Shown: piece after piece, positions 1 to 64,000 of the stretch
Layout of the letters: every line of letters begins with the position of its first letter
How positions within the stretch are numbered: position 1 is the first letter of the stretch
Source: an uncultured Methanosarcinales archaeon
Lineage (GTDB): Archaea; Nanobdellota; Nanobdellia; Woesearchaeales; GW2011-AR9
Length of the DNA: 64,000 nucleotides
Direction of reading: 5' to 3'
Assembly: GCA_964344235.1 (NCBI GenBank)
Contig: CAYFMJ010000002.1
Span: forward strand, 96,001-160,000
The notes under the pieces: generated by a model
Told to the model about the DNA's origin: nothing
Seen by the model: the letters and a program-made list of their open reading frames with translations, nothing else
Databases searched by the model: none
Program-made: the position numbers and the translations under genes

Positions 1-771
1 ACGAAACTCGGGAGGTGTAATGTGATAGAGAGTTTTGATATTATCATTGAAGCCAAAAATATTTACATCACATGTTGAGTTGTTTGCGGTGAATTGGTAT
101 GATTCAAGAAAGTTTCCTTCAGGAAATTCCCGGATGAGTTTTGTGTACATGAAATCAGGATGCGTTGTCGGATGGAATGTGTATTGGTAAATTTCTCTGT
201 TTCCTAAGGAATAATCATGGGTGTGTGGCATTAATAGTTGGATGATTTTAAGTTGCTCAATTTTTTGAATTGCATCCACCATGATTTGCACGAAACGTTG
301 TTGACTGTTTGCGTGATCAGGATTAATAGTATTGTTGAGAATGTTTTTCTCGTGCCGCTCTAATCTTTTTAGTTCAATAAATGCAGCTAATGGGTCTTCT
401 TTCAGTTTTTTTGAAATTATTCTTTGGAATCGGGCGTAGTTACCACGGATATATTGTTCATGTTGTGGATCGACGAGAAGTTGTGAATAACTGTAACGGT
501 TATCATGGTTAATTGCTTTGTATAATGATGCCAATTCCACGAGTAAGGCTGTTTGTGCCGTATCGTATTCATAATGCCGTTGTTGTGTTAAGATGATTGT
601 GGTAACGCCGCTGTTTTCAAGCAGGAGGTCAATGACTTTGCCCATGCAGACTTTACTGTATTCGATTGATGGAGGGAAAGGACATCGCTCTAAGGCAATT
701 TTGAGAATCTTGTCTTCTCCTTCGTGGTATGTTTGGGAAGCAAAACATGCTTTAGTGTTTTTATCTATCAT
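1..771 (-). CDS. N-terminal part of a probable type II/IV secretion (pilus) ATPase subunit, truncated by the window edge
   Basis: Not in the ORF track. Manual translation from the ATG at 771 is open to position 1: MIDKNTKACF...EGEDKILKIALERCPFPPSIEYSKVCMGKV...QQRHYEYD...TLYHITPPEFR. This resembles the N-terminal extension of DPANN VirB11/FlaI-family ATPases as I recall them. The Walker motifs would lie outside the window. Confidence 0.6.
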   Translation of the reverse strand, partial: MIDKNTKACFASQTYHEGEDKILKIALERCPFPPSIEYSKVCMGKVIDLLLENSGVTTIILTQQRHYEYDTAQTALLVELASLYKAINHDNRYSYSQLLVDPQHEQYIRGNYARFQRIISKKLKEDPLAAFIELKRLERHEKNILNNTINPDHANSQQRFVQIMVDAIQKIEQLKIIQLLMPHTHDYSLGNREIYQYTFHPTTHPDFMYTKLIREFPEGNFLESYQFTANNSTCDVNIFGFNDNIKTLYHITPPEFR

Positions 772-864
772 CTTTTTGAGGTAATGGGTGGTTTTGGTTT
801 ATTATTATTTCTCTTTTCATGTAGTTGAAGAAGATTTTTAAAGAATTAGTTACTCTTAAATATT

Positions 865-1467
865 ATGCTTAAAGCGATTGTTTTTGATTTTGATGGAGTA
901 CTTGTTAATACCTATGAGAATCACTATCAAACCTATGCGAGAAAGTATAAAGATCTTAGCAGAGAAGATCACAAGCGTCTCTTTGAAGGTAATATTCATG
1001 AAATGAGAGTTAAGCTTGAAGTTAAGGATGAGAACTTTAATTATGTTGCAGGATTAGGAAAATTTCTTCTTACACAAGAACTAGCACCAGATATCCTCTC
1101 AATACTGAGAAAACTTAAACAAAAATTTTCTCTATTTATTATTACTTCACATCGTGAGTCGGTCTTAAAAGAATTCTTCAACAAGCAGGAACTCAAGGAT
1201 CTTTTTGACCATGTCTATGGGCTTGAAACGCATAGAAGAAAGGAATTTAAGTTTAGACGTTTATTCGATGATTATGACTTAACTAACAAAGAAGTCATTT
1301 TTATTACGGACACACTGGGTGATATTCTCGCAGCAAATAAACTTGGAGTAAAAACTATCGCCGTTGAATTCGGGTTTCATGATAGAAAGAGGCTTGAAAA
1401 AGGTAAACCGTTAAAGATCGTTTCTAGTTTTGAGGAGATAGTGTCGCTTGTACAAAAACTCTCTTAA
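865..1467 (+). CDS. HAD-superfamily hydrolase (phosphoglycolate phosphatase-like)
   Basis: Motif I FDFDGVL, motif II ITS, motif IV ITDTLGDI. Confidence 0.85.
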   Translation: MLKAIVFDFDGVLVNTYENHYQTYARKYKDLSREDHKRLFEGNIHEMRVKLEVKDENFNYVAGLGKFLLTQELAPDILSILRKLKQKFSLFIITSHRESVLKEFFNKQELKDLFDHVYGLETHRRKEFKFRRLFDDYDLTNKEVIFITDTLGDILAANKLGVKTIAVEFGFHDRKRLEKGKPLKIVSSFEEIVSLVQKLS

Positions 1468-1531
1468 TACGTCTGTACTACTTAGAAATACTCACACAAC
1501 TTTATTATACATTCTTGCCTCTAAGAACGGA

Positions 1532-1942
1532 ATGGTAGATGCTCCTCCAGTACAGCAGGGTTTTGATCAAGCAAAGTTATATACGTGGATGAAAGGGTTA
1601 GAGATTAAAGTTAATTCGCTGGTGCGGGAAGTGGAGTTGATTAAGAGTGATGTGATGCGTAAGATTGATACTGTGAAAAAAGAAATGACTGTGTTTACAG
1701 ATGACTTATTGGAGTTAAAACGGGAGCAAGCAGGGTTTGCACAGAAAATGGATTTAGTGGTTAAAGAGTTAAAACAAACGGCAGGGAAAGAAGAGGTAGC
1801 CGTGATAAAGAAGTATTTGGATTTTTGGAGTCCACTTCATTTTGTAACGCAGCAGGATGTTGCACGGTTAGTTGAGGAACGACTTCATGATCATCATCAT
1901 AATAAAACAAAACATACAAAGGAGATTTCTCCATTTCAATAA
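1532..1942 (+). CDS. Hypothetical coiled-coil protein
   Basis: Likely start is the ATG at 1532 (MVDAPP...). Heptad-rich helical sequence, apparently in an operon with the next gene. Confidence 0.7.
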   Translation: MVDAPPVQQGFDQAKLYTWMKGLEIKVNSLVREVELIKSDVMRKIDTVKKEMTVFTDDLLELKREQAGFAQKMDLVVKELKQTAGKEEVAVIKKYLDFWSPLHFVTQQDVARLVEERLHDHHHNKTKHTKEISPFQ

Positions 1943-1954
1943 AGGGTGATACAC

Positions 1955-2503
1955 ATGGCAGATATAACATCAGCAATTATGCAATTACGAGGACAAGGTC
2001 TAACAGATGCAATAATTATAGAAGAGTTATCAAAGCAGGGGTATTCTCCTGATGAGGTACATATGGCTTTGAGTGGTTTAGAGCAGCAGAATAGTGGTTT
2101 TGATGGAGGAATGGCTCAGCAAATGGCACCTGCGTTCCAATCAGCTCCGATGCAAAGTTCGAGTGATCAGAATGGGATGTATAACAGAATCGAAGAAATT
2201 ACGGAAGGCATTGTGGATGAGAAATGGGATGAGTTAATTAAAGAAGTGAAGAAGATTGTGGAATGGAAAGCTCGTTTAGAGGACACACAGCGTCGTTTAC
2301 AAAATGATGTAGAAAAGTTGAAAGAAGATTTTAAGACATTACATTCTGGCGTTCTGGGGAAATTAGAGACGTATGATAAACGTATGGGTGACGTTGGTAC
2401 AGAACTACAAGCAGTAGGAAAGGTGTTTAAGGATGTAATCCCAACGTTTGTTGAGAATGTAAAAGAGTTAGGTCACTTAACCGGGAAAGTTAAGAAGAAA
2501 TAA
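1955..2503 (+). CDS. Hypothetical protein with a small N-terminal helical 'G-Y' domain and a long coiled coil
   Basis: SD-like GGGTGA precedes the ATG at 1955. N-terminus is ITSAIMQLRGQGLTDAIIIEELSKQGYSPDEVHMAL; the C-terminal half is coiled coil. Confidence 0.75.
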   Translation: MADITSAIMQLRGQGLTDAIIIEELSKQGYSPDEVHMALSGLEQQNSGFDGGMAQQMAPAFQSAPMQSSSDQNGMYNRIEEITEGIVDEKWDELIKEVKKIVEWKARLEDTQRRLQNDVEKLKEDFKTLHSGVLGKLETYDKRMGDVGTELQAVGKVFKDVIPTFVENVKELGHLTGKVKKK

Positions 2504-2529
2504 AATGTTTATTCTGTTTTTATTGTTGT

Positions 2530-3099
2530 TTACTTAATGGCTGAGGGGCCAGTCAACAACCCTATGGCAAAGACCATGATAGTGAAGATAATCATCATGC
2601 CAATGACTTTTGGATGACGGAGCGTTGAAACAACGTTTGTTTGGAAATTATCTGTTGCAACGCCGCCAGCACCACTTATGCTTGTTGCGTTGCCTCCGGA
2701 GCCTTCTTCTAAGAACGTTTGCCCTAATGAATTTCCAAGTGCTGCAATGAAGATAATGATGCCAACACCAAAGAGTAACCAGCCGAGGCCTCTATCATTT
2801 CGTAAGTAATTAGCAATATCTTTCTCTCCAACACCAAATATCTGGTATACCAGCAAGAGAAGCATGATAAAGAGGAATGCAACAACAAACCAGGGAATCA
2901 TGAAGTTGATAACTTCCACTGCTTTCTCTGAGATGATTACCAAGAATGCAGCGGCGGCAGCAACAACGGCATCTACACCGAGTGAAGCGCCTAATGCTCC
3001 TGTTTTCCGTAGCAAAGCAAACACAATTGCAAAAATCAGTACTGCTGCAAACACTATGTCAAATGTTTGCAGTAAACTGATGTCGAAGAGTGTTGCCAT
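2530..3099 (-). CDS. Multi-pass membrane protein, paralog 3 of a tandem triplet
   Basis: About 5 TM helices; shares the LIFAIVFALLRKTGALG motif with its neighbours. Confidence 0.8.
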   Translation of the reverse strand: MATLFDISLLQTFDIVFAAVLIFAIVFALLRKTGALGASLGVDAVVAAAAAFLVIISEKAVEVINFMIPWFVVAFLFIMLLLLVYQIFGVGEKDIANYLRNDRGLGWLLFGVGIIIFIAALGNSLGQTFLEEGSGGNATSISGAGGVATDNFQTNVVSTLRHPKVIGMMIIFTIMVFAIGLLTGPSAIK

Positions 3100-3108
3100 G
3101 ATGTAAAC

Positions 3109-3684
3109 CTATTTCTTCTCAACCAAACTCTCTAAGCCTTTCCAGATGTTCTTTACAGTATCAACACCTTTGCCTTTGCTTGGTTCTTTTGTTACAAACC
3201 ACACAACAAGGCCGAAGACAAGTATGATAATGAGCAATTCAGTAGTTTCTGAACTCCACCAACTGAAAATGTCGTACGGACCAGTCCAAATGTTTAATGA
3301 AGCTCCAAAGATGTAGAAGACAAATACAAGTGATACTAGCGCAATAATTGGGGCAGCTGCTTTGGCAAAACTTGTGCCGAAAATTCCCATGAGAAGCATA
3401 AGCATGATTGCAGCGATTGCAACTAACGAGATGCTCGGTAATGCAGAGTTAAGAACCACTACTGGGTCATATCCCAGGGGGTATGCTCCAATAATGTGCG
3501 GTACAACAAACAGTAACCCCAGTACTAATGCAATGATTACATTGAAATTTTTCCTGTCGCCTAAAATTTGTGTTTTTTGGAACACTGCGAAGACAATTGT
3601 GAATACTAACAAGAATGGTAGGAGAAAGTCCATTACTCCGTAGTTCTGAAAGAATATTGCAAGATCCTCAAATCCTGTTGCCAT
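3109..3684 (-). CDS. Multi-pass membrane protein, paralog 2 of a tandem triplet
   Basis: Contains DFLLPFLLVFTIVFAVFQKTQILG; SD GGAGG upstream. Confidence 0.85.
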   Translation of the reverse strand: MATGFEDLAIFFQNYGVMDFLLPFLLVFTIVFAVFQKTQILGDRKNFNVIIALVLGLLFVVPHIIGAYPLGYDPVVVLNSALPSISLVAIAAIMLMLLMGIFGTSFAKAAAPIIALVSLVFVFYIFGASLNIWTGPYDIFSWWSSETTELLIIILVFGLVVWFVTKEPSKGKGVDTVKNIWKGLESLVEKK

Positions 3685-3752
3685 GATAATAACCTCCTTT
3701 TGTACGTTTCGTTTTGTTGTAATTATTTGTCATTTAAAAATCCATCGTTCTC

Positions 3753-4322
3753 TTAGTCTTTCTTTTCGGTTTTTTGCGCTTTCTTTGCCGGTGGGTCTCG
3801 TACAATATACCACATAAATCCTAGTATGACTACGAGGAACACTACTGTAACGGTCCATTGAGCTGGCCATAACACAAAGATTGCTAATACAAACTGTAAC
3901 CAATCAAGAGCATCAAGGAAAATAACCACAATACCAATGAATAGAACGACCATAAAAAATTTTAACCATGCGGGGAAGCCGCCTGCGAAATCAAATTCTT
4001 GATCCTTGAAAAACACACCGATTAATAATAGGAATGAAACGGAGAGAATCAACAAAAGGACAATGTTAGCCATCACTTGGTTAATGACTGCTACAAGTTG
4101 TGTTGATGCTATTACTAAAAATGCGACAATGAACGCAACGATGGAATTAAGATTCTTTTTGGTGTATTCGTTGCCATCTATTTTTTCAATTCCTAAAATT
4201 TTCGTTTTTTCAAGTATTGCAAAAACAATTGTGAATACTAACAACAATGGTAGCACGATGTCATAGACTCCAATGTCTGTGAACACTTCAACTACGCCGC
4301 GAAAAAGACTTTCTTCTGCCAT
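3753..4322 (-). CDS. Multi-pass membrane protein, paralog 1 of a tandem triplet
   Basis: Contains DIVLPLLLVFTIVFAILEKTKILG; about 5 TM helices. Confidence 0.85.
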   Translation of the reverse strand: MAEESLFRGVVEVFTDIGVYDIVLPLLLVFTIVFAILEKTKILGIEKIDGNEYTKKNLNSIVAFIVAFLVIASTQLVAVINQVMANIVLLLILSVSFLLLIGVFFKDQEFDFAGGFPAWLKFFMVVLFIGIVVIFLDALDWLQFVLAIFVLWPAQWTVTVVFLVVILGFMWYIVRDPPAKKAQKTEKKD

Positions 4323-4410
4323 CTATTTTTCCTCTTTTTAGTATGTGGAATTAAAGGGAAAGAGTATTTAAATGTTTCTTTTGTTGTGGTCGGTCTAGAA
4401 TAACACTTAT

Positions 4411-4483
4411 TTGTATGCTGGGGCACGGCGCCTTAGATTTTTTACGAAGGAAAAAATGCGCCTCCATTGGCGCCAGTATACAA
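4411..4483. ncRNA. Candidate structured intergenic hairpin element
   Basis: Outer 11-bp stem TTGTATGCTGG/CCAGTATACAA (one G-U on the + strand). Inner stems GGCGC/GCGCC and ATTTTTT/AAAAAAT. Confidence 0.3.
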
Positions 4484-4586
4484 AACCGTTCTATTCTAGA
4501 CAAACCATTTTGTTGTAGTTTATTGTGAAGCGAAGAGTTTAAATAGTAGTGTCCTTTCATTTTCACTGCATTAGAGGTGGGTTTAC

Positions 4587-6017
4587 GTGAGGAAAATAGC
4601 ATTATTACTTTCAGTTACTTTTTTGTTGTTAGTTAGTGTTGCAGTGGCTGATTCTGATACGAGTTCTGTTAGTATCTCTGCACTGGAAAATCAAATTGCG
4701 CCACATGAACAAGCACAGTTTAAACTTGTCATTGACAATGATCATCCAACAGAAGCTGTATCTTACAGTATTTATTCATTTGTACAAGGATGGAATGTTA
4801 ACCCTTCCCCGTTGAAAGACAAAATAATTACTATTGCTTCTGGTGGTAGTTATTCTACAACTATTGTTGCACAGCCGCATGAAAGTTTTAGTCCGGGAGT
4901 GTATAATTTAGAAGTAATTGTTGAGAGTGATGTTGGTGAGCTATTCCCTCGGACGTTGAAAGTGTATTTAGAACCAGAAAGCCCGATTGATTATTTGCCT
5001 ACGATTAAAGTAAATGTTGATATGGACGAGAAGATAAATCCAACGCAAGCGGTGCCAATTAAATTGTTTATTGATAATCGAAACCCTCTCGACTTAACTG
5101 ATTTAGTTGTGAAGATTAAAAGTGATATTCCTGAATTTGCACAGGAGGCCGTTATTGATATCCCTCCATTGCAGAAGAAGACGGTTGAGTTTACTGTTGT
5201 GCCAAACGAACATCAGCAACCAAAGGAGTACCCCCTCTTTTTTGTGTTTGAACGGAATGGGGAAACGGTTAAGGTTGTAGAGCAAGAGATTGAAATTCTT
5301 CCTTTATTGCCGGCATTTACTGTGGATGTTGCGAGTGAAAATATTTTTCTGAAGAAATTTGCTGCGGCAGAAATTCATAATCCAGGTAATGTGTTGAATA
5401 CGCAACGTGTTGAGGTTCCAATGTCGTTCTGGTCAGCGTTATTTGTTTCAGGAGCAGATTCTGGTAGAGCAGAAGATGGTTCTCGGGTGATTTTTTGGGA
5501 AGTAACATTAGGGGCGGATGAATCTACAACTATTCATTATACTGTGAATTATCGAATCTTATTAGCGATTGTTGTGGTGTTAGTGGTGTTTTTGATATTT
5601 TATTCAATTGTACAATCTCCACTTGTTATTAAGAAAAAAGCTGTTACAACGAAGAGTCATGAACATGGTGCGTTGTCAGAGATTAAAGTGACGTTAGAAG
5701 TTCGCAACAAATCAAAGCGAGGATTCAAAGATGTTGAGATTATTGATTGGGTTCCAGCGATTGCAAATGTGGAAAAGAGCTTAGAATTAGGCACGTTACG
5801 GCCGAAGGCGGTGCGGCATACTAAGAAAGGTGCAAAAGTTATTTGGGCGTTAGCAGAGTTGGATGCACACGAACATCGATTAATTACATACAAAGTACGG
5901 GCGAAGCTTAATATTTTGGGGACGTTTAGTTTGCCAAGAGCAGTTGTTGAGTTCCATAAGAAAGAAGGTGGCAAGAAGTCTAAAGCTTTCTCTAATGTGT
6001 ACCGGTTGAATGGATAG
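4587..6017 (+). CDS. Membrane-anchored protein: signal peptide, Ig-like extracellular domains, TM helix and C-terminal beta domain
   Basis: GTG start after SD GAGGTG. Hydrophobic N-terminus, TM ILLAIVVVLVVFLIFYSIV, beta-rich repeats. Confidence 0.8.
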   Translation: MRKIALLLSVTFLLLVSVAVADSDTSSVSISALENQIAPHEQAQFKLVIDNDHPTEAVSYSIYSFVQGWNVNPSPLKDKIITIASGGSYSTTIVAQPHESFSPGVYNLEVIVESDVGELFPRTLKVYLEPESPIDYLPTIKVNVDMDEKINPTQAVPIKLFIDNRNPLDLTDLVVKIKSDIPEFAQEAVIDIPPLQKKTVEFTVVPNEHQQPKEYPLFFVFERNGETVKVVEQEIEILPLLPAFTVDVASENIFLKKFAAAEIHNPGNVLNTQRVEVPMSFWSALFVSGADSGRAEDGSRVIFWEVTLGADESTTIHYTVNYRILLAIVVVLVVFLIFYSIVQSPLVIKKKAVTTKSHEHGALSEIKVTLEVRNKSKRGFKDVEIIDWVPAIANVEKSLELGTLRPKAVRHTKKGAKVIWALAELDAHEHRLITYKVRAKLNILGTFSLPRAVVEFHKKEGGKKSKAFSNVYRLNG

Positions 6018-6023
6018 GTTGTT

Positions 6024-6167
6024 GAGCGGGTTGTGTCCCGTTCCTGTGAGTGGGGCACGGCGGATGCCGTACTCTTTCGGAGTACCCGCTTCGACTGCGT
6101 CAGGGCGCCACTCACCCACTTGACTTAATCCGTACTTGTAATGTCTTGAGACTTTATGTGGGACAAT
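6024..6167. ncRNA. Unidentified GC-rich structured RNA candidate (~140 nt)
   Basis: Closing stem TGTCCC (6034-39)/GGGACA (6160-65), stem GTGAGTGG (6046-53)/CCACTCAC (6108-15), and hairpins ACGGC/GCCGT and GTACTC/GAGTAC. A TATA-like TTTATATATAA lies at ~6176-6186. No tRNA, 5S, SRP or RNase P signature was recognised. Confidence 0.45.
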
Positions 6168-6233
6168 ACAAACATTTATATATAAGTCGTGCATTGTAAA
6201 ACCATCATAATTAAGGTGTGAGGGTAGGTAAAA

Positions 6234-6620
6234 ATGAAAGATTTTTTTTTACAATTAAAAGATAAATTCGCCAAACCAATTGAGGAAGAAGAGGCTCTGG
6301 AGATGCCGGAAGAGTATGTTGAAGTGGGCTCTGAATCTCCAAAAGAAGAGAAGTCAAGAGTGCTTGTTCGACCGTTTGTGATGGAGGAGTTTGAAGATAT
6401 TAAAGAAATTCTTGATGTGCTGCGGGAGGGCAGCACCATTGCATTAGTGAATATCAAACCGTTGAAAGAAAAAGACCTTGTTGAGTTGAAGCGGGCTGTT
6501 TCTAAGTTACGGAAAACATGTCAAGCTATTGAAGGGGATATCGCTGGATTTGGTGAAGATTATGTTGTTGCGGTTCCGTATTTTGCGAGAATTCACCGAC
6601 AGAGTAAAATTGTTGAATAA
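6234..6620 (+). CDS. sepF: Cell division protein SepF
   Basis: C-terminal SepF core: EFEDIKEILDVLREG..IALVNIKPLKEKD..ELKRAVSKLRKTCQAIEGDIAG. Confidence 0.85.
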   Translation: MKDFFLQLKDKFAKPIEEEEALEMPEEYVEVGSESPKEEKSRVLVRPFVMEEFEDIKEILDVLREGSTIALVNIKPLKEKDLVELKRAVSKLRKTCQAIEGDIAGFGEDYVVAVPYFARIHRQSKIVE

Positions 6621-6659
6621 TTTTTATTTTTTGAATAGTTCTTTTTGTTTGTAGTAAAG

Positions 6660-6667
6660 TTTAAAAA
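6660..6667 (+). promoter_or_regulatory. TATA box for the tRNA-Ser transcript
   Basis: TTTAAAAA preceded by a purine-rich BRE-like GTAAAG, about 20-25 nt before the structured leader at 6686. Confidence 0.55.
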
Positions 6668-6737
6668 CGATTTGGGTTCTTGAATGGGTATGCCGCTATC
6701 AAGAGTTGTCTCTTGGAAGCGTCACTCGTAAACTCGT

Positions 6738-6926
6738 GCCGCGGTCGCATAGTCTGGTATTGCGCTGATCTGTTCAGTGTCAAGCTGTGCAGAGCGTAAG
6801 ATTGCTATGGACAATCTGTCTTTCAGATTTCCGTCAATACCAAACATCCAGTCCCATCTGGGATCGCCGGTTCAAATTCCGTCAGGGAGTTACAAACCCT
6901 GTGGTTTGGAAGTCCGGCCCGCGGCG
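6738..6926 (+). tRNA. tRNA-Ser(GCT) with three BHB introns (29/30, 37/38, 59/60)
   Basis: Exons 6738-6767, 6800-6807, 6846-6876 and 6913-6926 join to GCCGCGGTCGCATAGTCTGGTATTGCGCTGGATTGCTAATCCAGTCCCATCTGGGATCGCCGGTTCAAATCCGGCCCGCGGCG. The long variable arm and G73 fit Ser. The 4-bp BHB central helix is fully paired for introns 1 and 3 and 3/4 paired for intron 2. Confidence 0.85.
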
Positions 6927-6996
6927 CTCTTTTTTTCTTCGGTACGTAATCGGAAGCTATATAAACAGAAAAATGTTTCTAAGACGTAGGTGTACG

Positions 6997-9900
6997 ATGC
7001 GTAAATCTAAAAAGAGGCAAGAGAAATTACCTGTCGTAGCTCGGCGAACACCATTTCCATTATACGGTCAGAAATTTGGGATTATTGCAGCGTTAGTTGT
7101 TGTGGTTGTTGGATTCTTAGTGTTGATGAATTTTAGTGGTGATAATGTTGCAGGACAGGCGACGTTTACTGATTGGACGGCTTATGAAGCAGCGTATTGG
7201 GAACAAGCGCCAGTTGATGGTTGTATTAACGAAGGTTGTCCAGATGATCCTGATGAGACTTTTAAAGCAGTCTCTACTGACTTGTTTGATGAGAATGGTG
7301 ATTTTGACAAGAAATTTGAGGGTTTTTGTCCGCCGAGTGTTGTGGGGGAAGTCTGTTATTACAACAAGGGGGCCAACGCTGAGAAGGATGGACAGTGTTA
7401 TTTTAGTAATTCTTTAACTCCGTTCAAACCAAGCTCTGGAAGTACTAAAAGAGATAACTCCCTTTGTTTTGAAAATGATTTATACAAATGTCAATCTGGA
7501 AATAGGGGGGTGTTTGAGGATAACCCAAAGTTTGCGTGTCTTTATGAGGGGGAACTAAACCGGTGGGCTCCCTGTTTAGATGATGCTTATGTGCACCCCT
7601 CAACTCTTGGCAAATTCTATTGTGATGGTGAAGAAACGTGGCATGAATGTGAAGGTACTGGAGGAATAGTTGATGATCAATTGTGCTATCTCTCACATTG
7701 GGAAGTGTGTGAGGAAGAAGAGGTTCTTTCGGGTGGTACACAGGCGGGATTCTTTTGTGATGGAGTGGACTGGCACGTTTGTGACTCTTCAACGGAGGAC
7801 CCATTTTGTGTTCTAGAATTTACTGCATGGTCTTATGAATACCCTGGTTCAAATCTAGTTGCAGATATTTTATTAGAGAGTGGAATTGATGACCATGGTA
7901 ATGAAATATCAGATGCTATTGACATTTCTAATAACGTTGCATACACGGGGATATATTCCGTAACTAATGTCTATCAAAAAGACTACAGTCAATCATTTTT
8001 TAAATACACACACGAAGATGGGCAGTTGAGGAATTACGTTATTTCTTTTGAGGATAGCGGTGACTCTTTAACTGTAACTGTTAAATCTTTTCAGGATACT
8101 ATTGTGGAACAGTTCACTTTAGAGTTTGAGAGCGATTCTGTTCTTTCTTTTCCTCCAGAACAACGTGCTCTCGATTTGGATAACGATGGGGAAACGGAAG
8201 CTTATCTTAATATTATTGCGTCGCACCCCTACTTTGGGGGGGGGGCTTTATTTGTTGTGAGTCCCGTTATTAATTTCCCTGCTTTTATGGATACTGATGA
8301 GAATATATTGACGGTTCTTACCTCAGGTAACCCACAGCAGTTTGTTATTGACGGTGAAGTGCATACGTTCCAACTGTTCTGGGAAGGTGACGATAATTAT
8401 GTCTTTGTGGTTGATGAACAACAGTTTGCATTTAATGATCAGGATAACGAACCAGAATTGTTCCTGGATGCGCAGGGGACACAGAAATTAGGGTTTAATT
8501 TATTCCCCTCTGGGGACTTTTTTGCGGTTATGAGCTTCACTTCTAATGTTGAGGACATTAGCATTTTAAAATTGAAAGAAAAAAGCGTTGATTTATCTGA
8601 AGTGTATGAAGAGGAGTTTGCGAAAAACAAAATTCTTGAATTGATAAATGTTGAGGGGGAAGCTGATTTTAGTAACACGGTAGCAATCTGCAAGGAAGAT
8701 CCGCCAGTGTTGGAGTTTGTTACTGTTTGTTCAAAGGAGAATGAGCAGATTGATTTGCAGCATAAGCAAGTAGTTGATTTATCCGCGCCAAATGCCTTTG
8801 GTGTTAACTGGCCGGTTGTGTTGTGGTATGAATCGCCTGGGCAAACTGGAGAAAAGGAGGTAAGTGCGTACCATTTGATTGATGTTGATCCAATCTCTGG
8901 ATTGCAAATAAAAGAATCTGCGCAGACATTCGCAACAAACCTTGTGCAAGGAAGAAGTTTGGCTTTAGAAAGTGACGGAACGATTTACAGATTATCGCAC
9001 CCAACGCAACCTTTCTTGGATTTGTTACAGTTAGAGTTAACAGATCTTTCGAATGACGGAACACCAACGTATGTTTCAGAAGGTGACCAGAGTGAAGTTG
9101 TCTTTAATTTGCCATTGGGGAAACAAATCAGAATTCGGGCGGTTTTGATCCCAGAGACAAACGAATTTACGTATGAAATCTCTTCTCAAACACTGTTAAC
9201 AGAGACAGTTGATTTAAATGTGGCGTTAGAGACTGCAGTAAGTACATATGGGTATGTTTCTATAACGGACCCAGATCTTGGGTTAATTACCATTGATCCT
9301 GGTGACAATGAGTTGTTTGGTAATGTTATGAAAGTTCAGTTTGATGGAAAGACAGAGCTCTTAAATTTTGGTGAGGAAAAAATATTGCCCGAGGGTGAAC
9401 TCCAAAATGCTGCTCTCTTTTATTATGGTTCTAATGCTAATGCTGGGACTCCAAATGCTTTCAATAAGTATGCTTCTATTCACCTTTATACTGATTTAAC
9501 CCTTTTCGATCATGTCCATGACTTCACCCCGGAGGATTTCATTCTCCCCCTTGTGAAAGGAAACAGAATTGCCTTTGGCTTCGAGGAGGAAGTGTACTTG
9601 TTGGGTTACTCTGAACTATGGGATGGTACCTCTCAATTTTTTGCTGAAAAATTACAGTTAACAACACTTGATGGAGAAAATACTTTTATACCCCAACAAA
9701 CCGCAGAGGGGTACACTTTTGATATGGGTCTTTCACGGATTGACTTTTCTATTAGTTCAAACATTAACACTGTTGATACTATCGAATTTGAGGGGGTTAC
9801 CAGTGCCGACGTTGAGCAAGAGTTGATTTTACAACAAACGGAAATTATTGAGTTTGTACCGGAAGATAATTTCTCTTTCGTGCTAACAGAGAATAACAAG

Positions 9901-10695
9901 ATGCTGTTTAATGGAAAAACGTATGAAATTTGTGACGGGCCGATTACAAAAGATATAGATGCTCAAGTCCGAGTTTGTCGGGACGGAATACTCATTAATG
10001 AATTGTTACTTGGGGTACCTGAAGCGTTTGATGGAACTATTACGGGGCTTTATACACAGACTTCTCCTGGTGAGAAAGTTGTTATCTTTCAGCATGTAAT
10101 TGATATTGGGGGGGGTTACCAGTTCAGTAATTGGGAATTGTTAACTGAGAACTTGGCAAACGATAGGCGGCCATTATTGGTTTGGTCCGAGAAAATAGTT
10201 GAATTGTTTGGTGGGGACGGTATTAGTTTATTACCTTTCGGCCTTAATGAGTATCCCTTTGGCTCTTCTCATTTTATTGGGTTGAATGAAACAGCGCAGG
10301 GGTTCCAGAGCGGTTTCGTAACGGTGGGTTCAGAGATTGTGTATTTTGAGCAAGAGTTAACTTCAGATTTAGAGGAAGACATTTTGTTAAATGTTGAAGT
10401 GTTAGAGGAGAAGATTATTGGTGATGGCTTGGCGCTCCCGAACGATTTCTCTCAGGTGAAGTTTGTCACGGAAGTTGGCGGGGAAGTCTATACCTATTGG
10501 TTATGGGGAGTGTACAGCGGCGCGATTGAAGATGAGAATGCTGTTATATTGTTTGGTATTAAAGATGGCAATTTTGAAGATGTCTTTTATGGCTCTACAT
10601 TGCAATTGGTGCCGAAAGAGGTTCTGTTACCAAATGGAGTAGTTATTGTAGTAGATTTCTCTAACTGGGAGAATAAAATGATGACAATCAAATAG
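6997..10695 (+). CDS. Very large acidic surface protein (~1230 aa) with an N-terminal TM anchor and a Cys-rich region
   Basis: Likely start is the ATG at 6997 (MRKSKKRQ) after AGGTG, because the track start overlaps tRNA-Ser. TM followed by VAGQA; Cys/Trp repeats; D/E-rich beta sequence. Confidence 0.8.
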   Translation: MRKSKKRQEKLPVVARRTPFPLYGQKFGIIAALVVVVVGFLVLMNFSGDNVAGQATFTDWTAYEAAYWEQAPVDGCINEGCPDDPDETFKAVSTDLFDENGDFDKKFEGFCPPSVVGEVCYYNKGANAEKDGQCYFSNSLTPFKPSSGSTKRDNSLCFENDLYKCQSGNRGVFEDNPKFACLYEGELNRWAPCLDDAYVHPSTLGKFYCDGEETWHECEGTGGIVDDQLCYLSHWEVCEEEEVLSGGTQAGFFCDGVDWHVCDSSTEDPFCVLEFTAWSYEYPGSNLVADILLESGIDDHGNEISDAIDISNNVAYTGIYSVTNVYQKDYSQSFFKYTHEDGQLRNYVISFEDSGDSLTVTVKSFQDTIVEQFTLEFESDSVLSFPPEQRALDLDNDGETEAYLNIIASHPYFGGGALFVVSPVINFPAFMDTDENILTVLTSGNPQQFVIDGEVHTFQLFWEGDDNYVFVVDEQQFAFNDQDNEPELFLDAQGTQKLGFNLFPSGDFFAVMSFTSNVEDISILKLKEKSVDLSEVYEEEFAKNKILELINVEGEADFSNTVAICKEDPPVLEFVTVCSKENEQIDLQHKQVVDLSAPNAFGVNWPVVLWYESPGQTGEKEVSAYHLIDVDPISGLQIKESAQTFATNLVQGRSLALESDGTIYRLSHPTQPFLDLLQLELTDLSNDGTPTYVSEGDQSEVVFNLPLGKQIRIRAVLIPETNEFTYEISSQTLLTETVDLNVALETAVSTYGYVSITDPDLGLITIDPGDNELFGNVMKVQFDGKTELLNFGEEKILPEGELQNAALFYYGSNANAGTPNAFNKYASIHLYTDLTLFDHVHDFTPEDFILPLVKGNRIAFGFEEEVYLLGYSELWDGTSQFFAEKLQLTTLDGENTFIPQQTAEGYTFDMGLSRIDFSISSNINTVDTIEFEGVTSADVEQELILQQTEIIEFVPEDNFSFVLTENNKMLFNGKTYEICDGPITKDIDAQVRVCRDGILINELLLGVPEAFDGTITGLYTQTSPGEKVVIFQHVIDIGGGYQFSNWELLTENLANDRRPLLVWSEKIVELFGGDGISLLPFGLNEYPFGSSHFIGLNETAQGFQSGFVTVGSEIVYFEQELTSDLEEDILLNVEVLEEKIIGDGLALPNDFSQVKFVTEVGGEVYTYWLWGVYSGAIEDENAVILFGIKDGNFEDVFYGSTLQLVPKEVLLPNGVVIVVDFSNWENKMMTIK

Positions 10696-10696
10696 A

Positions 10697-12001
10697 ATGG
10701 TAAAGAATAACAAAAAGACGAAAGACATGTGGGTGAAGATAGCGATTGCTTCGCTACTCGTTGTTATTCTGATACTCATTAGTTTAGTGTTGCGAACACC
10801 GTCTGTAGGGCAAGCTATACAGATTGATGTGCCTCTTGAAGGGCCGATAGATTTAGATATGGAACAAGAGTTTTTATTGAATATTGAAGAAATTGGTTCT
10901 GTGGATTTTTTAATTACCCTGTCAGGTGAAACTGAGCCTCTTTTTGTTGAACTCTCAACGTGGTTTACAACAGATCAGAAAGATCAAGTGAAATATGTTC
11001 TTAATCAAGCGGAAACTCCTGGACAGTTCACTGGCCTCTTAAGTTCTGTTTTCTCCGAGTCTGGTGATATCTTTTTGAATGAGGATACTGTTCCTGACTT
11101 ACGTGCTAGTTTAGTTGAAGGCTATCTTCATGTGTTGAATCTTAATTACATCACACCAGCAGTTGCAAATATTACATTATTAACGGAAGGGTCGGAGGTT
11201 GTTGATTCGAATATTTTGTATGTGGTGAAAGATGAACCTGTTGTATACTTATTTGATGTTGCTAGTACGAAAACGCCAGTGGTTACGGCCGTGTGGCAAG
11301 ATGGAGCTGAGTTAAGTGAAGAGGAGTTTTCTATTATTGAGGAAGATGAGACGTCTGTTCTGGCACAGTTATCATGGACGCCAACGGAAGAAAATGCTGC
11401 TCGGGTGTTAGTTGTTACAGCAACAGTTGATGATGAAATTGCTGTGAAGAAATTTATTTTTTCAACAGACAATGTTGTGTATGCGTTACTTGATGAACAA
11501 TTCCCCGAGGTGGTGATGAAAGCAGTTGATGAGGGTGTGTTCTCGGTGCAGTATACATTTAAGCCGACGGTGCAGTTGCAACCGTTTTCGTTGCCGTGTG
11601 GATTTGCCAGTATCGAAGAGCTACCTGCTGAAAGTGTTGCAGCGATTCTTTCGTATGATGAATCCTCTGTACAACAGTGGAAGAAAGATTTGCCTTCTGA
11701 CTTAGTTGCGTTAGGAAAGAATAAAGGATATTTATTACAGCTGAAAGAGGAAGAAGAAGTTTCATTTACCATTGGGTGTACGCTACCATTTGTACCTGAC
11801 TTCACTTCACTGCCAGAGTTAGATGACACGTGGAATTTAGTAGGTATTAGTGGCTTTGAATCTGTACTTGTTGAAGATTTAATAACCCCTGTTGGAAAAG
11901 ATGTTACAAAAGTGTATGAAATTACTATTGGTGGAGCGGTAACATCACAATCAGTTACAGAGCTAGAACCGATGAAAGCGTATTGGGTGAAAGTGGAATG
12001 A
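10697..12001 (+). CDS. Acidic surface protein with an N-terminal TM and a C-terminal WNLVG...AYWVKV domain
   Basis: TM followed by SVGQA; the C-terminal motif resembles archaeal cell-surface protein modules. Confidence 0.75.
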   Translation: MVKNNKKTKDMWVKIAIASLLVVILILISLVLRTPSVGQAIQIDVPLEGPIDLDMEQEFLLNIEEIGSVDFLITLSGETEPLFVELSTWFTTDQKDQVKYVLNQAETPGQFTGLLSSVFSESGDIFLNEDTVPDLRASLVEGYLHVLNLNYITPAVANITLLTEGSEVVDSNILYVVKDEPVVYLFDVASTKTPVVTAVWQDGAELSEEEFSIIEEDETSVLAQLSWTPTEENAARVLVVTATVDDEIAVKKFIFSTDNVVYALLDEQFPEVVMKAVDEGVFSVQYTFKPTVQLQPFSLPCGFASIEELPAESVAAILSYDESSVQQWKKDLPSDLVALGKNKGYLLQLKEEEEVSFTIGCTLPFVPDFTSLPELDDTWNLVGISGFESVLVEDLITPVGKDVTKVYEITIGGAVTSQSVTELEPMKAYWVKVE

Positions 12002-13089
12002 TGAAGAAACTATTACTACTTTTTGTACTCTTGTTGATCCCGTTAGCTGTTGCTGAAGAACCTCCTGCATTAGAAAACCACCAGTTCTATGGAAAAGTGT
12101 TTTGGGATGTAGGAGAAGATACGCCAGATGAAGTTGTTGTTGAAGTTGGGGTGAATGAGTATAGTTCTTCTATTACTGATGGAACGTGTGATGGGGATTT
12201 ATGTGATGGGTTGTACGGCTATACTGAATTGTTGTTAGTGCAGGGAGATAATGGAGATATAGTTACGTTCTTCGTTGATGGTATTGAAGTCGCTAAAGAG
12301 AATTATGTGGCGTGGGAATCTACCAATGTGCCGCTCGATATTACGACAGAACAAGTTGCACCGCAGGAATGTGTTGCTGATTACAGTGATTGTGATGCGT
12401 GGAGTTCATGTTCTGGGGGTGTGAAAACGAGAACGTGTAAGGATCTAAATTTATGTGATGTTGATCAATTAGAAGTTGAGGAAGAGAAGTCATGTAGTGT
12501 TTCCAGTGATGGTTCTGATGGTAGTGGCGATGTTGTGAAGAAAGAAGATGCGGAAGATGAAGAAGAAGTAGATGAAGGAAAAGTCTGCTTATATTCTTGG
12601 ACATGCGGTGGCTGGTCTGAGTGTGCTGAGGGAGGCATTCAATCGCGGAATTGTGTGCGGGACGATAGTTGTGATGAAGAGTTAGAGGATGGTGATGTTG
12701 ATTCGATTTTGAAACTGGATAAGCCGTCTGAAAAAAGGTTATGTGGGGAGGAAGGCGCTTTCATTCCCCCAACGAGTTCCTCCAGCAGTGAAGGGTTAGG
12801 GCTGCCTTCCGATAGTAGTTTGGGCCTGAGTGGTTCTAGTAGTAGTTCTACAGATGGTGTTTCTATTTGGGTATATGTTGGTGCAGGTATCTTTGTTGTA
12901 TTAGTTATTGGCATATTGTTGTTATTGCATCTGCGAAAGAAAAGTGGCTTAACAGAAGGGGTTAAAGCAGAGTTACGATCGATTTATTCTCAAGGAAGTC
13001 AGAGGGGAATGAGTAAACAGCAAGTTACGCAAAAACTAATCCAAAAAGGTTGGGATGAGAAAATGTTGAGGAAGTTTCTGAAGAAGTAG
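11998..13089 (+). CDS. Secreted, C-terminally anchored protein with TSP1-like Cys repeats
   Basis: Signal peptide, HQFYGKV domain, repeats CxxWSxCxxGxxxRxC, Ser-rich linker, TM and a short cytoplasmic G-W domain. Confidence 0.8.
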   Translation: MMKKLLLLFVLLLIPLAVAEEPPALENHQFYGKVFWDVGEDTPDEVVVEVGVNEYSSSITDGTCDGDLCDGLYGYTELLLVQGDNGDIVTFFVDGIEVAKENYVAWESTNVPLDITTEQVAPQECVADYSDCDAWSSCSGGVKTRTCKDLNLCDVDQLEVEEEKSCSVSSDGSDGSGDVVKKEDAEDEEEVDEGKVCLYSWTCGGWSECAEGGIQSRNCVRDDSCDEELEDGDVDSILKLDKPSEKRLCGEEGAFIPPTSSSSSEGLGLPSDSSLGLSGSSSSSTDGVSIWVYVGAGIFVVLVIGILLLLHLRKKSGLTEGVKAELRSIYSQGSQRGMSKQQVTQKLIQKGWDEKMLRKFLKK

Positions 13090-13132
13090 ACGGAAACTAT
13101 ATAAATGCTAACTGTTTCTTTTTTACCAAAAG

Positions 13133-15457
13133 ATGGTGGATAAACATAATATTTGGATGATTGTAGTAGTGTCCCTTGTCGTTCTGGGGCTTGGAACTTT
13201 ATTATTTTTTGTTAACAATGGAACTAGTGTTGGAGAAGCAGTAAGTTTAGGGGGGGTTGAACCTTTCGTTCACTTTGCATTTGATGAGCTACCTGTAGAT
13301 GGGAAAATTAATTCTGCTGGAGGAATTTTAGGGACGTCTGCACCGGTTTCAGTCAGCGGCATTCAAGTTGCGGAAGGTTATAGTGATGGAGCGTTTGCTT
13401 TTGATGTGGGAAGCGAGGTTATTTTAGATGCTCCGAACCTTGTTGGTTTTGAGAATTTCGATTCTTTCGCAATAGGAATGTGGGTTAATCCAAGTTCCTC
13501 TAATGAAGTTATGACGCTTATTGATGGAGAGAAAGATAACTCCGATGATTATGGTTTTACAATAATTTTAGATAACATGCAGCAAAATGTAACAAAAATC
13601 ACCTTCTTTGGGAAAGATTTTATCGCGGGAAATTCTTCTTATGACATTCCTAAAATCCCGGAAGGTTCCTGGAGTCATCTTACATTTAATTTTAACATAG
13701 CTGCTGCCCCAACTGTAACAACGTATCTTAACGGAGAGGAAGTTTTAGAGGTTCCTGGAAGGGATGTTTTCCACCACGACCTACCGTGGAGAGTTGGGAG
13801 TGCAGATGATGGTGCAATTGGGTTCCATTACAAAGGTCAAATTGATGAATTGGTTCTTTATGACCGCAATCTAACTTCCACAGATGTTTCTGATGTATTT
13901 AGTGCACAAGTTGATTCAACCGTTGACTCGGATGGAGATGGTACAACTGATTTGGAAGATAATTGTCCTTCTGAGTCTAATCCCTCTCAAGTTGATTTGG
14001 ATAATGATGGTTTAGGAGATACTTGTGATATTGATGATGATGGTGATGGCGTTTTAGACCTGTCTGACAATTGTCCTGCTAATAAGAATGCTGATCAAGC
14101 GGACTTTAATGAAGATGGTGAAGGAGATGTTTGTGAAACTCTTGGAAACGGTTTAGAATGTAATGCTGTTGAGGAAGAAGGTTCTGTTTTTGTTGGTTCA
14201 ACTGCAGGTAACACCGTCTGTAGTGCATGGGCACATGAGTATGGTAGCGAAGTTGGGACTTCTGTTTCTGGCCATGTGTGTGTTGGTCTTTATCGAGGAG
14301 TTGCTATCATGAAAGATACGAGTGGTAACTTTGAATTTGGTAGGTTCAATTTTTACAAACAATTGGGTTGGAGTAAGGCGTGGGATGATCATTGCCCAGA
14401 CTACATGGCTAACCCTGACGTTGCATGGACTCAGCCAAAAAGTTTATTGCTTCCTCCTACTTTATTAGAAGCGCAAAAATGTATAGACAATGCAGAAGTT
14501 CCATTTGAGACTTTGAAGACGAGTTGTCCTGCTTTAACGACATTAACGGGCCCTGATGCTGACGGCGATGGCGTTATTGATAGTGAGGATAATTGTCCTA
14601 CCTTACCGTTCGCAACTCAAGCTAACAAAGATGGTGATGCATTTGGAGACGCTTGTGACCCTTGTGCTGATAGTGCTGATAACGATAAAGACGGTGATGG
14701 TTGGTGTGAAGGAACTGAACATAACACTGCTTGGGCTGTTAACACTGCTTTAGGTAACGATATCAAAGGCGCTAATGATTTGTGTCCAGATGATGCGACT
14801 GACTCTTGCGAGAATCCTGGCGCGGACAGTGATTACGATTCAGATGGTGTACCTAACGAAGATGACCTCTGTAATGTGGTCCCATATGAAGGTGTTGAAA
14901 TAGATGCCGATGGTTGTACAGTAGATTATGAGGAATGTTATACTAGTAATGAATGTAGGGCTGGCGTTACTTGTGTTAACAACTTCTGTAATCCCGATGT
15001 TGGAGTAATATTGTGTGTTGACGGTTTCCTTGATGCGGGTGAGGATTGTGCAGGTTATAATCCAGGAGATGTGAATCTTGATGGACTCGTTGATAATGAA
15101 GATGTTAATTGTTACCAGGATGCTGCAGAGGGAGATGAAAGTTGTTTGAATGTTGCTTTTTCAATTGCAGATTTAGATTGTGACGGGACTCTTTCTGGAG
15201 AGAATAGTTTGGTTGAAACTTTGATAAGTGAAGGACAATATTCAGTAATCGATGATGTTAACCAAGATGGTATTGTTGATTCGTGTGTTCCTGAAGTTCC
15301 AACTGGCGATTTTACTGTTACTGTTAACAACGAACAACAACAAGCTCTTTTACAAAATATTCAAGCACAGTTATCAGGGGATAATGTTTTAGTTCAACTC
15401 TCAATCATTGCAAAAGAGTTGAAGTGCTACTTTGAGGATGGTTGTACTGTAAGTTAA
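13133..15457 (+). CDS. Adhesin-like protein: LamG/concanavalin A-like domain, thrombospondin type 3 repeats and a dockerin-like domain
   Basis: LamG motifs [13 protein letters not shown]..., YLNG and [13 protein letters not shown]; DSDGDGxxDxxDNCP repeats; [14 protein letters not shown]...ADLDCDG. Confidence 0.8.
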
Positions 15458-15458
15458 G

Positions 15459-17273
15459 ATGACGCGGAGACGATACAAGAAACTTCCTCCACATACGTGG
15501 GAAGCGCATCCTCACACGGATCGGGGGGAAGTGAATAAACCGTTTGTAATTGGAATTATTGTAGTCGTTGCGTTGATTGCGTTAGCATTGTTGTTATTTT
15601 TTACCGACTCTTTTTCCAGCGTAGGAAAAGCATTTGATACCGGTGGTTTGGAGATTGATGAAGCAGGCGTCTCTGGTTTTCGAACGTATGCTCCCTCCGA
15701 GCAGGCTCATATCCCAATTGTGGTGAATATTGGGAATAAAGAATCCTTGGCGTTAGGGTTTGAGCTGCAGTATGATCCGGAGGTATTAACATATGTAGCA
15801 ATTAATTTCGAACCACTGCAAGATCTTTATCTTGGAGAAGAGAATGGGGAAACGTATCCTTTGAATGTTCAAGATTCTCTTCAGAGTAAGATTATTACTC
15901 CTGGGACTGTTCAGGCAAATTTTAGTTGGCTCTATGATAGTAGCGGTGGAGATAACTATTTGACTGGAGAAAGAGTTGTTGCGTATGCTATATTTAACGC
16001 CAAGAATGAAGGAGAAACGAGCGTAGGTTTTACTAATTTTGATGTTATTGATTTTGCTACCCAGGAACCAATTGCATTGTCATTGAGTTCAGGGACGGTT
16101 ACCGTTGAAGTTGAGGGGGAAGTCCTAGATACAGATGGTGACGGAATTCCTGATGCTGTTGACAATTGCCCGGAGGTAGTAGGTAGTCAGTCAGATCTTG
16201 ATGGTGATGGAATCGGAAATCCATGTGATCCAGATATTGACGGAGATGGATTTGATAATGATGTTGATAATTGTCCAGACTCCGCTATTGGAGTTGAAGT
16301 TGATGAATTTGGCTGTGGAGACCTTGGCTTGCTAGATTCAGATGATGATGGTCTTCCTGACTCTTTAGATAAATGTCCTAATGATCCTGACAATGATGCT
16401 GATTTTGATGGGTATTGTGTGGGGGATGGTCCTAATCCTGGGGTAAATGATAACGACAATTGTCCTTTAATTCCAAACGCCGGTCAGACTGATACAGACG
16501 GTGATGGAGTTGGAGATGCATGTGACGAAGATGCCGATGCTGACGCTGATGGAATACCGGAAGAAGGTTTTGGTCATTCTTGTTATGGTGCACCTTTTAA
16601 TATAGACGGAGCAACAGAGTGTAACGATAATTGTCCGCTTGTCGCAAATGCAGACCAGTTAGATGCAGACGGTGATGGTGTCGGTGATGCATGTGATAAT
16701 TGTCCGGGAACTATTAGTAATGATGTTACTGACAGCGATGGTGATGGATTTGGTGACGTGTGCCAAGATGACTTTGATGGTGATGGGGTTGCGAATACTG
16801 TTGATAATTGTCTGATGGTTGCAAATAATAATCAAGCGGATACAGATGGTGATGGTATCGGAGATGCATGTGATGATGTGGATGATACTGTTGGAGAACC
16901 AGAAATTGATGAAACCCCTGAAGGGGTGAGTGTACAGATGTTTGACCTAGCTGGAAACGAAGTGACAACCACGCAAGTGACGCCTGGAGTAACATATGTG
17001 ATTCAGATTACTGTGAATCCAACGGCTAATTTAGAGAACCATTTAGTGCTTGGAAAAGTCTCGTATGGTGGTGTTGTGGAGACCCAATTTTCTGAATCGA
17101 AAGATCCCGCGGATGCTGGCGTAGCGACGCTGAATTCATTTAGCCATGCGGTTCCACTTGATGCAACTGGGGAGATGAAAGTAGAAGCATTTGTTTGGAA
17201 TAGTTGGCTGTCTTCAGAAGTGAGTTGGAGTTCATTAGAAGATCCAGTAGAGGTTCTTTATAATGTTGAATAA
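15459..17273 (+). CDS. Adhesin-like protein: cohesin-like domain, TSP3 repeats and a C-terminal beta domain
   Basis: IPIVVNIG...[11 protein letters not shown]...[18 protein letters not shown] fits a cohesin fold; about 10 DxDxDGxGDACD repeats. Confidence 0.8.
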
Positions 17274-18249
17274 GACTGTTGTTTTTCTTTTTCTTTTCGT
17301 TGTACTTAGTTCTACTGCTTTGGCAGAGATAAGTGTTGATGTTAGTGGTAATGATGTTACAATAACTGGTACGTGTGATGCGGTAAATTCTCCGGTTGCG
17401 TTACAGGCAGCAATTGGTGTGAATACAGTGTGGTTTGATCAAGTAGTTTCTGATGATACTGGCGTGTTTAATGCACTATTTACTGCACCACAGGATGGAA
17501 CGTATACATTACTTGCGGCATGTGAAAATGAGGTTGCTGAGCAAGTTGATTTTTGTGTTGGGGAGAGCTGTGTTGGCGTTGATGGTGATGACGACCCAAC
17601 CCCTGTTGATGGAGAGGTTTCTCCTGGCGGCGGTGGAAGTAATGGTGGCGGTTTTGCGTGTTTCCCTAAGTGGAACTGTGATGCGTGGTCGTACTGTGAT
17701 GTTAATTTAGAAGAGACCAGAACATGTTTTGATCAAACGAATTGTAAAGAACCTAAAGTTGAAACGAGAGGATGTGAACGATGTGATGAATCGTGGATCT
17801 GTTCAGAGTGGAGTGATTGTAGTAACGGCGTTCAAACAAGGACATGTGTGGATGAACACAGTTGTACAACGGTAGATTTTAAACCGGCGGAATCTCGTGG
17901 TTGTTCTGTGACGGCGCCTTCTTCTGACGTGACAGCACCGGCAAGTGGGTTTTCTAAAGTCGTTGCACAAATTCAGAAACCAATCTCAAATATTTGGAGT
18001 AACTATCAAAATTATGTTGTTTGGGGTGGCGCTTTGTTATTGTTTATCATAGTACTGATTGTTGTGATTGTGCATGTGACTCGAAAGAAGCATTACATGG
18101 CGTACAACTTTGATGAATTAAGAACGTGGATTCATAAGGAGGCGTCTATGGGAACGTCAAATGAAGACATTAAAGATATTCTTTCTGAACATACTGGGTG
18201 GACAGAAAAAGAGATTGAGAAAGCGTTTAGTGAGCTAAACGGAAATTAG
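17263..18249 (+). CDS. Secreted, C-terminally anchored protein with an Ig-like domain and TSP1-like Cys repeats
   Basis: Signal peptide, WNCDAWSYC and [16 protein letters not shown] repeats, TM and a cytoplasmic G-W domain. Confidence 0.8.
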
Positions 18250-18605
18250 TTTTTTCTTCCTTGTAGTGTTACTTTACTTGCGATGATTTCTTTTGAGCCC
18301 TTGTACTCTTCTACCATGCCCGATATTGTGACGATGTCTCCCGCACGAATGAACAGTGGTTCGTCTGTGAATACAATAACATCGGTGGTGATGGTTTTTT
18401 GACCAGTGATCTCAATAAATTGGGTATTGTTGGTGCTGTGAATTCTTTCTACAGTTCCCGTTATAGTTACGTCTTCTTGAGCGGGGATGTTTTCTATGGA
18501 ATCAACAGTATTGCTGGCAGAAAGATCTTCTGTGTATAGAAAAAGAAGAAATAAACCTATTAATGAGGTGATAACCGCTATTTTGAGAAGGGTTTGTTCT
18601 TGCAT
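18246..18605 (-). CDS. Membrane-anchored OB-fold protein
   Basis: N-terminal TM, then VTITGTVERI...GDIVTISGMVEEYKGSKEIIA, an OB-fold pattern. Confidence 0.7.
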   Translation of the reverse strand: MQEQTLLKIAVITSLIGLFLLFLYTEDLSASNTVDSIENIPAQEDVTITGTVERIHSTNNTQFIEITGQKTITTDVIVFTDEPLFIRAGDIVTISGMVEEYKGSKEIIASKVTLQGRKN

Positions 18606-18655
18606 AATGATTTGAGGACGTAAAATTTTATATAGTTTTAAGCGATACTAGTGAC

Positions 18656-18835
18656 ATGTCTCAGGAAAAGGTAATGGAATTACGTGCACAGTTATCTTCT
18701 TTGGAGCGTAGAATACGACCTTTGGAGTGGGATGCATCTCGGAAACAAATTAATGAGTTCCGAAAGCAGCAGTTAGAGCAACTAAAAGCGGAACATATAA
18801 ATTTGTCAGAAGAATTACGGAAGTTGTTAGAGTGA
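18656..18835 (+). CDS. Small hypothetical helical protein (59 aa)
   Basis: Below the track cutoff. Manual translation MSQEKVMELRAQLSSLERRIRPLEWDASRKQINEFRKQQLEQLKAEHINLSEELRKLLE; TATA-like TTTATATA upstream. Confidence 0.6.
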   Translation: MSQEKVMELRAQLSSLERRIRPLEWDASRKQINEFRKQQLEQLKAEHINLSEELRKLLE

Positions 18836-18858
18836 TTTAACATAAAAAAGAGGTTGTA

Positions 18859-19821
18859 ATGAGTTCAAAAAGAAAGTCTGTAGCATGGCGTAACACCGCT
18901 GTAGTGCTTGCTGTCGTGTTGGTTGGATTACTAGGTTTCTTGTATTTTGAAGATAATTCTGATGTGAGAGTTCCTATGGCTCCGCCAGTTGAAGATATAG
19001 ATAATTGTCCAAACCATGATAACCCTGGTCAACATGATTATGATGGTGATCGAGTGGGAGATATCTGTGATAATTGCCCGTTTGTGATTAATAACTTACA
19101 GCGAGATGCAGATTTTGATGGTGTTGGAGATGAATGCGATAATTGTAAATTTAGGGTGAATACGGATCAATCTGACGTTGATTTTGATGGTGTTGGAGAT
19201 GTCTGTGATATTGATTTTGAGATTGATGAACCCGAAGTTGATGAGGAGCCTGAAGAGGATGATAATGAGGAAGTTGATATTGAGGAAGAATTAGGAAAAA
19301 TGGATTTCGATGAGGATTCAATTATTAACAGTGAGGATAATTGTAAGTTCTTCCCGAACCTAGATCAAAGTGATGTCGATAATGATGGTCTGGGAGATCT
19401 TTGTGACTTAGATGTTGATGGGGATTTAATTTGTGATGCCTGTGTTACAATGAAACCGTTAGCGCAAACGATGACTTGTGATGAGGTTCATGAAACAGAG
19501 CAGTGCGAATATAGGGACATTAAGAGTTTCTTGTTCCCGGACAACTGTCCTGATGTGTTTAATCCAGACCAAATGAATGATGATGAAGATGAGTATGGGG
19601 CAGCATGTGATTTAGATAAGGATAATGACGGCATTTGTGACAGTTGTGTGAGTACAAAGATTGTTGGCCAGACGGAAGTATGTGATGAGGTTCATGTGTC
19701 TGAGCAATGTGTTTATAATTCTAAAGGAAGCACCAAATGGGATGATAATTGTGTTGGTGTGAAAAATCCTGGCCAGCTTGATTTTGATGAAGATGGTTTG
19801 GGCGATGCATGTGATGCCTGA
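18859..19821 (+). CDS. Membrane-anchored thrombospondin type 3 repeat protein
   Basis: N-terminal TM, many DxDxDGVGDxCD repeats and a duplicated ICDxCV...CDEVHxxEQC module. Confidence 0.8.
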   Translation: MSSKRKSVAWRNTAVVLAVVLVGLLGFLYFEDNSDVRVPMAPPVEDIDNCPNHDNPGQHDYDGDRVGDICDNCPFVINNLQRDADFDGVGDECDNCKFRVNTDQSDVDFDGVGDVCDIDFEIDEPEVDEEPEEDDNEEVDIEEELGKMDFDEDSIINSEDNCKFFPNLDQSDVDNDGLGDLCDLDVDGDLICDACVTMKPLAQTMTCDEVHETEQCEYRDIKSFLFPDNCPDVFNPDQMNDDEDEYGAACDLDKDNDGICDSCVSTKIVGQTEVCDEVHVSEQCVYNSKGSTKWDDNCVGVKNPGQLDFDEDGLGDACDA

Positions 19822-19936
19822 TTCTTGTTTTGAGGGGTAGTTTTATAAATAATCTGAGAAAATGGTAAAGAAATAGCTGAGATAACCCTATTTGGGCGTG
19901 AATCGTTAGGTTCTTGAGTCTCGGGAGACATCAAAA

Positions 19937-20383
19937 ATGGTTGAATTTAAGTTAGTATTAGGGGATACGGATGGAAAAACGTATCAGAAGGAAGTTAAAG
20001 ATGCACACGCTGGTGCTTTGTTAAAAAAGCGAATTGGCGAAACAATTTCTGGCGATAATTTGGGATTTGCAGGATATGAATTTCTTGTAACGGGGGGATC
20101 AGATAAGTGTGGATTTCCTATGAGAAAAGGTATTCAAGAACCTCGAAAGGTTATCTTTATTGGAAAAAGTGTTGGGTTCTCTGGAAAGAAGCGAGCAGTT
20201 GGTAAGAAGAAGAACCGGAAAAACCAGAAAGGCCTTATGCGAAGAAGAACAGTTTGTGGTGAAATGATTACAAAGATCATCCGACAAGTGAACTTGAAAG
20301 TTACAAAGAAAGGTGTAGCGTCATTAGGAGAGGCACCTGTGGAAGAGGCTCCGGCGGCTGAGGAAGCGCCGCAGGAAGCATAA
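19937..20383 (+). CDS. rps6e: 30S ribosomal protein S6e
   Basis: IGETISGD.LG..GYEFLVTGGSDKCGFPMRKG...RRTVCG. Confidence 0.95.
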   Translation: MVEFKLVLGDTDGKTYQKEVKDAHAGALLKKRIGETISGDNLGFAGYEFLVTGGSDKCGFPMRKGIQEPRKVIFIGKSVGFSGKKRAVGKKKNRKNQKGLMRRRTVCGEMITKIIRQVNLKVTKKGVASLGEAPVEEAPAAEEAPQEA

Positions 20384-20423
20384 GAGTAACCTTTTTATAT
20401 TCATTTTTATTTCTGATTCTGAT

Positions 20424-20621
20424 ATGAGTGCAAATCAAGTGATGAATCGGTTGAATCAACAACTTGCTGTGTTGAATAAGCACATAGCAGACTTCTTTGC
20501 GTTTATTGTGGGAAAGCTGAAGAATTTTAAGAATCTCACACGAGGTGAACAAGTTTCGTATATTGCTATCGGTTTGGGGTTTGTATTTATTATAACGTCA
20601 ATAATATTATTCGTGGTGTGA
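20424..20621 (+). CDS. Small membrane protein
   Basis: C-terminal TM EQVSYIAIGLGFVFIITSIILF; lies in the same orientation as its neighbours. Confidence 0.65.
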   Translation: MSANQVMNRLNQQLAVLNKHIADFFAFIVGKLKNFKNLTRGEQVSYIAIGLGFVFIITSIILFVV

Positions 20622-20625
20622 AACT

Positions 20626-21507
20626 ATGGCAGATGAACAAAAATTAGTGTTAGAGTCTCCGGAAGATGAGACCCAGCCGGAGCCAAAGCCTTCGGCCGAT
20701 CCAGACAAAGGAAAGACAAAGTCTACGGCGCGTTCTTCTAGAACGAAGAAGCAACCAAAGAAACCAGAAGTAAAGCAAAGCAACTCGGCATTTAAAGAGC
20801 GGGAGGTTACAATTAAAGTAAACCCTCATAAGCTGATGATTGGGGGGATCGTTGTTGTAGCACTTCTGGTGGTGTTCTTTTTAGGAAGGTTAACGGCGCC
20901 AGCAGCAGTTGTTGAAGAAGTTGTTATTGAGCAACCAGAAGAAGTTTCTAGCGGCTTTATAGATAGTTTTTTAGCTCTCTTTGAATCAGCAGCTGCAGAA
21001 GCTGATGAAGTAGTGGAAGCCGCTGTCGAAGAAGTGGCCGAGGCAGGTGATGAGCTAACGGGAGCAGTCGTTGCTGAGGAAGAGCCAGTTGAGGAAGCTG
21101 CTGAAGAAGAACCAGAGGAGCTGGAACCAGTAGAGGAAGAACTTATTACAACGTATAGTAATGTAGCTCTTAACATTGATAACCTCCATACAAAATGGTT
21201 TGATAATTGGGGGAAAATCACGGGTATTGATTATACTATTAAGAACAACGAAGCTGGTATGATCAAACCACACCGTTTCCTCATGTTGGTAGATGGATAT
21301 GACGATTTGGAAAAAGATGTACCCGTATCGTACAAATCTGAGAAAATCTCTGCGGGAGAGACTCATGTGGCGGATACAGCTGTTCCAAATGGTTTTGCAT
21401 ATAACCCTGCTTCTATCAGTTTAGACAATGTTGTGGTTACTCTCATATTGTACGATGGGGCCGGGAAGAAAATAGCTTCTACTACGCAGGGCTTTAACTT
21501 AGAATAA
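20626..21507 (+). CDS. Membrane-anchored protein with an acidic stalk and a C-terminal Ig-like domain
   Basis: Basic cytoplasmic N-terminus, TM, E/A-rich linker containing LTGAVV, beta-rich C-terminus. Confidence 0.75.
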   Translation: MADEQKLVLESPEDETQPEPKPSADPDKGKTKSTARSSRTKKQPKKPEVKQSNSAFKEREVTIKVNPHKLMIGGIVVVALLVVFFLGRLTAPAAVVEEVVIEQPEEVSSGFIDSFLALFESAAAEADEVVEAAVEEVAEAGDELTGAVVAEEEPVEEAAEEEPEELEPVEEELITTYSNVALNIDNLHTKWFDNWGKITGIDYTIKNNEAGMIKPHRFLMLVDGYDDLEKDVPVSYKSEKISAGETHVADTAVPNGFAYNPASISLDNVVVTLILYDGAGKKIASTTQGFNLE

Positions 21508-21572
21508 AATTTCTTTTCTCTTTTTACTTCTGAAAAAGATAGATATAAATAGAGGAAAAATATACTTTTAGT

Positions 21573-22259
21573 ATGGCAGATATTTTAGATATGATAACTT
21601 CTCGGCGTAATGTAACTAAGTTTTTGCCTAAATTTGTATCATGGGAAAATATATCTAGAGTATTGGATGCAGGTAGACATGCCCCAAGTAGTGGGAATCT
21701 GCAGAATTGGAAATTTATTGTTGTGTTTGAGCCTGAACAAAAGCAGGCTTTAGCGGATGCAGCGTATGAGCAGTATGATATGACTGTTGCTCCAGTATTG
21801 ATAGTGGTGTGCGGCGACACAGAGAAGGCAGAGAGATATTATGGCTTGCGGGGCGAGCGGCTGTATACGGTACAGAACTGTGCTGCTGCTATTCAGAATA
21901 TGTTGTTGGAAGCACATTCTCTTGGTTTAGGAGCTGGCTGGGTTGGGGCGTTTGATGAAGATGCTGTTAAAGCGGCTTGTGGGATTCCTGAGGAAGTTAG
22001 ACCGCAAGCTATTATTGCAGTAGGGTATCCAAAAGAAGTGCCACAGAAGCCGCCGAAATATCCACTAGAAGCAGTTGTATATTTCCACAAGTGGAGAGGG
22101 AAGATGCGGGATCCAGCGAAGTATATGCATGATATCGCTACGATCTTAGCTCGGAAAGCAGGTGCTGTGAAGGAAGCGGTTAAGAGTGCTGGTGAGTCAG
22201 TTGTGGAGAAGGTGAAAGAGAAGTTGCCTGGGAAGGGAGAAGAACGTAAAGAAGAATGA
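21573..22259 (+). CDS. Nitroreductase family protein
   Basis: ITSRRNVTKF, AGRHAPSSGNLQNWKFIVV, LGLGAGWVGAF. Confidence 0.9.
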   Translation: MADILDMITSRRNVTKFLPKFVSWENISRVLDAGRHAPSSGNLQNWKFIVVFEPEQKQALADAAYEQYDMTVAPVLIVVCGDTEKAERYYGLRGERLYTVQNCAAAIQNMLLEAHSLGLGAGWVGAFDEDAVKAACGIPEEVRPQAIIAVGYPKEVPQKPPKYPLEAVVYFHKWRGKMRDPAKYMHDIATILARKAGAVKEAVKSAGESVVEKVKEKLPGKGEERKEE

Positions 22260-22272
22260 TCTAATGGGGCCT

Positions 22273-22605
22273 TCAATTATGTTTAATATACCACTCAGCT
22301 AAGTCTTGTAATGGTTTCTTAAGTGCAAGTCCTTTCTTTGTAATGCTATATTCAACTTTTGGTGGTTTAGCACTAAGGATTTTCTTCGTAATAATGTTAC
22401 TATTTACAAGTTTTTTTAGTTTTAAAGAGAGCGTTCTGGAACTGATTGGTTTTAAAGATTTAAGGAGCTGATTGAATCCTTGCTGTGGTTCTCCAAATAC
22501 AAACTCCCGCACAAGAAATAAGGTCCATTTATCTCCAATTTCAAGCACAGCATGCTGTATAGGACATGTGAATCGATCAAACCTTGTGCGGGGAAGTTGG
22601 TTCAT
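22273..22605 (-). CDS. HxlR-family winged-helix transcriptional regulator
   Basis: CPIQHAVLEIGDKWTLFLV...ISSRTLSLKLKKL...PPKVEYSIT. Confidence 0.9.
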   Translation of the reverse strand: MNQLPRTRFDRFTCPIQHAVLEIGDKWTLFLVREFVFGEPQQGFNQLLKSLKPISSRTLSLKLKKLVNSNIITKKILSAKPPKVEYSITKKGLALKKPLQDLAEWYIKHN

Positions 22606-22658
22606 GCTTTACTTGAAGATACTTAGTCTTTATATACTTTACTTTGTAAATTGCTAGT

Positions 22659-23390
22659 GTGGTAAAAGCAATACTCTTTGATTGGCATGGTGTGCTTGAC
22701 ACTGTAACTTTCTCAAGATTTTTGGATTATTCGACTCAGAGATGGCATGATTTTTTAGCTGAATCTTACGGGGGGAGAAGTACGGTTGCACTATCATATC
22801 AGAGACTTAAGGCGATAACCTATCATTATTTAGAACAAGAGGGAAGAGACTATGCACGGGGCATTATGTCTGCCCACGATTTTTGGAGAAAATGTAGGGA
22901 AGATATCTATGTTCCTGAACAAACGCACCGAGAAATTCAAAGCTTTCTACTTTCAATTAATTTGAATGAAGATCTGTGGGAGTTAGTGCCTCACTTAGCT
23001 CGAGCATATAAACTTGCGTTGGTGTCTGATATGCCCTCAGATAAAGCATATCTTGTTAGCAGAAGGATTGCAGAACAACAACGGTATATTCCTGTGAGGG
23101 ACACACCATTAGTGGCAAATCTTGCGTCTTCTGCTGGAAACCAAGTGAATCATAATGGTATGCTTTTCGACCCAATAGTTTTTTCATATGCTCATGGAAG
23201 GTTAAAGGTCGAAGAGGGATTGCCAAGTCTGTTTAGATACGCTGCCGATGAATTGGGGCTGCACCCACATGAATGCCTTGTTGTTGATGATTCAGAGAGG
23301 AATGTTGAGCACGCTGTTAGAGAAGGGTTTGATACGCTTCACTATGTGGGAAGACCAAGTGCACTTGAATTGATGGCACTACTTGATTAA
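22659..23390 (+). CDS. HAD-like hydrolase (divergent)
   Basis: FDWHGVL motif I, VSD motif II, VVDDSERNV motif IV. Confidence 0.7.
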   Translation: MVKAILFDWHGVLDTVTFSRFLDYSTQRWHDFLAESYGGRSTVALSYQRLKAITYHYLEQEGRDYARGIMSAHDFWRKCREDIYVPEQTHREIQSFLLSINLNEDLWELVPHLARAYKLALVSDMPSDKAYLVSRRIAEQQRYIPVRDTPLVANLASSAGNQVNHNGMLFDPIVFSYAHGRLKVEEGLPSLFRYAADELGLHPHECLVVDDSERNVEHAVREGFDTLHYVGRPSALELMALLD

Positions 23391-23682
23391 GTTCCTTTTC
23401 TGCTTGAAATATATTCTAAGAAATAGAAATCTTTAAATAGGTAAGGTACATTACTAAAACCACGTTTGGTAGACGTGATAAACGGTTTGGTAAATTTTGG
23501 TAATTAAAGTTTGTACTTTCGATTTCTTTCGACTGTTGGTAGCAGACGATAAAATCTGGTTTTGGTATGGAAATGAGAATGTCATTCGAGTATATATTAA
23601 TTTGTATACTGTAGAATACATTAGATAAATCATATTCACGAGGGTGTGAAACAAAAACATAAAACTAGAGGTGGTGTAAAAA

Positions 23683-24750
23683 ATGGATTTTATCGTAGAA
23701 AAGGCATTGGACGCAATGCCAGCAGCCGCAGAAATGGAATCAGTTCTGCAGGCAAACATCAAGGTTGTTGGTGTTGGTGGAGCAGGAAACAACATGGTTG
23801 GGTGGCTCTACAAAAAGGGAATTAAAGGCGCAGAGATTATTGCGACAAACACAGATCATCAGCATTTAAACATTACAGGTGCTGACCACAAGTTCTTAAT
23901 TGGAAAAGATTGTACACGTGGTTTAGGTTGTGGTGGTTTTCCTTCTAAAGGGGCTGAAGCAGCGCAGGAATCATTGATTCAGATTAAAGAATGCATGAAA
24001 AGTTCTGACATGGTCTTCGTTTGTGCAGGAATGGGTGGAGGTACCGGAACGGGTGCAGCACCAGTTGTAGCGCAAGTAGCAAAAGATACAGGATCAATTG
24101 TTATTGGAACTGTTACCATGCCGTTTAACATTGAGAGAGCTCGATGTGATAAAGCTGAGTTTGGTTTACAGCAATTACGACAGGTTTGTGATACAGTAAT
24201 TGTAATTGATAACAATAGACTAGTTCAGATTGCAGGTAATTTACCGATTCAACAGGCTTTCTCCGTAGCAAATGAGTTAATTGCAACGATGATTAAAGGT
24301 ATTGTTGAAACGATTGCCGTGCCTAGTTTGGTTAACCTGGACTATGCTGATGTAAAAGCAATCATGTCTAACGGCGGAGTTGCAGCTATCGGTGTTGGTA
24401 GTAGTGATACAAACAACAGAGTTGATGAAGCTGTGAAAGGGGCTTTGAGCAATCCATTGCTTGACATCAATTACGAAGGAGCTTCCGGTGCGTTAATCCA
24501 CATTACTGGTGGGCCAGATATGACGCTTGATGAAGTATCTCGAATTGGTGAGCTTGTGACGGAGAGCTTAGATGACGATGCAAATGTTATCTGGGGAGCT
24601 CGTGTTGCTGATGAGATGAAAGGGAAATTGACTGTGATGACGATCATTACAGGTGTAAATAGCCCATGGATCTTAGGTAAAGTAGATCAGCAGAAGTCCC
24701 AGGCAAGAGCAGCTACTCTCAGTAGAGAGTTAGGAATCGAGCTAGTTTAG
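23683..24750 (+). CDS. ftsZ: Cell division protein FtsZ (FtsZ2-like)
   Basis: VGVGGAGNN, tubulin signature [23 protein letters not shown] and DNNRL resemble the archaeal FtsZ2 clade. Confidence 0.95.
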
Positions 24751-24764
24751 GTATACTAATTACC

Positions 24765-24830
24765 ATCTTGCCCGATTCTTCTCTACACCACCCCCTGTAG
24801 GTCTTCGGGCAAGATTTTTTCTTTTTTGTT
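24765..24830 (+). terminator. Inverted repeat followed by a T-tract downstream of ftsZ
   Basis: ATCTTGCCCGA (24765-75)/TCGGGCAAGAT (24805-15), an inner CTACA/TGTAG stem, then TTTTTTCTTTTTT. Confidence 0.5.
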
Positions 24831-24874
24831 TATTTTTATAATTAGCAACTTTTAAATAGGGTTTCTGACTTCTT

Positions 24875-26359
24875 ATGCGTATGGGAAAGAAGGATGTGAA
24901 AGGAATTACTGTCAAGAAAGATGACGATTTCTCTGAGTGGTATACACAAGTTATTAACAAAGCGGAGTTGGCAGATATTCGGTTTGGTTTACAAGGGTTT
25001 ATTGTTCACAGACCATGGGGTTTCTATATTATTCGGAAGATTTACGAAGCGCTAGAGCAGGAAGTAGAGAAACAAGGACATATGCCATTTCTTTTCCCGA
25101 GAGCAGTTAAGGAGAAGCATTTAACGCAGGAAGCAGAACATGCTGGCTTCATACCAGAAGTGTTATGGGTTAGTGAAGCGGGAACGAAAAAATTGGAGGA
25201 GAGGTTCGCTCTACCACCAACAGGTGAGGCGCAAATTTATCCGGTTTATAGTTTGTGGTTTCGGTCACATAGAGATTTACCGTTTAAGGGGTACCAAAGT
25301 AGAATTAGTGTATTTCGAAACGAAATGACGACACGCCCATTTTTACGAGGGAGGGAGTTTCTGTTCTTTGAAACGCATGATGTGTTTAATACCCATACAG
25401 AAGCATTAGATCAGATTGCTAAAGATTTGAAGACATGCGATGAGGTTATTCGGGGGAAGTTCTCTATTCCATTCTTCTATTTTAAGCGGCCGGCGTGGGA
25501 TAAGTTTATGGGAGCGGATGATACGTTTACACCAGACACAGTTATGCCAGATGGGAAGCGAAATCAACTTGCATCTACACATGATTTGGGTCATAATTTT
25601 GCAAAAGCATATGGCATTAAAGTGGCAAATGATGTAGGAGAAGAAGATTATGTGTATCAAACGTGCTTTGGACCAGGGATTTGGCGAATTATGGCGGCAC
25701 TAATAGGAATTCATGGAGATGACCAGGGGTTAGTGTTACCGTTTGAAATGGCACCGGTGCAAGTAGTGGTTGTGCCGATTACACTTGCCAAGAAACCAGA
25801 GCTTTCGAAGAAAGTGTTGAAACAATGTGAAAGTGTTGTGAAGAAGTTGTCTAAATCCTATCGGGTTCGGTTTGATGATAGAGATTACTCTCCTGGGCTA
25901 AAGTTTAATGAATGGGAATTGAAAGGTGTGCCGCTCCGTATTGAAGTTGGTCCAAGGGATGTTGAGAAAAAGGTTGTGACGATTGTGAGTCGTGCTACGG
26001 GAGAGAAAAAAGAGGTTGCTGCCGGGAAAGTGGGCAGTGTAGTGAAGGAGTTGATCAAGAAACATGCTTCTGTAATGGAGAAGCGAGCTAAACATTATTT
26101 TGATTCTCGTGTTAGGGAAACGAAGAGATATAAAGAGTTATTATCAATCATGAAGAAGCACCGTGGTTTTGTTAAAGTCCCGTGGTGTTCTGTTGAAAAA
26201 GATGGGGAAACGTGTGAGCAGAAGATGAAAGACGCTACACAGGGAGCAAGAGTGTGTGGGACGTTGTATCCAAAACCGGAGAAGGTTGGTAAGGCAGATA
26301 AATGTGTTGCCTGTGGTAAGAAAGCTAAGCATATTGTGTATGTAGCGAAGAGTTACTGA
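24875..26359 (+). CDS. proS: Prolyl-tRNA synthetase (archaeal/eukaryotic type)
   Basis: DFSEWYTQVI, motif 2 FRNEM.TRPFLRGREF, QTCFG, GxKFNEWELKGVPLRIEVGPRD, C-terminal AKSY. Confidence 0.95.
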   Translation: MRMGKKDVKGITVKKDDDFSEWYTQVINKAELADIRFGLQGFIVHRPWGFYIIRKIYEALEQEVEKQGHMPFLFPRAVKEKHLTQEAEHAGFIPEVLWVSEAGTKKLEERFALPPTGEAQIYPVYSLWFRSHRDLPFKGYQSRISVFRNEMTTRPFLRGREFLFFETHDVFNTHTEALDQIAKDLKTCDEVIRGKFSIPFFYFKRPAWDKFMGADDTFTPDTVMPDGKRNQLASTHDLGHNFAKAYGIKVANDVGEEDYVYQTCFGPGIWRIMAALIGIHGDDQGLVLPFEMAPVQVVVVPITLAKKPELSKKVLKQCESVVKKLSKSYRVRFDDRDYSPGLKFNEWELKGVPLRIEVGPRDVEKKVVTIVSRATGEKKEVAAGKVGSVVKELIKKHASVMEKRAKHYFDSRVRETKRYKELLSIMKKHRGFVKVPWCSVEKDGETCEQKMKDATQGARVCGTLYPKPEKVGKADKCVACGKKAKHIVYVAKSY

Positions 26360-26379
26360 ATTCTATTTCTTCTAATGAC

Positions 26380-26913
26380 TTAATTCTCTCCTAGGTAACT
26401 TTTGTATGCGTATTTCTTTGTTTGCATGTCAAAGTATTTTTTGAATAATGCATGGAGGTTCCATACTCTGTAGTAGAATGTGTCGAAGTAGCCGCCTTCA
26501 ATTTCTTTTTTGAGGACTACGTTTCTGTACCAACGACCTAATTTTGCATAAAACGGTTTGCCTTTGAACATCTTTTGACGGTCGTAGGTCATATGACCAC
26601 CGATTTTAACATATAGTCGTGCACTAGTTAGTTTTTTTTGAGAACCATTTGTTTCGACAGTTACTTCTGTCATCTCCCAGATATGCCAGGTAAGGGTGAT
26701 AGTGTGTGAAATGTACTCGGTAACATTTTTGGTCAATTCCCATAATAACTCTTGCTCAGCTCCTTTTTTAGTTGGGACTTTGTGTTTGTAAATTTTTTCA
26801 TGCCATAAATAGCCAAAATTCTTAGCCCAATCGGTAGCAGCGGCGTACAAACCATCTAAATCAAAGAGTCCATTGTATCGTACAGTAATTGGAGGAAGTC
26901 CTTCTGAAGGCAT
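26380..26913 (-). CDS. Conserved hypothetical protein
   Basis: Clean 177-aa ORF with TATA-like TTTATATA upstream; no motif recognised. Confidence 0.7.
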   Translation of the reverse strand: MPSEGLPPITVRYNGLFDLDGLYAAATDWAKNFGYLWHEKIYKHKVPTKKGAEQELLWELTKNVTEYISHTITLTWHIWEMTEVTVETNGSQKKLTSARLYVKIGGHMTYDRQKMFKGKPFYAKLGRWYRNVVLKKEIEGGYFDTFYYRVWNLHALFKKYFDMQTKKYAYKSYLGEN

Positions 26914-26961
26914 AGAACATGGATTTTTTGTGTGTATATAAAGATTGCTAGAACAATATAT

Positions 26962-27411
26962 TTAACGGTAGAGAGGGATCGCTGTTTTAATCCATATTTC
27001 TAAGGGACCAAGACCGTTAATGTGATAAGAACTAATAAATGTAGGTTCACCGGCTTCTCTAGCTTCCTCTCCTATCTGGGCAATACTTTTTTTTCCATAA
27101 TCCCTCTCTGGTTCTATTTTTGGTAAAGCTGCTTCTCTTGGGTCTTTCCCTCCTGCGTAGCGATGAACTCTAACTAACTCTCCTAGGTGTCTGCCTTCAT
27201 ACGGCCTTTCATGAAGTTCTATTGCAATGTCTAAGGGTATTCCCTGATCGCTTCCCCAAGGGGCTTCAGCTTCCCAATAGCCTTTCCTCATGTTTCGTGT
27301 AACTTGCCAAGGTCCAAGCGTTGCATGTATTCTTCCATCCGCTTCCATGTATTCAATTCCATGTTTATCAAACATCTCTTTTGCTTCTCGGTATGGGTCT
27401 TCATTAGCCAT
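26962..27411 (-). CDS. Hypothetical protein
   Basis: 149-aa ORF with an upstream TATA; no motif recognised. Confidence 0.6.
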   Translation of the reverse strand: MANEDPYREAKEMFDKHGIEYMEADGRIHATLGPWQVTRNMRKGYWEAEAPWGSDQGIPLDIAIELHERPYEGRHLGELVRVHRYAGGKDPREAALPKIEPERDYGKKSIAQIGEEAREAGEPTFISSYHINGLGPLEIWIKTAIPLYR

Positions 27412-27472
27412 ATTTTTTTCAGGTTTCTTTCTTTTATATAATTTATCAATCTAGAACAGAAGTTATTTAGAA

Positions 27473-30400
27473 TTACTTCTTACTAAACCCTACTGAGAAC
27501 TCTTTGTTTTTGGCTTTGAATGTGCTTTTATGTTTGCCTGTTGGTTTGGTAGTTAATTCTAATGAGGCTGCACCACATTTTTCTTTGATTTCTTTAGTGA
27601 AACTGTCTAGAAGTTTAGGCTCTGCTGTGATTGTTAGTGCGATCTCGTCAGTTTTCTGTAATCCTGCGTTTTTCCGTTCATTCTGGATGTGGCGTGTTAA
27701 TTCCCGCGCGTAGCCTTCTGCTTCTAATTCCGGTGTTCTGGCTGTGTTAAGATAAATAGTTGCGTTCTTTGTCTCAGCACTAATGAAGCCTTCTGGGACT
27801 GTTTTAGAAATGTTGATCATGTCTTTTGTGAGAGTGAATGATTTTACTTTGAATGAATTATCTTTATCAAGTTGTTTGAGAATTGTTTCTGCTTTCGTTG
27901 CTAGCAATGCTTTCATAATAGTGGGAGAATCTTTCCCAAACGTTTTTCCTAGCCTTGCGGGATCGCCAGTGATTGTGGTTGTCACACCGGCTACTCTCTT
28001 TTGTACTGTTATTATTTTAGCATTCGTTTGACTTTTGATAATGTTTTCAACGTTTTGTACTGCTTTTACTGTTTCTGGGTGGGTGCTTTCGATGACAAAT
28101 TCTTTGACTGGCCACCGTAACCCCAATTTTGCTTTTTCTCTCGTGTACAGTGCAGCCTGGATGATATTTTTAGCAACGTCAATGTTTTTTTCTAATGATT
28201 TTTTGATTTGTTTTTTGTCTGCTTTCGGCCAGGTGAAGTGGGAAATGCTTTCTTCTTTTAGCTTAAATTCATCTTTGAGGTTTTGATAGATGGCTTCACA
28301 AATAAATGGAGAGATGATATGGAACATTTTGAGTGTTTCCAGTAAGACTGTATACGTTGTATGGATGACTGTTTCTTTCTCTTGCTGTGAACCAATAGAT
28401 GACTTATCTCTTACTAATTGGATGTACGTTCGTGAAAGTTCTAAGTAGAGATCTTCTAGCGGTGTGATAACTTCGTCTAATTTGTGTTTGTCGAGGAGAT
28501 CTGTTACGTGTTGAATTGTTGAGTTGAGTTTTGACAAGATGTAGTTTTCTTCGATTTGTGGTTTGCTGTTACCGACTTTTGTTGGATTGATATTGTGTTC
28601 TTTTGACAAATTAATGAGGAGTTTATGAAGATTCCAGAGGATCATTAAGTTCCGTTGTTTGACAGTACATTCATCCCAACTGAAGTTGATGTCTTCGCCT
28701 GCGTTTGTTTGAAACATGTAGTAGCGCAACACATCCGCACCATGTTTGTCAATTAATTCTTGTGGGGAGATGATGTTGCCAAGAGATTTAGACATTTTTA
28801 CACCATCAATGTCTGTGACAAACCCGTTCATGTAGACGTTCTTGAATGAAGGTTTGTCAAATGCTAAAAAGGAAGCGACCATAAGAAGGTTAAACCAACC
28901 TCTAATCTGGTCTTTCCCCTCCAAAATGAAGTCTGCTGGGAAGAACTTCTCGAAATCTTTTTCTTTCTGTGGGAAGTTAAGACAATTCCAGGAAGCTGTA
29001 CCTGCGTCCACCCAAACGTCGAGGACATCAGGAATCCTTTTGTATGTTTTGCCGTTTTTTGTGATAGTAATTTTGTCGATATTTGGTATGTGCATGTCCT
29101 TTACTTTCTGCCCTGAAAGTTTTTCTAATTCTTTGACACTCTCTACAACGACAATACTGTCATCTTCTGCTTGCCAAATCGGCACGGGTGTTCCCCAGTA
29201 GCGTTGTTTGGTAATGGAGTTATCTCTGAGGTTTTCTAACCATGAGCGGAAAGCGTTCTTTGCTCCTTCTGGGTTCCAAGTGATTTTCTCATTGGCGGCA
29301 AGCATTTTTTTCTTAAGATCTTCCACTTTGAAGAACCATTGTTTTGTTGTTCGGAAAATTACTGGTTCGTGAGATCGTTCTCCATACGGATAATCGTGAA
29401 CGTAGGATTCTTTTGCGAGAAGTGCGTTTGCATTTTCTATTGCTTCAATGAACTTATTGTCATCAATTTTTGCTTTCAAATCTGTGAATTCTCCAAAGTC
29501 TTTGAAGAAACCCTCTTCATTAACACAATTAAACGGTGGAATGCCATTCTGGTGGCCAACTTCATAGTCTTCAGGACCACAACCAGGAGCAGAGTGTACT
29601 AAACCAGTTCCTGCGGTATCATCACAGTATTCTTCTGTTAACAAAACGGTGAAAAGTTTAGGATTTTTTTGTAATTCTTTTGGCAGGTGTTGCTTGATGT
29701 TTAATGGGTGGTTGTATTGTTGGCCCGCTAATTCTTTTCCTTTGTATGATTTGAGAATTTTGAACGAGTTGATTTTTGTTTTTTCCATCACTGCTTCTAC
29801 TAGTGATTTCGCTAACACCCAAGTTTCACTTCCTACTTTGACGTCAACATACTCTAGGTTTGGATTAACCATCACTGCTAAGTTGAGTGGAATCGTCCAC
29901 GGCGTGGTTGTCCAAATGATAAAATAGCGTTGTGGGTTATCGGTTGTTTGGAATTTAACGTAGATTGATGTGTCTTTGACAGATTTATATTCTAACTCGT
30001 GTTTCGCTACAGCAGATTGTGTTGCAGCGTCCCAATGCATGGTTCGCAAACCCTGGTAGAGACGGTTTTTTTCGTGTGCTTTCTTTACGAGGAACCAGAT
30101 GCCTTCCATATATTCTTGTGAGATGGGTTGGTAAGGATCTGTGAAGTCTAATGTGAGACCTAACCGTTCGAAATCTTTGTTCATCACATGCATCATGTCT
30201 GTGCAGAATTTTTCACATTCTTTGGTGAATTTGCTCAATCCGAATTTCAAAATATCATCTTTGTTTTTGAGATTAAATTTTTTCATGACTTTTTGTGATG
30301 TTGGCAACCCATGCATATCATATCCCATCCTATCCCAGACGTTGAAACCCTGCATTCTCTTGTATCGGAGAATGATATCTTTCATAGACGTCTGCCAGGC

Positions 30401-30565
30401 TGTTCCGATGTGGACTTTACCAGAAGTATATGGTGGGCCTTCTAGGAAATAATACGGTTTGCCGTTTTTGTTACGGTTTCTGAGAAATTCTGTGGTGTTG
30501 TGTTTCTGCCAGAATGCTAATATTTGTGGTTCAAGTGTTTGAGAGTTATATTCTGGAAATTTCAT
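27473..30565 (-). CDS. ileS: Isoleucyl-tRNA synthetase (archaeal type)
   Basis: GPPYTSGKVHIG (HIGH), WTTTPWT, EGKDQIRGWF, KMSKS. Confidence 0.95.
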   Translation of the reverse strand: MKFPEYNSQTLEPQILAFWQKHNTTEFLRNRNKNGKPYYFLEGPPYTSGKVHIGTAWQTSMKDIILRYKRMQGFNVWDRMGYDMHGLPTSQKVMKKFNLKNKDDILKFGLSKFTKECEKFCTDMMHVMNKDFERLGLTLDFTDPYQPISQEYMEGIWFLVKKAHEKNRLYQGLRTMHWDAATQSAVAKHELEYKSVKDTSIYVKFQTTDNPQRYFIIWTTTPWTIPLNLAVMVNPNLEYVDVKVGSETWVLAKSLVEAVMEKTKINSFKILKSYKGKELAGQQYNHPLNIKQHLPKELQKNPKLFTVLLTEEYCDDTAGTGLVHSAPGCGPEDYEVGHQNGIPPFNCVNEEGFFKDFGEFTDLKAKIDDNKFIEAIENANALLAKESYVHDYPYGERSHEPVIFRTTKQWFFKVEDLKKKMLAANEKITWNPEGAKNAFRSWLENLRDNSITKQRYWGTPVPIWQAEDDSIVVVESVKELEKLSGQKVKDMHIPNIDKITITKNGKTYKRIPDVLDVWVDAGTASWNCLNFPQKEKDFEKFFPADFILEGKDQIRGWFNLLMVASFLAFDKPSFKNVYMNGFVTDIDGVKMSKSLGNIISPQELIDKHGADVLRYYMFQTNAGEDINFSWDECTVKQRNLMILWNLHKLLINLSKEHNINPTKVGNSKPQIEENYILSKLNSTIQHVTDLLDKHKLDEVITPLEDLYLELSRTYIQLVRDKSSIGSQQEKETVIHTTYTVLLETLKMFHIISPFICEAIYQNLKDEFKLKEESISHFTWPKADKKQIKKSLEKNIDVAKNIIQAALYTREKAKLGLRWPVKEFVIESTHPETVKAVQNVENIIKSQTNAKIITVQKRVAGVTTTITGDPARLGKTFGKDSPTIMKALLATKAETILKQLDKDNSFKVKSFTLTKDMINISKTVPEGFISAETKNATIYLNTARTPELEAEGYARELTRHIQNERKNAGLQKTDEIALTITAEPKLLDSFTKEIKEKCGAASLELTTKPTGKHKSTFKAKNKEFSVGFSKK

Positions 30566-30598
30566 TGCTTTTGGGAATGGGAAGTGATTTAAAAAGAT

Positions 30599-31306
30599 TT
30601 ACTTTAATAGAATAACATTTCCACGGCCTTTCTTGACTTTTTCGATCTTACCCTTGTGTTCTAATTCAGTGAGAATTAAACTGACTTTTGCTTCAGAAAG
30701 ATGCAGAAGTTCTTTCCGTAATGCTTTTTGGGAAATTCTGCCATCATGTTTTTTGATGATATCTATTGTTTTTTCTACATACCCTGGTTCGTTGTTGATA
30801 TCTTCTTTGTGCTGTTCAATGGTTTTTTTTTGTTCTTCTTTATGGTGTTGACGGAATTTGCGTAGTGGTCCAAATTTTCTTCTCATATTAAGAAAACGCC
30901 AGAGTAGTAGTAAGATAATAATACCAGCAACCCAATAACGCCAAGTTTGATTTTGAGAAGTAGTTGGCTCTTCCAGAAGATCTTCATCAGTTTCTGCATC
31001 ATCAGTGAAATCAGGTAGGAGGAATAGGTCGTAGAGGAATGTGCCGTCTTTGGTTATCGTTACTTCTTCTGTAATTGTTGTTGAATCTTTCGTTGCGGTG
31101 AGGGTGTATGTTCCTGGGAGGAGATCAAATTGGTAATTCCCGTCTTTTGCTAGGAATTTTTGTTGAGGTTCTGTGTTAATTTCTAATAGTACGTTTGATT
31201 CGAGATCTAAATTAGCGCTGTATACAGAGCCTTTAAGGGTAGCTGCAGAGGCTAGAGGGAAAATAAGTGTTAGGATGATGATTGAGAGGATTAGGGCCCT
31301 TTTCAT
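30599..31306 (-). CDS. Membrane protein with an extracellular Ig-like domain and a cytoplasmic winged helix
   Basis: Signal peptide, beta domain, TM, then GRISQKALRKEL.HLSEAKVSLILTELE.KGKIEKVKKGRGNVI. Confidence 0.8.
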   Translation of the reverse strand: MKRALILSIIILTLIFPLASAATLKGSVYSANLDLESNVLLEINTEPQQKFLAKDGNYQFDLLPGTYTLTATKDSTTITEEVTITKDGTFLYDLFLLPDFTDDAETDEDLLEEPTTSQNQTWRYWVAGIIILLLLWRFLNMRRKFGPLRKFRQHHKEEQKKTIEQHKEDINNEPGYVEKTIDIIKKHDGRISQKALRKELLHLSEAKVSLILTELEHKGKIEKVKKGRGNVILLK

Positions 31307-31436
31307 AGTAAAAATCAATAATTTGTGCTATAAAAACCTATCGCGAGGCGCGTCACTACTCAAAAATACTAAACTTACCGAAAGGTTTAAATAAGAAATG
31401 TTCTCCTAAGACTATAAACATCTATCACCTCTTTTT

Positions 31437-31499
31437 CCCCTGGCCGATTGGGAAGCGAACTCGCACTTCGGTGTGGGCAAGTCACTGGTCGGCCTGGGG
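31437..31499 (+). ncRNA. Candidate small structured RNA (long hairpin with an internal loop and cUUCGg cap)
   Basis: CCCC/GGGG, 10-bp GGCCGATTGG/CTGGTCGGCC with three G-U pairs, and CGCAC-TTCG-GTGTG. The wobble pairs work only on the + strand. TTTAAATA at ~31386. Confidence 0.45.
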
Positions 31500-31506
31500 T
31501 TTGTTT

Positions 31507-31818
31507 TCACTCTACAGATGATTCTATCCACTCTAAGAAGTCTTGATTACCATCTAATGGATGCAGGGCAATAATTGGACAAATATCACTATGTAATTCT
31601 CGCACTGCTGCAATGATTTTGTCTTTATTTTCCATCACAGAAAACGCGCCGATGTTCCAATAGATTTTTTCTACAATTTGGTTGTCCCACCAGTAGTGGC
31701 TTTTTCCATTGTATATCATCGTGCCGGCTACTAATTTTCGTTTAACGAGCTCTTTAGAGATTGTGTTCGCTTCTTCCTCATTTGGTGCACTAATTCGTAC
31801 TCTACAATATGTTCTCAT
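31507..31818 (-). CDS. cutA: Divalent-cation tolerance protein CutA
   Basis: Start at 31818 overlaps the upstream stop (ATGA). EEANTISKELVKRKLVAG...SHYWW...VRELHSDICPII. Confidence 0.8.
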   Translation of the reverse strand: MRTYCRVRISAPNEEEANTISKELVKRKLVAGTMIYNGKSHYWWDNQIVEKIYWNIGAFSVMENKDKIIAAVRELHSDICPIIALHPLDGNQDFLEWIESSVE

Positions 31819-33623
31819 TTCTTTCTCCTCTTTGTTGTTTTTCGTTTTCTCCTTTTCTTTTTTTGGAGTAATAATGGTTTCATCCAAAGGATAAGAAAGA
31901 CGAGAATTACCCCGGCTACAAAACCTTCAAATGCTGCGATCATTTCTGACGTTACTTGAGGTGGCGTTTGTGTGATGTAATTTGGTTCATTCTCTGAGGG
32001 GAAGTAAATTCCTAGTTCACTCATCTCTAACGCATATTCCATGTACACTAGTGCTGTAATCTTTTCTGTTTCTTGTAATGACTGAGCGTATTGGTAATAG
32101 GAATAGCCTAAGATTGGAAAGGTGTCTTCAGCGCTGTTTTCTGCAATGACTCGTTCCGCTGCTTGTAATTTGCTCTGGAAAAAACCATCAATGGTATCAT
32201 TCTCTAAGCCAAGAGTACTGAGGACTGCATTCGCATCGGCTTTTGCTTGAGAAGCGGTGATAAGACATAATGCAAATTCTTGCTGTTGTAATGCAGTTCT
32301 AGCAGTATCAATTTTTTCTTGAATACTGAGTAGATGTAAAGGGGAGAGGTATAATTCTGCATATTGTTTTCGTTGTTCAGATTCTGATATTTTTTGAATA
32401 CAGGTGTTCTCAAGAATTTCTTTATCTAAATTGAATTTTTTTCCGTCAAGAGAGAAAAATTGCATCCATGATAACGCAGAAAAGTACCGTTCTTCTGTGT
32501 ACGCTAGTAAGCTGTAAAAGTTTTGAATCGGTTCTGTGGGGTTACGTTCTTCAAATTTTGTGATTTGATCCCGTACGTCACTAATCCTCTCTTTCACAAT
32601 CATGAGTGTTTGTAAATCTCCTATTGTATCAATCGTTTGTTGTTCTAGTTTCTTTTCAAGAATGTTTGTCTTTTGCTCAACTTGCTTGAGTAGCTCTGTT
32701 ACTTTTGCAGCACTTGGTTGCCGTTGTTGATAATAATATGTCTTGAGATCTATATTCGTGCCGAAGCAGAAACTCGCTGCAGAGTAGAAATCATTAGAGT
32801 TAGTTGCATTTATTGCATCCTCCTTCTTTTGTGTTACGGTGGTGAGAATCTCTCCAGTAATGATGACGTTGTTTTGTTGTGCTTCTTGTTCTATTTTTTC
32901 GGTTCGTTCACATAATACTTCTTGCAAGCCAGTCATGATGTCAATATAGCGTTCATTTTCTACAATAGAGAATTCTTTGTGGTTTAAATCTAAACCCGTA
33001 AAATGAAACACCACTTCGTTGATCGTTGAGACTTCAATGACAACGAGGTTGAAATTTTCTTTTGCATACTCTATAAGGTTAAGCGGTTCTGTCTGATTAT
33101 CAATAGCTGGTTGGGTGGCAGTTCCTTGTGGGATAAGAACTTTAGTAATACCTGCTCCTGCAGCAGCTTCGATTTTTTCTTTAATTCCTCCAACAGCGCC
33201 GATGATCCCACCAGAGTTAATAGTTCCTGTGACTGCAACTTTATCGTTGTATTCTAAGTCTAATGTTGCAATTGTTGTTAGCGCAGCGATGGCGGCGCCA
33301 GCACTTGGTCCACCAATAATATTAGATTTTGCTTTGATGGTGTAAATAAAATCGTTATTGTTGCAATTAAGATTGAAATGTTTACATGCTATCTCTTTGG
33401 CAAATCGTGTGGAGATTTGGGTGTCCATTCTGGTAACAGGAAATGTGTCTAAGAAAACCCTGCCCGATCCGTCTTTCAGTTCGAGGAATAAATCTGCATC
33501 ACTGCCGACAATATGCATTGGATCTTCCTGTACAGCTAAGAGTTTAAGTTGGTATGTATCTTGCTGTGCTACTGCTAATGGAGTGAGTAGTAATAACAGT
33601 GCAAGGAAGAAGTATTTTTTCAT
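31815..33623 (-). CDS. Archaeal Lon-like (S16) serine protease without an AAA domain, membrane-anchored
   Basis: IGGPSAGAAIA (catalytic Ser), TGTINSGGIIGAVGGIKEKIEAA (catalytic Lys); signal peptide and C-terminal TM. Confidence 0.85.
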   Translation of the reverse strand: MKKYFFLALLLLLTPLAVAQQDTYQLKLLAVQEDPMHIVGSDADLFLELKDGSGRVFLDTFPVTRMDTQISTRFAKEIACKHFNLNCNNNDFIYTIKAKSNIIGGPSAGAAIAALTTIATLDLEYNDKVAVTGTINSGGIIGAVGGIKEKIEAAAGAGITKVLIPQGTATQPAIDNQTEPLNLIEYAKENFNLVVIEVSTINEVVFHFTGLDLNHKEFSIVENERYIDIMTGLQEVLCERTEKIEQEAQQNNVIITGEILTTVTQKKEDAINATNSNDFYSAASFCFGTNIDLKTYYYQQRQPSAAKVTELLKQVEQKTNILEKKLEQQTIDTIGDLQTLMIVKERISDVRDQITKFEERNPTEPIQNFYSLLAYTEERYFSALSWMQFFSLDGKKFNLDKEILENTCIQKISESEQRKQYAELYLSPLHLLSIQEKIDTARTALQQQEFALCLITASQAKADANAVLSTLGLENDTIDGFFQSKLQAAERVIAENSAEDTFPILGYSYYQYAQSLQETEKITALVYMEYALEMSELGIYFPSENEPNYITQTPPQVTSEMIAAFEGFVAGVILVFLILWMKPLLLQKKKRRKRKTTKRRKK

Positions 33624-33705
33624 AATGTTTTGATTTTTTCATGGTTAATAAAGATTGTTGTGATATAGCAGAAAGACTGATAAACAGTAAAAATATTGTT
33701 CCGTT

Positions 33706-34656
33706 GTGGCACGGAAAAAGAAGGTGGGTATAGCGTTAGGTTCTGGAGCAGCTCGAGGATTAGTTCACATTGGTGTGTTGAAAGAGTTGGAGAAGAGAGG
33801 GATTAAGCTGGATTATATTGCTGGCACGTCAATGGGGGCTGTGATTGGGGCGTTGTATGCATCTGGTAAAACTCCTAAAGAGTTGGAAGAGATTGCTCAG
33901 ACAACTGATTGGAAAAGTATTGTTGATTTTACAATTCCTAAACGCGGTTTGTTGAAGGGAGAGTTAGTTGAGAAGAAATTGCGGTCATTGTTAGGTGGGA
34001 AGTCGTTCGGTCGTTTGAAAGTTCCGTTGCAAGTTGCTGCGTATGATATGACAAAGAATGAACCAGTAGTATTTTCAAGGGGAGATGTTGCACGGGCAGT
34101 GCGGGCATCGAGTTCTATTCCTGGGATTTTTTCACCGGTAAGAATTAAAGGGAGTTCATATGTGGATGGGGTGTTAGTTAATCCAACGCCGTTTGATGTT
34201 GTTCGGGAGATGGGTGCGAATGTTGTGATAGCAGTTGATTTATATGATAAGGCTTCTAGTAGGAAAAGGGAAGAAGGGTATATGCGTGAGTTACGGGAGA
34301 AGTTTATTGTTGATGAATTGTTGAATGTGCGGAACTATTTATTCCCAAAACGGTGGCCCCGGTTTTTGCGTAATACTTTGTTGTGGTTGTTTGATAAAGT
34401 AATGTATCCTGCTCGCGTGATGAAGATTATGGCGGGAAGAGAGTTACCGGAGATTGCGAAAGTGATGTATAATTCGTTTGGGATAGTTGCGGATAATTTT
34501 GCAAAGGAACGGATGAAGAATGCTGATGTTGATATTATTGTGGCACCCACGTTTTCCCGTTTACAATGGTCAGATTTTGATAAAGTGGATGAGTTTGTTG
34601 CATTAGGAGAGAAATCGATGCAGAAAGAGATGAGGAAGCTTACGAAATTGCTTTGA
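33706..34656 (+). CDS. Patatin-like phospholipase
   Basis: LGSGAARG, GTSMG nucleophile elbow, VDGV. Confidence 0.9.
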   Translation: MARKKKVGIALGSGAARGLVHIGVLKELEKRGIKLDYIAGTSMGAVIGALYASGKTPKELEEIAQTTDWKSIVDFTIPKRGLLKGELVEKKLRSLLGGKSFGRLKVPLQVAAYDMTKNEPVVFSRGDVARAVRASSSIPGIFSPVRIKGSSYVDGVLVNPTPFDVVREMGANVVIAVDLYDKASSRKREEGYMRELREKFIVDELLNVRNYLFPKRWPRFLRNTLLWLFDKVMYPARVMKIMAGRELPEIAKVMYNSFGIVADNFAKERMKNADVDIIVAPTFSRLQWSDFDKVDEFVALGEKSMQKEMRKLTKLL

Positions 34657-35092
34657 TTTGTTTCCTATCTTTATGTTTGACGTGGATTTTTTTACCGGTT
34701 GTTTTGTTTTGTAGAAAAATGTCTTTAGTTACCGATTTTACAATGTATTCTTCTCCTTGGTAGATGACGTTATCATCTTTTTTGAATGGGTGTTGTCGGA
34801 AGAGGATTGTTAATCTGTAGAGTTCTTTGTCTTTCTTTTTTGTGTGAAGCGTGGAAGTGATTGTTAATTCCCCACTGAAGTGTTTTTGGATAGCTTTGCC
34901 AACTTTTTTTGTGAGGTCATTACTTTTGGTGAAATAATCTTTGCCGTTTTTGAGTGTAGCTATTTTTGCAACACCTAATTTTAGTTTCATAATTTCTTTT
35001 TCTGCGAATTGGATGACTTCTTTGGAAACGTCTCTCAGTTGGAGAATGCATTCATAATAGTTTGATGCTTTATCTGTTTGGTAATCTGGCAT
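34640..35092 (-). CDS. NMD3-related protein (short archaeal form)
   Basis: YYECILQLR...GKDYF...KHFSGELTITSTLHT....ELYRLTILFR; the likely start is 35092. Confidence 0.65.
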   Translation of the reverse strand: MPDYQTDKASNYYECILQLRDVSKEVIQFAEKEIMKLKLGVAKIATLKNGKDYFTKSNDLTKKVGKAIQKHFSGELTITSTLHTKKKDKELYRLTILFRQHPFKKDDNVIYQGEEYIVKSVTKDIFLQNKTTGKKIHVKHKDRKQIKAIS

Positions 35093-35117
35093 GAGGGTTA
35101 GAGTATTTTGTTGTTTT

Positions 35118-35399
35118 TTAATGTTTTGAATAAATATTATCATGATGATCTAATTTGTAAAAAATTATTTTATCTTCTGATTTGATATGCTTAAAAATTA
35201 AAACAAAAGAACTTCTAATATGAACTCTTTTAAACTCTTGCAATGGTTTTCTTAAATTTTTGTAGTGATTCACATCAATACAATTAAGAATCTCTTCAAA
35301 TTTTTTCATCACTGATTCATACAGTGGTTTATTTTTTTTAGAAATCTTACTCAACATTTTCTTTAGGTCATCTTCTATTAAAAATTCACGCATTTTCAA
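35118..35399 (-). CDS. RelE/YafQ-family toxin
   Basis: HYKNLRKPLQEFKRVHIRSSFVLIF...IIFYKLDHHDNIY. Confidence 0.85.
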   Translation of the reverse strand: MKMREFLIEDDLKKMLSKISKKNKPLYESVMKKFEEILNCIDVNHYKNLRKPLQEFKRVHIRSSFVLIFKHIKSEDKIIFYKLDHHDNIYSKH

Positions 35400-35631
35400 T
35401 ATCTGACCTTAAAGAATCCATACTCTTATATTTTTTGAAATCTCCTTTCTTTTCTAGATTTTTTATATCCTTAATAAATTCTGGTTTTAATTGAGGTTCA
35501 AGTAAATCTTCTTCAAACCTATCAATTACGAAATTAATGGCTTCAGATTTGGTTTTAAATCCATATTTACCTTTAACAATAGTTAGAACTCTATCCTCAT
35601 ATTCTCCAATATTTATTATCGCTTGGACCAT
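35386..35631 (-). CDS. Ribbon-helix-helix-type antitoxin
   Basis: MVQAIINIGEYEDRVLTIVKGKYGFKTKSEAIN...LKPEF; lies upstream of and overlaps the toxin gene. Confidence 0.8.
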   Translation of the reverse strand: MVQAIINIGEYEDRVLTIVKGKYGFKTKSEAINFVIDRFEEDLLEPQLKPEFIKDIKNLEKKGDFKKYKSMDSLRSDIENA

Positions 35632-35845
35632 TTTATTATTTTTTATAATGATAAATAATGTTTTATTATATAATCTTTTCTGTTTTTTCTAAGAGGTCTA
35701 ATAAAAAGATTTGGGTGAAAAATTTCTGGGTGGGTTCTTGCCGCGAACTTCTTCAAAAAAATTGTTTCGGTCAATTCTTTTCGGTTTGTGATTAGTAAAC
35801 GATCGAATTCTAAACTCTTTCGTAATGTTTATTAAGTTATGGTAA

Positions 35846-36148
35846 TTGGTTTCACAAATGAACTCAGAGGTGGCTTCTAGAATACGTTATGCTGGTTGCG
35901 ATCGTTCTATCTTCCCATATATTTTTTATGAAGATGCAGTTGCGGGTTTAGTTGGTGCATCGGACCATTTTGAAGAAGAGTTTCACGTTAGGAGAATAAG
36001 AGAAGGATATATCCAGATGAGTCGGAATTATATTCTTGATGCGCGGGGACTTGTATTGCCCAGACGAGACCCTTTGCTTGAAGAAGATACGCCTGCATGG
36101 AGTTATGTTATGGATGAGTCAGAGAGGGTTCAGAAGGATTCTCAGTAA
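35846..36148 (+). CDS. Hypothetical protein
   Basis: ORF with an upstream TATA-like TTTATTAA; no motif recognised. Confidence 0.45.
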   Translation: MVSQMNSEVASRIRYAGCDRSIFPYIFYEDAVAGLVGASDHFEEEFHVRRIREGYIQMSRNYILDARGLVLPRRDPLLEEDTPAWSYVMDESERVQKDSQ

Positions 36149-36328
36149 GTGTTACGCTTTCGGGTTTGAGGTATTAACATATTGCAAAATGAGCATTGAT
36201 TTTTCTTTCTCAGTGGGTAATTGTACAAATACACTGTTCTGACTTATAAAACTAATCTCTTCTTCTTGTCAAACCAACCCTACTTGGGAGTAACAAACTT
36301 TAAATATGTGGGCTAATTTTTATCCAAA

Positions 36329-36949
36329 ATGTCTTGTAGGCTTGAGGTAGACCTATTACATCCTGATGAAGAGATTTTTGCAGAGGGGACTAAGTGGTTG
36401 AAAGAAATTGTGGAAGATATGTTGGGCTTTATTCCAGACATCCATGTTCCTCGCCCACTTATACAACCAAATTATCTTGAAGTATCTTACATCCAGGGGC
36501 GCCCGTCAACAATTTCTCTTCACCGAGTCGACCTTGACTATTCTAATGTGACAGCTCTCCTACAGGATAATTTAGAGGATTATGATGATATTAGAGAGGC
36601 CCTTGATGCTCTAGAAGATGACCCTCCTGCTACTACATGGGTATTTGAATTTTCTGCACAAAGAGGGATACTCAAGCGAGCATCGTATCACCGAGGCGAT
36701 TGGAGGGGATCTGATTTTAGGTGGCCTGATACAAGAGAAATGCTGGTTGGAGCAAGAGATATGGGTGCTGTGCCCCATGTTGTTAGGGAAGCATACAAAA
36801 CTGTTGATCGTGTTGCAGATAAACTTCAAAAACTTTCAGCCGATGGATCATTACTAACAACACATCGGGACAAGTGTGCTCAGATGCTTAGATATATGCA
36901 GAAATTGTGCGATAAAGATGTAAGAGTAGGTTTTCTTGCATCACTTTAG
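36329..36949 (+). CDS. Hypothetical protein
   Basis: 206-aa ORF; TTTAAATA about 25 nt upstream. Confidence 0.6.
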   Translation: MSCRLEVDLLHPDEEIFAEGTKWLKEIVEDMLGFIPDIHVPRPLIQPNYLEVSYIQGRPSTISLHRVDLDYSNVTALLQDNLEDYDDIREALDALEDDPPATTWVFEFSAQRGILKRASYHRGDWRGSDFRWPDTREMLVGARDMGAVPHVVREAYKTVDRVADKLQKLSADGSLLTTHRDKCAQMLRYMQKLCDKDVRVGFLASL

Positions 36950-37085
36950 ATAAAACTTTTGAAAGTAATATTGAGGGAGGATTCATCTCTTTTGTAAATA
37001 GTCATACTAAGAATAAATACATTGTTTTTAGCCTAAACCGTTTATAGAGAATAATTTATACAGAGAAATTTAAGAGAATTATACC

Positions 37086-37295
37086 TTACTCTTGTGGCTG
37101 ATCACTCTCTAGCTCAAGTTTCACAATGACAGCTCTAAGGTCATCTCCCACCCTTTGCCAATCTCGGCCTATGGCTTTCATAGTGTCTTCTAACCGTATG
37201 GTCTCGTAGGTAAGGGGTTCAGGAAATAATGTTATGTTGGAAGCAACCTGGTAGATTACTTGTGCCCCCCTCTTAATGTATTCGATTACTCCCAT
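37086..37295 (-). CDS. Small hypothetical protein
   Basis: 69-aa ORF with TATA-like TTAAATA upstream. Confidence 0.45.
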   Translation of the reverse strand: MGVIEYIKRGAQVIYQVASNITLFPEPLTYETIRLEDTMKAIGRDWQRVGDDLRAVIVKLELESDQPQE

Positions 37296-37454
37296 TTGGA
37301 TCAGGAGGGAGGAATACTATTTAAGAATTTCTCAAAAAACAATTCTGTGTGGGATGAATATCCCTCTAGGATTCACTCAATTACACATAAACCTCTAAAT
37401 CATTCATAAAAATATAATGAAGTTTTCACTTATAAAAATATTGTAGATAACCCC

Positions 37455-37838
37455 TCAAATACTATCAAACCATTCTGAAAATGACTGAGGGATCTCTGCT
37501 CCATTAAATTTTCCATTCTCATAAACTGCCCACGATCCACTCCATCTCCAACCGTTAGACCAATCAAAGTGTTCTACTAAGAAAGGGTCAGACATTTTAG
37601 TTCCAATTTCCTGTCTGGAGAATATTTTTGTGATTGTCCAGCTATTAGAACCTGTTTGACCAATACAATATTTGTTTCCATAATATATAGACCACGCTAC
37701 ACTTTCACAAAGGCGAGGATCATATCTATTCCCAGGAGTGCCTACTTCACTAACAACTTTTCCAACTCTACTCATCAGGTCTTCTACTTCTTTGCGTAAG
37801 TGCAGTTTTGTGGGTTTAGATATTCTTCTCTCTTCCAT
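37455..37838 (-). CDS. Hypothetical Trp-rich protein
   Basis: 127-aa ORF; no motif recognised. Confidence 0.5.
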   Translation of the reverse strand: MEERRISKPTKLHLRKEVEDLMSRVGKVVSEVGTPGNRYDPRLCESVAWSIYYGNKYCIGQTGSNSWTITKIFSRQEIGTKMSDPFLVEHFDWSNGWRWSGSWAVYENGKFNGAEIPQSFSEWFDSI

Positions 37839-37923
37839 AGTCTTTCCAATAAACTTTAACTGTTATTTTTTTGTCCTCCTTTTGAGGACAACATTTATAA
37901 ATGCACATTTTTAATGTGGACCT

Positions 37924-38658
37924 ATGATTCAAGCTTTAGAAGAAGCAGGACTAACTAAAAATGAAATTACAGCCTACACCGCATTATTAGAGTTGGGGAC
38001 TTCAGCTGCTGGTACTCTTACAAAAAAAACAAGAATGCATCGCTCTCGTGTTTATGAGGCATTAGATCGGTTGATATCTAAAGGGCTTGTTTCTCACAAG
38101 ATCAAAGGAAACGTAAAACATTTTGAAGCACAAAGTCCTGAAATTATTATTGATATATTAGAAGAGAAAAAGAAGAAAGTACAAAGGGTTATTCCAAAGC
38201 TAAAGGCTTTGCAAATAGAGAAACCAGGACTTCAAAAAGCAAATGTTTTTGAAGGCTACAATGGTTTGAAAACTGTCATTGGAAATGCCATAAATATTCT
38301 TGACAAAGGAGAAGAAGTGTATATCTTTGGGGCGCGTTCAGGCCAAGATGCTAAGCCTGAAATATGGCGTATATTTTTCAAGCAAGTAAATAAAAATAGG
38401 TTGCAAAAAGGAATCAAGTATAAAGTTATCTTCAATGAAGATCTCAGAGGGAGTGAGGTTGCCACAACATTCAAAAATAGTAAACTTACTGAAATTAAAT
38501 ATATTAATCAACATACCCCTGCCGGAATTAATATTCATGGCGATAATGTAGCTATTGTAAATTGGGATAAATTGGTAACATTTCTTATTACTAGTAAAGA
38601 AGTTGCAGACTCGTTTAAGGAATACTTTAAAATTATGTGGAAGCAGGCTAAAAAATAG
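37924..38658 (+). CDS. TrmB-family transcriptional regulator
   Basis: GLTKNEITAYTALLELG...RSRVYEALDRLISKGLV winged HTH plus a C-terminal effector domain. Confidence 0.85.
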   Translation: MIQALEEAGLTKNEITAYTALLELGTSAAGTLTKKTRMHRSRVYEALDRLISKGLVSHKIKGNVKHFEAQSPEIIIDILEEKKKKVQRVIPKLKALQIEKPGLQKANVFEGYNGLKTVIGNAINILDKGEEVYIFGARSGQDAKPEIWRIFFKQVNKNRLQKGIKYKVIFNEDLRGSEVATTFKNSKLTEIKYINQHTPAGINIHGDNVAIVNWDKLVTFLITSKEVADSFKEYFKIMWKQAKK

Positions 38659-38738
38659 TCCACCTGAAATCAATAAACAAATCACCTCTGCAAAAAGTAG
38701 GGAGTTAATTATTTAAAACAACTGACAAAAAACATTCT

Positions 38739-39884
38739 ATGTTATCACAAGAAGCGAAAGCAGAGTTAGAGAAGCAAGCGTACAGAGTAGTTGGTAGTCA
38801 TAGTGCTGTTAAAACGTGCGGTTGGACGAAGAATATGATTAACGGTCAGGGTGGCTGTTACAAACTTAAGTTCTACGGCATTATGTCCAACCAATGTATG
38901 CAAATGACGACTTCTATTAGCTGTGCAAACAGGTGTACATTTTGTTGGCGGGGGTATAAAGCGCCTGTCAGTAAAGACTGGAAATGGGAAACAGACGATC
39001 CACAGATGATTCATGAGCAATCGTTGGAAGCACATCATAAATTATTGGTTGGGTTTAAAGGATCTGATAAAGCTAACAAGAGAGCGTATGAGAAAAGTTT
39101 AGGGGTGAAACATGTTGCATTGTCATTAACTGGAGAACCAATATTTTATCCGAAAATAAATGAGTCAATTGAATTGTTTGATAAAGATGGTATTAGCACG
39201 TTTCTTGTAACAAATGGCCAGTATCCTGAACAGATTAAGAATTTGAAACCAATCACGCAGTTGTATATTTCGATTGACGCTCCAACGAAGGAAATGCTGA
39301 AAGAAGTGGATGTACCATTGTTTGCAGATTATTGGGAGCGATTGAATACGTCGTTAGATTATTTGAAAGAGAAGAAAGAAAGAACATGTGTTCGGCTAAC
39401 AGTGATTAAAGATATGAATGATTCCCATGTTGATAAGTATGCAGAATTGATTAACCGTGGGAGGAGTGATTTTATTGAAGTGAAAGCGTATATGCACGTT
39501 GGTCCGTCACAGGAGAGGTTAAGCAGAGAGAATATGCCGCTCCATGAAGAAGTGGTTGCGTTTAGTAAAAAGTTGGCAGCGTATTTAGATGATTATGAAA
39601 TCGTTTCAGAACATATTCCTTCACGTGTGGTAATGTTTGCGCGGAAAGAGTATAAGAGAGATGGTGTGTGGTGTACGTGGATTGATTTCCCCAAATGGAG
39701 CGAGGAAGTTGTGAAAGGTGAAGGTGTAGAGGCTGCAGAGTATTCCATCAAAACGCCGCAAGTTGGGTTGAGTGGTAAAGGAACATTAGATAATGTTCCT
39801 GTTGAAGTTCGGGAGAAGTTGATGAAAGAACGTGGGATCTTTGTCGATGAGGAAACGGAAGAATTGAGTTTTTATGAAGAATGA
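38739..39884 (+). CDS. taw1: 4-demethylwyosine synthase Taw1/TYW1 (radical SAM)
   Basis: HSAVKTCGWT, CYKLKFYGI, CANRCTFCWR, ALSLTGEP, FIEVKAYMHVG. Confidence 0.95.
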   Translation: MLSQEAKAELEKQAYRVVGSHSAVKTCGWTKNMINGQGGCYKLKFYGIMSNQCMQMTTSISCANRCTFCWRGYKAPVSKDWKWETDDPQMIHEQSLEAHHKLLVGFKGSDKANKRAYEKSLGVKHVALSLTGEPIFYPKINESIELFDKDGISTFLVTNGQYPEQIKNLKPITQLYISIDAPTKEMLKEVDVPLFADYWERLNTSLDYLKEKKERTCVRLTVIKDMNDSHVDKYAELINRGRSDFIEVKAYMHVGPSQERLSRENMPLHEEVVAFSKKLAAYLDDYEIVSEHIPSRVVMFARKEYKRDGVWCTWIDFPKWSEEVVKGEGVEAAEYSIKTPQVGLSGKGTLDNVPVEVREKLMKERGIFVDEETEELSFYEE

Positions 39885-39924
39885 ACTCCAACATCTTTAT
39901 ATTGTCATTTATATTCTTTAAACC

Positions 39925-40566
39925 ATGTACAAAGTAGAACTTAAAATTTATCATAAGACGTGTTGGGGATCTGAGATTGGCCTGAAGTTTCCTCAATACC
40001 GGTTGTCATCGGTGGATTGTCGTTGGATTAAGAACCAAGTAGTTCATATTCTATTGGCTCGTGGTGATCCCGCTAATTTTACAAGGATAATACAGTATCT
40101 TGAGCAGAGAAAAGATGTGTCCAAAGTTGAGGTTCTTAGTGAAGATGATCAAAGTCTTTATCTAAGGGTTTTAACGACGAGGAATAAACGTAGGACACAA
40201 TTCTCAGACTTCTTTTTCGAGCATAATTGCTTTCCCGTAGTGCCGACGCGATTTGAAGGGAAGTACGAACTATGGACTTTGGGGACTGCTGATAAAAAAA
40301 ATATAACTGTAGTATATAATTTGTTGAAGAAACACCATCCTACAAAGATCAGTTCTCTTAAAGAAGAGAAAATGGAGAATGCACTCACCAAGAAACAGCG
40401 AGAAGTGCTTAACTACGCTCGCCACTTTGGCTACTATGAGTGGCCTCGAAAAAAGTCTGTAAGTGAGATTTGTGCATTGGTGAATATTCCAAAAACCGTC
40501 TTTTTATCTCATCTTAGGAAAGCGGAAAATAAAGTGATGCTACATTTCTCGTCTCAGAGAGGATAG
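39925..40566 (+). CDS. Bat/HTH-10-type transcriptional regulator
   Basis: C-terminal LTKKQREVLNYARHFGYYEWPRK.SVSEI...HLRKAE. Confidence 0.85.
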   Translation: MYKVELKIYHKTCWGSEIGLKFPQYRLSSVDCRWIKNQVVHILLARGDPANFTRIIQYLEQRKDVSKVEVLSEDDQSLYLRVLTTRNKRRTQFSDFFFEHNCFPVVPTRFEGKYELWTLGTADKKNITVVYNLLKKHHPTKISSLKEEKMENALTKKQREVLNYARHFGYYEWPRKKSVSEICALVNIPKTVFLSHLRKAENKVMLHFSSQRG

Positions 40567-40614
40567 ACTATGGTCTACAACAATTTAATATGTCGGTGGT
40601 TGTTTTAGTTCGTT

Positions 40615-41034
40615 ATGAAATTCAAACCATTTGAACATAAACTTGTGGCAGTACTGAACAAAAAGATTGAACAAGGTAGCGCAATGAATGCCTTAGCTCA
40701 CCTGGCACTTGGGTTGGGCGGGTGTGTTTCAGATAGAAAGAAGTTGCGCCTTCAGGACTATACTGATGAGGGAAAACATCCTCAAATCTCAGATATACCT
40801 TTTATTGTACTTCGAGCGAAATCTGGACAGATTAGGAATTTACGAAAAATAGCATTGGAACAAGGGTTTGTGTTTACTGACTTTACACACACAATGCTTG
40901 GAGAGACGTATGTTGAACAGCATCAAAGTACTAAACAAACGAAGGAGGAAGATTTAGAGTATTTTGGCATTTGCCTCTTTGGTGAATGGAATAAAGTGTC
41001 TGAACTTACGAAGAAGTTTTCATTATGGAGATGA
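40615..41034 (+). CDS. DUF2000-like protein (peptidyl-tRNA hydrolase II-like fold)
   Basis: KLVAVLNK...AMNALAHL...IPFIVLRA..GQIR...FTDF...LEYFGICLFG...LTKKFSLWR. Confidence 0.75.
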   Translation: MKFKPFEHKLVAVLNKKIEQGSAMNALAHLALGLGGCVSDRKKLRLQDYTDEGKHPQISDIPFIVLRAKSGQIRNLRKIALEQGFVFTDFTHTMLGETYVEQHQSTKQTKEEDLEYFGICLFGEWNKVSELTKKFSLWR

Positions 41035-41037
41035 ACT

Positions 41038-41865
41038 ATGGCTTGTGAATTACACTTTGAGGTTTTGGGATCTGGTTCAGCGATGAATTATGAGTTAGGC
41101 CAGTCGAACTTTCGTTTACGTTATGGTAATAAACAGGTGATTTTTGATCTTGATGCAACTACTCTTAACACAATGGGCAAGAGAGACTTTCCAGGAGAAG
41201 TTGGCTCAATTACTGATGTTGTTATTAGCCATGTGCATGGTGATCATGTAAATGGCTTAGAAAATTTGGGATTTGTTAGTTACAATGTATTCGGAAGGGA
41301 AGGGGATCAAAGACCAACTATCCATGTAGCAACTGAAGCACAATTAGAAGCATTAAAAAGAGCATTCCATGATAAAATGAAAGACCAACAGTACGCTGAC
41401 AATTCTCCAAGGCAAGTTGATTTTGACCATTACTTTGGATCGAGCGTTGGTGGAAGGGTGAGAGTTGAAGGGATGCCAGAGATGTGTTTTCATCTGACGT
41501 TACATGTTCAGGGTATGGAATGTTATGGCTTGTCTGTTCCAAGTCACGGCCTATGGGTTTCAGGAGATAGTCGTGAAGTGAAGGACTTTCCAGAAGGTAC
41601 GGTTTTAGGATTCCGAGATGCAGCTGGTCCTGGGAGTGGTGCGAGAGTTCACGCTGATCTTGATCTTGGTGGTCGGTCTCCGAGAGAAAAAGCAAAGACG
41701 GTGCTTTATGGAGTGGGGGGAAATTGGCGAGATATAGCCCATAAGGCTGAGGCTTTGGGTTTCTTTGGTCTTGCTCTTCCTGGGGAAGTTTATATCTTTG
41801 ATGGAAATGGTAACGTAAAGAGGAGAGGACGTCCGTTTATTCACCAGATGGTTTCTTTGCAATAG
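41038..41865 (+). CDS. Metallo-beta-lactamase-fold hydrolase (RNase Z-like)
   Basis: LGSGSA, ISHVHGDHVNG (HxHxDH), SGDS. Confidence 0.75.
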   Translation: MACELHFEVLGSGSAMNYELGQSNFRLRYGNKQVIFDLDATTLNTMGKRDFPGEVGSITDVVISHVHGDHVNGLENLGFVSYNVFGREGDQRPTIHVATEAQLEALKRAFHDKMKDQQYADNSPRQVDFDHYFGSSVGGRVRVEGMPEMCFHLTLHVQGMECYGLSVPSHGLWVSGDSREVKDFPEGTVLGFRDAAGPGSGARVHADLDLGGRSPREKAKTVLYGVGGNWRDIAHKAEALGFFGLALPGEVYIFDGNGNVKRRGRPFIHQMVSLQ

Positions 41866-41910
41866 TTTGTAACAAAACACTTATAAAATAACTTCTGATT
41901 TGTTGTAGGT

Positions 41911-42309
41911 ATGGAAGAACAAGAAATACAGCAAAAATTTATGCAATTTCAACAGCTACAGCAGCATATTGAACAGATTACTGAACATATCCAGAAACTG
42001 AATCAACAAAATATGGAAATTCAGGAATCAATTACTGCGTTACAGGAGTATTCTAAAGTTGAGGATGGTAGAGAAGTTTTAGCGCCGATTGCTAATGGTA
42101 TTTTTGTTAAGGCGAAAGCAGAAGGGGGGGAGAAGTTATTAGTAAATGTTGGTGCGAATACAGTAGTTGAGAAAACAGTAGAGCAAGTTGTTGGTTTGTT
42201 AGAGGAACAACAGAAGAAAGCACTTACGAAGATTGGTGAAGCAGAGAATTTAGTGGAAGGGTTTCAGAAGCAAACAATGGAGATTTATGAAGAGATTCAG
42301 AAGGCGTGA
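41911..42309 (+). CDS. pfdA: Prefoldin alpha subunit
   Basis: EVLAPIANGIFVKA...LLVNVGANTVVEKT between coiled-coil arms. Confidence 0.9.
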   Translation: MEEQEIQQKFMQFQQLQQHIEQITEHIQKLNQQNMEIQESITALQEYSKVEDGREVLAPIANGIFVKAKAEGGEKLLVNVGANTVVEKTVEQVVGLLEEQQKKALTKIGEAENLVEGFQKQTMEIYEEIQKA

Positions 42310-42311
42310 AG

Positions 42312-43892
42312 ATGTTTGGTAAACTTAAGGATAAGTTAAAAGGGGCGTTGAATGTTTTTTCTAAGAAGACTGAGGAAGAAGCAGTTGATATTCCAGAAGA
42401 AGAGTTAGAGAAGGTAGAAGAAGTTTCTGAAGAAGTACCGGAAGAGAAACCTGAGCCTGTACAGGAAAAAATTCCAACAGCTGAAGATCTTGTTAAAGAA
42501 ACAAAAGAGAAGTTTTCTAAACCCAGGAAAGTTGAGAAGAAAAAAGTTATGGCGCAGGATGTGGTGGATGACAAGCCTGCGAAGAAACCAGTGAAGAATA
42601 TTCCAAAGGAAATTGAGAAAGAGAAGGTTGTTGAAACGGTTGAGGAAACTGTAAAAGAAGAAGAGCCAGTTATTGAAGAAGCGAAAGAGGAGCCTGTTGA
42701 ATCAGAAGAAAAGATTGTTGAAGAGGTAAAGTCTGAGGAGAAAGAAGAGCCTATCACTGAAGAGAAGACCGAGGAACCGAAAGAAGAGTCGTCTGGGTTT
42801 TTTGGAAAAGTAAAATCGTTCTTTGGAAAGAAAGATGAAGAAGTTGAAGAAACAAAAGAAGGTGTTGATAAAGAATTACAGAAAGAATCCACGGAAGAAA
42901 AGCCAGCAGCAGAATCAAAAGAAGTAACGAAATCAGAAGAAACAGCCGAAGAAATCAAAGAAGAAAAAACAGAAGAGCCAGAAGCTGTTGAAGAAGTAAA
43001 AGAGGAAGAACCAGAGAAGAAAGGGTTCTTTGGGAAAGTAAAAGAATCACTAACAACGAAAAAGATTACGGCAGATAAATTTGAGAGTTTATTCTGGGAG
43101 TTAGAAGTTGTATTATTAGAAAATAATGTTTCTGTAGAAGTTATTGAGAAAATTAAAGAGGATTTGAAAGAAGAGTTAGTTGACAAACCACTCCCACGAG
43201 ACGTTCTTGGAAAGATTAACGATACACTACAGAAAACGTTGAATGATATTCTAGAATTTGAAACTGTTGATCTACTCAAAAATATTGAAGCGAAAGAAGG
43301 GCCGTATGTTGTTGCGTTGTTTGGCATTAACGGTGCAGGGAAAACGACTTCAATAGCTAAGTTAACGCATTATCTCAAAGAAAATGGCAAGTCTGTGGTG
43401 TTAGCAGCATGTGATACTTTTAGGGCAGCAGCAATTCAACAATTAGGAGAGCATGCAGAACGATTAGATGTGAAGATGATTAAGCATGATTATGGTTCTG
43501 ATTCAGCGGCAGTTGCGTATGATGCAATTAAGTATGCTGAGAAAAATAATGTTGATGTTGTGTTAATTGATACAGCAGGGAGATTGCATAGTAATACAAA
43601 CTTAATGGCGGAATTGGAGAAGATAATTAGAGTAACGAATCCAGATTTGAAAATTTTTGTTGGCGAATCAATTACAGGAAATGATTGTGTTGAACAAGCG
43701 AGAAAGTTTAATGAGTTAGTGCAGATGGATGGTGCTATTCTAACGAAAGCAGATGTTGATGAGAAAGGGGGAGCACCTCTTTCAATTTCGTATGTGATTG
43801 GAAAGCCGATTTTATTTCTAGGAGTGGGTCAGGAGTATAAAGATTTAGAGAAATTCGACAAAGAGAAGATGTTAACGAGATTAGGGTTTTAA
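42312..43892 (+). CDS. ftsY: SRP receptor FtsY with a long acidic N-terminal region
   Basis: GINGAGKTT, DTFRAAA, DTAGR, TKADVD..GG; about 235 aa of E/K-rich N-terminal sequence. Confidence 0.95.
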   Translation: MFGKLKDKLKGALNVFSKKTEEEAVDIPEEELEKVEEVSEEVPEEKPEPVQEKIPTAEDLVKETKEKFSKPRKVEKKKVMAQDVVDDKPAKKPVKNIPKEIEKEKVVETVEETVKEEEPVIEEAKEEPVESEEKIVEEVKSEEKEEPITEEKTEEPKEESSGFFGKVKSFFGKKDEEVEETKEGVDKELQKESTEEKPAAESKEVTKSEETAEEIKEEKTEEPEAVEEVKEEEPEKKGFFGKVKESLTTKKITADKFESLFWELEVVLLENNVSVEVIEKIKEDLKEELVDKPLPRDVLGKINDTLQKTLNDILEFETVDLLKNIEAKEGPYVVALFGINGAGKTTSIAKLTHYLKENGKSVVLAACDTFRAAAIQQLGEHAERLDVKMIKHDYGSDSAAVAYDAIKYAEKNNVDVVLIDTAGRLHSNTNLMAELEKIIRVTNPDLKIFVGESITGNDCVEQARKFNELVQMDGAILTKADVDEKGGAPLSISYVIGKPILFLGVGQEYKDLEKFDKEKMLTRLGF

Positions 43893-45244
43893 GCTGCTTC
43901 TTTGAAGAATTGGTCATAGATTTGACTCACAGCTTCATATCCTCGGTCTCTATCTACTGTAAGAACAAGACAGGGGCTGTTAAAACCCTTCTGATGAGCT
44001 CTCACTTTTATGTTTGCGTCATCTAAGTGTAGAAGTGTGTTTGCGATGTCTCTTTGACTTAGACCCTGGCCAGCTACTACAATGACTCCCACATCATCAA
44101 TAACTCTGACTGCGTCTTCAGGAAGGTACCCTTCATGTCCCCTGCGAACTTGGTCTAGGATTCTGTGCTTAACTCTTGTAACTTCATTAACGCCAGATAA
44201 CTCCTCGCGGTCAAAAACAAATGATGTGTCATCAACGCCCGAGAAAGCAAATTGTAGTGACCTGTCTTCTCTTTCTTCATTTTGGTATCTAGCTGCATCT
44301 AACACTCTTCTAACAACTCCTGCACTATCGTTTAAGCCAAAAGCGCTATTGTGATATACAACTAAGTCCTCTCGGTATCCAATCCCAACGACAGGATGTC
44401 CTGGCTTTGATAATCTATCGCTTACTACATAGGTGCCTTCTTCAGGGAATTGATTTGTTCCTCTTATGTGAACGGGGATTGGTGTTCCTTCTAATGGTGT
44501 GATTGCTTCTGGGTTGATGATTTCCATTCCGGAATAAGAAAGAATTCTCATCTCTAAACGAGTTATCTCTCTGACTATATCCGTTCCCGCTAATATCTTC
44601 GGGTGAACGACACGTAGTGGGCCGTCTGTAAAGTTTTCATAAACATCAACATCAAGGCCTCGTGAAATAACTCCGCCGCTTTTGTCTGATCCTCCGAAAG
44701 TGAATGTGGCCAGTTCTCCACCAATTCCTCCATAAAAGCCAGGGAAGACGAGTGTCGCTTTTTCATCTCTTAATCTTGCAAGTCTTTCGTAGGTCTCTGA
44801 GGTTACTCTTGCTTTATCAAAAGAACCCCCCAACACGAGGAATTCAAGTGGGTCGATAAATTGACCGTCAATTTCTTCTGCAAATAATCGTGCTTGCCAT
44901 TCTTCTCCGAACGCTTTGAGTGCAGCTAAATACCTCGCTTCTGGAAGTTTACTTTCGAAACGTTCTGTTAAAGACTGTTTAACTCTATCCGCACTTCCAG
45001 GGTAGATTTCTTCATAACGGCCAACGATTTTGTTGATGGTTATTCTCGCTGCAGCACTGTCTGATCTTTCCCCTGCTAATCTAACAAGAAGTTTTGTGAC
45101 TCTGATATCGTCATCATAACGGCTCCCAGGTGCGGAGAGAACAACGTATTGAATGCCTCCCTCGCTCATAACCTCTGCAACTTTTAATATTTTTTTTCTT
45201 GTTGCGGTTGAAGTTCCACCGAATTTAGCGAGTTTCCGTGTCAT
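43889..45244 (-). CDS. Aspartate kinase-family protein
   Basis: KFGGTS, VVLSAPG, GGSDKSG, DVYENFTD, YSGMEIINP; C-terminal ACT-like region. Confidence 0.8.
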   Translation of the reverse strand: MTRKLAKFGGTSTATRKKILKVAEVMSEGGIQYVVLSAPGSRYDDDIRVTKLLVRLAGERSDSAAARITINKIVGRYEEIYPGSADRVKQSLTERFESKLPEARYLAALKAFGEEWQARLFAEEIDGQFIDPLEFLVLGGSFDKARVTSETYERLARLRDEKATLVFPGFYGGIGGELATFTFGGSDKSGGVISRGLDVDVYENFTDGPLRVVHPKILAGTDIVREITRLEMRILSYSGMEIINPEAITPLEGTPIPVHIRGTNQFPEEGTYVVSDRLSKPGHPVVGIGYREDLVVYHNSAFGLNDSAGVVRRVLDAARYQNEEREDRSLQFAFSGVDDTSFVFDREELSGVNEVTRVKHRILDQVRRGHEGYLPEDAVRVIDDVGVIVVAGQGLSQRDIANTLLHLDDANIKVRAHQKGFNSPCLVLTVDRDRGYEAVSQIYDQFFKEAA

Positions 45245-45270
45245 TTTGTGTCAGTTTACGTTATTCTTAT

Positions 45271-46041
45271 TTAAACTTGTTTTCTGTAACGTGGTTCTGG
45301 TTGGTTAGTGGCTGTTTTCTGAGCTTCGAATCTTTCGTATGCATCTCCAAGCCAAAGGATTAATTCCACTCCCATTGGTGCTCTGGAATCAACTCCGTAT
45401 GTTGCTTGAAGATATTCGAAGCAGTCTTGGCTTGGTTTCTTGAATACGGGACAACCTCTTGCTTTACCGTGACCAAGTCTCTTGGCAACTTCCATGTCTA
45501 AGCCTTTTGGCGAATCCCTATCAATTAAATCTATGTCAACAGGGTCCATATATGTTGGGCCTTCCATAACTCCAATAGCAGCTTTTGTTGCTCCGAGATG
45601 AGACAAACTTACATGTCCAAGGGTGGCTGTGGCCGTTAGATATTTTCTGGGTTCGCGAGCGTAGGTTTCTTTGAGTTTTAATGCCACTCTAACTGCAGTG
45701 AGGAGCCCTTTTTCCCCTATTGTTCTCAAAGTTGGAAACCCATGGGGAACTGCAACACGGCAATATGGGGAGGTTCGTACAACCAAGTCTACTTCTCGTA
45801 TTTTTTTATCAACGTATGTGGCGTGGTCTTGTTTGGTTATGAATTTCCACCAGGTCTGCACCATAGATGCTTCTAAAATTTCTCTTAGGCTTGTTCTGCT
45901 TTCTTTTGGAATTGGTTCCTGGCCGTTAACTGCAAGTTTATGTTCTTCCCACCAAATTCTAAATACATCGGTTAAACCTTGTTCATATGCTCTAAACCCA
46001 GCGGTTTGTTGTGTTGCGATGCTTGCATCGATTGAACCCAT
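45271..46041 (-). CDS. Hypothetical protein
   Basis: 256-aa ORF with TTTAAATA upstream; no motif recognised. Confidence 0.6.
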   Translation of the reverse strand: MGSIDASIATQQTAGFRAYEQGLTDVFRIWWEEHKLAVNGQEPIPKESRTSLREILEASMVQTWWKFITKQDHATYVDKKIREVDLVVRTSPYCRVAVPHGFPTLRTIGEKGLLTAVRVALKLKETYAREPRKYLTATATLGHVSLSHLGATKAAIGVMEGPTYMDPVDIDLIDRDSPKGLDMEVAKRLGHGKARGCPVFKKPSQDCFEYLQATYGVDSRAPMGVELILWLGDAYERFEAQKTATNQPEPRYRKQV

Positions 46042-46114
46042 TTTTGCTTCAAATTGGCTTCTATTTAAATCACTATTGGTTAGTGGTGGCCGTATTCTCT
46101 ATTTTTAGAAAATC

Positions 46115-46122
46115 TTTAAATA
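46115..46122 (+). promoter_or_regulatory. TATA box in front of the truncated methylthiotransferase 5' copy
   Basis: TTTAAATA with A-rich BRE-like sequence, 22 nt before the ATG at 46144 (leaderless-type spacing). Confidence 0.55.
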
Positions 46123-46143
46123 TACACTCTTTAGCAAGCCATT

Positions 46144-46239
46144 ATGACATCATTTTATATCCATACGTATGGTTGCTCAGCGAATGTGGCGGACTCTGAA
46201 CAGATGAAGACCCACTCCCCACCGGTCAAGTCCGGATAA
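46144..46239 (+). pseudogene. Truncated 5' remnant of the tRNA methylthiotransferase gene
   Basis: Encodes MTSFYIHTYGCSANVADSEQM plus 10 unrelated codons and a stop. This matches the N-terminus MTNVYFFTQGCSANVADSEQM of the intact gene at 47230. Confidence 0.85.
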
Positions 46240-47292
46240 AGTATATAAACAATTTCTTAGAATATTTTTGTTCATCAAAGGGGTTGAGATGAACAAAAAA
46301 TATCACTTCGAAATTGAACAAATTCTTGAGCTAGCAGATTTGTATGAGCTGGGAGTTCCTTTGAGAACCATTGCAAAAATTCATGGAATGAACTCTGCTA
46401 CTCTTTGGCATAGACTCAAAAAGTATGAAGAACAAGAATTATTTCAGTTTAGGTCACGCTCTGAAACAGTCTTAATGACCTTGTCGAAGAGTAGAACTAG
46501 CCCAAAAGGAGAAAAAACCAAGCGAGTTAAGGATTGGTTTAAGAATTTTGGAAGAGAAGGGATACTAGATATTCTTACTGTGTTTCTTCTTGTTGAAGCC
46601 TCAGCTGATTATAAGTATGGAATGATAAGACTGACTAATTCTGATGAAACACTACTTCAAATATTTACAGACATACTCTTATTACTTAACTTGGAACCAA
46701 GACAAACAATCGATTCGAGAAATAATTTGCGAGTTGTTTTTAGTAGGAATTCTAGAACTCGGAAAGTGTTAGATGAAATTTATGTAAGAACTCCCACTAC
46801 CAAACACCAACCACGGAGGGGCACCGAAAATTGGGAAATGTATTTGAAGACAACGCAACCCAATTTGCTTTGGTTGTATGGTCGATCGAGAAAATTAATT
46901 GAACTGTGTTTTCGAATCGCAATGTCCTGTGATGGTTCCGTTTTTAGGAGCAGGGGTATTAAGCATCTCCCCGATAGACCACAATTAACCCTAGTCTGTT
47001 TTCATCCGCTATTACTTTTACAATGGAAAGAGATAGCTAGCCTAATTGGACTCAACATGAATATCTCGGGGAAAAGAATTCGATCCAGGAGTATCGAAAC
47101 TTCACGCAAATTTTTAAAAATGGGTGCCTTTTTAGAAGGTGTGAGGATATCCTCCAAAGGATCAAAACAATTTCGGGGAATAGAGAAAAATACCCGGTTG
47201 AATGATTTATTGAATACATATGATTTAAGATGACAAATGTATATTTTTTTACACAGGGATGTAGTGCTAATGTTGCTGACTCAGAACAGATG
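46207..47292 (+). mobile_element. Free-standing homing-endonuclease element carrying a replacement 5' end of its target gene
   Basis: Bounded by the duplicated junction GACTC(T/A)GAACAGATG. Contains its own TATA (TATATAAA 46242-49), the LAGLIDADG ORF and the recoded codons 1-21 of the target gene. Confidence 0.7.
46289..47233 (+). CDS. LAGLIDADG-family endonuclease with an N-terminal HTH
   Basis: HTH GVPLRTIAKIHGMNSATLWHRL; degenerate motif 1 LTVFLLVEAS followed by IRLTNSDETLL; motif 2 CFRIAMSCDGSV. The stop overlaps the start of the next gene (ATGA). Confidence 0.75.
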   Translation: MNKKYHFEIEQILELADLYELGVPLRTIAKIHGMNSATLWHRLKKYEEQELFQFRSRSETVLMTLSKSRTSPKGEKTKRVKDWFKNFGREGILDILTVFLLVEASADYKYGMIRLTNSDETLLQIFTDILLLLNLEPRQTIDSRNNLRVVFSRNSRTRKVLDEIYVRTPTTKHQPRRGTENWEMYLKTTQPNLLWLYGRSRKLIELCFRIAMSCDGSVFRSRGIKHLPDRPQLTLVCFHPLLLLQWKEIASLIGLNMNISGKRIRSRSIETSRKFLKMGAFLEGVRISSKGSKQFRGIEKNTRLNDLLNTYDLR

Positions 47293-48510
47293 GCAGGATT
47301 ACTGGAGCAAGCTAAATTTAGCATAGTTAACAGAATTCAAGAAGCACATGTTATTGTTATGAATTCGTGTTCAGTTAAATCACCTTCTGAATCTATGTTT
47401 TTCAAAACTTTGGAACAATTTAAGCAAGAACATCCGCATAAATTAATTGTGGTGGCTGGATGTATCCCAGAGGCTGATCCACGGAAGTTTAAAGAGTATT
47501 CAGTTGTTGGTACACAAAGCATTCATCATATCGTGCAGGTAGTGGAAGAAACACTGAATGATAATGTTTTACAGATTCTAGGAAATGAAGAAGTGCCACC
47601 ATTGGATATGCCGAAAGTGCGAAAGAATCCTGTTGTAGAAATTATTCCAATTAATAGAGGTTGTTTGGGAGCATGTACATTTTGTAAAACGAAACAAGCA
47701 CGGGGGAATTTGATCTCTTACTCTGTTGATGAAATAGTTGATGTTGCTCAAAAAGCGTTATCAGAAGGAGTGAAAGAGATTTGGTTAACTTCACAGGATA
47801 CATTTTGTTACGGTTTTGATATTGGGACAGATATTGTGGAGTTGCTCAATGAGTTGGTTAAGTTAGATGGTGATTTCTTTATTCGTGTGGGAATGGGTAA
47901 CCCAGATCATATGCCGAAAGTGCAGGAGGGGTTAATTGAGGTGTATAAACATCCGAAGATTTTCAAGTTTTTGCATTTACCATTACAAGCAGGTCATAAT
48001 TATACTCTGCAGCAGATGCGTCGGAGGTATACAGTGCAGCAATTTAGAGATACAGTCGATGCATTTAGGAAAGCGATTCCTGAAATTAATTTGATGACTG
48101 ATATTATTGTGGGGTATCCAACAGAAAATGAAGATCATTTCTGGGGAACGTTGCAAGCTGTTAGACGAGTAACGCCAGATTCAATTAATATTTCACGGTT
48201 CTGGCCACGGCCAGGTACGCCTGCTGCTGAATTAAAACCGTTAGATGGTGGAGAGGTAAAGAAACGATCAACAGTGATAACAGATATTTTTCATAATATA
48301 TCTACCCTGCAAAATGAACGATGGAAAGGTTGGGAAGGTTCTGTGTTAATTGATGAGAAAGGAAAGGATGGTCAATGGATTGGTCGGAATTATTGTTATA
48401 AACCAGTGATTGTTGAAGGGGATTTTAATTTAGGTGATTCAGTTAAAGTTCGGATTGTGAAAACTGGATTATTTGATTTACGGGGGGAAGTAGTGAATGG
48501 TACAGCGTGA
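47230..48510 (+). CDS. mtaB: tRNA t6A methylthiotransferase (MtaB/CDKAL1-like radical SAM enzyme)
   Basis: GCSAN...NSCSVK...VAGC MTTase domain, GCLGACTFC radical-SAM motif, C-terminal TRAM domain. Confidence 0.9.
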   Translation: MTNVYFFTQGCSANVADSEQMAGLLEQAKFSIVNRIQEAHVIVMNSCSVKSPSESMFFKTLEQFKQEHPHKLIVVAGCIPEADPRKFKEYSVVGTQSIHHIVQVVEETLNDNVLQILGNEEVPPLDMPKVRKNPVVEIIPINRGCLGACTFCKTKQARGNLISYSVDEIVDVAQKALSEGVKEIWLTSQDTFCYGFDIGTDIVELLNELVKLDGDFFIRVGMGNPDHMPKVQEGLIEVYKHPKIFKFLHLPLQAGHNYTLQQMRRRYTVQQFRDTVDAFRKAIPEINLMTDIIVGYPTENEDHFWGTLQAVRRVTPDSINISRFWPRPGTPAAELKPLDGGEVKKRSTVITDIFHNISTLQNERWKGWEGSVLIDEKGKDGQWIGRNYCYKPVIVEGDFNLGDSVKVRIVKTGLFDLRGEVVNGTA

Positions 48511-48551
48511 TGAAGCGAGATTATCTCTTGATGATACTGTAGGGGCTCCCA

Positions 48552-48848
48552 GTGTTGAGAACTCTTTCAACAAGGAAAGCTAAATGGGGTTTTGCTCTTA
48601 CAACTATGGTTGCTGCATTTTATGTAGGAGATTCAAATCCAGATGTTGTTTCATTACCTCAAAATGCTTGGGAATATTTGCTTGCTGGCGTTCCTGCCGT
48701 TGGTACTGTGATTTCGTCTGGACTTGTAAATGGTCGCTATGCTTCACGCCAGGATTTTGAAACAATGTTTTCGGAAGGTCTTGCAAAAGGAACGAAATTA
48801 GCAGTTTTTAGTGCAATGCTTGGTTATGCCGCTGGATCTTTCTTCTAA
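48552..48848 (+). CDS. Small hypothetical membrane protein
   Basis: Three hydrophobic segments. Confidence 0.5.
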   Translation: MLRTLSTRKAKWGFALTTMVAAFYVGDSNPDVVSLPQNAWEYLLAGVPAVGTVISSGLVNGRYASRQDFETMFSEGLAKGTKLAVFSAMLGYAAGSFF

Positions 48849-48890
48849 TTATTCGAAACTATTAAAAATCACTTTCATTCTATCTGTGAA

Positions 48891-50636
48891 ATGAATGCAA
48901 AAGAGTTACGGGAGAAGTATTTTAATTTCTTTAAGGAGAAAGGACATGCTATTATTCCCTCAGCATCATTAATTCCAATGAATGATGCGTCAGTATTATT
49001 CAACACAGCAGGAATGCAACCACTTGTTCCGTATTTGATGGGAAATGTTCATCCTGCCGGCAAAAGATTAGTTAATTTACAGAAATGTTTACGAACGGTT
49101 GACTTTGAAAATATTGGAGATAATACGCACCATACGTTTTTCCAGATGTTAGGGAATTGGTCACTAGGGGATTATTTTAAGAAAGATACGATCGCCTGGA
49201 GTTTTGAATTCTTAACAGAAGTGTTGCAATTACCCTTAAACATGCTGGCGTTTACTGTGTATAAAGGTGATGACGTTGTGCCTGCGGATGAGGAAGCGGC
49301 ACAGTTCTGGGAAGCGCATGGAGTTCCTAGAAAAAGAATTGCATTTTTAGGGAAAGATAACTTCTGGTCGGCTGGTGAGACGGGTCCATGTGGTCCATCA
49401 ACAGAGATGTTTTATTGGACGGGTAAAGGAGAAGCGCCAGAGGAGTTTGATGCAGAGGATGAGCAGTGGGTGGAGATTTGGAATGATGTATTTATGACGT
49501 ATAATCGGGATGACAAGGGTAATCTGTCTCCATTACAACAAAAGAACGTCGATACAGGAATGGGTTTTGAAAGGGCATTAGCAGTGTTGAATGGGAAAGA
49601 GAGTGCATATGAAACGTCGTTATTTGCTGGTGCGATTCTCAAGTTAACAGAGTTAAGTGGAAGAAACTATGCGGACTGCAAGAAAGAGATGCGCATTGTT
49701 GTTGACCATTTACGAGCAGCAGTGTTTGTGTTAGGTGATGAGAATGGTGTTGTGCCGTCAAATGTTGATAGGGGATATATTTTACGACGATTGATTCGAA
49801 GAGCGATTCGGTTTGCCAAACAGATTGGTATTGATGAAATGTTCACTGCTGAGATTAGCAAGATCTTCATTGCAGAGTATGGTGAGTATTATACGGAGTT
49901 AGAGAAGAATAAAGAAAAGATTATTGGTGAGTTACAGAAAGAGGAACAGAAATTTGCATTGACGTTAGAGAAGGGATTGCGTGTGTTTGAGAAGTTAGCT
50001 GCGCAAGCAGATGTTATTTCTGGAAAAGATGCGTTCTTATTATTCCAATCATATGGTTTTCCATTAGAGATGACGCAGGAGTTAGCAATGGAACAGGGAA
50101 TTAGTGTTGATGAAGCTGTGTTTAAAGAAGAATATGAAAAACACCAGGGCTTATCTCGAACAGCATCTGCAGGGAAGTTTAAAGGCGGCTTAGCAGATAA
50201 TTCCCCTGAAACAACTCGGTTACATACAGCTACTCACTTATTGGCTGAGGCGTTACGAAGAGTGTTAGGTTCTGAGGTTAAGCAGCGAGGTTCGAATATT
50301 ACGCCTGAAAGACTGCGGTTTGATTTTACATTTGATAGAAAGTTAACGCCGGAAGAGATTAAAGCAGTTGAAGATGAAGTGAATAAAGTTATTGATTCTC
50401 ATGTTGAAGTTAGGCGAGTAGAGATGACGAAAGAGGAAGCAGTGAGGTTAGGTGCACAAATGGAGTTCGGTGCAAAGTATCCAGACAGAGTGAGCGTCTA
50501 TTTTGTTGGTGAGTATTCTAAAGAATTTTGTGGTGGACCGCACGTAAAGAATACGTCTGAGATTGGACATTTTAAAATTGTGAAAGAGAAAAGTTCTTCT
50601 GGTGGTGTGAGACGGATTAAGGCTGTTTTGGAGTAA
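48891..50636 (+). CDS. alaS: Alanyl-tRNA synthetase, short form lacking the C-Ala domain
   Basis: LFNTAGMQPL, HHTFFQMLGNWSLGDYFK, DTGMGFER, HTATHL, EFCGGPHV; ends at GVRRIKAVLE. Confidence 0.95.
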   Translation: MNAKELREKYFNFFKEKGHAIIPSASLIPMNDASVLFNTAGMQPLVPYLMGNVHPAGKRLVNLQKCLRTVDFENIGDNTHHTFFQMLGNWSLGDYFKKDTIAWSFEFLTEVLQLPLNMLAFTVYKGDDVVPADEEAAQFWEAHGVPRKRIAFLGKDNFWSAGETGPCGPSTEMFYWTGKGEAPEEFDAEDEQWVEIWNDVFMTYNRDDKGNLSPLQQKNVDTGMGFERALAVLNGKESAYETSLFAGAILKLTELSGRNYADCKKEMRIVVDHLRAAVFVLGDENGVVPSNVDRGYILRRLIRRAIRFAKQIGIDEMFTAEISKIFIAEYGEYYTELEKNKEKIIGELQKEEQKFALTLEKGLRVFEKLAAQADVISGKDAFLLFQSYGFPLEMTQELAMEQGISVDEAVFKEEYEKHQGLSRTASAGKFKGGLADNSPETTRLHTATHLLAEALRRVLGSEVKQRGSNITPERLRFDFTFDRKLTPEEIKAVEDEVNKVIDSHVEVRRVEMTKEEAVRLGAQMEFGAKYPDRVSVYFVGEYSKEFCGGPHVKNTSEIGHFKIVKEKSSSGGVRRIKAVLE

Positions 50637-50638
50637 TT

Positions 50639-51259
50639 CTATAAACTTCTGTCAATAAAATCTCCCTCATTTCTTAGTAGCATTTCGGGAACGACTGGAT
50701 GTTGTTTTACTGCCTCTGGAAATGGTACCTCATACTCAAAACGGAATTGGGAACTTGGATCGAGGGTAGCTACGCTCACTGGAAGAAGAGGGACGTAAAA
50801 TGTACATTGGTCATCGCTTGCAGCGTATGTTGGTGCCCCAAACTGGGTAAAGTGAATGTTTGCTAGTACTGTTGCTCCCTCGCAAGTTGCTTGCGTAAAT
50901 TCAAGCTCACGGTATGGCGGAAAGCGAAAGTCTTCGCCCGCTTCTAATACTTCGTTAAGACGCCACCATTGCCATCGAACTTCGTCTGCAAGATGTTTCA
51001 AGGAGATTTCTCGAAGATATACTGATATGTCATTCTCTGCAATAGTATTCAGACTTCTTTCCATAATTGGTCTTAATTCTGTGTCTAGACAAAGTGCTGT
51101 AAGAACCCAATCTGCTCTGCCGTAATAAAAGCCGGTTTCAAATAATAGCTCTGGATGGCTCTCTTCAATTTCTGTTGCTATGTGTTTGCCCACCCTTCTT
51201 TTGAACTTCTCAAAGTACTTGTAGTGTGCTTTCAGTGATTCAAGGAAGAGGTCTCTCAT
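50639..51259 (-). CDS. Hypothetical protein
   Basis: Likely start is the ATG at 51259, downstream of tRNA-Gly; the track start overlaps the tRNA. Confidence 0.55.
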   Translation of the reverse strand: MRDLFLESLKAHYKYFEKFKRRVGKHIATEIEESHPELLFETGFYYGRADWVLTALCLDTELRPIMERSLNTIAENDISVYLREISLKHLADEVRWQWWRLNEVLEAGEDFRFPPYRELEFTQATCEGATVLANIHFTQFGAPTYAASDDQCTFYVPLLPVSVATLDPSSQFRFEYEVPFPEAVKQHPVVPEMLLRNEGDFIDRSL

Positions 51260-51277
51260 TGTGTAAAAGTAAATGAA

Positions 51278-51395
51278 TGCGCGGGCCGGGACTTTCCAAA
51301 ACACTGTTTTTTACAATGTAATACTTGAACCCGGGTCACAGCGTCTTTGCTGAAGCAATGGCAACGCCGTATACTAACCACTATACTACCCACGC
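51278..51395 (-). tRNA. tRNA-Gly(GCC) with two BHB introns (37/38 and 59/60)
   Basis: Exons 51395-51359, 51344-51324 and 51291-51278. Acceptor GCGTGGG/CCCGCGC-A, anticodon arm CGGCG-TTGCCAA-CGCTG. The 14-nt intron has a perfect BHB; the 32-nt T-loop intron has a 3/4-paired central helix. Confidence 0.9.
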
Positions 51396-51471
51396 ACAAC
51401 CTCTCAAAGAAAATATGTTCTTAATAAACTTTACTAATCAGAAAAATAAAAGAAAGAAAAAAAAGATACTC

Positions 51472-51849
51472 TTAGTTTCGTGCTAGGCCAAACACAGCTC
51501 GTAATGCAACGATAATTGTCGCTGGTACGAATAGTGTTAAAATTCCTCGCAAGATGTTGCCAATCATTGGTGCAACTGCATCAAATACTCCTACTTGGAC
51601 CCCCAAGAAAGAGACTAATACTAACACCGTCCCACTGGTTAAGAAACCGGATGCTTCATTGTGGGAGACATTTAGCAGACCTACTACGACACCTAATAGG
51701 AATACAACCCATAACATTGTTGCTTGGTATGGTCCTGTAAAACCTAATCCGAGAAGTACTGCTAAGACAACACCAACGAGAAATGCCCAACTCCCTACTA
51801 GATGTGCGTTACTCCGCCGTGGAGCTGCTGCTCTTCGTCTTTTTGCCAT
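51472..51849 (-). CDS. Small 4-TM membrane protein
   Basis: Basic N-terminus then four hydrophobic helices; SD GAGGTGA upstream. Confidence 0.8.
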   Translation of the reverse strand: MAKRRRAAAPRRSNAHLVGSWAFLVGVVLAVLLGLGFTGPYQATMLWVVFLLGVVVGLLNVSHNEASGFLTSGTVLVLVSFLGVQVGVFDAVAPMIGNILRGILTLFVPATIIVALRAVFGLARN

Positions 51850-51997
51850 TTAACTATCACCTCTTTTTTTTAAGGGTCCTATGACGGGTTCCCTTATAGT
51901 TTCCTACTATTATTTTTTTATTTATATGTCTTTTGTTTTTTATCCGTCTATTTTTATAGCAAAAACTTAATAAAAGGGTTAGCGGTTTTCTGTGTAT

Positions 51998-52177
51998 CCC
52001 CTCTTAGTTTAGCTTGGCTAGAACGCTCCGCTGTGTGTTCTTAGGAAACTGAGAACAGGCGAGAGATAAGTTCACTGTTGGACTAAGCCTTTAGGGCTCT
52101 GGATGAAATACAGCCAGTGGGGACGGAGAGACATCTTCGGATGCTTCAAATCCCCGGTTCAAATCCGGGAGAGGGGA
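51998..52177 (+). tRNA. tRNA-Tyr(GTA) with three BHB introns (35/36 inside the anticodon, 37/38, 45/46)
   Basis: Exons 51998-52034, 52064-52065, 52123-52130 and 52150-52177 give CCCCTCTTAGTTTAGCTTGGCTAGAACGCTCCGCTGTAGACGGAGAGATCCCCGGTTCAAATCCGGGAGAGGGGA. C1-G72 and A73 are archaeal Tyr identity elements. The BHBs of introns 1 and 3 are fully paired. Confidence 0.85.
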
Positions 52178-52831
52178 CTCCGAAGGCAGGGTGTGCGTTC
52201 TCACCCTTGCCTTCACATATTTTTCAATTTTTTCTTGTTTTCTAACACAATAAAAACCAATTTCTTTGTAGAACTTTTCTATGTCTTTGATCACAATTGC
52301 GAAAACATTTCTTTTTGCACCAAATCCCGATTTAATAGTGTTCTCTATTCCGAATTCAGAGATCATTTTTTGTACTTGTTTTAGGCCTTTGAAATTGATT
52401 GAGTAGAGTCTTAAAATTAATCTTCTTCCTTCTGGGATTACACTCCCCTCGTCGTCGTATAGGGCTTTTAAGAACTCACGCTTGATGCTTTTACTAGCTT
52501 CTATAATTTCTTTTGGAACGGTCCAAGTCCTAGAGAAGTAATCACAGTAACTCTTAAGATCTTCATATGCTAATTTTGACCTAACTCTTGCGTAAGGAAG
52601 AAGCTTGCCCGTTTTTCCGGATGGCTTGAGTGCAACAACCGGTTTTAGCCCATAAACATTGTCTAAGTCATCAACAAACTGTTGTAGTAATTCTGGGTCT
52701 GTGATGTCATATTTAATGTTGTAATCAGTTCGGCACTTGTAAGCACAACCATCGCCAATCAAGTGAGCGATTAGCCTTGCTTTAGCTTCTGTTAACTCTT
52801 TGAAGCCGGGTTTTAGTCTCTTGATTCTCAT
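52091..52831 (-). CDS. Free-standing two-motif LAGLIDADG homing endonuclease
   Basis: Motif 1 ARLIAHLIGDG, motif 2 EFLKALYDDEGSV, RLYSINFKGLKQV. The C-terminal ~30 codons run antisense through tRNA-Tyr. Confidence 0.85.
   Translation of the reverse strand: MRIKRLKPGFKELTEAKARLIAHLIGDGCAYKCRTDYNIKYDITDPELLQQFVDDLDNVYGLKPVVALKPSGKTGKLLPYARVRSKLAYEDLKSYCDYFSRTWTVPKEIIEASKSIKREFLKALYDDEGSVIPEGRRLILRLYSINFKGLKQVQKMISEFGIENTIKSGFGAKRNVFAIVIKDIEKFYKEIGFYCVRKQEKIEKYVKARVRTHTLPSESPLPDLNRGFEASEDVSPSPLAVFHPEP
52182..52214. terminator. Strong hairpin immediately 3' of tRNA-Tyr
   Basis: GAAGGCAGGGTG/CACCC(T)TGCCTTC followed by T-rich sequence on the + strand. Confidence 0.5.
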
Positions 52832-52936
52832 ACTTGAATCTTGAATTTTAATATTTATAATTTCTATTAGTACTTGTCTAGTGGGTTGTGACTACACTTT
52901 CAAAACACTTAATAAATCGAGTAACTTGTCCATTCT

Positions 52937-53575
52937 GTGAAATACAAACTAATCATTTTTGACATGGACGGAGTTATCTTTCGAGATGTTAATTTTTGGT
53001 TAAGGGTGCATGAAGTATTTGGTACGTTAGAAAAAGGTAAAGTTCTGACAAAACAATATTTACATTCTGATTACGCAAAGCTTGTTGAGGAAGTTGTTGT
53101 AAAGTTATGGAAAGATAAAGATGCAACACCATACTTTGAGCTTGTTAATTCGTTAGAGTATTTACCTGGTGTAAAAGAAGTATTTGAATTTATTAAAAAA
53201 CAGGATTTATTGACGGCAATTGTCTCCGCTTCTAGCATTGATGTAGCACGGAGAGTGCAAAAGGATTTTGGGGTGGACCATTTATTTGCGAATGAATTGG
53301 TGATTCGGGAGAATCGTGTTACAGGAGAGTTTTTATGGCCGATTGCGCAGGGAAATGAGAAAAAAGCTGAGATTATTCGTCATCTCTGTCAAGATCTAGG
53401 AATAAAGCCAGAAGAAGTTGTCTATGTGGGTGATTCTGATAAAGATATTGAAGCGTTTAAGGAAGTAGGATTGTCGGTAGCGTTTAATTCAGATTGTGAG
53501 GAGTTGAAAGCTGTGGCGACGCATATTGTGGATAGTGATAATTTAGCAGATGTTCTTCCATATATTGCAAAATAA
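52937..53575 (+). CDS. HAD hydrolase, phosphoserine phosphatase-like
   Basis: IFDMDGV, IVSAS, FANEL, KAEII, YVGDSDKD, GLSVAFN. Confidence 0.85.
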   Translation: MKYKLIIFDMDGVIFRDVNFWLRVHEVFGTLEKGKVLTKQYLHSDYAKLVEEVVVKLWKDKDATPYFELVNSLEYLPGVKEVFEFIKKQDLLTAIVSASSIDVARRVQKDFGVDHLFANELVIRENRVTGEFLWPIAQGNEKKAEIIRHLCQDLGIKPEEVVYVGDSDKDIEAFKEVGLSVAFNSDCEELKAVATHIVDSDNLADVLPYIAK

Positions 53576-53614
53576 CCATTAAAATAGCTGTTTATTCGGG
53601 AATTCACCGATAGC

Positions 53615-53622
53615 TTTATAAA
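53615..53622 (+). promoter_or_regulatory. TATA box of the tRNA-Asp/tRNA-Lys/rpoH transcription unit
   Basis: TTTATAAA about 25 nt upstream of the GC-rich leader at ~53648. Confidence 0.55.
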
Positions 53623-53710
53623 CAAACCGCAGTTTTACCTCAAAAATGGCCGGGGATATTCTATAATTTAGCGACAAAGAGAGCTAGATCGTGGAATGTC
53701 CTGCATAATT

Positions 53711-53842
53711 GCCCTGGTAGTGTAGCTCGGCCTAGCATGTTGCCCTGTCGGAAACTTTTTCGGAAGTTTGTGGATAGGCAACGACCCGGGTTCAAAACGT
53801 GAGGTGTTGAATCAACTCATGCTGAATGTCCCGGCCAGGGCG
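53711..53842 (+). tRNA. tRNA-Asp(GTC) with two BHB introns (37/38 and 59/60)
   Basis: Exons 53711-53750, 53776-53796 and 53829-53842. Acceptor GCCCTGG/CCAGGGC-G; introns of 25 and 32 nt; T-loop BHB helix TTCA/TGAA is perfect. Confidence 0.9.
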
Positions 53843-53855
53843 TTTCAAGAAGCGA

Positions 53856-53877
53856 GCGAACATGGCAACATGTTCGC
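53856..53877 (+). repeat. Perfect 9-bp hairpin with a GCAA tetraloop in the tRNA-Asp/tRNA-Lys spacer
   Basis: GCGAACATG-GCAA-CATGTTCGC. Confidence 0.7.
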
Positions 53878-53884
53878 AAGTCTC

Positions 53885-54001
53885 GGGCCGGTAGCTTAGC
53901 TTGGTAGAGCGCCTGACTTTTAGCAAAAAACAGGAGTTTTTTGAAACTTCCTGCCGAAAGTAATCAGGCGGTCGCGAGTTCAAATCTCGTCCGGCCCACC
54001 A
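53885..54001 (+). tRNA. tRNA-Lys(TTT) with one canonical 37/38 intron and an encoded CCA
   Basis: Intron 53923-53962 (40 nt) with a perfect BHB helix CTTT/AAAG; acceptor GGGCCGG/CCGGCCC-A-CCA. Confidence 0.95.
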
Positions 54002-54010
54002 CTTTCCAAA

Positions 54011-54244
54011 ATGACAGACGTATCAAAACACATCCTCGTACCGAAACATACGAAAGTTTCCGACTCTGAGAAAGAAAAGATCTGTCAAGAATATAATGTT
54101 GAGGCAGCTCAGTTACCGAAGATTTCTATTGATGATCCTGCTTTAGAGAAGCTTGATGTTAAGCCAGGTGATGTTGTTAAGATTGAAAGACAAAGCGTGA
54201 CTGCAGGGAAAGCAGCATATTATCGCTTGGTGGTGGGTGCATAA
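54011..54244 (+). CDS. rpoH: RNA polymerase subunit H (Rpo5)
   Basis: HILVPKH...QLPKISIDDP...PGDVVKIER.S.TAG...YYRLV. Confidence 0.95.
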   Translation: MTDVSKHILVPKHTKVSDSEKEKICQEYNVEAAQLPKISIDDPALEKLDVKPGDVVKIERQSVTAGKAAYYRLVVGA

Positions 54245-55719
54245 TGGATCAGTCAATTCTCGTAAAGAAGTACTTTGAGGAAAACAAGTTTGTAGAAAGT
54301 AATATTCAATCATTTAATGCGTTTATTGAGAAAGGGTTGCAGGAAGTTATCGAGGAGAATAAAGAGGCAGAGCCAACAATTATCCCCCATAACATTGAAA
54401 GTTTTAAGATTAGATTTGGCAGAATTACTGTAGGAAAACCAGAGATTACAGAAGCTGATGGAAGTAAGAGACCAATTTACCCGATGGAAGCGCGGTTACG
54501 AAAAATCACCTACCATGCGCCTATCTTCTTAGAAGTGAGCACATATATTAACGATGTGCAGCGAGAGAACTTCGTGGCAGAGGTTGGAAAGATGCCAATT
54601 ATGTTACGGTCCAAGTTTTGTAATTTAGATGGCTTAAGCAATGAAGATCTTGTAAAGAAAGGGGAAGACGCAACTGACCCTGGTGGATATTTCATTATTA
54701 ACGGAACAGAGAGGGCGATTGTTAATGTTGAAGATTTAGCTGCAAATAATTTTGTTGTTGAATTGAATTCTTCAAAAGATTTTGTTGGACGATTCTTTGC
54801 ATCACAGGGCTCATATAAAATTCCACACTCATTTGAGAAGAAGAAAGACGGTATCTATTACATGACATTTACACGTGTTAAACAGATGCCTGTTGTTATT
54901 GTTCTAAAAGCATTAGGATTAGTGCGTGATGAAGATATCATGAAAGCAATCTCAACGAAGAAAAATTACGATGAAATTATTGTGAATTTATTTGAGTTTG
55001 TTAATATCAAAACACAGGAAGAAGCGATTGATTACATCAGTAAGAGAATTGGTATTACGCAGGCAAAAGAAATCCGAATGGAACGAACCAAAGATACACT
55101 TGACAAATATTTATTACCGAACATTGGTATGGACTCAAGCTTACGGGCAGAGAAAGCACGTAACATTTGTAAGATGTTGAAGAAGTTCATTGATGTGAGT
55201 AATGGAACGCTTCCTGCTGACGATAAAGATCATTACATGAATAAGAGAGTTAGATTGAGTGGAGATTTATTATTGGACTTGTTTAGGGTTAATTTTAAAG
55301 TGCTAGTTGGAGACATTTTATACAACTTCCAACGAATCATTAAGCGAGGAAAACTTCCTAGTATTCGAGTTATTATCCGGGATAAGTTGTTAACGTCACG
55401 ATTATATTCCTCAATGGCAACCGGAGAATGGGTTGGTGGAAGACAGGGTATCTCTCAGAGAATGGATCGAACGAACTTCTTAGGAATGGTTTCTCATTTA
55501 CAGAGAGTTGTGAGTCCATTATCAAGTGCACAGGAGAATTTCGAAGCAAGAGCGTTACATTGTACGCATGTTGGAAGATTATGCCCGATTGAAACTCCAG
55601 AGGGAACAAATATTGGTTTACGGAAAAACTTAGCTATGCTTTGTTCATTATCACAGGAAGTTGATGGCAAAGAAGTTTTGGAAAAAATGAAAGAAATTGG
55701 TCTACAGGAGGCTCACTAG
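54244..55719 (+). CDS. rpoB2: RNA polymerase subunit B'' (Rpo2N)
   Basis: PMEARLRKITY, GGYFIING.ER, LCPIETPEG.NIGL.KNL. Confidence 0.95.
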   Translation: MDQSILVKKYFEENKFVESNIQSFNAFIEKGLQEVIEENKEAEPTIIPHNIESFKIRFGRITVGKPEITEADGSKRPIYPMEARLRKITYHAPIFLEVSTYINDVQRENFVAEVGKMPIMLRSKFCNLDGLSNEDLVKKGEDATDPGGYFIINGTERAIVNVEDLAANNFVVELNSSKDFVGRFFASQGSYKIPHSFEKKKDGIYYMTFTRVKQMPVVIVLKALGLVRDEDIMKAISTKKNYDEIIVNLFEFVNIKTQEEAIDYISKRIGITQAKEIRMERTKDTLDKYLLPNIGMDSSLRAEKARNICKMLKKFIDVSNGTLPADDKDHYMNKRVRLSGDLLLDLFRVNFKVLVGDILYNFQRIIKRGKLPSIRVIIRDKLLTSRLYSSMATGEWVGGRQGISQRMDRTNFLGMVSHLQRVVSPLSSAQENFEARALHCTHVGRLCPIETPEGTNIGLRKNLAMLCSLSQEVDGKEVLEKMKEIGLQEAH

Positions 55720-55720
55720 A

Positions 55721-57526
55721 ATGACTGATGTATACTTAAACTCACAGTACGTTGGAACGGTTGAAAATAGTAAGCACTTTGTTGACAATATTAAAGATCA
55801 GCGACGAAGTGGTTCCCTGCCAAATACAGTTAACGTTCACTTTAAGGAGGCAGCAGATGAGATTCATGTCTTTGCAGATGGTGGAAGAGCACGACGCCCA
55901 TTAGTTATTGTAAAAGAATCTAAGCCGCTTCTAACGGAAAAACATCTTGAACAGTTACATGCTGGAGAGATTACTTGGATGGATTTGGTACGACAGGGAG
56001 TTATTGAATACTTAGATGCAGCTGAGGAGGAAAATGCATTAGTGGCTGCGTTAGCAGAGGCCATTACTGAAGCTCACACACATTTGGAAGTAACACCAAG
56101 TGTTATCAGCGGAGTTACGGCGGCTCTTGTGCCGTTTGGAAATTTTATGCCTTCACAGCGTTTAATTATTGGAAGTAAGAATCAGAAACAAGCACTAGGA
56201 TTTTATGCAGCTAATTATCATATTCGAATGGATATGGATGCTAATGTTTTACATTACCCACAAGCTCCATTGGTACGAACGATGATCCATGACATGGCTG
56301 GTTATGAAGAACATCCAAGTGGACAAAACATGGTGGTTGCAGTGATGTGTTATGATGGATATAATATGGAGGACGGTGTTATTCTAAACAAAGGAGCAGT
56401 GCAACGTGGTTTAGCTCGAAGTACATATTTCCGACCAGTGAATGCAACAGAATTACGATATTCTGGTGGTTTAGTGGATGAAGTTTCCGTACCTGACAAA
56501 GATGTGAAAGGGTATAGGAGCGAGCACGAATATAGATTCTTAGAAGGCGATGGTATTGTCTATCCAGAAGCGAAGCTTGAAGAAGGCGATGTGTTGATTG
56601 GACGAACAAGTCCACCGCGATTCCTAAGTAGCATGGATGAATATAACTTATCAGCAGCTGTACGAAGAGAAAGTTCTATTGGCTTAAAGCATGGTGAGAA
56701 GGGAGTAGCAGACTTTGTTGTTGTTACAGAGAATGAAGAAGGAAATCGATTAGTGCAAGTGCGATTGCGAGAAGAGAGAATCCCTGAGATTGGTGATAAG
56801 TTTACATCACGACATGGACAGAAGGGTGTAACCGGAATTTTAGTACCACAGACAGACGCTCCGTTCTCCTCAACGGGAATTGTGCCGGATTTGATTTTCA
56901 CTCCACACGGTATCTCTTCACGGATGACCCTATCCCATCTAATGGAAATTCTTGGTGGGAAAGTAGCTGCTCTTTCCGGAAGATTTGTTGATGGAACGTT
57001 GTTTAAGTCAGAGCCACAGGATGTGTTACGGAAAGAATTATTAGATTTAGGATTTAGACCTGATGGGACAGAAGTGTTCTTTGATGGACGAACTGGTAAG
57101 CAGATGCTTGCAAAGATTTACGTTGGAAATATGTATTATTTACGATTGCGACATATGGTTGCAAATAAAATGCAATCCAGAGCAAGAGGGCCTATCCAGC
57201 TTCTAACACGACAGCCAACTGAAGGTAAGGCGAAAGAGGGTGGTCTACGGTTAGGAGAGATGGAGAAAGATACGCTTATTGCACACGGCGCTTCATTATT
57301 GTTAAAGGAGCGATTCAATGCAGATAAAGTTGTTGTACCGGTTTGTGAGAAATCTGGCTTAATGGGCTATTACGATTTCCGACGAAATGGTGCACCAATT
57401 TCTCCATTGTATGGAGAAAATTCAACAATGTCAAATGTTGAAATGAGTTATGCATTTAAGTTGTTGCTAGATGAGATTCGAAGTTTAGGTATCTATGCAA
57501 AATTACATTTGGAGAATAAGTATTAA
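55721..57526 (+). CDS. rpoB1: RNA polymerase subunit B' (Rpo2C)
   Basis: GYNMEDG, GDKFTSRHGQKG, RQPTEGKAKEGGLRLGEMEKD; ATG at 55721. Confidence 0.95.
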   Translation: MTDVYLNSQYVGTVENSKHFVDNIKDQRRSGSLPNTVNVHFKEAADEIHVFADGGRARRPLVIVKESKPLLTEKHLEQLHAGEITWMDLVRQGVIEYLDAAEEENALVAALAEAITEAHTHLEVTPSVISGVTAALVPFGNFMPSQRLIIGSKNQKQALGFYAANYHIRMDMDANVLHYPQAPLVRTMIHDMAGYEEHPSGQNMVVAVMCYDGYNMEDGVILNKGAVQRGLARSTYFRPVNATELRYSGGLVDEVSVPDKDVKGYRSEHEYRFLEGDGIVYPEAKLEEGDVLIGRTSPPRFLSSMDEYNLSAAVRRESSIGLKHGEKGVADFVVVTENEEGNRLVQVRLREERIPEIGDKFTSRHGQKGVTGILVPQTDAPFSSTGIVPDLIFTPHGISSRMTLSHLMEILGGKVAALSGRFVDGTLFKSEPQDVLRKELLDLGFRPDGTEVFFDGRTGKQMLAKIYVGNMYYLRLRHMVANKMQSRARGPIQLLTRQPTEGKAKEGGLRLGEMEKDTLIAHGASLLLKERFNADKVVVPVCEKSGLMGYYDFRRNGAPISPLYGENSTMSNVEMSYAFKLLLDEIRSLGIYAKLHLENKY

Positions 57527-57549
57527 CTGGGGGGCAATAGGAAAACACA

Positions 57550-60120
57550 ATGAATAGACAAGTACACAAGCGGATCAAGAGCATCAGTTTTGGTGTGATG
57601 GCGCCAAACCATATCGTCGATGCAGCGGCAGCTAAAATTGTGACACCAGAATTGTATGACCGAGAGGGATACCCAGTAGATGGTGGTTTGATGGATTTAC
57701 GATTGGGTGTTATTGATCCTGGTTTACGATGTAAGACTGATGGTGGAAGATTAAAAGAATCGTTTGGTCACTTTGGATATATTGAATTAGCTCGACCCGT
57801 TATTCACATTAAATTTGTGCGACAGATTCTGGACATATTACGGTGTACGGACAAAGAAACAGGACGATTATTGGTTTCTGATGAAGAAGTTAAGAAGTAT
57901 ATGAAGCAAATTGATACTGTTGGCCAAGAAGGTGGCGGTTTTGCTCTACGTCGGAAAAAGATTAAAGAGATTATTCGAAAAATTGCAGCTCGTACAAAAG
58001 GTGCCGATGGTAAGCCACGAGAGAAAATTCGATTAGAAAAACCATATTCCTATTACGAGGGGGACACTCGATTAAGTCCGATTGAAGTGCGGGCGAGATT
58101 AGAGAAAGTGTCTGAAGAAGATCTTCCGTTATTTGGTTTTGCAAAAGGGTTTAGACCAGAATGGATGGTTCTAACTGTTTTACAAATTCCGCCAGTAACA
58201 ATGCGGCCTTCGATTACGCTTGAAAGTGGTGAGCGAAGTGAAGATGATTTAACACATAAGCTGGGGGATATTGTACGGATTAACCAGCGATTATTTGAGA
58301 ATATTAACGCAGGAGCTCCAGAGGTTATTATTGAAGATTTATGGGACTTACTACAGTATCACGTAACAACATTCTTTGATAACAGTGTAGCACAGTTACC
58401 GCCTGCTCGCCATAGGGGTGGACAGGTTCTGAAGACTCTTGCAAGTAGAGTAGCAAGTAAGGATGGAAGAATTCGTCATAACTTAGCGGGAAAAAGAACA
58501 GATTTCTCAGCACGGACAGTTATTTCCCCAGACCCATTAATTAAGTTGAATGAGGTTGGGGTGCCACAACGAATGGCAATGAACCTAACTGTGCCAGAAA
58601 GAGTGACTGAATGGAATAAAGAATATGTTAAGAAGTTTGTTGAAAACGGTCCTAAGAAATACCCTGGGGCAAATTATATTATCAAACCTGACGGAAAACG
58701 GAAAACAATTACTGTGGAGACACAGGAAGAGATTCTTGAGGAGCTGGATAACGGTTATATCGTGGAAAGACACTTGCTAGATGGGGATGTTGCATTATTT
58801 AACAGACAGCCATCATTGCACAGAATGAGTATGATGTGTCATCTAGTGAAAGTTCTCCCAGGTAAAACGTTTAGATTAAACCCCTCTGTTTGTAACCCAT
58901 ATAACGCAGATTTCGACGGGGATGAGATGAACTTACATATTCCTCAAACAGAAGAAGCGCGAGCGGAAGCGAAGATTTTGATGTTAGTAGAAACACAGAT
59001 TATCAGTCCTCGTTATGGTTTAAGTGTTGTGGGATGTATTCACGATGCAATTACAGGGAATTATTTGTTAACAAAAGAGCTAGTCTTCTATCGAGATGAA
59101 GCAGCAGATCTACTGTTTAATTGTGGTGTAACTGATTTATCGAGACTACCAAAGAAAGAGAAAGTTGATGGGAAAGAAGTGTTCTCAATGTTACTGCCAT
59201 CCGATTTTAGTTTTGTTGGAAAAGATAAGAGTGGCAATGAAGTTAAAATTGTTAACGGAATGTTGAAATCCGGGTTAATGGACAAGTCAAACTTAGGTCA
59301 AGAATCTGGGTTAATGCTGCGGAACATCTATGAAACGTACGGTCCAGCGTATACAGCAGGACTACTTGGAAGAATTTCGAAGTTAGGAACTCTTGTGTTA
59401 GCACGAAGAGGTTTCTCGATAGGATTACGTGATATGGATTTATCAGAAGAAACGATTGCAGATGTCGCCGCAGTTATTACAAAAGCAGAACAGGATGTTG
59501 CACAGTTGGTTGACCAGTTCCATGCAGGAAAATTAGCGGCACTGCCAGGAAGAACCGTTGAAGAAACAGTAGAAGTGCGGATTTTGGAAGTGCTAAATAA
59601 AGCTCGGAATAAAGCAGGGGATGTGGCGATGAAACAAGTGAAGAATAGTTCTGCATTAACAATGGCTCGTTGCGGTTCTAGAGGAAACCCACTAAACATC
59701 GCACAGATGACTGCGGTAGTGGGCCAGTTAGCTCTTCGTGGGAAGCGGATTGATAAAGGATTTAGTGGAAGAACATTATCATATTTCAAGAGAAATGATT
59801 TGAACCCGAAAGCACGTGGGTTTGTTAAGAATAACTTTAAGTCTGGGTTAGCGCCGCATGAGTTCTTCTTTGGAGCTATGACGGGAAGAGACGCTCTGAT
59901 GGATACCGCTTTACGAACACCTAAATCAGGATATTTATATCGAAGATTATCGAATGCTATGCAGGATCTTAAAGTTGAGTATGATAGTACTGTTAGAGAT
60001 GCAAGTAGTAAGATTGTGCAGTTTGCGTATGGGGAAGACGGTTTAGACGTTTCCAAGACGAAGAACGGAGTTGTTGACGTTCCAACGATTATCAGAACGG
60101 TTGTGGGTGAGAAACAATGA
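57550..60120 (+). CDS. rpoA1: RNA polymerase subunit A' (Rpo1N)
   Basis: Catalytic [31 protein letters not shown]. Confidence 0.95.
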
Positions 60121-61259
60121 AAGAAGAACATCAGAAATTAGTGAATGAGTACAAGAAAAAATTACCTGCTTCTGTGTTAGCTGAGATTACTGATACTGTT
60201 CCCGGAAATATTTCCAAAGCGGCTTTGACAAAGATTTTAGAGAAAACAGTTGAAACCTATGACGCTGCTCGTGTGAATGCGGGGGAATGTGTTGGTTTAG
60301 TTTCGGCAGAAAGTATTGGAGAGCCAGGTACCCAGATGACTCTGAACACATTCCACTTCGCGGGAGTTGCAGAGATGAACGTTACAACGGGTCTACCACG
60401 AATTATTGAAATTTTTGATGCACAAAAATCAATCAAAACTCCAATGATGGAAGTTTACTTGAAAAGCCCCCACAATAAAGTTGAGAATGTTGCAAAGTTT
60501 GCTTCTCGTATTAAAGCAACATTGTTGGGAGAATTCGTTTCAGAATACTCATTAAACATCTTTGAGCAAACATTAACATTAAGGTTAAATATGGATCTAC
60601 TAGAAGCACACGGTCTACAAGTAAAGGATTTAGCATCATCCTCACGGACCAAAGCAAAAGGCTTTTCAGTGAAAACGGGAGAGAATGAGATTACGTATAC
60701 ACAGAAAGGTAAAGCAGAAGAGATTAAAGATTTGTATGCATTAAAGGAAAAGATTCGAAAAGTTAAGGTATCTGGTTTAAAGGGAATTACACAAGTTCTT
60801 CCTGTAAAGAGAGGGGAAGAGTATATTGTGTTAACGTCAGGTATTAACTTGAAAGAAGTGTTAGCAATGCCAGAAGTTGATCCAACACGAACTATTAGTA
60901 ACGATATTTATGAAATCAGAGATGTGTTAGGGATTGAAGCAGCTCGGCAAGCAATCATTAATGAAGTATACAAAGTTATTGAGGCACAGGGTTTGAATAT
61001 TGATATTCGGCACATTATGTTGGTAGCGGATATCATGTCAGTGAGTGGGAAAGTAAAAGGTATCACTCGATACGGTGTTGTTAGTGAGAAAGCATCAGTA
61101 CTGGCTAGAGCGTCGTTTGAGACACCGATCACCCATTTAATGAATGCTGCATTGGAAGGCGAAGTTGATAATTTAACATCAGTTGTAGAAAATGTTATGA
61201 TTAACCAACCAGTTCCTCTTGGGACTGGCTTACCTGGTTTAATCACAAAGATGAAGTGA
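60117..61259 (+). CDS. rpoA2: RNA polymerase subunit A'' (Rpo1C)
   Basis: [44 protein letters not shown]. Confidence 0.95.
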
Positions 61260-61273
61260 GGGTGTAGGGAATA

Positions 61274-61561
61274 ATGGCAAAGCGAAAAGAAGTTGATGAA
61301 CAATCAAAAGAATTGAAAGGATTTGTACAGGGTAAGAAAGTTGTCTATGGAACTGATCAGGTTATGAAAGGCCTGAAAGCGAAGTCGCTTGTGAAAGTGT
61401 ATGTTGCAAGTAATACTCGTCAGGATGTTCGTGAAGACATTGCACATTATGCTAATTTGGCAGGGATTCCTGTCGTTGAGTTAGGTTTTGACAACGAGGA
61501 ACTTGGTGTTTTCTGTAAGAAGAATTTCTTTGTTTCTGTTCTTGGCGTGATTGGTGCGTAA
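61274..61561 (+). CDS. rpl30e: 50S ribosomal protein L30e
   Basis: GKKVVYGTDQVMK...NEELGVFCKKNFFVSVLGV; sits at the canonical position after rpoA2. Confidence 0.85.
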   Translation: MAKRKEVDEQSKELKGFVQGKKVVYGTDQVMKGLKAKSLVKVYVASNTRQDVREDIAHYANLAGIPVVELGFDNEELGVFCKKNFFVSVLGVIGA

Positions 61562-61979
61562 GTTGGTACGCATAAAGTTAGACCAAGAAGCGTTGGGTTT
61601 ATCTGCAGTGTTTGAGAGAATGACCCGTGCGCGTGTGAAAGATTGCTTTAAAGAAGAAGATGCGTTATATTTTGTCGTTGCACCTGGTGAGCTCGGGAAA
61701 GCCATTGGAAAAGGTGGCGTAATGATTCGTAAGTTAACGGAGCGGTTTCGGCAACCAGTTCGAGTTATTGAGTTTAGAGATACGGTGGAGCGGTTTGTAC
61801 AGAATGTCATTTACCCTGTGAAAGTGCAGCGGATTTACGTTGAAGATAATGTTGTGTTGATCTCAGATGAGGATCGATCAGTGAAAGGAAAAGTTATTGG
61901 TAGGTCCGGAACACGGTTAGCGTTTGTCAATCGTGTGGTGAAGCGATTCTTTGATGTGAGTGAGGTTAAAGTCGTTTGA
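61551..61979 (+). CDS. nusA: Archaeal NusA (KH domains)
   Basis: GELGKAIGKGG...VIGRSG. Confidence 0.9.
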   Translation: MVRKLVRIKLDQEALGLSAVFERMTRARVKDCFKEEDALYFVVAPGELGKAIGKGGVMIRKLTERFRQPVRVIEFRDTVERFVQNVIYPVKVQRIYVEDNVVLISDEDRSVKGKVIGRSGTRLAFVNRVVKRFFDVSEVKVV

Positions 61980-62006
61980 GAATACCGTTATTTGTCCACA
62001 GTAAAG

Positions 62007-62014
62007 TTTATAAA
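62007..62014 (+). promoter_or_regulatory. TATA box upstream of rps12
   Basis: TTTATAAA with a BRE-like GTAAAG, 23 nt before the ATG. Confidence 0.55.
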
Positions 62015-62036
62015 TGAACTGGGTTGAGAAGAGAAT

Positions 62037-62456
62037 ATGGCTAATAAAGCACGAGGATTAGGAGCAGCAAAGAAGCTGATGAAGCGTCGGAGCAGCTCTA
62101 AGCTTCCGAATAAAACAAAGCGGAAGAAAAAAGTAGATCCTCTGGCTGGAAGCTCCCAAGCAAAGGCTATTGTTCTGGAGAAAATTCAGGTAGAAGCAAA
62201 GCAGCCGAACTCAGCAATGAGGAAATGTGCAAGAGTGCAATTAGTAAAGAATGGAAAACAGATTACTGCATTTATGCCGGGTGATGGTGCTCAGAAGTTA
62301 ATCAACGAGCACGATGAAGTTATTATCGAATGTATTGGTGGAAAGATGGGTCGAGCAAAAGGAGATATTCCTGGTGTGAGATGGCAAGTTCTTAAAGTGA
62401 ATGATCAGAGTTTGAAAGCGTTATTAGGCGGTAAGTTGGAGAAAGCAAGACGATGA
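62037..62456 (+). CDS. rps12: 30S ribosomal protein S12
   Basis: [22 protein letters not shown]...GDIPGVRW. Confidence 0.95.
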
Positions 62457-63052
62457 GCGATATAAAATTTTTCAACAGATGGAGTGCTGGGGGAGTTACA
62501 GTGGAAGATCTTGGCTTACAAAAATACATGGCGCTTGATCCGCGAATTGTTCCGAAGACTGGCGCACGATATGCTGGAAATCGATTCCATAAATCACAGA
62601 CATTTATTGTTGAAAGATTAGCATCAAAGTTAATGAGTTCAGGTCACAAAGGGAAGAAACATTTTATGAGTTCTGGCCACAATACTGGGAAGAAAACAAA
62701 AGTATTGAAAGTGGTTGAGAGTGCGTTGGCGAAAGCAGAAGCAAAGTTGAACGTAAACCCTCTCGCTATCGTTGTGAAAGCTATTGAGAATGCAGCACCT
62801 CGGGAAGAAGTTATTGCAATTGAGTATGGAGGAGCACGATATCCGAAAGCTGTTGACGTAGCGCCTCAGAGACGAATTGATTTAGTTCTGAAATTTATGG
62901 TACAGGGAGCGTATTCTAAGTCATTTAACAAGAAAAAGAGTATTGAAGATGCACTGGCAGAAGAATTAATCGCAGCATTTCAGTCAAGTGCTAAGAGTAA
63001 TGCAATCGCTAAAAAGAGAGATTTAGAGCGACAGGCTGCAAGTAGTAAATAA
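62453..63052 (+). CDS. rps7: 30S ribosomal protein S7
   Basis: IVERL...[10 protein letters not shown]...[12 protein letters not shown]...[17 protein letters not shown]. Confidence 0.95.
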
Positions 63053-63054
63053 AT

Positions 63055-63615
63055 ATGAGTTCTGATATTGTCTATGGGCATGTTGAACGTTATGTCGCCG
63101 CTCATTTAGGGAGGGACCCATGGATTCCGCTAAAATTGCGTGATATTGCTCTGTACGTTTTAGAGGAAGGGATTGTTGGAAGTCTTGATGAAGATGCACG
63201 GAAAGAAGTCGGACCGGCAGTTTCTCTTGCTCTAGGTGGAAACTTTCAAAACATGCCCAAATTTACCTCTGATGTCGTTGATAGAACCAGGGAAGTTAGA
63301 GCGACTGTTGAAGATAATTATAGTGCTCTTGGTCTAGAGCCGTTTGGATTGAGAATAGCTTATTTTTGCAGTTTTTCTGCAAGACCCCAATATCAACAAG
63401 TGGATTATCTTAGTAAATTGATGAGTGTTGTTGAGATGGAATTTGGTGGTGAGGCATGGTCTTTAAATCAATTGTGGCCTGCATTAGCAAGTCAAGGGAG
63501 ACCAAATGTGAAACCAACAGACTTCGTAAAAGGAGCAGTAAGGGATCTCGTTAGAGAAGGACGCTTACGTGTGAAAGAAAATGGTAGTGGTGCCATGCAT
63601 TATCAGAAATGCTAA
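63055..63615 (+). CDS. Hypothetical protein
   Basis: 186-aa ORF directly after rps7; a possible C-terminal winged helix. Confidence 0.55.
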   Translation: MSSDIVYGHVERYVAAHLGRDPWIPLKLRDIALYVLEEGIVGSLDEDARKEVGPAVSLALGGNFQNMPKFTSDVVDRTREVRATVEDNYSALGLEPFGLRIAYFCSFSARPQYQQVDYLSKLMSVVEMEFGGEAWSLNQLWPALASQGRPNVKPTDFVKGAVRDLVREGRLRVKENGSGAMHYQKC

Positions 63616-63666
63616 TGTTTCAACTTATGTAATTAGTTTTTTAAAGAATTCACATATTTTTGTTCT

Positions 63667-64000
63667 ATGATTATTGTTGGTATTGAAAGTACAGCACATA
63701 CGTTTGGAGTAGGGATTGTTACGTCAGAGGGTAGTGTGTTGTCTAATGTGAAAGATATGTTCACTTCCGAGAGTGAGGGGATGATTCCGGATAAAGTAGC
63801 GGAGCATCATGAACGGGTGTGTGATGATGTATTGAAGAAAGCATTGGAGGAGGCGGACGTGGGTATGGAAGATGTCAAACTGATTGCGTATTCTGCGGGC
63901 CCGGGCTTGGACCCATGCTTGTGGAAAGGATATCATTTTGCTAAGAAGTTGTCGGAAGAGCATGGTGTGGAGTTAGTTGGTGTGAATCATTGTTGTGCTC
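63667..64000 (+). CDS. kae1: tRNA N6-threonylcarbamoyltransferase Kae1 (5' part)
   Basis: Not in the ORF track. Manual translation MIIVGIESTAHTFGVGIV...GMIPDKVAEHH...IAYSAGPGLDPCL...VGVNHC; runs off the window. Confidence 0.9.
   Translation, partial: MIIVGIESTAHTFGVGIVTSEGSVLSNVKDMFTSESEGMIPDKVAEHHERVCDDVLKKALEEADVGMEDVKLIAYSAGPGLDPCLWKGYHFAKKLSEEHGVELVGVNHCCA

Follow-up and report, generated by a model that had tools for sequence, protein, structure and literature searches.

In the window (the whole stretch of chromosomal DNA from a tiny DPANN archaeon that was analysed, 64 kb in length), the gene for a tRNA t6A37 methylthiotransferase of the e-MtaB/CDKAL1 type carries an insert of 1086 bp, placed after its codon 21 (46207..47292; all features described here are on the forward strand). 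The insert is made of a 314-aa endonuclease ORF and a second copy of the methylthiotransferase codons 1-21, which heads the intact gene. The anatomy proposed in an initial annotation of this DNA, namely a stub of the gene, a LAGLIDADG ORF, an ATGA junction and a second gene start, was recovered with every element in its place.

The TATA-like box read in the sequence upstream of the native gene start (46116..46125) has similar counterparts about 25-30 nt 5' of the ATG in the orthologues without the endonuclease gene. It possibly now serves the stub alone, apart from read-through transcription that it may also support. The stub itself, hereafter copy 1, holds methylthiotransferase codons 1-21 (46144..46206). 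In the left end of the insert (46207..46239), the copy-1 frame stays open for 10 unrelated codons, up to the stop at 46237-46239. A GC-rich 25-nt motif with a small hairpin (CCGG-loop-CCGG) lies at this left end of the cassette (46214..46238) and is about 80% identical to positions 3016-3041 of the homologous locus L026, at the equivalent place after the stub of that locus; a BLAST search of the genome found no further copy. The base composition of the insert was no different from that of the flanks.

The endonuclease gene (46289..47233) is preceded by a second TATA-like box, the putative cassette promoter (46242..46249). AT-rich TATA-like sequences occupy the equivalent place in L025, L026, L030 and L042, so that such a box was seen in all five of the close loci. 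The initial annotation gave the cassette a promoter of its own; the box is there, while its use is conjectural and read-through from the stub promoter is possible. Judging from sequence, a promoter belonging to the cassette is plausible.

The endonuclease stop codon and the ATG of the intact gene overlap in an ATGA (47230-47233). The second copy of the gene start, copy 2, thus spans 47230..47292, and the intact gene of 426 aa spans 47230..48510. Its product scored 419.4 bits against TIGR01578 (e-MtaB/CDKAL1), compared to the curated cutoff of 314.7, and contains the Pfam domains UPF0004, Radical_SAM and TRAM.

Native and foreign copies of the gene start

Copies 1 and 2 share 16 of 21 residues and 42 of 63 bases. 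Eight codons differ synonymously; a codon count confirmed the earlier observation that seven of them fall into an identical 12-residue stretch. Immediately 5' of the breakpoint, 14 of the final 15 bases are the same in both copies. A profile of the gene start, run in six frames over the whole 64-kb window, matched at copies 1 and 2 only, and therefore the duplication is not due to chance.

A question raised in the initial annotation was which copy groups with uninvaded orthologues. We found that it is copy 1. The gene-body tree placed the window gene as sister to the gene of genome G001, and copy 1 agreed with G001 in 19 of 21 residues (nine synonymous and two non-synonymous codon differences), while copy 2 agreed in 14 of 21 residues, with six non-synonymous codon differences. 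The stub of locus L042 showed the same pattern with respect to L016, with 24 of 26 residues shared and 13 synonymous plus two non-synonymous differences, compared to 10 non-synonymous differences for the L042 copy-2 segment. The stub-type start was present in 19 of the 20 closest database orthologues; one close orthologue, P0124, has a copy-2-like start, and its contig ends 13 nt before the gene. The start type of window copy 2 resembles copy 2 of the other cassettes. At the level of sequence, these comparisons identify copy 1 as the native start and copy 2 as the foreign one.

Trees of the start segment (first 80 residues, which give too few columns) did not discriminate: AU tests rejected nothing (p from 0.13 to 0.62), and so the native and foreign assignments rest on the identity counts. 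Residues 26-85 of the intact gene product already grouped with G001, as did the gene from residue 26 or 31 onward. By this grouping, the foreign tract appears to be short.

The synonymous differences had been read in the initial annotation as a recoding that makes the new start resistant to cleavage. That interpretation is not supported. Synonymous differences are expected anyway between two long-diverged lineages of the segment, and with 14 of 15 bases identical beside the junction, immunity is not evident from the sequence.

The endonuclease protein

The AF2 model of the 314-aa ORF had a pLDDT of 94.5 and a pTM of 0.85. It shows an N-terminal HTH domain (approximately residues 9-47) and a double-motif LAGLIDADG core (approximately residues 79-313), in which the predicted helices 79-102 and 201-215 are each followed by beta strands. 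Foldseek matched the model with probability 1.00 to I-Tsp061I, I-OnuI, I-LtrI, I-AniI and PI-SceI; the top PDB matches were I-Tsp061I, the best one, I-OnuI and I-LtrI. The predicted structure has the arrangement of the LAGLIDADG superfamily, two alpha-beta-beta-alpha-beta-beta-alpha domains packed through two LAGLIDADG helices. The model and the Foldseek matches thus upheld the original LAGLIDADG call, and we regard the ORF as a protein with the LAGLIDADG fold, as modelled.

The score of the window protein against Pfam LAGLIDADG_3 was 18.8 bits, below the cutoff of 22.5 bits, and 42 of the 63 aligned homologues matched this family, with the best E-value of 1.4e-11. Acidic residues E103 and D215 sit at the ends of the LAGLIDADG helices, and acidic positions are kept in the homologues. 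The first motif reads V-E-A in the window protein compared to T-D-G in the family (E-A is also found in P0003); at the motif of D215 the family has D/E-G. The endonuclease gene is single-copy in the genome.

Recurrence of the cassette

Searches that included a profile search of GTDB contigs revealed at least seven other archaeal cassette loci. The closest homologues of the endonuclease were 42-65% identical to it, and the eight distinct loci, the window included, all abut the start of e-mtaB: the endonuclease gene is within 4 nt of this start, or overlaps it, in eight of eight, while the upstream neighbours differ among the loci. The initial annotation suggested a search of other genomes for LAGLIDADG genes flanked by duplicated N-termini, and this layout was indeed seen in the seven other loci. 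Independent assemblies of other loci repeat it (L026/L027/L028 and L029/L039/L042), which makes an assembly error unlikely; the possibility of a chimera, raised at the outset, was judged accordingly.

An upstream stub of 13-28 codons was kept in seven of the eight loci, and several stubs carry stops or deletions. Six of the seven stubs end at codons 21-26. Since the end points vary among loci (13, 21 and about 24-26), one precise insertion site is not demonstrated. Six of the seven ends lie 7-12 codons downstream of the GCxxN Fe-S motif, and the earlier proposal that the enzyme cuts at this motif is not supported. Within the family, identity between loci was 58-65% for the endonuclease and 51-65% for the host gene. 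On these sequence identities, the endonuclease would track its host gene. This is compatible with long co-residence, and no recent long-range transfer is indicated.

The cassette layout is not confined to e-mtaB. An Obg-like GTPase gene in genome G174 (locus L059) has an intact start and a 38-codon stub, and a paralogous endonuclease separates the two; the alignment score was 141, compared to the null maximum of 36. Distant homologues located beside genes for Endo_dU, an ABC-ATPase and UDP-glucose dehydrogenase had no duplicated start, and thus the layout is not universal in the family.

Empty alleles in related genomes

The comparison with related genomes called for in the initial annotation produced empty alleles. 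The endonuclease ORF was not found in 40 of the 41 related genomes examined, nor in a syntenic relative (AA-kinase ... MTTase ... AlaRS) whose methylthiotransferase is 76% identical. Relatives that lack the endonuclease and still carry both copies of the start had been named as evidence against a homing element; all 19 of the 19 orthologous loci without the endonuclease that were read have a single gene start. No endonuclease relics were found by tblastn upstream of the orthologues without the endonuclease (all E > 0.5). Partial gene matches in G007, G011 and G012 were considered as split genes and rejected, being contig-end truncations.

In the gene-body tree, the four genes that bear the endonuclease fell into four clades, each with neighbours that lack it. 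The cassette is therefore distributed like a homing element: it occurs sporadically, at one site of a conserved gene, and relatives have empty alleles. Its association with e-mtaB is old and sporadic. Cassette-free genomes showed two types of e-mtaB start, whose distribution on the gene tree needs at least 10 switches.

Alternative explanations

Removal of the insert by splicing would make the stub exon 1 of an intron-bearing gene, with either an archaeal bulge-helix-bulge (BHB) or a group I intron. The stub does retain a promoter and an ATG, and its end is in frame with codon 22 of the gene. No Rfam family was matched in 45000-49500 at E<=1, however, and the pairing at the junctions was no better than in shuffled sequences (-16.8 compared to the mean of -23.0 kcal/mol); both intron types were rejected on these grounds. 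Moreover, copy 2 includes an ATG and is complete as a gene start, the stub ends vary by locus, and several stubs are damaged, all of which leaves an intron very improbable. An intein was rejected as well, since the ORF has start and stop codons of its own and Pfam shows no intein domain in it. We consider it just as improbable that the duplication is a local tandem event or an assembly artefact unrelated to the endonuclease, whose gene landed nearby or was joined in a chimeric contig. A single assembly of the exact locus is on record, but independent assemblies and distant genomes show the three-part layout again, and the copies diverge by 33% in DNA, unlike a fresh duplication or a collapsed repeat.

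Another explanation is that the ORF encodes a domesticated, immobile protein with the LAGLIDADG fold, such as a WhiA-like DNA-binding regulator or the product of a translation-coupling leader gene, inherited vertically with e-mtaB, in which case the stub is what remains of one old insertion. WhiA structures are among the best fold matches, the ORF has an HTH domain, endonuclease identity follows that of the host gene, and the tight coupling to the gene start is kept in every locus. Unlike WhiA, though, the family has retained acidic residues at both catalytic positions. The absence of the gene from nearly all of the related genomes and its scatter in the gene tree argue against this explanation, and stubs that differ from sister genes almost only synonymously are unexpected for a long-dead relic. 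Domestication is thus unlikely, if less so than an intron or an artefact.

Discussion

With high probability, the insert is a free-standing LAGLIDADG homing-endonuclease cassette that entered the 5' end of e-mtaB, brought a substitute start and stranded the native one. The core of the earlier claim, an intron-less and intein-less homing element that rebuilds the start of its host gene, is therefore retained, while cutting at GCxxN and resistance by recoding are not supported.

In the cassette (46207-47292), a short leader that contains a TATA-like box is followed by the endonuclease gene and by substitute codons 1-21. This substitute start joins the native gene body in frame; the native promoter and the native codons 1-21 remain upstream, as a dead stub. 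The working gene has its own ATG, overlapping the endonuclease stop, and so no splicing is needed. The enzyme would cut cassette-free alleles in the conserved start region, at about codons 15-30. In the repair that follows, a cassette-bearing allele would be the template, with its left homology arm provided by the stub and its right arm by the gene body, and the endonuclease gene would be copied in together with the substitute start. We infer that the enzyme cuts, where it cuts and that it is active today, and likewise the use of the promoter, the coupling of translation and the endonuclease-dependent copying into an empty allele. The analysis itself shows how the locus is built, which fold the protein has, that the layout recurs, that empty alleles exist and which of the copies is native and which foreign. 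Each stub looks as if it had been functional until recently, which is in keeping with repeated homing into intact alleles and not with a single ancient insertion.

The closest known parallels are fungal mitochondrial mORFs, which make gene hybrids in atp6 of Allomyces macrogynus and in atp6, atp9, cox2 and nad3 of Glomus (PMC3630166 and work cited there). In mORFs, likewise, a protein-coding gene harbours a free-standing LAGLIDADG or GIY-YIG gene, and neither an intron nor an intein is involved; a foreign gene end comes with the cassette, and the displaced native one resembles that of related species more closely, with mostly synonymous differences (PMC3630166). By sequence comparison, the window cassette shares this hallmark, a foreign gene end beside a displaced native one that is more like that of relatives. 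On the other hand, mORFs replace the C-terminus, often with the endonuclease fused in frame with the host gene (PMC3630166), whereas the window cassette replaces the N-terminus, the start codon and the promoter context, and its endonuclease is encoded upstream by an ORF of its own, the stop codon of which overlaps with the ATG of the host gene. The hosts differ too, an archaeal chromosome compared to an organelle.

In T4-like phages, free-standing homing endonucleases (seg and mob genes) practise 'intronless homing' and similarly lie between or beside conserved genes (PMC2988022, PMC2790892). These enzymes are thought to cut the endonuclease-less allele within a conserved gene next to their own, and to spread through repair in which the flanks are co-converted; their genes are intergenic, have no duplicated gene end and belong to the GIY-YIG and HNH families (PMC2988022, PMC2790892). 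The window cassette, in contrast, interrupts a coding region and supplies a substitute start. With archaeal intron- and intein-encoded LAGLIDADG enzymes of the I-Tsp061I, I-DmoI and PI-SceI type, it shares the fold and the kind of catalytic motif. Their host genes are spared by RNA or protein splicing, whereas the cassette lacks intein blocks as well as any ribozyme or BHB signal.

A spare gene start is a third way, beside introns and inteins, for a homing endonuclease to inhabit a protein-coding gene harmlessly. The C-terminal version was already known from fungal mitochondria; here it is a conserved N-terminal version in archaeal chromosomes, which broadens the host range and the design space known for homing elements. 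It accounts for mosaic N-termini and for stray fragments of gene starts in DPANN genomes, features likely missed or misread by annotation pipelines. The cassettes are also a source of natural LAGLIDADG enzymes with targets readable from stub junctions, and they offer a case, open to testing, in which a selfish gene makes the expression of its host gene dependent on itself.

More tentatively, DPANN archaea may host homing cassettes of a hitherto undescribed, splicing-free class. In these, one HTH-LAGLIDADG family would insert into housekeeping genes at their 5' ends (e-mtaB, an Obg-like GTPase gene and perhaps others), bringing a substitute start each time and tying host transcription and translation to the cassette; we hold this broader reading to be a serious possibility, somewhat short of probable. 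If it is true, a cassette to which host expression is tied would be hard to lose, and the two e-mtaB start types in cassette-free genomes would be the footprints of past invasions and losses.

Layout of the interrupted locus

The tRNA methylthiotransferase gene (e-mtaB) of the window is preceded by a stranded copy of its own start. A TATA-like box (46116–46125) stands before a 21-codon methylthiotransferase start (copy 1, the stub; 46144–46206), whose frame continues through 10 unrelated codons to a stop at 46237–46239. A second TATA-like box (46242–46249) is followed by an inserted ORF of 314 codons (46289–47233), with a stop overlapping the ATG of the intact methylthiotransferase gene (426 codons, 47230–48510). 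Copy 2 is made up of codons 1–21 of the intact gene; together with the second TATA-like box and the inserted ORF, it forms the cassette. The copies are identical at 16 of 21 residues and 42 of 63 bases, and a six-frame scan of the whole window with a gene-start profile matched these two places only. This is the layout described in the initial annotation, at the positions it gave; its seven synonymous codon differences in an identical 12-residue stretch were also counted here, among eight over the two copies.

A GC-rich 25-nt motif, immediately downstream of the stub and ahead of the cassette TATA-like box, was observed in the window (46214–46238) and at another e-mtaB locus (L026:3016–3041). 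It is ~80% conserved between the two, whose endonucleases share 58% identity only, and is predicted to fold into a hairpin of 4–5 bp, in which two pair changes leave the pairing intact; L025, L030 and L042 lack the motif. Upstream, a 256-aa ORF (45271–46041, reverse strand) with no match in Pfam or NCBIfam separates the amino-acid kinase gene from the stub. A DHDPS-family gene on the opposite strand takes this slot in L054, a syntenic relative without the homing-endonuclease gene (HEG).

The two gene products

The downstream gene scored above the TIGR01578 curated cutoff (archaeal/eukaryotic t6A37 methylthiotransferase of the e-MtaB/CDKAL1 type), and its product combines UPF0004, radical SAM and TRAM domains. 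With the inserted ORF alone, matches to Pfam LAGLIDADG_3 and to an HTH family were weak. Exhaustive searching with HMMER yielded 117 homologues, and LAGLIDADG_3 was matched by 42 of 63 aligned ones. The AlphaFold model, of high confidence (pLDDT 94.5, pTM 0.85), has an N-terminal three-helix HTH followed by two alpha-beta-beta-alpha-beta-beta-alpha halves. Its top Foldseek matches were I-Tsp061I, I-OnuI, I-LtrI, I-AniI and PI-SceI, with WhiA, a non-catalytic relative, among them. The LAGLIDADG identity initially assigned to the ORF is thus supported by the predicted fold. The acidic residues E103 and D215 end the two LAGLIDADG helices; at the first site, the family consensus is T-D-G, compared to V-E-A in the window and T-E-A in one close homologue.

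The endonuclease ORF is intact. It occurs once in the 1.19-Mb genome, where a search with the 314-aa protein (E ≤ 10) returned only the query itself. A second LAGLIDADG gene, beside tRNA-Tyr (52091–52831), is not a close paralogue.

Recurrence and rarity

Contigs were traced for the four closest homologues (58–62% identity) and three more distant ones (43–44%), while scans of genome collections contributed additional copies as well as a partial locus not seen before. Wherever the sequence could be read, the endonuclease gene ended within 4 nt of, or overlapped, the ATG of an e-mtaB gene, with upstream neighbours varying between loci. Counting the window, there were eight distinct loci. A stub of 13–28 codons was recognisable in seven: the window, L025, L026 (= L027, L028), L042 (= L029, L039), L030, L031 (= L040) and L038 (= L041). 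It was not recognisable at L035 (= L044). A LAGLIDADG gene is therefore found at seven further e-mtaB loci, six with a stub. The hosts are DPANN archaea by database labels (Nanoarchaeota/Woesearchaeota) and protein names.

At L031, 3.4 kb separate the upstream stub from the endonuclease gene, as further genes, including a reverse transcriptase, landed between them. The stub occupies L031:482–568, and in the interval 637–3940 two unknown ORFs are accompanied by an RVT_1 reverse transcriptase with HTH; these genes form an insertion nested in the cassette's dead space.

Searches of 40 related genomes, representing 24 genera of the same family and 16 families of the same order, did not find the endonuclease; of the 41 genomes searched when the window's own is counted, 37 have the methylthiotransferase. 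In agreement with the initial reading, endonuclease-free relatives do not keep both copies: each of 19 HEG-less orthologous loci had a single gene start, with a TATA box about 25–30 nt upstream. No insert is present in the most similar database orthologue (76% identity), whose neighbourhood is syntenic (amino-acid kinase ... MTTase ... AlaRS). Across 301 genomes of the order, just 7 had any member of the wider endonuclease family.

Two HEG-less genes, L023 (G019) and L024 (G011), have no first cysteine of the N-terminal cluster motif in their first 15 codons, Q-N-N-A-A and Q-D-S-P-V, respectively, replacing the usual G-C-S-A-N. The sister of the L023 gene is that of L026, which bears the cassette; the missing cysteine may reflect decay or an altered start region.

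Alternative explanations

An intron was rejected since no Rfam family and no pairing between the junctions were found, and an intein since the ORF starts and stops independently of the host gene and a Hint domain is absent; the element is intron-less and intein-less, as first proposed. The same layout in independent assemblies speaks against an assembly artefact. A domesticated WhiA-like regulator is a less likely reading of the window's own copy: it agrees badly with the conservation of the catalytic residues, with so scattered a distribution and with stubs this young. A homing endonuclease is the preferred reading.

Native and foreign gene starts

In a tree of residues 31 to the end, the window gene is sister to that of the sister genome G001, and the four HEG-bearing genes at family level are spread over four clades, with HEG-less genes beside each. 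We observed that the stub resembles the uninvaded orthologue more closely than copy 2 does. The window stub shares 19 of 21 residues with G001 (9 synonymous, 2 non-synonymous differences), compared to 14 of 21 for copy 2 (7 and 6). Similarly, the stub of L042 shares 24 of 26 residues with the HEG-less locus L016 (13 and 2), compared to 16 of 26 for its copy 2 (6 and 10). Of the 20 database proteins closest to the window enzyme, 19 had the stub-type start; at the five positions separating the copies, these 19 agree with the stub at 2–4 and with copy 2 at none. The mostly synonymous differences and the stub-type starts of relatives argue that the stubs are native and were under purifying selection until recently, the working starts having come from elsewhere. 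Residues 26–85 of the window enzyme group with G001, which limits the foreign tract to more or less the duplicated segment. Trees built from the short start segment by itself had no power.

Among 117 database e-mtaB orthologues, both start types coexist in cassette-free genes, with at least 10 switches of the copy-2 kind on a gene-body FastTree. The switches may have been left by cassettes that once invaded, or may reflect simple homoplasy at two positions.

Predicted target site and expression

The stub ends at codon 13 in L026, at codon 21 or 22 in the window, and at about codon 24–26 in L025, L030, L031, L038 and L042; some stubs carry small deletions or stops. These ends point to a target in the conserved stretch after the GCxxN codons, and not in that motif, where cutting had initially been placed. 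The proposed cleavage-resistant recoding is not evident at the junction: the 15 bases left of the window junction differ from their copy 2 counterpart at one base only, so the resident gene would look cleavable if the target is centred on the junction. Synonymous differences farther upstream would be expected anyway between long-separated lineages.

Native alleles look leaderless from their sequence. Since copy 2 has no room for its own promoter, we infer transcription of the cassette-bearing gene from the cassette TATA-like box or the stub promoter. Translation is probably by coupling to the endonuclease ORF, whose stop overlaps the host ATG (ATGA) in four of five close loci, with a 4-nt gap in the fifth.

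Related systems and proposed mode of spread

A paralogous family member in G174, a genome of the same order, sits between two copies of another gene's start (L059, G174:C13, reverse strand, oriented coordinates). A 38-codon stub (636–749) is followed by the endonuclease (904–2397) and an Obg-like (YGR210-type) GTPase gene with an intact start (2419–3618); stub and GTPase start aligned with a score of 141, compared to a null maximum of 36. Other distant members adjoin starts of other conserved genes, where a stub is not recognisable. The unpublished genome G231 underlies none of these conclusions.

The closest described system is that of the fungal mitochondrial mORFs, which insert near the 3' end of atp6, atp9, cox2 or nad3 and bring a foreign C-terminus, the displaced native one being closer to related species (PMC3630166). 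The e-mtaB cassette is their mirror image: a gene end is likewise foreign and the native end displaced, but at the N-terminus. Phage 'intronless homing' shares the free-standing logic but is not known to replace a gene end (PMC2988022, PMC2790892). A full-text literature search found no paper connecting LAGLIDADG with methylthiotransferase genes, and among the matches listed for homing endonucleases and DPANN, none described such cassettes by title and abstract.

Endonuclease identity between loci tracks host-gene identity, both within the family (58–65% and 51–65%, respectively) and to outgroups (42–48% and 38–47%). Judged from these comparisons, the association of the cassette with e-mtaB is old. 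It is also rare, and the stubs are young. In what we infer to be the simplest reconciliation, cassette lineages would persist for long and repeatedly home into the intact alleles carried by close relatives, each time leaving a fresh native start stranded; cassettes would be lost through replacement by empty alleles.

What the first reader, a model, noticed from the sequence alone, without database searches (positions are those of the whole stretch)
51998..52177. tRNA-Tyr with an intron inside the anticodon, a 2-nt exon and obligatory ordered splicing
Seen: the unspliced gene reads CT-GTG (His), but C1-G72/A73 are Tyr identity elements. A fully paired BHB (central helix CGCT/GGCG, bulges GT|G and AG|A) removes 52035-52063 between anticodon positions 35 and 36 and creates GTA. 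A 2-nt exon (AG, 52064-65) is followed by a 57-nt 37/38 intron whose BHB can form only after intron 1 is removed. A third 19-nt intron with a perfect BHB sits at 45/46. Established: archaeal EndA cleaves BHB motifs, and multi-intron tRNAs are known in Thermoproteales and ARMAN. Inference: splicing here determines the decoding identity; standard tRNA finders would likely miss this gene or call it His.
Basis: partly seen in the sequence, partly recalled or inferred. Interest (0 to 1): 0.85.

Follow-up and report, generated by a model that had tools for sequence, protein, structure and literature searches.

The report
Three-intron tRNA-Tyr gene, split anticodon
This is a real tyrosine tRNA gene of a tiny DPANN (Woesearchaeota) archaeon, cut by three protein-spliced introns, one of which sits inside the anticodon and leaves a 2-base exon; it is an extreme example of a known archaeal habit, not a new mechanism.

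Summary
Window 51998-52177 (+) has a complete acceptor stem, D arm and T arm. Removing 52035-52063, 52066-52122 and 52131-52149 gives a 75-nt cloverleaf that ARAGORN calls tRNA-Tyr(GTA). That product is 74/75 identical to the spliced single-intron tRNA-Tyr of a relative at the same position upstream of rpoB. At least seven other Woesearchaeota sequences share the intron after anticodon base 35 and the AG exon. Their first splice motif keeps its pairing through compensatory changes.

The rival His reading fails: it has T at -1, A73 and a pyrimidine at 37, and no splice motif for an 86-nt intron. A proper tRNA-His with G-1/C73 lies elsewhere in the genome. The genome encodes one alpha4-like EndA and RtcB.

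The 37/38 motif is weak (three G-U pairs). The 45/46 motif has no outer helix.

Ordered splicing follows from the geometry, but it is already described for closely spaced archaeal introns. Heavy tRNA disruption in DPANN is also known.

This scan earlier found 4-7-nt anticodon micro-exons in other archaea. Here the anticodon itself is split.

Carriers are scattered on an RpoB' tree, and most have a LAGLIDADG gene next to the tRNA, which hints at mobility.

Verdict: new variant of a known kind, moderate interest.

The parts
51961..51975 (+). A/T-rich promoter-like element (AAAAACTTAATAAAA), with a TATA-like part at about -31 to -23 from the tRNA start
   Evidence: Read directly. The same AAAAACTTAATAAA lies at a similar distance upstream of the L041 orthologue. 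Promoter function is inferred.
51998..52034 (+). Exon 1: tRNA positions 1-35 (acceptor 5' strand, D arm, anticodon stem 5' strand, C32 U33 G34 U35)
   Evidence: It matches L025 at all but one D-loop base.
52035..52063 (+). [quoted passage not shown]
   Evidence: central helix CGCT/GGCG, bulges GT|G and AG|A, inner helix 9 bp, outer helix 2 bp. It is conserved in L008, L060, L062, L236, L239, L244 and L041.
52064..52065 (+). Exon 2: A36 G37 (2 nt)
   Evidence: Needed to give CTGTAGA, the loop of all 26 single-intron relatives. AG is invariant in every carrier.
52066..52122 (+). Intron 2 (57 nt) at 37/38, homologous to the ancestral tRNA-Tyr intron of the group, with a weak BHB (CTGT/GTGG)
   Evidence: With intron 1 removed, ARAGORN calls tRNA-Tyr(gta) with a 57-nt intron.
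52123..52130 (+). Exon 3: positions 38-45 (A38, anticodon stem 3' strand CGGAG, A44 G45)
52131..52149 (+). Intron 3 (19 nt) at 45/46: central helix GGAG/CTTC, inner CATC/GATG with a TTCG loop, no outer helix
   Evidence: Relatives without it (L025, L236, L239) fix the mature variable loop. L036 has a clean 45/46 intron.
52150..52177 (+). Exon 4: positions 46-73 (variable loop end, T arm, acceptor 3' strand, A73); no CCA encoded
52182..52214 (+). G+C-rich hairpin followed by T runs, terminator-like; it lies inside the tail of the antisense LAGLIDADG ORF
   Evidence: Read directly. It is conserved with compensatory changes in L041.
52091..52831 (-). Convergent LAGLIDADG homing-endonuclease-like ORF (246 aa) whose tail reads antisense through the tRNA 3' half
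   Evidence: Pfam LAGLIDADG_3, 6.7e-11. Homologues sit in the same position in 5 of 8 carriers of the 35/36 intron and 1 of 26 other loci.

Best explanation
The locus is the functional, and apparently only, tRNA-Tyr(GUA) gene of a Woesearchaeota (DPANN) archaeon. It is interrupted by three introns of the archaeal bulge-helix-bulge (BHB) type at positions 35/36, 37/38 and 45/46.

The 37/38 intron is the old tRNA-Tyr intron shared by the whole group. The 35/36 intron is a later insertion that sits exactly between the central helix (32-35) and the 5' bulge (36, 37) of that older splice motif.

Proposed pathway (inferred, not shown):
1. The single alpha4-like EndA cuts the first motif, built from positions 30-33 and the 3' end of intron 1.
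2. RtcB joins U35 to A36. This recreates the ordinary single-intron pre-tRNA-Tyr seen in relatives.
3. Only then can the 37/38 motif form and be cut. The 2-nt exon is therefore never released as a free dinucleotide.
4. The 45/46 intron is removed independently. Its central helix uses 40-43, so it competes with the anticodon stem.

The anticodon GUA exists only in the spliced RNA.
For: 1. The cloverleaf parts are visible in the sequence. The spliced 75-mer folds as a cloverleaf at -31.7 kcal/mol.
2. ARAGORN calls the product tRNA-Tyr(gta). It calls the intron-1-less intermediate tRNA-Tyr with a 57-nt intron.
3. About 30 orthologues lie at the same position upstream of rpoB. Most have an intact CTGTAGA loop and one 37/38 intron. 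The predicted product is 74/75 identical to spliced L025.
4. Seven further sequences share the 35/36 intron and the AG exon.
5. In the first motif 98.5% of cells are paired, against 35-40% when the partners are slid. Pair 30:intron is G-C, G-U or C-G, and it follows the exon change in this genome. Inner-helix pairs 4 and 5 also covary: T-A/G-C, and C-G/T-A/A-T/G-C/G-T (read).
6. A strict motif exactly after T35 arises in 0.3% of shuffles.
7. EndA (closest to M. jannaschii 1a79) and RtcB are present.
8. A tRNA-His with G-1/C73 lies at G000:C1:270808-270904. No second tRNA-Tyr was found.
9. Heavy tRNA disruption with alpha4 EndA in DPANN is reported (PMC5829648). Introns so close that one must be removed first are described (PMC8450103).
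Against: 1. There are no RNA data. Splicing, its order and the exact cuts are all inferred.
2. The 37/38 motif in this genome is weak: three G-U pairs and a 1-bp inner helix. Enforcing it gives -14.0 against an MFE of -22.2 kcal/mol. In the other carriers T33 faces C.
3. RNAalifold on 26 relatives prefers a different, covarying helix (30-34 with an intron CAGCC) to the canonical motif.
4. The first motif is also not the MFE: -28.2 against -37.1 kcal/mol.
5. The shuffle control of the covariation count is not significant with only 7 sequences (73/500).
6. The EndA looks like a plain alpha4 enzyme. It lacks the insertion seen in the N. equitans enzyme, and such enzymes are usually considered strict.
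7. The assembly is 96% complete, so a second tRNA-Tyr cannot be excluded.
Confidence: 0.85

Rival explanations
1. It is a tRNA-His(GUG) gene with one long 86-nt anticodon-loop intron plus the 19-nt intron, as ARAGORN reads it.
For: The unspliced loop reads CTGTG.
Against: The base at -1 is T, not G, and the discriminator is A73, not C73. The His loop would carry T at position 37. No BHB motif bounds the 86-nt stretch. A tRNA-His with G-1/C73 and a 37/38 intron exists at C1:270808-270904. All orthologues in the same genomic position are tRNA-Tyr.
Confidence: 0.02
2. The gene is a decaying pseudogene. Tyr decoding would then rest on another, undetected (split, permuted or unassembled) tRNA-Tyr.
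For: Only 9 tRNAs pass the Rfam threshold, and about 19 were found by my scan, in a 96%-complete genome. Many tRNAs are therefore still hidden. The 37/38 motif is weak.
Against: All stems are intact. The product is 74/75 identical to a relative's tRNA-Tyr. The layout is conserved across at least 8 diverged sequences with compensatory changes. The promoter-like element is conserved. No other Tyr-like exon or GTA arm was found.
Confidence: 0.05
3. The junctions are right, but splicing is not strictly ordered. The enzyme cuts relaxed half-motifs independently, or the conserved alternative fold (30-34 paired with the intron CAGCC, with the 5' site in a 6-nt bulge) is the real substrate.
For: RNAalifold on 26 relatives recovers the alternative helix with covariation at 30 and 31, and not the canonical motif. 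This genome keeps that helix through a compensatory change (CAGTGG against CCGCTG). Relaxed motifs are cut by some archaeal enzymes (PMC3239211, PMC5829648).
Against: In the primary transcript U35 and A36 are 29 nt apart, so neither fold can present the 5' site of intron 2 as it does in relatives. Cutting it early would free a 2-nt exon and lose it. The EndA here resembles the strict alpha4 type.
Confidence: 0.2

Closest known systems
Multiple-intron tRNA genes of Thermoproteales (Pyrobaculum, Thermofilum, Caldivirga), up to three BHB introns per gene (reviews PMC4033280, PMC4090602; tRNAscan-SE 2.0 paper PMC8450103)
   Same: [quoted passage not shown] Three introns per gene. Cases where one intron must go before the next motif can form. 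Standard finders fail.
   Different: A different phylum (DPANN) and an alpha4-like rather than (alpha-beta)2 EndA. One intron lies inside the anticodon triplet (35/36), a position absent from the lists I could read (3/4, 20/21, 22/23, 25/26, 29/30, 30/31, 45/46, 53/54, 56/57, 59/60). The exon is only 2 nt.
ARMAN-2 (Micrarchaeum) pre-tRNA-Pro(GGG) with adjacent introns at 53/54 and 59/60, and DPANN tRNA disruption in general (PMC3239211, PMC5829648)
   Same: A DPANN archaeon. Closely spaced introns leave a very short exon. tRNA sets cannot be completed by software.
   Different: There the short exon is 6 nt, lies in the T loop, and the enzyme is the epsilon2 type with a specificity loop. Here the exon is 2 nt, lies in the anticodon loop, and there is a single alpha4-like gene.
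Group I intron in tRNA-Leu(UAA) of cyanobacteria and plastids, inserted inside the anticodon (own knowledge; cf. PMC4090602, PMC5931654)
   Same: The intron interrupts the anticodon, so the anticodon exists only after splicing.
   Different: That is a self-splicing ribozyme of more than 200 nt at 34/35. Here a 29-nt hairpin with a BHB motif is cut by a protein. There is no Rfam intron hit.
Canonical 37/38 intron of pre-tRNA-Tyr in Archaea and Eukarya, needed for pseudouridine 35 in eukaryotes (own knowledge)
   Same: Intron 2 is this intron. Once intron 1 is removed, the intermediate equals the ordinary pre-tRNA-Tyr of relatives, with U35 A36 G37 exposed.
   Different: Any role of the conserved intron fold in modification is untested here. 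A TruD/Pus7 homologue is present.
[quoted passage not shown]
   Same: Many non-canonical introns. The annotator misses a large share of them. The route by which introns arrive is open.
   Different: A different lineage. Those papers, as far as I could search them, do not mention an intron inside the anticodon.

Membership tests
Archaeal/eukaryal-type tRNA-Tyr | Anticodon GUA in a 7-nt loop with U33 and a purine at 37 | tested here: met
   After splicing the loop is CTGTAGA. ARAGORN calls tRNA-Tyr(gta).
Archaeal/eukaryal-type tRNA-Tyr | C1-G72 pair and A73 discriminator (TyrRS identity elements; established knowledge) | tested here: met
   CCCCTCT / AGAGGGG plus A at 52177.
Archaeal/eukaryal-type tRNA-Tyr | Short (5-nt) variable loop and orthology with known tRNA-Tyr genes | tested here: met
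   The variable loop is AGATC. The product is 74/75 identical to spliced L025, and the gene lies at the same position upstream of rpoB in about 30 relatives.
BHB (EndA-spliced) archaeal tRNA intron | Two 3-nt bulges separated by a 4-bp helix, flanked by helices, with cuts after the second bulge base | tested here: met
   Intron 1 meets it fully (4/4 central pairs, inner 9 bp, outer 2 bp). Intron 3 has both bulges and the central helix but no outer helix.
BHB (EndA-spliced) archaeal tRNA intron | The same motif for the 37/38 intron | tested here: inconclusive
   CTGT/GTGG pairs at 4/4 but with three G-U pairs, and the inner helix is 1 bp. The motif costs 8 kcal/mol against the MFE. Relatives favour another fold.
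BHB (EndA-spliced) archaeal tRNA intron | Splicing endonuclease and RtcB ligase encoded in the genome | tested here: met
   One EndA (PF01974 and PF02778; 1a79-like). RtcB at 3.3e-174.
BHB (EndA-spliced) archaeal tRNA intron | Excision shown in RNA or in vitro | not testable with these tools
   No RNA data for this organism were available.
tRNA-His | G-1 paired with C73; purine at 37 | tested here: not met
   T at -1, A73, and T37 in the His reading. The real tRNA-His is at C1:270808-270904.
Group I self-splicing intron in an anticodon | Ribozyme core (P3-P9) of more than 200 nt | tested here: not met
   The intron is 29 nt, and Rfam gives no intron family hit.
Closely spaced introns with forced order (as described for Thermoproteales) | The second motif needs sequence that becomes contiguous only after the first intron is removed | tested here: met
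   The central helix of motif 2 (32-35) and its bulge (36, 37) are separated by intron 1. Motif 1 uses 30-33. The order itself is not shown.

The most novel reading that the evidence does not exclude
The multi-intron tRNA-Tyr allele may be part of a mobile module together with the convergent LAGLIDADG homing-endonuclease gene that overlaps its 3' end. Endonuclease-driven repair would copy the neighbouring tRNA interior (the 35/36 intron plus the matching 37/38 intron type) into new genomes. That would give a concrete route for the spread of archaeal tRNA introns, which is an open question.

Support: carriers of the 35/36 intron fall in at least four separate places on an RpoB' tree. The endonuclease gene sits in the same position in 5 of 8 carriers against 1 of 26 non-carriers.

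Caveats: it is a single-gene tree. The counts are not phylogenetically independent. The intron sequences are old and diverged. Repeated precise loss explains the same pattern; L025 keeps the matching 37/38 intron type without the 35/36 intron.
Probability: 0.15. Interest if true: 0.8.

Novelty: new variant of a known kind. Interest (0 to 1): 0.5.

Why it matters
No exon of this gene holds the whole anticodon, and one exon is only two bases long. The tRNA's decoding identity therefore exists only in the spliced RNA, and gene finders mislabel or miss the gene. That matters for judging tRNA sets, codon usage and the completeness of DPANN genomes.

The layout is also a natural test of how an apparently strict alpha4 endonuclease handles overlapping splice motifs in sequence. 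The patchy distribution next to a homing-endonuclease gene gives a testable lead on how archaeal tRNA introns move.

Tried and rejected
1. A loose pattern scan of genome contigs and of 400 order-level genomes returned only chance matches. A tighter pattern gave the true relatives but misses variants such as L041. None of my claims rest on the unpublished genome G210, which appeared only among the chance matches.
2. MAFFT did not align inner-helix pairs 4-5 of the short introns. The formal pair count therefore undercounts covariation, and its shuffle control is not significant (73/500).
3. Searching for the LAGLIDADG protein in genome contigs found only two loci, so the association could not be widened.
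4. I compared L008 with its close RpoB' relative L013 to look for a recombination tract. This was inconclusive because the intergenic flanks themselves do not align.
5. I tried to read the conserved ATGA / (T)GA internal loop of the 37/38 intron as a box C/D guide RNA. Box spacing and guide length do not fit, and Rfam gives no C/D hit in the intron. I leave it as 'K-turn-like, function unknown'.
6. The idea that the 35/36 intron protects the gene from the neighbouring endonuclease is weak. L006 carries the endonuclease gene with an ordinary single-intron tRNA-Tyr.
7. Key older papers (Marck & Grosjean 2003; Sugahara 2007; Tocchini-Valentini 2011) are not held. I cannot rule out an earlier report of a 35/36 BHB intron.

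Full report
**What is there.** Window 51998-52177 (+) shows all the fixed parts of a tRNA by direct reading:
- acceptor stem CCCCTCT/AGAGGGG with A73;
- U8;
- a D arm with GG in its loop;
- a T arm, CCCGG TTCAAAT CCGGG.

Between the 5' strand of the anticodon stem (CTCCG) and its 3' strand (CGGAG) lie 88 extra bases. A further 19 lie in the variable region.

ARAGORN at default settings finds nothing in the window. The Rfam tRNA model misses the gene at both the gathering and the permissive thresholds.

**The organism.** The genome has 1.19 Mb in 37 contigs, 39% G+C, and is 96% complete. Its RpoB' has 63-81% identical relatives only in Woesearchaeota/Nanoarchaeia (DPANN) assemblies. Only 9 tRNAs pass the Rfam cut-off in the whole genome. 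This fits the published remark that DPANN tRNA sets cannot be completed because of disrupted genes (PMC5829648).

**Checking the splice model.**
- Removing 52035-52063, 52066-52122 and 52131-52149 gives a 75-nt RNA. It folds as a cloverleaf at -31.7 kcal/mol, and ARAGORN calls it tRNA-Tyr(gta).
- With intron 1 alone removed, ARAGORN calls tRNA-Tyr with a 57-nt 37/38 intron.
- A scan for bulge-helix-bulge (BHB) motifs confirms intron 1. It has central helix CGCT/GGCG, bulges GT|G and AG|A, a 9-bp inner helix and a 2-bp outer helix.
- Such motifs are not rare in general. In 1000 dinucleotide shuffles of the insert, 31% had a strict motif somewhere in the gene, and the real gene holds two decoys. 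A strict motif cutting exactly after T35 arose in only 0.3%.

**Comparative evidence, which is decisive.** About 30 relatives carry a tRNA-Tyr gene at the same place, 2-3.5 kb upstream of rpoB.
- Twenty-six of them have an intact CTGTAGA loop and a single 37/38 intron.
- The spliced product of L025 is 74/75 identical to the product predicted here. All spliced relatives are called tRNA-Tyr(gta).
- Seven further distinct sequences share the intron after GT and the AG exon: L008, L060, L062, L236, L239, L244 and L041. They also share a 37/38 intron that begins ATRARTTC.
- L236 and L239 lack the 45/46 intron, which fixes the mature variable loop.

In the first motif 98.5% of cells are paired, against 35-40% when the partners are slid. 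The pair between position 30 and the intron is G-C or G-U in the other carriers. It is C-G here, where the exon base has changed. Inner-helix pairs 4 and 5 also change on both sides (read). With seven sequences the shuffle control is not significant (73/500).

**The His reading fails.** It has T at -1, A73 and T at position 37, and no motif bounds the 86-nt stretch. A tRNA-His with G-1, C73, anticodon GTG and a 37/38 intron lies at G000:C1:270808-270904. BLAST of the exons, plus a scan for GTA anticodon arms followed by T arms, finds no second tRNA-Tyr.

**How it most likely works.** The genome encodes one EndA with both domains. It is closest to the M. jannaschii alpha4 enzyme (1a79, 1.5e-37) and lacks the insertion seen in the N. 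equitans enzyme. It also encodes RtcB.

Motif 1 uses exon positions 30-33. Motif 2 needs 32-35 directly followed by A36 G37. Two things follow:
- The two motifs exclude each other.
- Motif 2 cannot be built until U35 is joined to A36.

Removing intron 1 recreates the ordinary pre-tRNA-Tyr of relatives. It also prevents the 2-nt exon from being released as a free dinucleotide. This order is inferred, not shown. [quoted passage not shown]

Motif 3 uses 40-43, so it competes with the anticodon stem, but it does not depend on the other introns.

**Weak points.**
- Motif 2 here has three G-U pairs and a 1-bp inner helix. Enforcing it gives -14.0 kcal/mol against an MFE of -22.2. In the other carriers T33 faces C.
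- RNAalifold on the 26 single-intron relatives does not return the canonical motif (alignment A2). It returns a long helix: 30-34 paired with an intron CAGCC, stacked on a strongly covarying stem. U35 A36 G37 and the 5' splice site sit in a roughly 6-nt bulge. There is also an internal loop with an invariant ATGA and a (T)GA, which looks K-turn-like.
- This genome keeps that alternative helix through a compensatory change (CAGTGG against CCGCTG).
- I could not explain this fold. One possibility is that it presents U35 to the TruD/Pus7 homologue, as in the intron-dependent pseudouridine 35 of eukaryotic tRNA-Tyr (own knowledge).

**Comparison with what is known.**
- Multi-intron tRNAs are established, with up to three introns in the reviews I read. 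So are closely spaced introns, such as ARMAN-2 tRNA-Pro at 53/54 and 59/60. So is heavy disruption in DPANN with alpha4-type EndA, and in Asgard archaea (PMC4033280, PMC4090602, PMC3239211, PMC5829648, PMC11291895).
- An intron inside an anticodon is known for the group I intron of tRNA-Leu(UAA) (own knowledge).
- I found no report of a BHB intron at 35/36 or of a 2-nt tRNA exon. The key older surveys are not held.
- Earlier follow-ups of this scan found 4-7-nt micro-exons carrying the whole anticodon in other archaea. Here the triplet itself is split.

I therefore class this as a new variant of a known kind.

**A lead on origin.** On an RpoB' maximum-likelihood tree and on a FastTree, the carriers of the 35/36 intron fall in at least four separate places:
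- this genome groups with L007;
- L008 groups with L013;
- L041 groups with L036, L068 and L070;
- L060 and L062 group with L059 and L049.

A LAGLIDADG gene (Pfam 6.7e-11) lies convergent to the tRNA and overlaps its 3' end. Homologues sit in the same place in 5 of 8 carriers and in 1 of 26 other loci. This suggests either spread by co-conversion or repeated precise loss. L025 keeps the matching 37/38 intron type without the 35/36 intron, which favours loss in that lineage. A comparison of L008 and L013 for a recombination tract was inconclusive.

Noticed in passing
window 52091-52831 (-); L041:2965-3648, L006:2974-3708, L062:2739-3479, L236:3392-4099, L239:238-837: A LAGLIDADG homing-endonuclease-like ORF lies convergent to tRNA-Tyr, and its last ~29 codons read antisense through the tRNA 3' half. 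The same arrangement recurs in five other loci, four of which carry the 35/36 intron.
   Followed up: partly
L041:2809-2997 (JAHJDQ010000182.1): This tRNA-Tyr gene has four predicted introns: 35/36 (31 nt), 37/38 (55 nt), 45/46 (17 nt) and 59/60 (13 nt). The spliced 73-mer is called tRNA-Tyr(gta). I could not confirm that from the main text of PMC11291895.
   Followed up: partly
alignment A2 (26 relatives); window 52066-52122: The 37/38 intron of tRNA-Tyr across Woesearchaeota has a conserved fold. An intron CAGCC pairs with exon positions 30-34 (covarying). Next to it are a strongly covarying stem, an internal loop with an invariant ATGA and a (T)GA (K-turn-like), and a small hairpin. This fold competes with the canonical splice motif.
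   Followed up: partly
G000:C1:270808-270904 (+): A tRNA-His(GTG) with encoded G-1, C73 and a 37/38 intron. ARAGORN miscalls it tRNA-Ser(aga).
   Followed up: yes
window 51395 downwards (-), 53711 (+), 53885-53998 (+): tRNA-Gly(GCC)-like, tRNA-Asp(GTC)-like and tRNA-Lys(TTT) genes flank the tRNA-Tyr. All are interrupted, and only the Lys gene is found by Rfam.
   Followed up: no
L008:3008-3195 versus L013:2652-2805: The 45/46 intron of L008 and the 53/54 intron of its close relative L013 share a near-identical 12-13-nt block (ACTTAA.GGCGGA). This looks like the same intron shifted by 8 nt (intron sliding).
   Followed up: no
G000:C12:15795-15956 (+): ARAGORN calls a second 'tRNA-His(gtg)' with an 85-nt intron here. 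It has A73 and an anticodon stem that does not close, so it is probably another multi-intron tRNA with a misread anticodon.
   Followed up: no
window 51998-52177: Two further strict BHB-like motifs lie within the gene (cuts after gene positions 19 and 21). They would give nonsense products. They are decoys, or chance matches caused by the repeated AGAAC.
   Followed up: partly
L081:1474-2076 (-) = G000:C13: This is the only EndA in the genome. It aligns to the M. jannaschii alpha4 enzyme with no gaps in the catalytic domain and lacks the insertion seen in N. equitans EndA. Yet the genome is full of non-canonical introns.
   Followed up: partly

Follow-up and report, generated by a model that had tools for sequence, protein, structure and literature searches.

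The archaeal LAGLIDADG homing endonucleases typified by I-DmoI and its relatives from rRNA introns are single-chain, two-domain proteins in which a catalytic Asp or Glu residue precedes the last Gly of each motif. In fungal mitochondria, cassettes of the Allomyces atp6 type carry a duplicate of the coding end of the gene which they enter, the resident end being orphaned beyond the stop codon. In phages, collaborative or trans homing is known for F-CphI, encoded beside the psbA intron, and for T4 mobE, which accompanies the nrdB intron (PMC2988022, PMC2790892, PMC6083498), while the T4 protein SegB represents a free-standing GIY-YIG endonuclease encoded in a tRNA gene cluster (PMC2330249). Archaeal tRNA introns range from 11 to 129 nt in length (PMC4090602); their gain has been attributed to "transposition" without a known agent, and introns have also been regarded as shields against elements which integrate into tRNA genes (PMC4090602, PMC4033280).

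The locus described here is located on a 64,000-nucleotide stretch of archaeal DNA (the window) and harbors an ORF of 246 aa (52091..52831, minus strand) which probably encodes a single-chain, I-DmoI-like LAGLIDADG homing endonuclease, belonging to a clade which targets the tRNA-Tyr gene of DPANN archaea and, in this case, being free-standing and travelling with ORF-less introns by collaborative homing. As in the F-CphI and mobE systems, a free-standing endonuclease gene adjoins a gene with ORF-less introns and the two appear to be inherited jointly, and the presence of intron-encoded and free-standing forms within one lineage fits the proposed origin of mobile introns. Unlike those systems, the introns are protein-spliced bulge-helix-bulge introns of 18 to 32 nt rather than self-splicing group I introns, the host is a cellular archaeon rather than a phage, the enzyme is of the LAGLIDADG family, and cleavage and immunity are proposed from sequence. 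The archaeal host is shared with the I-DmoI group; in contrast to that group, the host gene specifies a tRNA instead of an rRNA, the anticodon is interrupted by the intron at position 35/36, and the endonuclease gene of the window is situated outside the intron on the opposite strand. SegB, too, is a homing endonuclease of the free-standing kind and is inherited in connection with a region of tRNA genes, yet it differs in enzyme family, in its phage host, in the absence of introns and in having no single tRNA partner across phyla.

Endonuclease gene and predicted fold of its product

The preliminary description of this locus had reported an intact LAGLIDADG gene retaining acidic catalytic residues in both motifs, an assignment which is borne out by the present analysis. 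The 246-aa product matches the Pfam profile PF14528 (LAGLIDADG_3) with 42.7 bits against a cut-off of 22.5, and its motifs, LIGDG and YDDEG, contain the residue pairs D27-G28 and E128-G129, all four of which are invariant in an alignment of 40 homologs. The endonuclease core (52215..52831, minus strand) extends over 205 aa without interruption and keeps every residue that is invariant in the family, for which more than 120 homologs were identified, the homologous proteins being 47 to 67% identical.

As a sequence search of the PDB with the endonuclease yielded a weak intein match (E = 0.005) and otherwise chance matches, a fold search was needed. In the AlphaFold model (pLDDT 94.2, pTM 0.90), the order of secondary structure elements corresponds to two alpha-beta-beta-alpha-beta-beta-alpha domains, as in solved LAGLIDADG members. 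Foldseek identified I-DmoI (TM 0.62 to 0.75) and the endonuclease domains of inteins as the closest folds to this model, with a probability of 1.00 for I-DmoI, the TliVMA and PI-PfuI endonuclease domains, and I-SceI; sequence identity between I-DmoI and the window protein is only approximately 22%. Family, fold and invariant catalytic residues suggest that the endonuclease is active. A TATA-like box, TTATAAATA (52852..52860, minus strand), can be read from the sequence 21 to 29 nt upstream of the ATG codon and, based on archaeal promoter spacing, is predicted to represent the endonuclease promoter.

The tRNA-Tyr gene and its three introns

The endonuclease gene converges on a tRNA-Tyr(GUA) gene of 180 nt (51998..52177, plus strand). 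ARAGORN detected no tRNA gene in the window under default settings, and its call of His(gtg) when introns were allowed proved to be false; the Rfam tRNA model also misses the unspliced gene, whether a gathering or an E-value threshold is applied. The structure of the tRNA gene was accordingly worked out manually and verified by in silico splicing. Joining of the four exons (51998-52034, 52064-52065, 52123-52130 and 52150-52177) gives a product of 75 nt which folds into a cloverleaf, carries C1-G72, A73 and a GUA anticodon, and is assigned to tRNA-Tyr(GTA) by ARAGORN. The pattern of the tRNA-Tyr 5' half has one match in the genome and zero in the control, indicating a single-copy tRNA-Tyr gene. 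The earlier characterization of this gene as intron-rich is upheld, its introns being located at positions 35/36, 37/38 and 45/46.

The first of these, intron A (52035..52063, plus strand; 29 nt), separates anticodon positions 35 and 36 and forms a bulge-helix-bulge with a 4-bp helix (CGCT/GGCG), two 3-nt bulges (GT|G and AG|A) and an outer helix (TGTTCT/AGAACA). This geometry is shared by 21 of 22 loci, in which the helix shows compensatory changes (CGCT/GGCG, GACT/GGTC and GGCT/AGCC). In silico splicing and comparison of loci place a micro-exon of only 2 nt, A36 and G37 (52064..52065, plus strand), between intron A and intron B, the latter of which occupies the canonical 37/38 site (52066..52122, plus strand; 57 nt) and contains motifs resembling C/D boxes or k-turns (AGAUAAG, UGGA and GGAUGAA). 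The 5' splice bulge of intron B is canonical once intron A has been removed; at its 3' site, the GU-rich helix (GTGG:CUGU) is weak because of a competing decoy helix beside it, a difficulty shared by genes which also carry the 35/36 intron. Intron C (52131..52149, plus strand; 19 nt) lies in the variable loop at 45/46, where hand reading and folding reveal a bulge-helix-bulge with helix GGAG/CTTC, bulges AG|A and AA|A, and an internal hairpin (CATC-ttcg-GATG), the automatic tally having split this intron wrongly; its removal restores the variable loop AGATC found in relatives.

Linkage of the endonuclease family to tRNA-Tyr

The endonuclease homologs proved to be linked to a tRNA gene: all 27 loci examined, distributed over three DPANN phyla, are situated at tRNA-Tyr, and none was encountered in an unrelated context. 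The gene is co-oriented with tRNA-Tyr approximately 85 nt downstream in 16 loci, convergent in 8, divergent in 1 and inside tRNA-Tyr in the remaining 2; LAGLIDADG_3 genes of these phyla that are more distantly related lie away from tRNA-Tyr. Convergent and co-oriented forms occupy separate parts of the endonuclease tree, the basal split of which is without support (20/15); from this arrangement the gene appears to carry its context along. Members of the family were found in 4 of 41 relatives, in 5 of 401 genomes of the class (these belonging to different families) and in 1 of 201 genomes of the class of the Micrarchaeota host, and this patchy distribution, as read from the genomes searched, is of the selfish-element type.

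Upstream of tRNA-Tyr, a promoter-like sequence, AAAAACTTAATAAAAGG (51962..51978, plus strand), was inferred from the sequence, and a similar box is present at 52901-52919, preceding a gene which encodes a HAD-family hydrolase (52937..53575, plus strand; Pfam match). This gene marks the right boundary of the insertion: in a relative devoid of the endonuclease (G009), tRNA-Tyr is followed after 48 nt by the HAD gene, and this locus therefore shows the empty site.

Two members of the clade are intron encoded. In the Micrarchaeota locus L027, the endonuclease gene is contained within the 35/36 intron, which corresponds to the ORF-less intron A of the window; at 644 nt, the L027 intron is far longer than the 11 to 129 nt reported for archaeal tRNA introns (PMC4090602). 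The 5' exon (..GGCT GT|) is followed by the 644-nt ORF-bearing intron, GGCC AT|AG and a 49-nt 37/38 intron; the bulge-helix-bulge consists of a central GGCT/GGCC helix, GT|T and AT|A bulges and an outer helix of 11 bp, and the spliced form is a tRNA-Tyr. In the Aenigmatarchaeota locus L030, the ORF is flanked by CTGT and AAA-CCGGT inside tRNA-Tyr, and a cloverleaf results once it is spliced. No second tRNA-Tyr 5' half was found in either genome. Such placement of an ORF, in an intron whose excision depends on the protein splicing endonuclease, recalls the I-DmoI group, and distinguishes these two loci from the window.

A further seven loci contain orphan tRNA-Tyr 3' ends, located directly after the endonuclease stop codon in six (L010, L011, L018, L022, L023 and L024) and flanking a convergent endonuclease copy in L007. 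Their identities range from 14/14 to 24/25, and the longest begin at approximately positions 42 to 46. In L022, the T-stem of the orphan differs from that of the working gene, and the insert must therefore have brought its own tRNA end. These seven loci resemble the Allomyces atp6-type cassettes in that the insert supplies a 3' end and orphans that of the resident gene; they differ from them in that a tRNA segment, and not a coding end, is duplicated, and the window copy differs in being without an orphan, none having been found beside the gene at 52832-52936. A similarity of 15 to 16 nt between 52901-52916 and 51960-51974 was considered as such an end and discounted as promoter-like only.

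Direct repeats of a tRNA 3' end around inserted DNA are the classic mark of an integrase (reviewed in PMC4033280 and PMC4090602), and the repeats described above could accordingly be read as the footprint of a larger integrative element attaching at the tRNA-Tyr 3' end, with the endonuclease as a passenger that has no bearing on the linkage. We regard this as highly improbable, as the DNA between the repeats consists of the approximately 0.7- to 0.8-kb endonuclease cassette alone, with no integrase, the genes on both sides of the window copy are host genes whose neighborhood is conserved in the endonuclease-free G009, and the L027 and L030 genes reside in the anticodon-loop intron rather than at the 3' end.

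Loss of the stop codon and C-terminal read-through

The ORF had been described as lacking a stop codon at its apparent natural end, KIEKYV, and as crossing a hairpin and the 3' part of the tRNA gene to terminate in the 37/38 intron, and the same arrangement was recovered from six contigs. Since the homologs are mostly 202 to 212 aa in length (approximately 206 aa) and cover approximately 84% of the window query, the usual end of the family is placed near KIEKYV(K), and the window protein is approximately 39 residues longer. These approximately 39 codons and the TAA stop (52091..52214, minus strand) form the antisense strand of the trailer hairpin, of tRNA-Tyr positions 38 to 73 including intron C, and of a portion of intron B, which contains the stop codon (52091-52093). 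Contigs built from runs ERR2281799, -800, -801 and -803 with two assemblers specify the identical 246-aa product, five contigs agreeing exactly with the window over 981 nt and the sixth over 907 nt; the missing stop is therefore not an assembly slip.

The trailer hairpin of tRNA-Tyr (52182..52214, plus strand), as read from the sequence, has a stem of approximately 12 bp and the loop TGCGTTC, and is followed by T-runs (52223-52247) which fall within the last codons of the endonuclease on the opposite strand. Hairpins with a similar, CGTTCT-like loop and a subsequent T-run are present 3' of tRNA-Tyr in many endonuclease-free relatives, and the hairpin is therefore considered part of the tRNA unit and not of the inserted gene. 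In the closest homolog (L007/P0002), a TGA codon in the hairpin arm is in frame, whereas the corresponding TGA of the window is displaced from the reading frame by one base. The loss of the stop is probably a side effect of the abutment of the family C-terminus on the tRNA unit: a register difference of one base in the hairpin arm would remove the TGA from the reading frame, and no further stop is encountered in the antisense strand of the tRNA, which is G+C-rich, before the A+T-richer 37/38 intron. Read-through into antisense tRNA is also seen in six other homologs (among them P0004, P0006, P0010 and P0020), and a C-terminal tail therefore seems to be tolerated and recurrent.

The lost stop could, alternatively, be an early sign of decay, in which case the endonuclease would have arrived as proposed but would now be immobile or noncutting at the end of its life cycle, with the introns as relics. 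The absence of an orphan tRNA end from the window and the fixation of one sequence in all contigs of the sampled population are compatible with such a state, decayed members of the family are known (L031, reduced to a 98-aa frame, and L032, which matches residues 1 to 143 only), and G371 retains the 35/36 intron without the gene. Decay of the window copy is nevertheless rather unlikely, given its uninterrupted 205-aa core with all family-invariant residues, both catalytic positions included, the recurrence of antisense tails in the six homologs, and a TATA-like box at the expected distance.

Co-occurrence of the endonuclease gene with tRNA-Tyr introns

The preliminary description had proposed that free-standing endonucleases spread small introns by collaborative homing, and that this might account for the dense tRNA introns of the region. 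The co-occurrence of the gene with tRNA-Tyr intron positions lends support to the first part of this proposal. In the class sample, the 35/36 intron is present in 3 of 5 gene-positive genomes, compared to 3 of 396 gene-negative genomes. Among the relatives, 3 of 4 gene-positive genomes carry it, whereas the only gene-negative genome to do so is G025, in which the contig ends 135 nt past the tRNA. The 35/36 intron and the gene are, on these counts, found together far more often than by chance, with the qualification that the genomes are related and the counts, which are uncorrected, therefore overstate their independence; it is in this sense that intron and gene are said to be inherited jointly. 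Among the tRNA-Tyr genes examined, the 45/46 intron was observed only at loci with the endonuclease or the 35/36 intron.

The second part, that is, an explanation of intron density in general, was not supported. An insert of 49 to 60 nt at the 37/38 site is present in all 38 relatives that could be parsed, irrespective of the gene. Introns in the T-arm, likewise independent of the gene, were detected in 21 of the 33 relatives devoid of it, so that the overall density of introns cannot be ascribed to the endonuclease. The 37/38 introns most similar to that of the window mostly belong to genes with the 35/36 intron, and G002, without a 35/36 intron, equals their scores; this similarity among endonuclease-positive genomes is no more than suggestive of co-transfer.

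Gene and intron also occur separately. In L008, L010, L024 and L025, an intact endonuclease gene lies beside a tRNA-Tyr which has only the 37/38 intron, and immunity conferred by the 35/36 and 45/46 introns can therefore not be the whole mechanism; introns are not required for coexistence, and immunity may also come from elsewhere. Conversely, G211, G251 and G371 possess the 35/36 intron, and their available flanks are free of endonuclease genes, two of these flanks extending to only approximately 0.5 kb. Endonuclease remnants were sought by tblastn in the flanks of these three genomes and of G025, and none was found; a KYIGF-like remnant perceived by eye in G251 was not confirmed.

The tight linkage to tRNA-Tyr, the co-occurrence with the 35/36 intron and the strong sequence conservation would also be expected of a domesticated helper, i.e., a maturase-like or DNA/RNA-binding protein which assists expression or ordered splicing of a tRNA-Tyr precursor with a split anticodon and a 2-nt exon. 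Maturases of the LAGLIDADG family are established for organellar group I introns, and the weak 3' splice motif at 37/38 could require such aid. Several observations make this role improbable: both catalytic acidic residues are invariant; tRNA-Tyr is universal, yet approximately 99% of the genomes searched in the class yielded no copy of the gene; in G371 the intron is present and the gene absent, the reverse being true of L008, L010, L024 and L025; and bulge-helix-bulge splicing is performed by a protein endonuclease, for which the genome encodes one gene, at 3077-3337 of contig C13. Orphan tRNA ends and a spread over three phyla are, moreover, signatures of DNA mobility.

For homing, the form in which the endonuclease gene resides within a bulge-helix-bulge intron at tRNA-Tyr 35/36 may be ancestral or represent an alternative. 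The window would exemplify the free-standing form, in which the gene is located between the trailer hairpin and the HAD gene and the tRNA-Tyr retains a 29-nt, ORF-less version of the 35/36 intron together with the 45/46 intron. The enzyme is proposed to cut tRNA-Tyr alleles in which the DNA of the anticodon arm or variable arm is uninterrupted, following which the endonuclease-bearing allele would serve as the template for repair of the break. The endonuclease gene and the small introns nearby would thereby be copied together, while alleles already interrupted would be spared. In this scheme, we infer the cleavage of DNA, the position of the target site and the protection afforded by the introns. 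It counts against the scheme that, with the 37/38 intron separating positions 35/36 and 45/46 at the DNA level, a single 20-bp target cannot span both in this archaeal order.

Implications for archaeal tRNA introns

The origin of archaeal tRNA introns, above all of those at noncanonical positions, is debated, and the tRNA-Tyr endonuclease clade represents a concrete candidate agent as well as a test system. Its lineage was encountered at one tRNA gene only, with forms inside, beside and converging on an intron and with orphan ends as insertion scars, and two intron positions were observed solely in genomes with the gene or the 35/36 intron. A limited literature search retrieved no publication describing endonuclease genes located within archaeal tRNA introns or next to them, a result which is not proof of novelty. 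As standard tRNA finders miss the gene or call it His, genomes of this group may have been scored as being without tRNA-Tyr.

More tentatively, and with slightly less than even confidence, noncanonical archaeal tRNA introns may be mobile DNA. One LAGLIDADG clade would have homed to tRNA-Tyr in at least three DPANN phyla, seeding the 35/36 and probably also the 45/46 position, initially with an intron of approximately 650 nt which contained the ORF and subsequently with ORF-less introns of 18 to 32 nt, left behind or beside a free-standing copy. This would constitute the first sequence-backed mechanism for the gain and spread of protein-spliced tRNA introns, and would extend collaborative homing, known for phage group I introns, to the protein-spliced introns of cellular archaea. 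As judged from its distribution, the endonuclease family is rare and selfish, and it is proposed to provide a testable route by which archaeal tRNA genes may gain odd introns.

The split tRNA-Tyr gene

The tRNA-Tyr gene at positions 51998 to 52177 of the plus strand is missed by standard tRNA tools or named His. It carries the C1-G72 pair and A73 that are identity marks of archaeal tRNA-Tyr, along with a perfect T-arm and a D-arm resembling those known from archaeal tRNA-Tyr. Three plus-strand introns interrupt it: intron A (52035 to 52063), between anticodon bases 35 and 36, with central helix CGCT/GGCG, bulges GT|G and AG|A, and outer helix TGTTCT/AGAACA; intron B (52066 to 52122), at the canonical 37/38 site and separated from intron A by a 2-nt exon, AG (52064 to 52065, plus strand); and intron C (52131 to 52149), at 45/46, with central helix GGAG/CTTC and bulges AG|A and AA|A. 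Removing them leaves a 75-nt product with a cloverleaf fold, which ARAGORN calls tRNA-Tyr(GTA). Because a tRNA-Tyr-specific 5'-half pattern matched the genome a single time and a reversed control not at all, this is the genome's only tRNA-Tyr gene.

The hairpin at 52182 to 52214 is part of the tRNA unit, and many relatives without the endonuclease gene have a similar-loop hairpin and then a T-run behind tRNA-Tyr. This trailer hairpin, with its CGTTCT-like loop, lies 2 to 6 nt past tRNA-Tyr and is conserved in this archaeal family, with or without the endonuclease (G002, G003, G004, G005, G008, G010, G012, G017, G018, G021, and G211; loci L103 to L126 and L140). Elsewhere in the window, a tRNA with a 41-nt intron (53885 to 53998; Lys, UUU by ARAGORN) is the only tRNA match at the Rfam gathering threshold, and ARAGORN without its intron option returned zero tRNAs across the 64 kb; routine annotation would thus badly undercount tRNAs here.

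An intact endonuclease gene with a read-through tail

The open reading frame converging on this gene (52091 to 52831, minus strand) encodes 246 amino acids and matches Pfam LAGLIDADG_3 above the cut-off. More than 120 relatives (47 to 67% identity) were retrieved from a large protein collection, all in metagenome genomes of the Nanoarchaeota/Woesearchaeota type. Among solved structures, sequence search alone yielded nothing further than a weak intein match. A confident AlphaFold model (pLDDT 94.2, pTM 0.90), built from a 40-sequence alignment, shows two halves, each alpha-beta-beta-alpha-beta-beta-alpha, and the structures it matches best are those of I-DmoI, which comes from an archaeal rRNA intron, and of endonuclease domains from inteins. 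The preliminary description of an intact two-motif gene with acidic catalytic residues was borne out, D27 (preceding G28) and E128 (preceding G129) being invariant in that alignment.

Since nearly all relatives measure 202 to 212 amino acids and cover approximately 84% of the query, the family is taken to end near KIEKYV, making the window protein about 39 residues longer. As had been described, no stop occurs at KIEKYV, and the frame ends with TAA at 52091 to 52093, within intron B. At L007, the locus of the closest homolog, a TGA in the hairpin arm terminates the frame; the same TGA is present in the window, one base out of frame. The 246-residue product is encoded by contigs from four sequencing runs and two assemblers, of which five of the six fetched are identical to the window over 981 nt and the sixth over 907 nt, so the read-through is real in the sampled population. 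Tails with motifs such as SPLPDLNRG or PPPGFEPGT, which are the antisense tRNA T-arm in translation, also occur in homologs P0004, P0006, P0010, P0013, P0020, and P0113. That this overrunning frame, with its invariant catalytic residues, represents a decaying copy is regarded as unlikely.

A rare gene tied to tRNA-Tyr

The endonuclease gene was detected in 4 of 41 relatives, in only 1 of 24 further genera from its family, in 5 of the 401 class genomes, spread over different families, and in 1 of 201 genomes of the class of a Micrarchaeota host. For context, 27 loci were compared, comprising 25 close-clade loci (41 to 64% identity, species-representative genomes), the window, and class-sample genome G383. 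In all 27, tRNA-Tyr adjoins or encloses the gene, upholding the proposed link to tRNA genes. More distant LAGLIDADG_3 genes from the phyla concerned lie elsewhere than at tRNA-Tyr. The gene starts approximately 85 nt downstream of tRNA-Tyr on the same strand in 16 loci, with a trailer hairpin and then a conserved spacer rich in A+T in between; it converges on the tRNA 3' end in eight, including the window, and lies within the tRNA in two. At the remaining locus, L015, it is upstream, divergent from the tRNA promoter and flanked by a 49-nt direct repeat. That repeat is promoter-like, and the arrangement is a third mode of insertion that leaves the tRNA unit unbroken. It is most improbable that an integrative element carried the gene as its passenger. 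In the endonuclease tree, convergent copies are placed apart from co-oriented ones, with an unsupported basal split between them (20/15), which indicates that orientation changed rarely and that the gene travelled with its context.

Two further distant LAGLIDADG-like frames occur in the host genome, at C1:276988-277563 (34% identity; L002) and C6:11463-11672 (30%; L003), the latter a partial match, with a tRNA-Phe gene that contains a short intron approximately 1.3 kb away. LAGLIDADG relatives with 23 to 33% identity were also found in CPR/Patescibacteria (L042 to L086), downstream of tRNA-Lys(UUU) in 23 loci, 22 of them with gene and tRNA sharing a strand. In the 15 loci checked, the reading frame stays open starting inside the tRNA or just beyond it (at L043, read in detail, ATG follows one base after the tRNA end), and no tRNA-end duplicate was found behind these genes, which form a second, bacterial, tRNA-linked LAGLIDADG clade.

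Insertion scars and intron-encoded forms

The empty site is preserved in relative G009, where tRNA-Tyr is followed by 48 nt and then by the HAD-family hydrolase gene that neighbours the endonuclease gene in the window (52937 to 53575, plus strand). Orphan copies of the tRNA-Tyr 3' end lie directly at the endonuclease stop codon in L010, L011, L018, L022, L023, and L024, and at the convergent L007 the same 24-nt tRNA end stands on either side of the gene; no orphan was found beside the window copy. Identities range from 14/14 to 24/25, and the longest orphans start at approximately positions 42 to 46, the intron C site. At L022, the T-stem of the orphan is unlike that of the working tRNA, so the insert came with a tRNA end of its own and displaced the one already there.

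In L027 (Micrarchaeota), the 5' exon end (..GGCT GT|) and the 3' side (GGCC AT|AG) bound a 644-nt intron that contains the reading frame, is closed by an 11-bp outer helix, and has the geometry, position, and 2-nt exon of window intron A. The next intron, 49 nt at 37/38, contains the stop codon of the reading frame, and the spliced product is tRNA-Tyr. In L030 (Aenigmatarchaeota), the frame lies between CTGT (5' exon end) and AAA-CCGGT (3' exon start), with a relaxed splice motif (3/4 central-helix pairs) and a cloverleaf product. As each host genome has only one tRNA-Tyr 5' half, the insert must be spliced out. Known archaeal tRNA introns range from 11 to 129 nt (PMC4090602).

Introns with and without the gene

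Among the 38 relatives in which tRNA-Tyr was parsed, intron A occurs only in gene-positive G000 (the host), G023, and G033 and in G025, where only 135 nt of contig remain beyond tRNA-Tyr; it is absent from gene-positive G032. In the class sample, an intron A pattern matched five true tRNA-Tyr genes, namely G000 and G383 with the gene, G211 and G251 with short flanks, and G371 with no gene in the flank; G374, a third gene-positive genome, has a form of intron A that escaped the pattern. Approximately 16 of the 25 fetched loci have intron A, and of 22 loci bearing it, 21 share one motif, with compensatory changes in the central helix. Among the loci examined, the 45/46 intron was found only where the gene or intron A occurs (window, G023, L007, L011, L026, G025, G211, and G251). 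This co-occurrence ties two of the three window introns to the endonuclease lineage.

No such tie holds for the 37/38 intron or for the T-arm introns seen in relatives. An insert of 49 to 60 nt is present at 37/38 in all 38 parsed relatives, and 21 of the 33 that lack both gene and intron A carry a T-arm intron, a plain 5-nt variable loop being retained in all 33. The suggestion that a free-standing endonuclease carries tRNA introns along by collaborative homing is thus partly supported, for the 35/36 and 45/46 introns more strongly than its author could have known, but finds no support as an account of general intron density. That the endonuclease is a domesticated helper appears improbable.

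The 37/38 intron, present in every examined genome of the order (L096 to L134), has C/D-box-like or k-turn-like motifs (xGAUGx ... xxGA ... GGAUGA) flanking a variable stem-loop, and it may act like a guide RNA or bind L7Ae, as the intron in tRNA-Trp does in other archaea. Where the gene also has the 35/36 intron, its 3' end is a "decoy" of CAG plus 3 nt (CAGTGGGG, 52113 to 52122 in the window; likewise in L009, L011 to L013, L015, L016, L018 to L021, and L031), which pairs with tRNA positions 29 to 34 (27 to 34 in the window), rivals the anticodon stem, and leaves the canonical 3' splice motif weaker; where the 35/36 intron is absent, a clean GCAG helix is found instead. Further tRNA-Tyr intron positions are the D-loop (L091, G011), the anticodon-stem 5' strand (L029), 53/54 (L022, L023), and the T-loop (L007 and many others), with up to four introns per gene in related genomes.

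A probable homing endonuclease of tRNA-Tyr

Group I introns of phages provide described cases of collaborative or trans homing (PMC2988022, PMC2790892, PMC6083498), in which, as in the window, a free-standing endonuclease gene lies beside an ORF-less intron; among the papers searched, none reported an endonuclease gene within or next to a tRNA intron of archaea. The predicted enzyme would cut the DNA of the tRNA-Tyr gene, at a putative target site that introns may protect. A simple version is limited by four gene-positive loci with neither intron A nor intron C, by the persistence of intron A in at least one genome that lacks the gene, and by the 37/38 intron, which on the DNA lies between the two candidate sites. 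Five features count toward the homing-endonuclease reading: a rare, well-conserved, and catalytically intact LAGLIDADG gene, one partner gene over three phyla, both intron-encoded and free-standing forms, displaced tRNA ends, and companion introns. Jointly, these sequence features would be the expected product of a homing endonuclease that targets the tRNA-Tyr gene.
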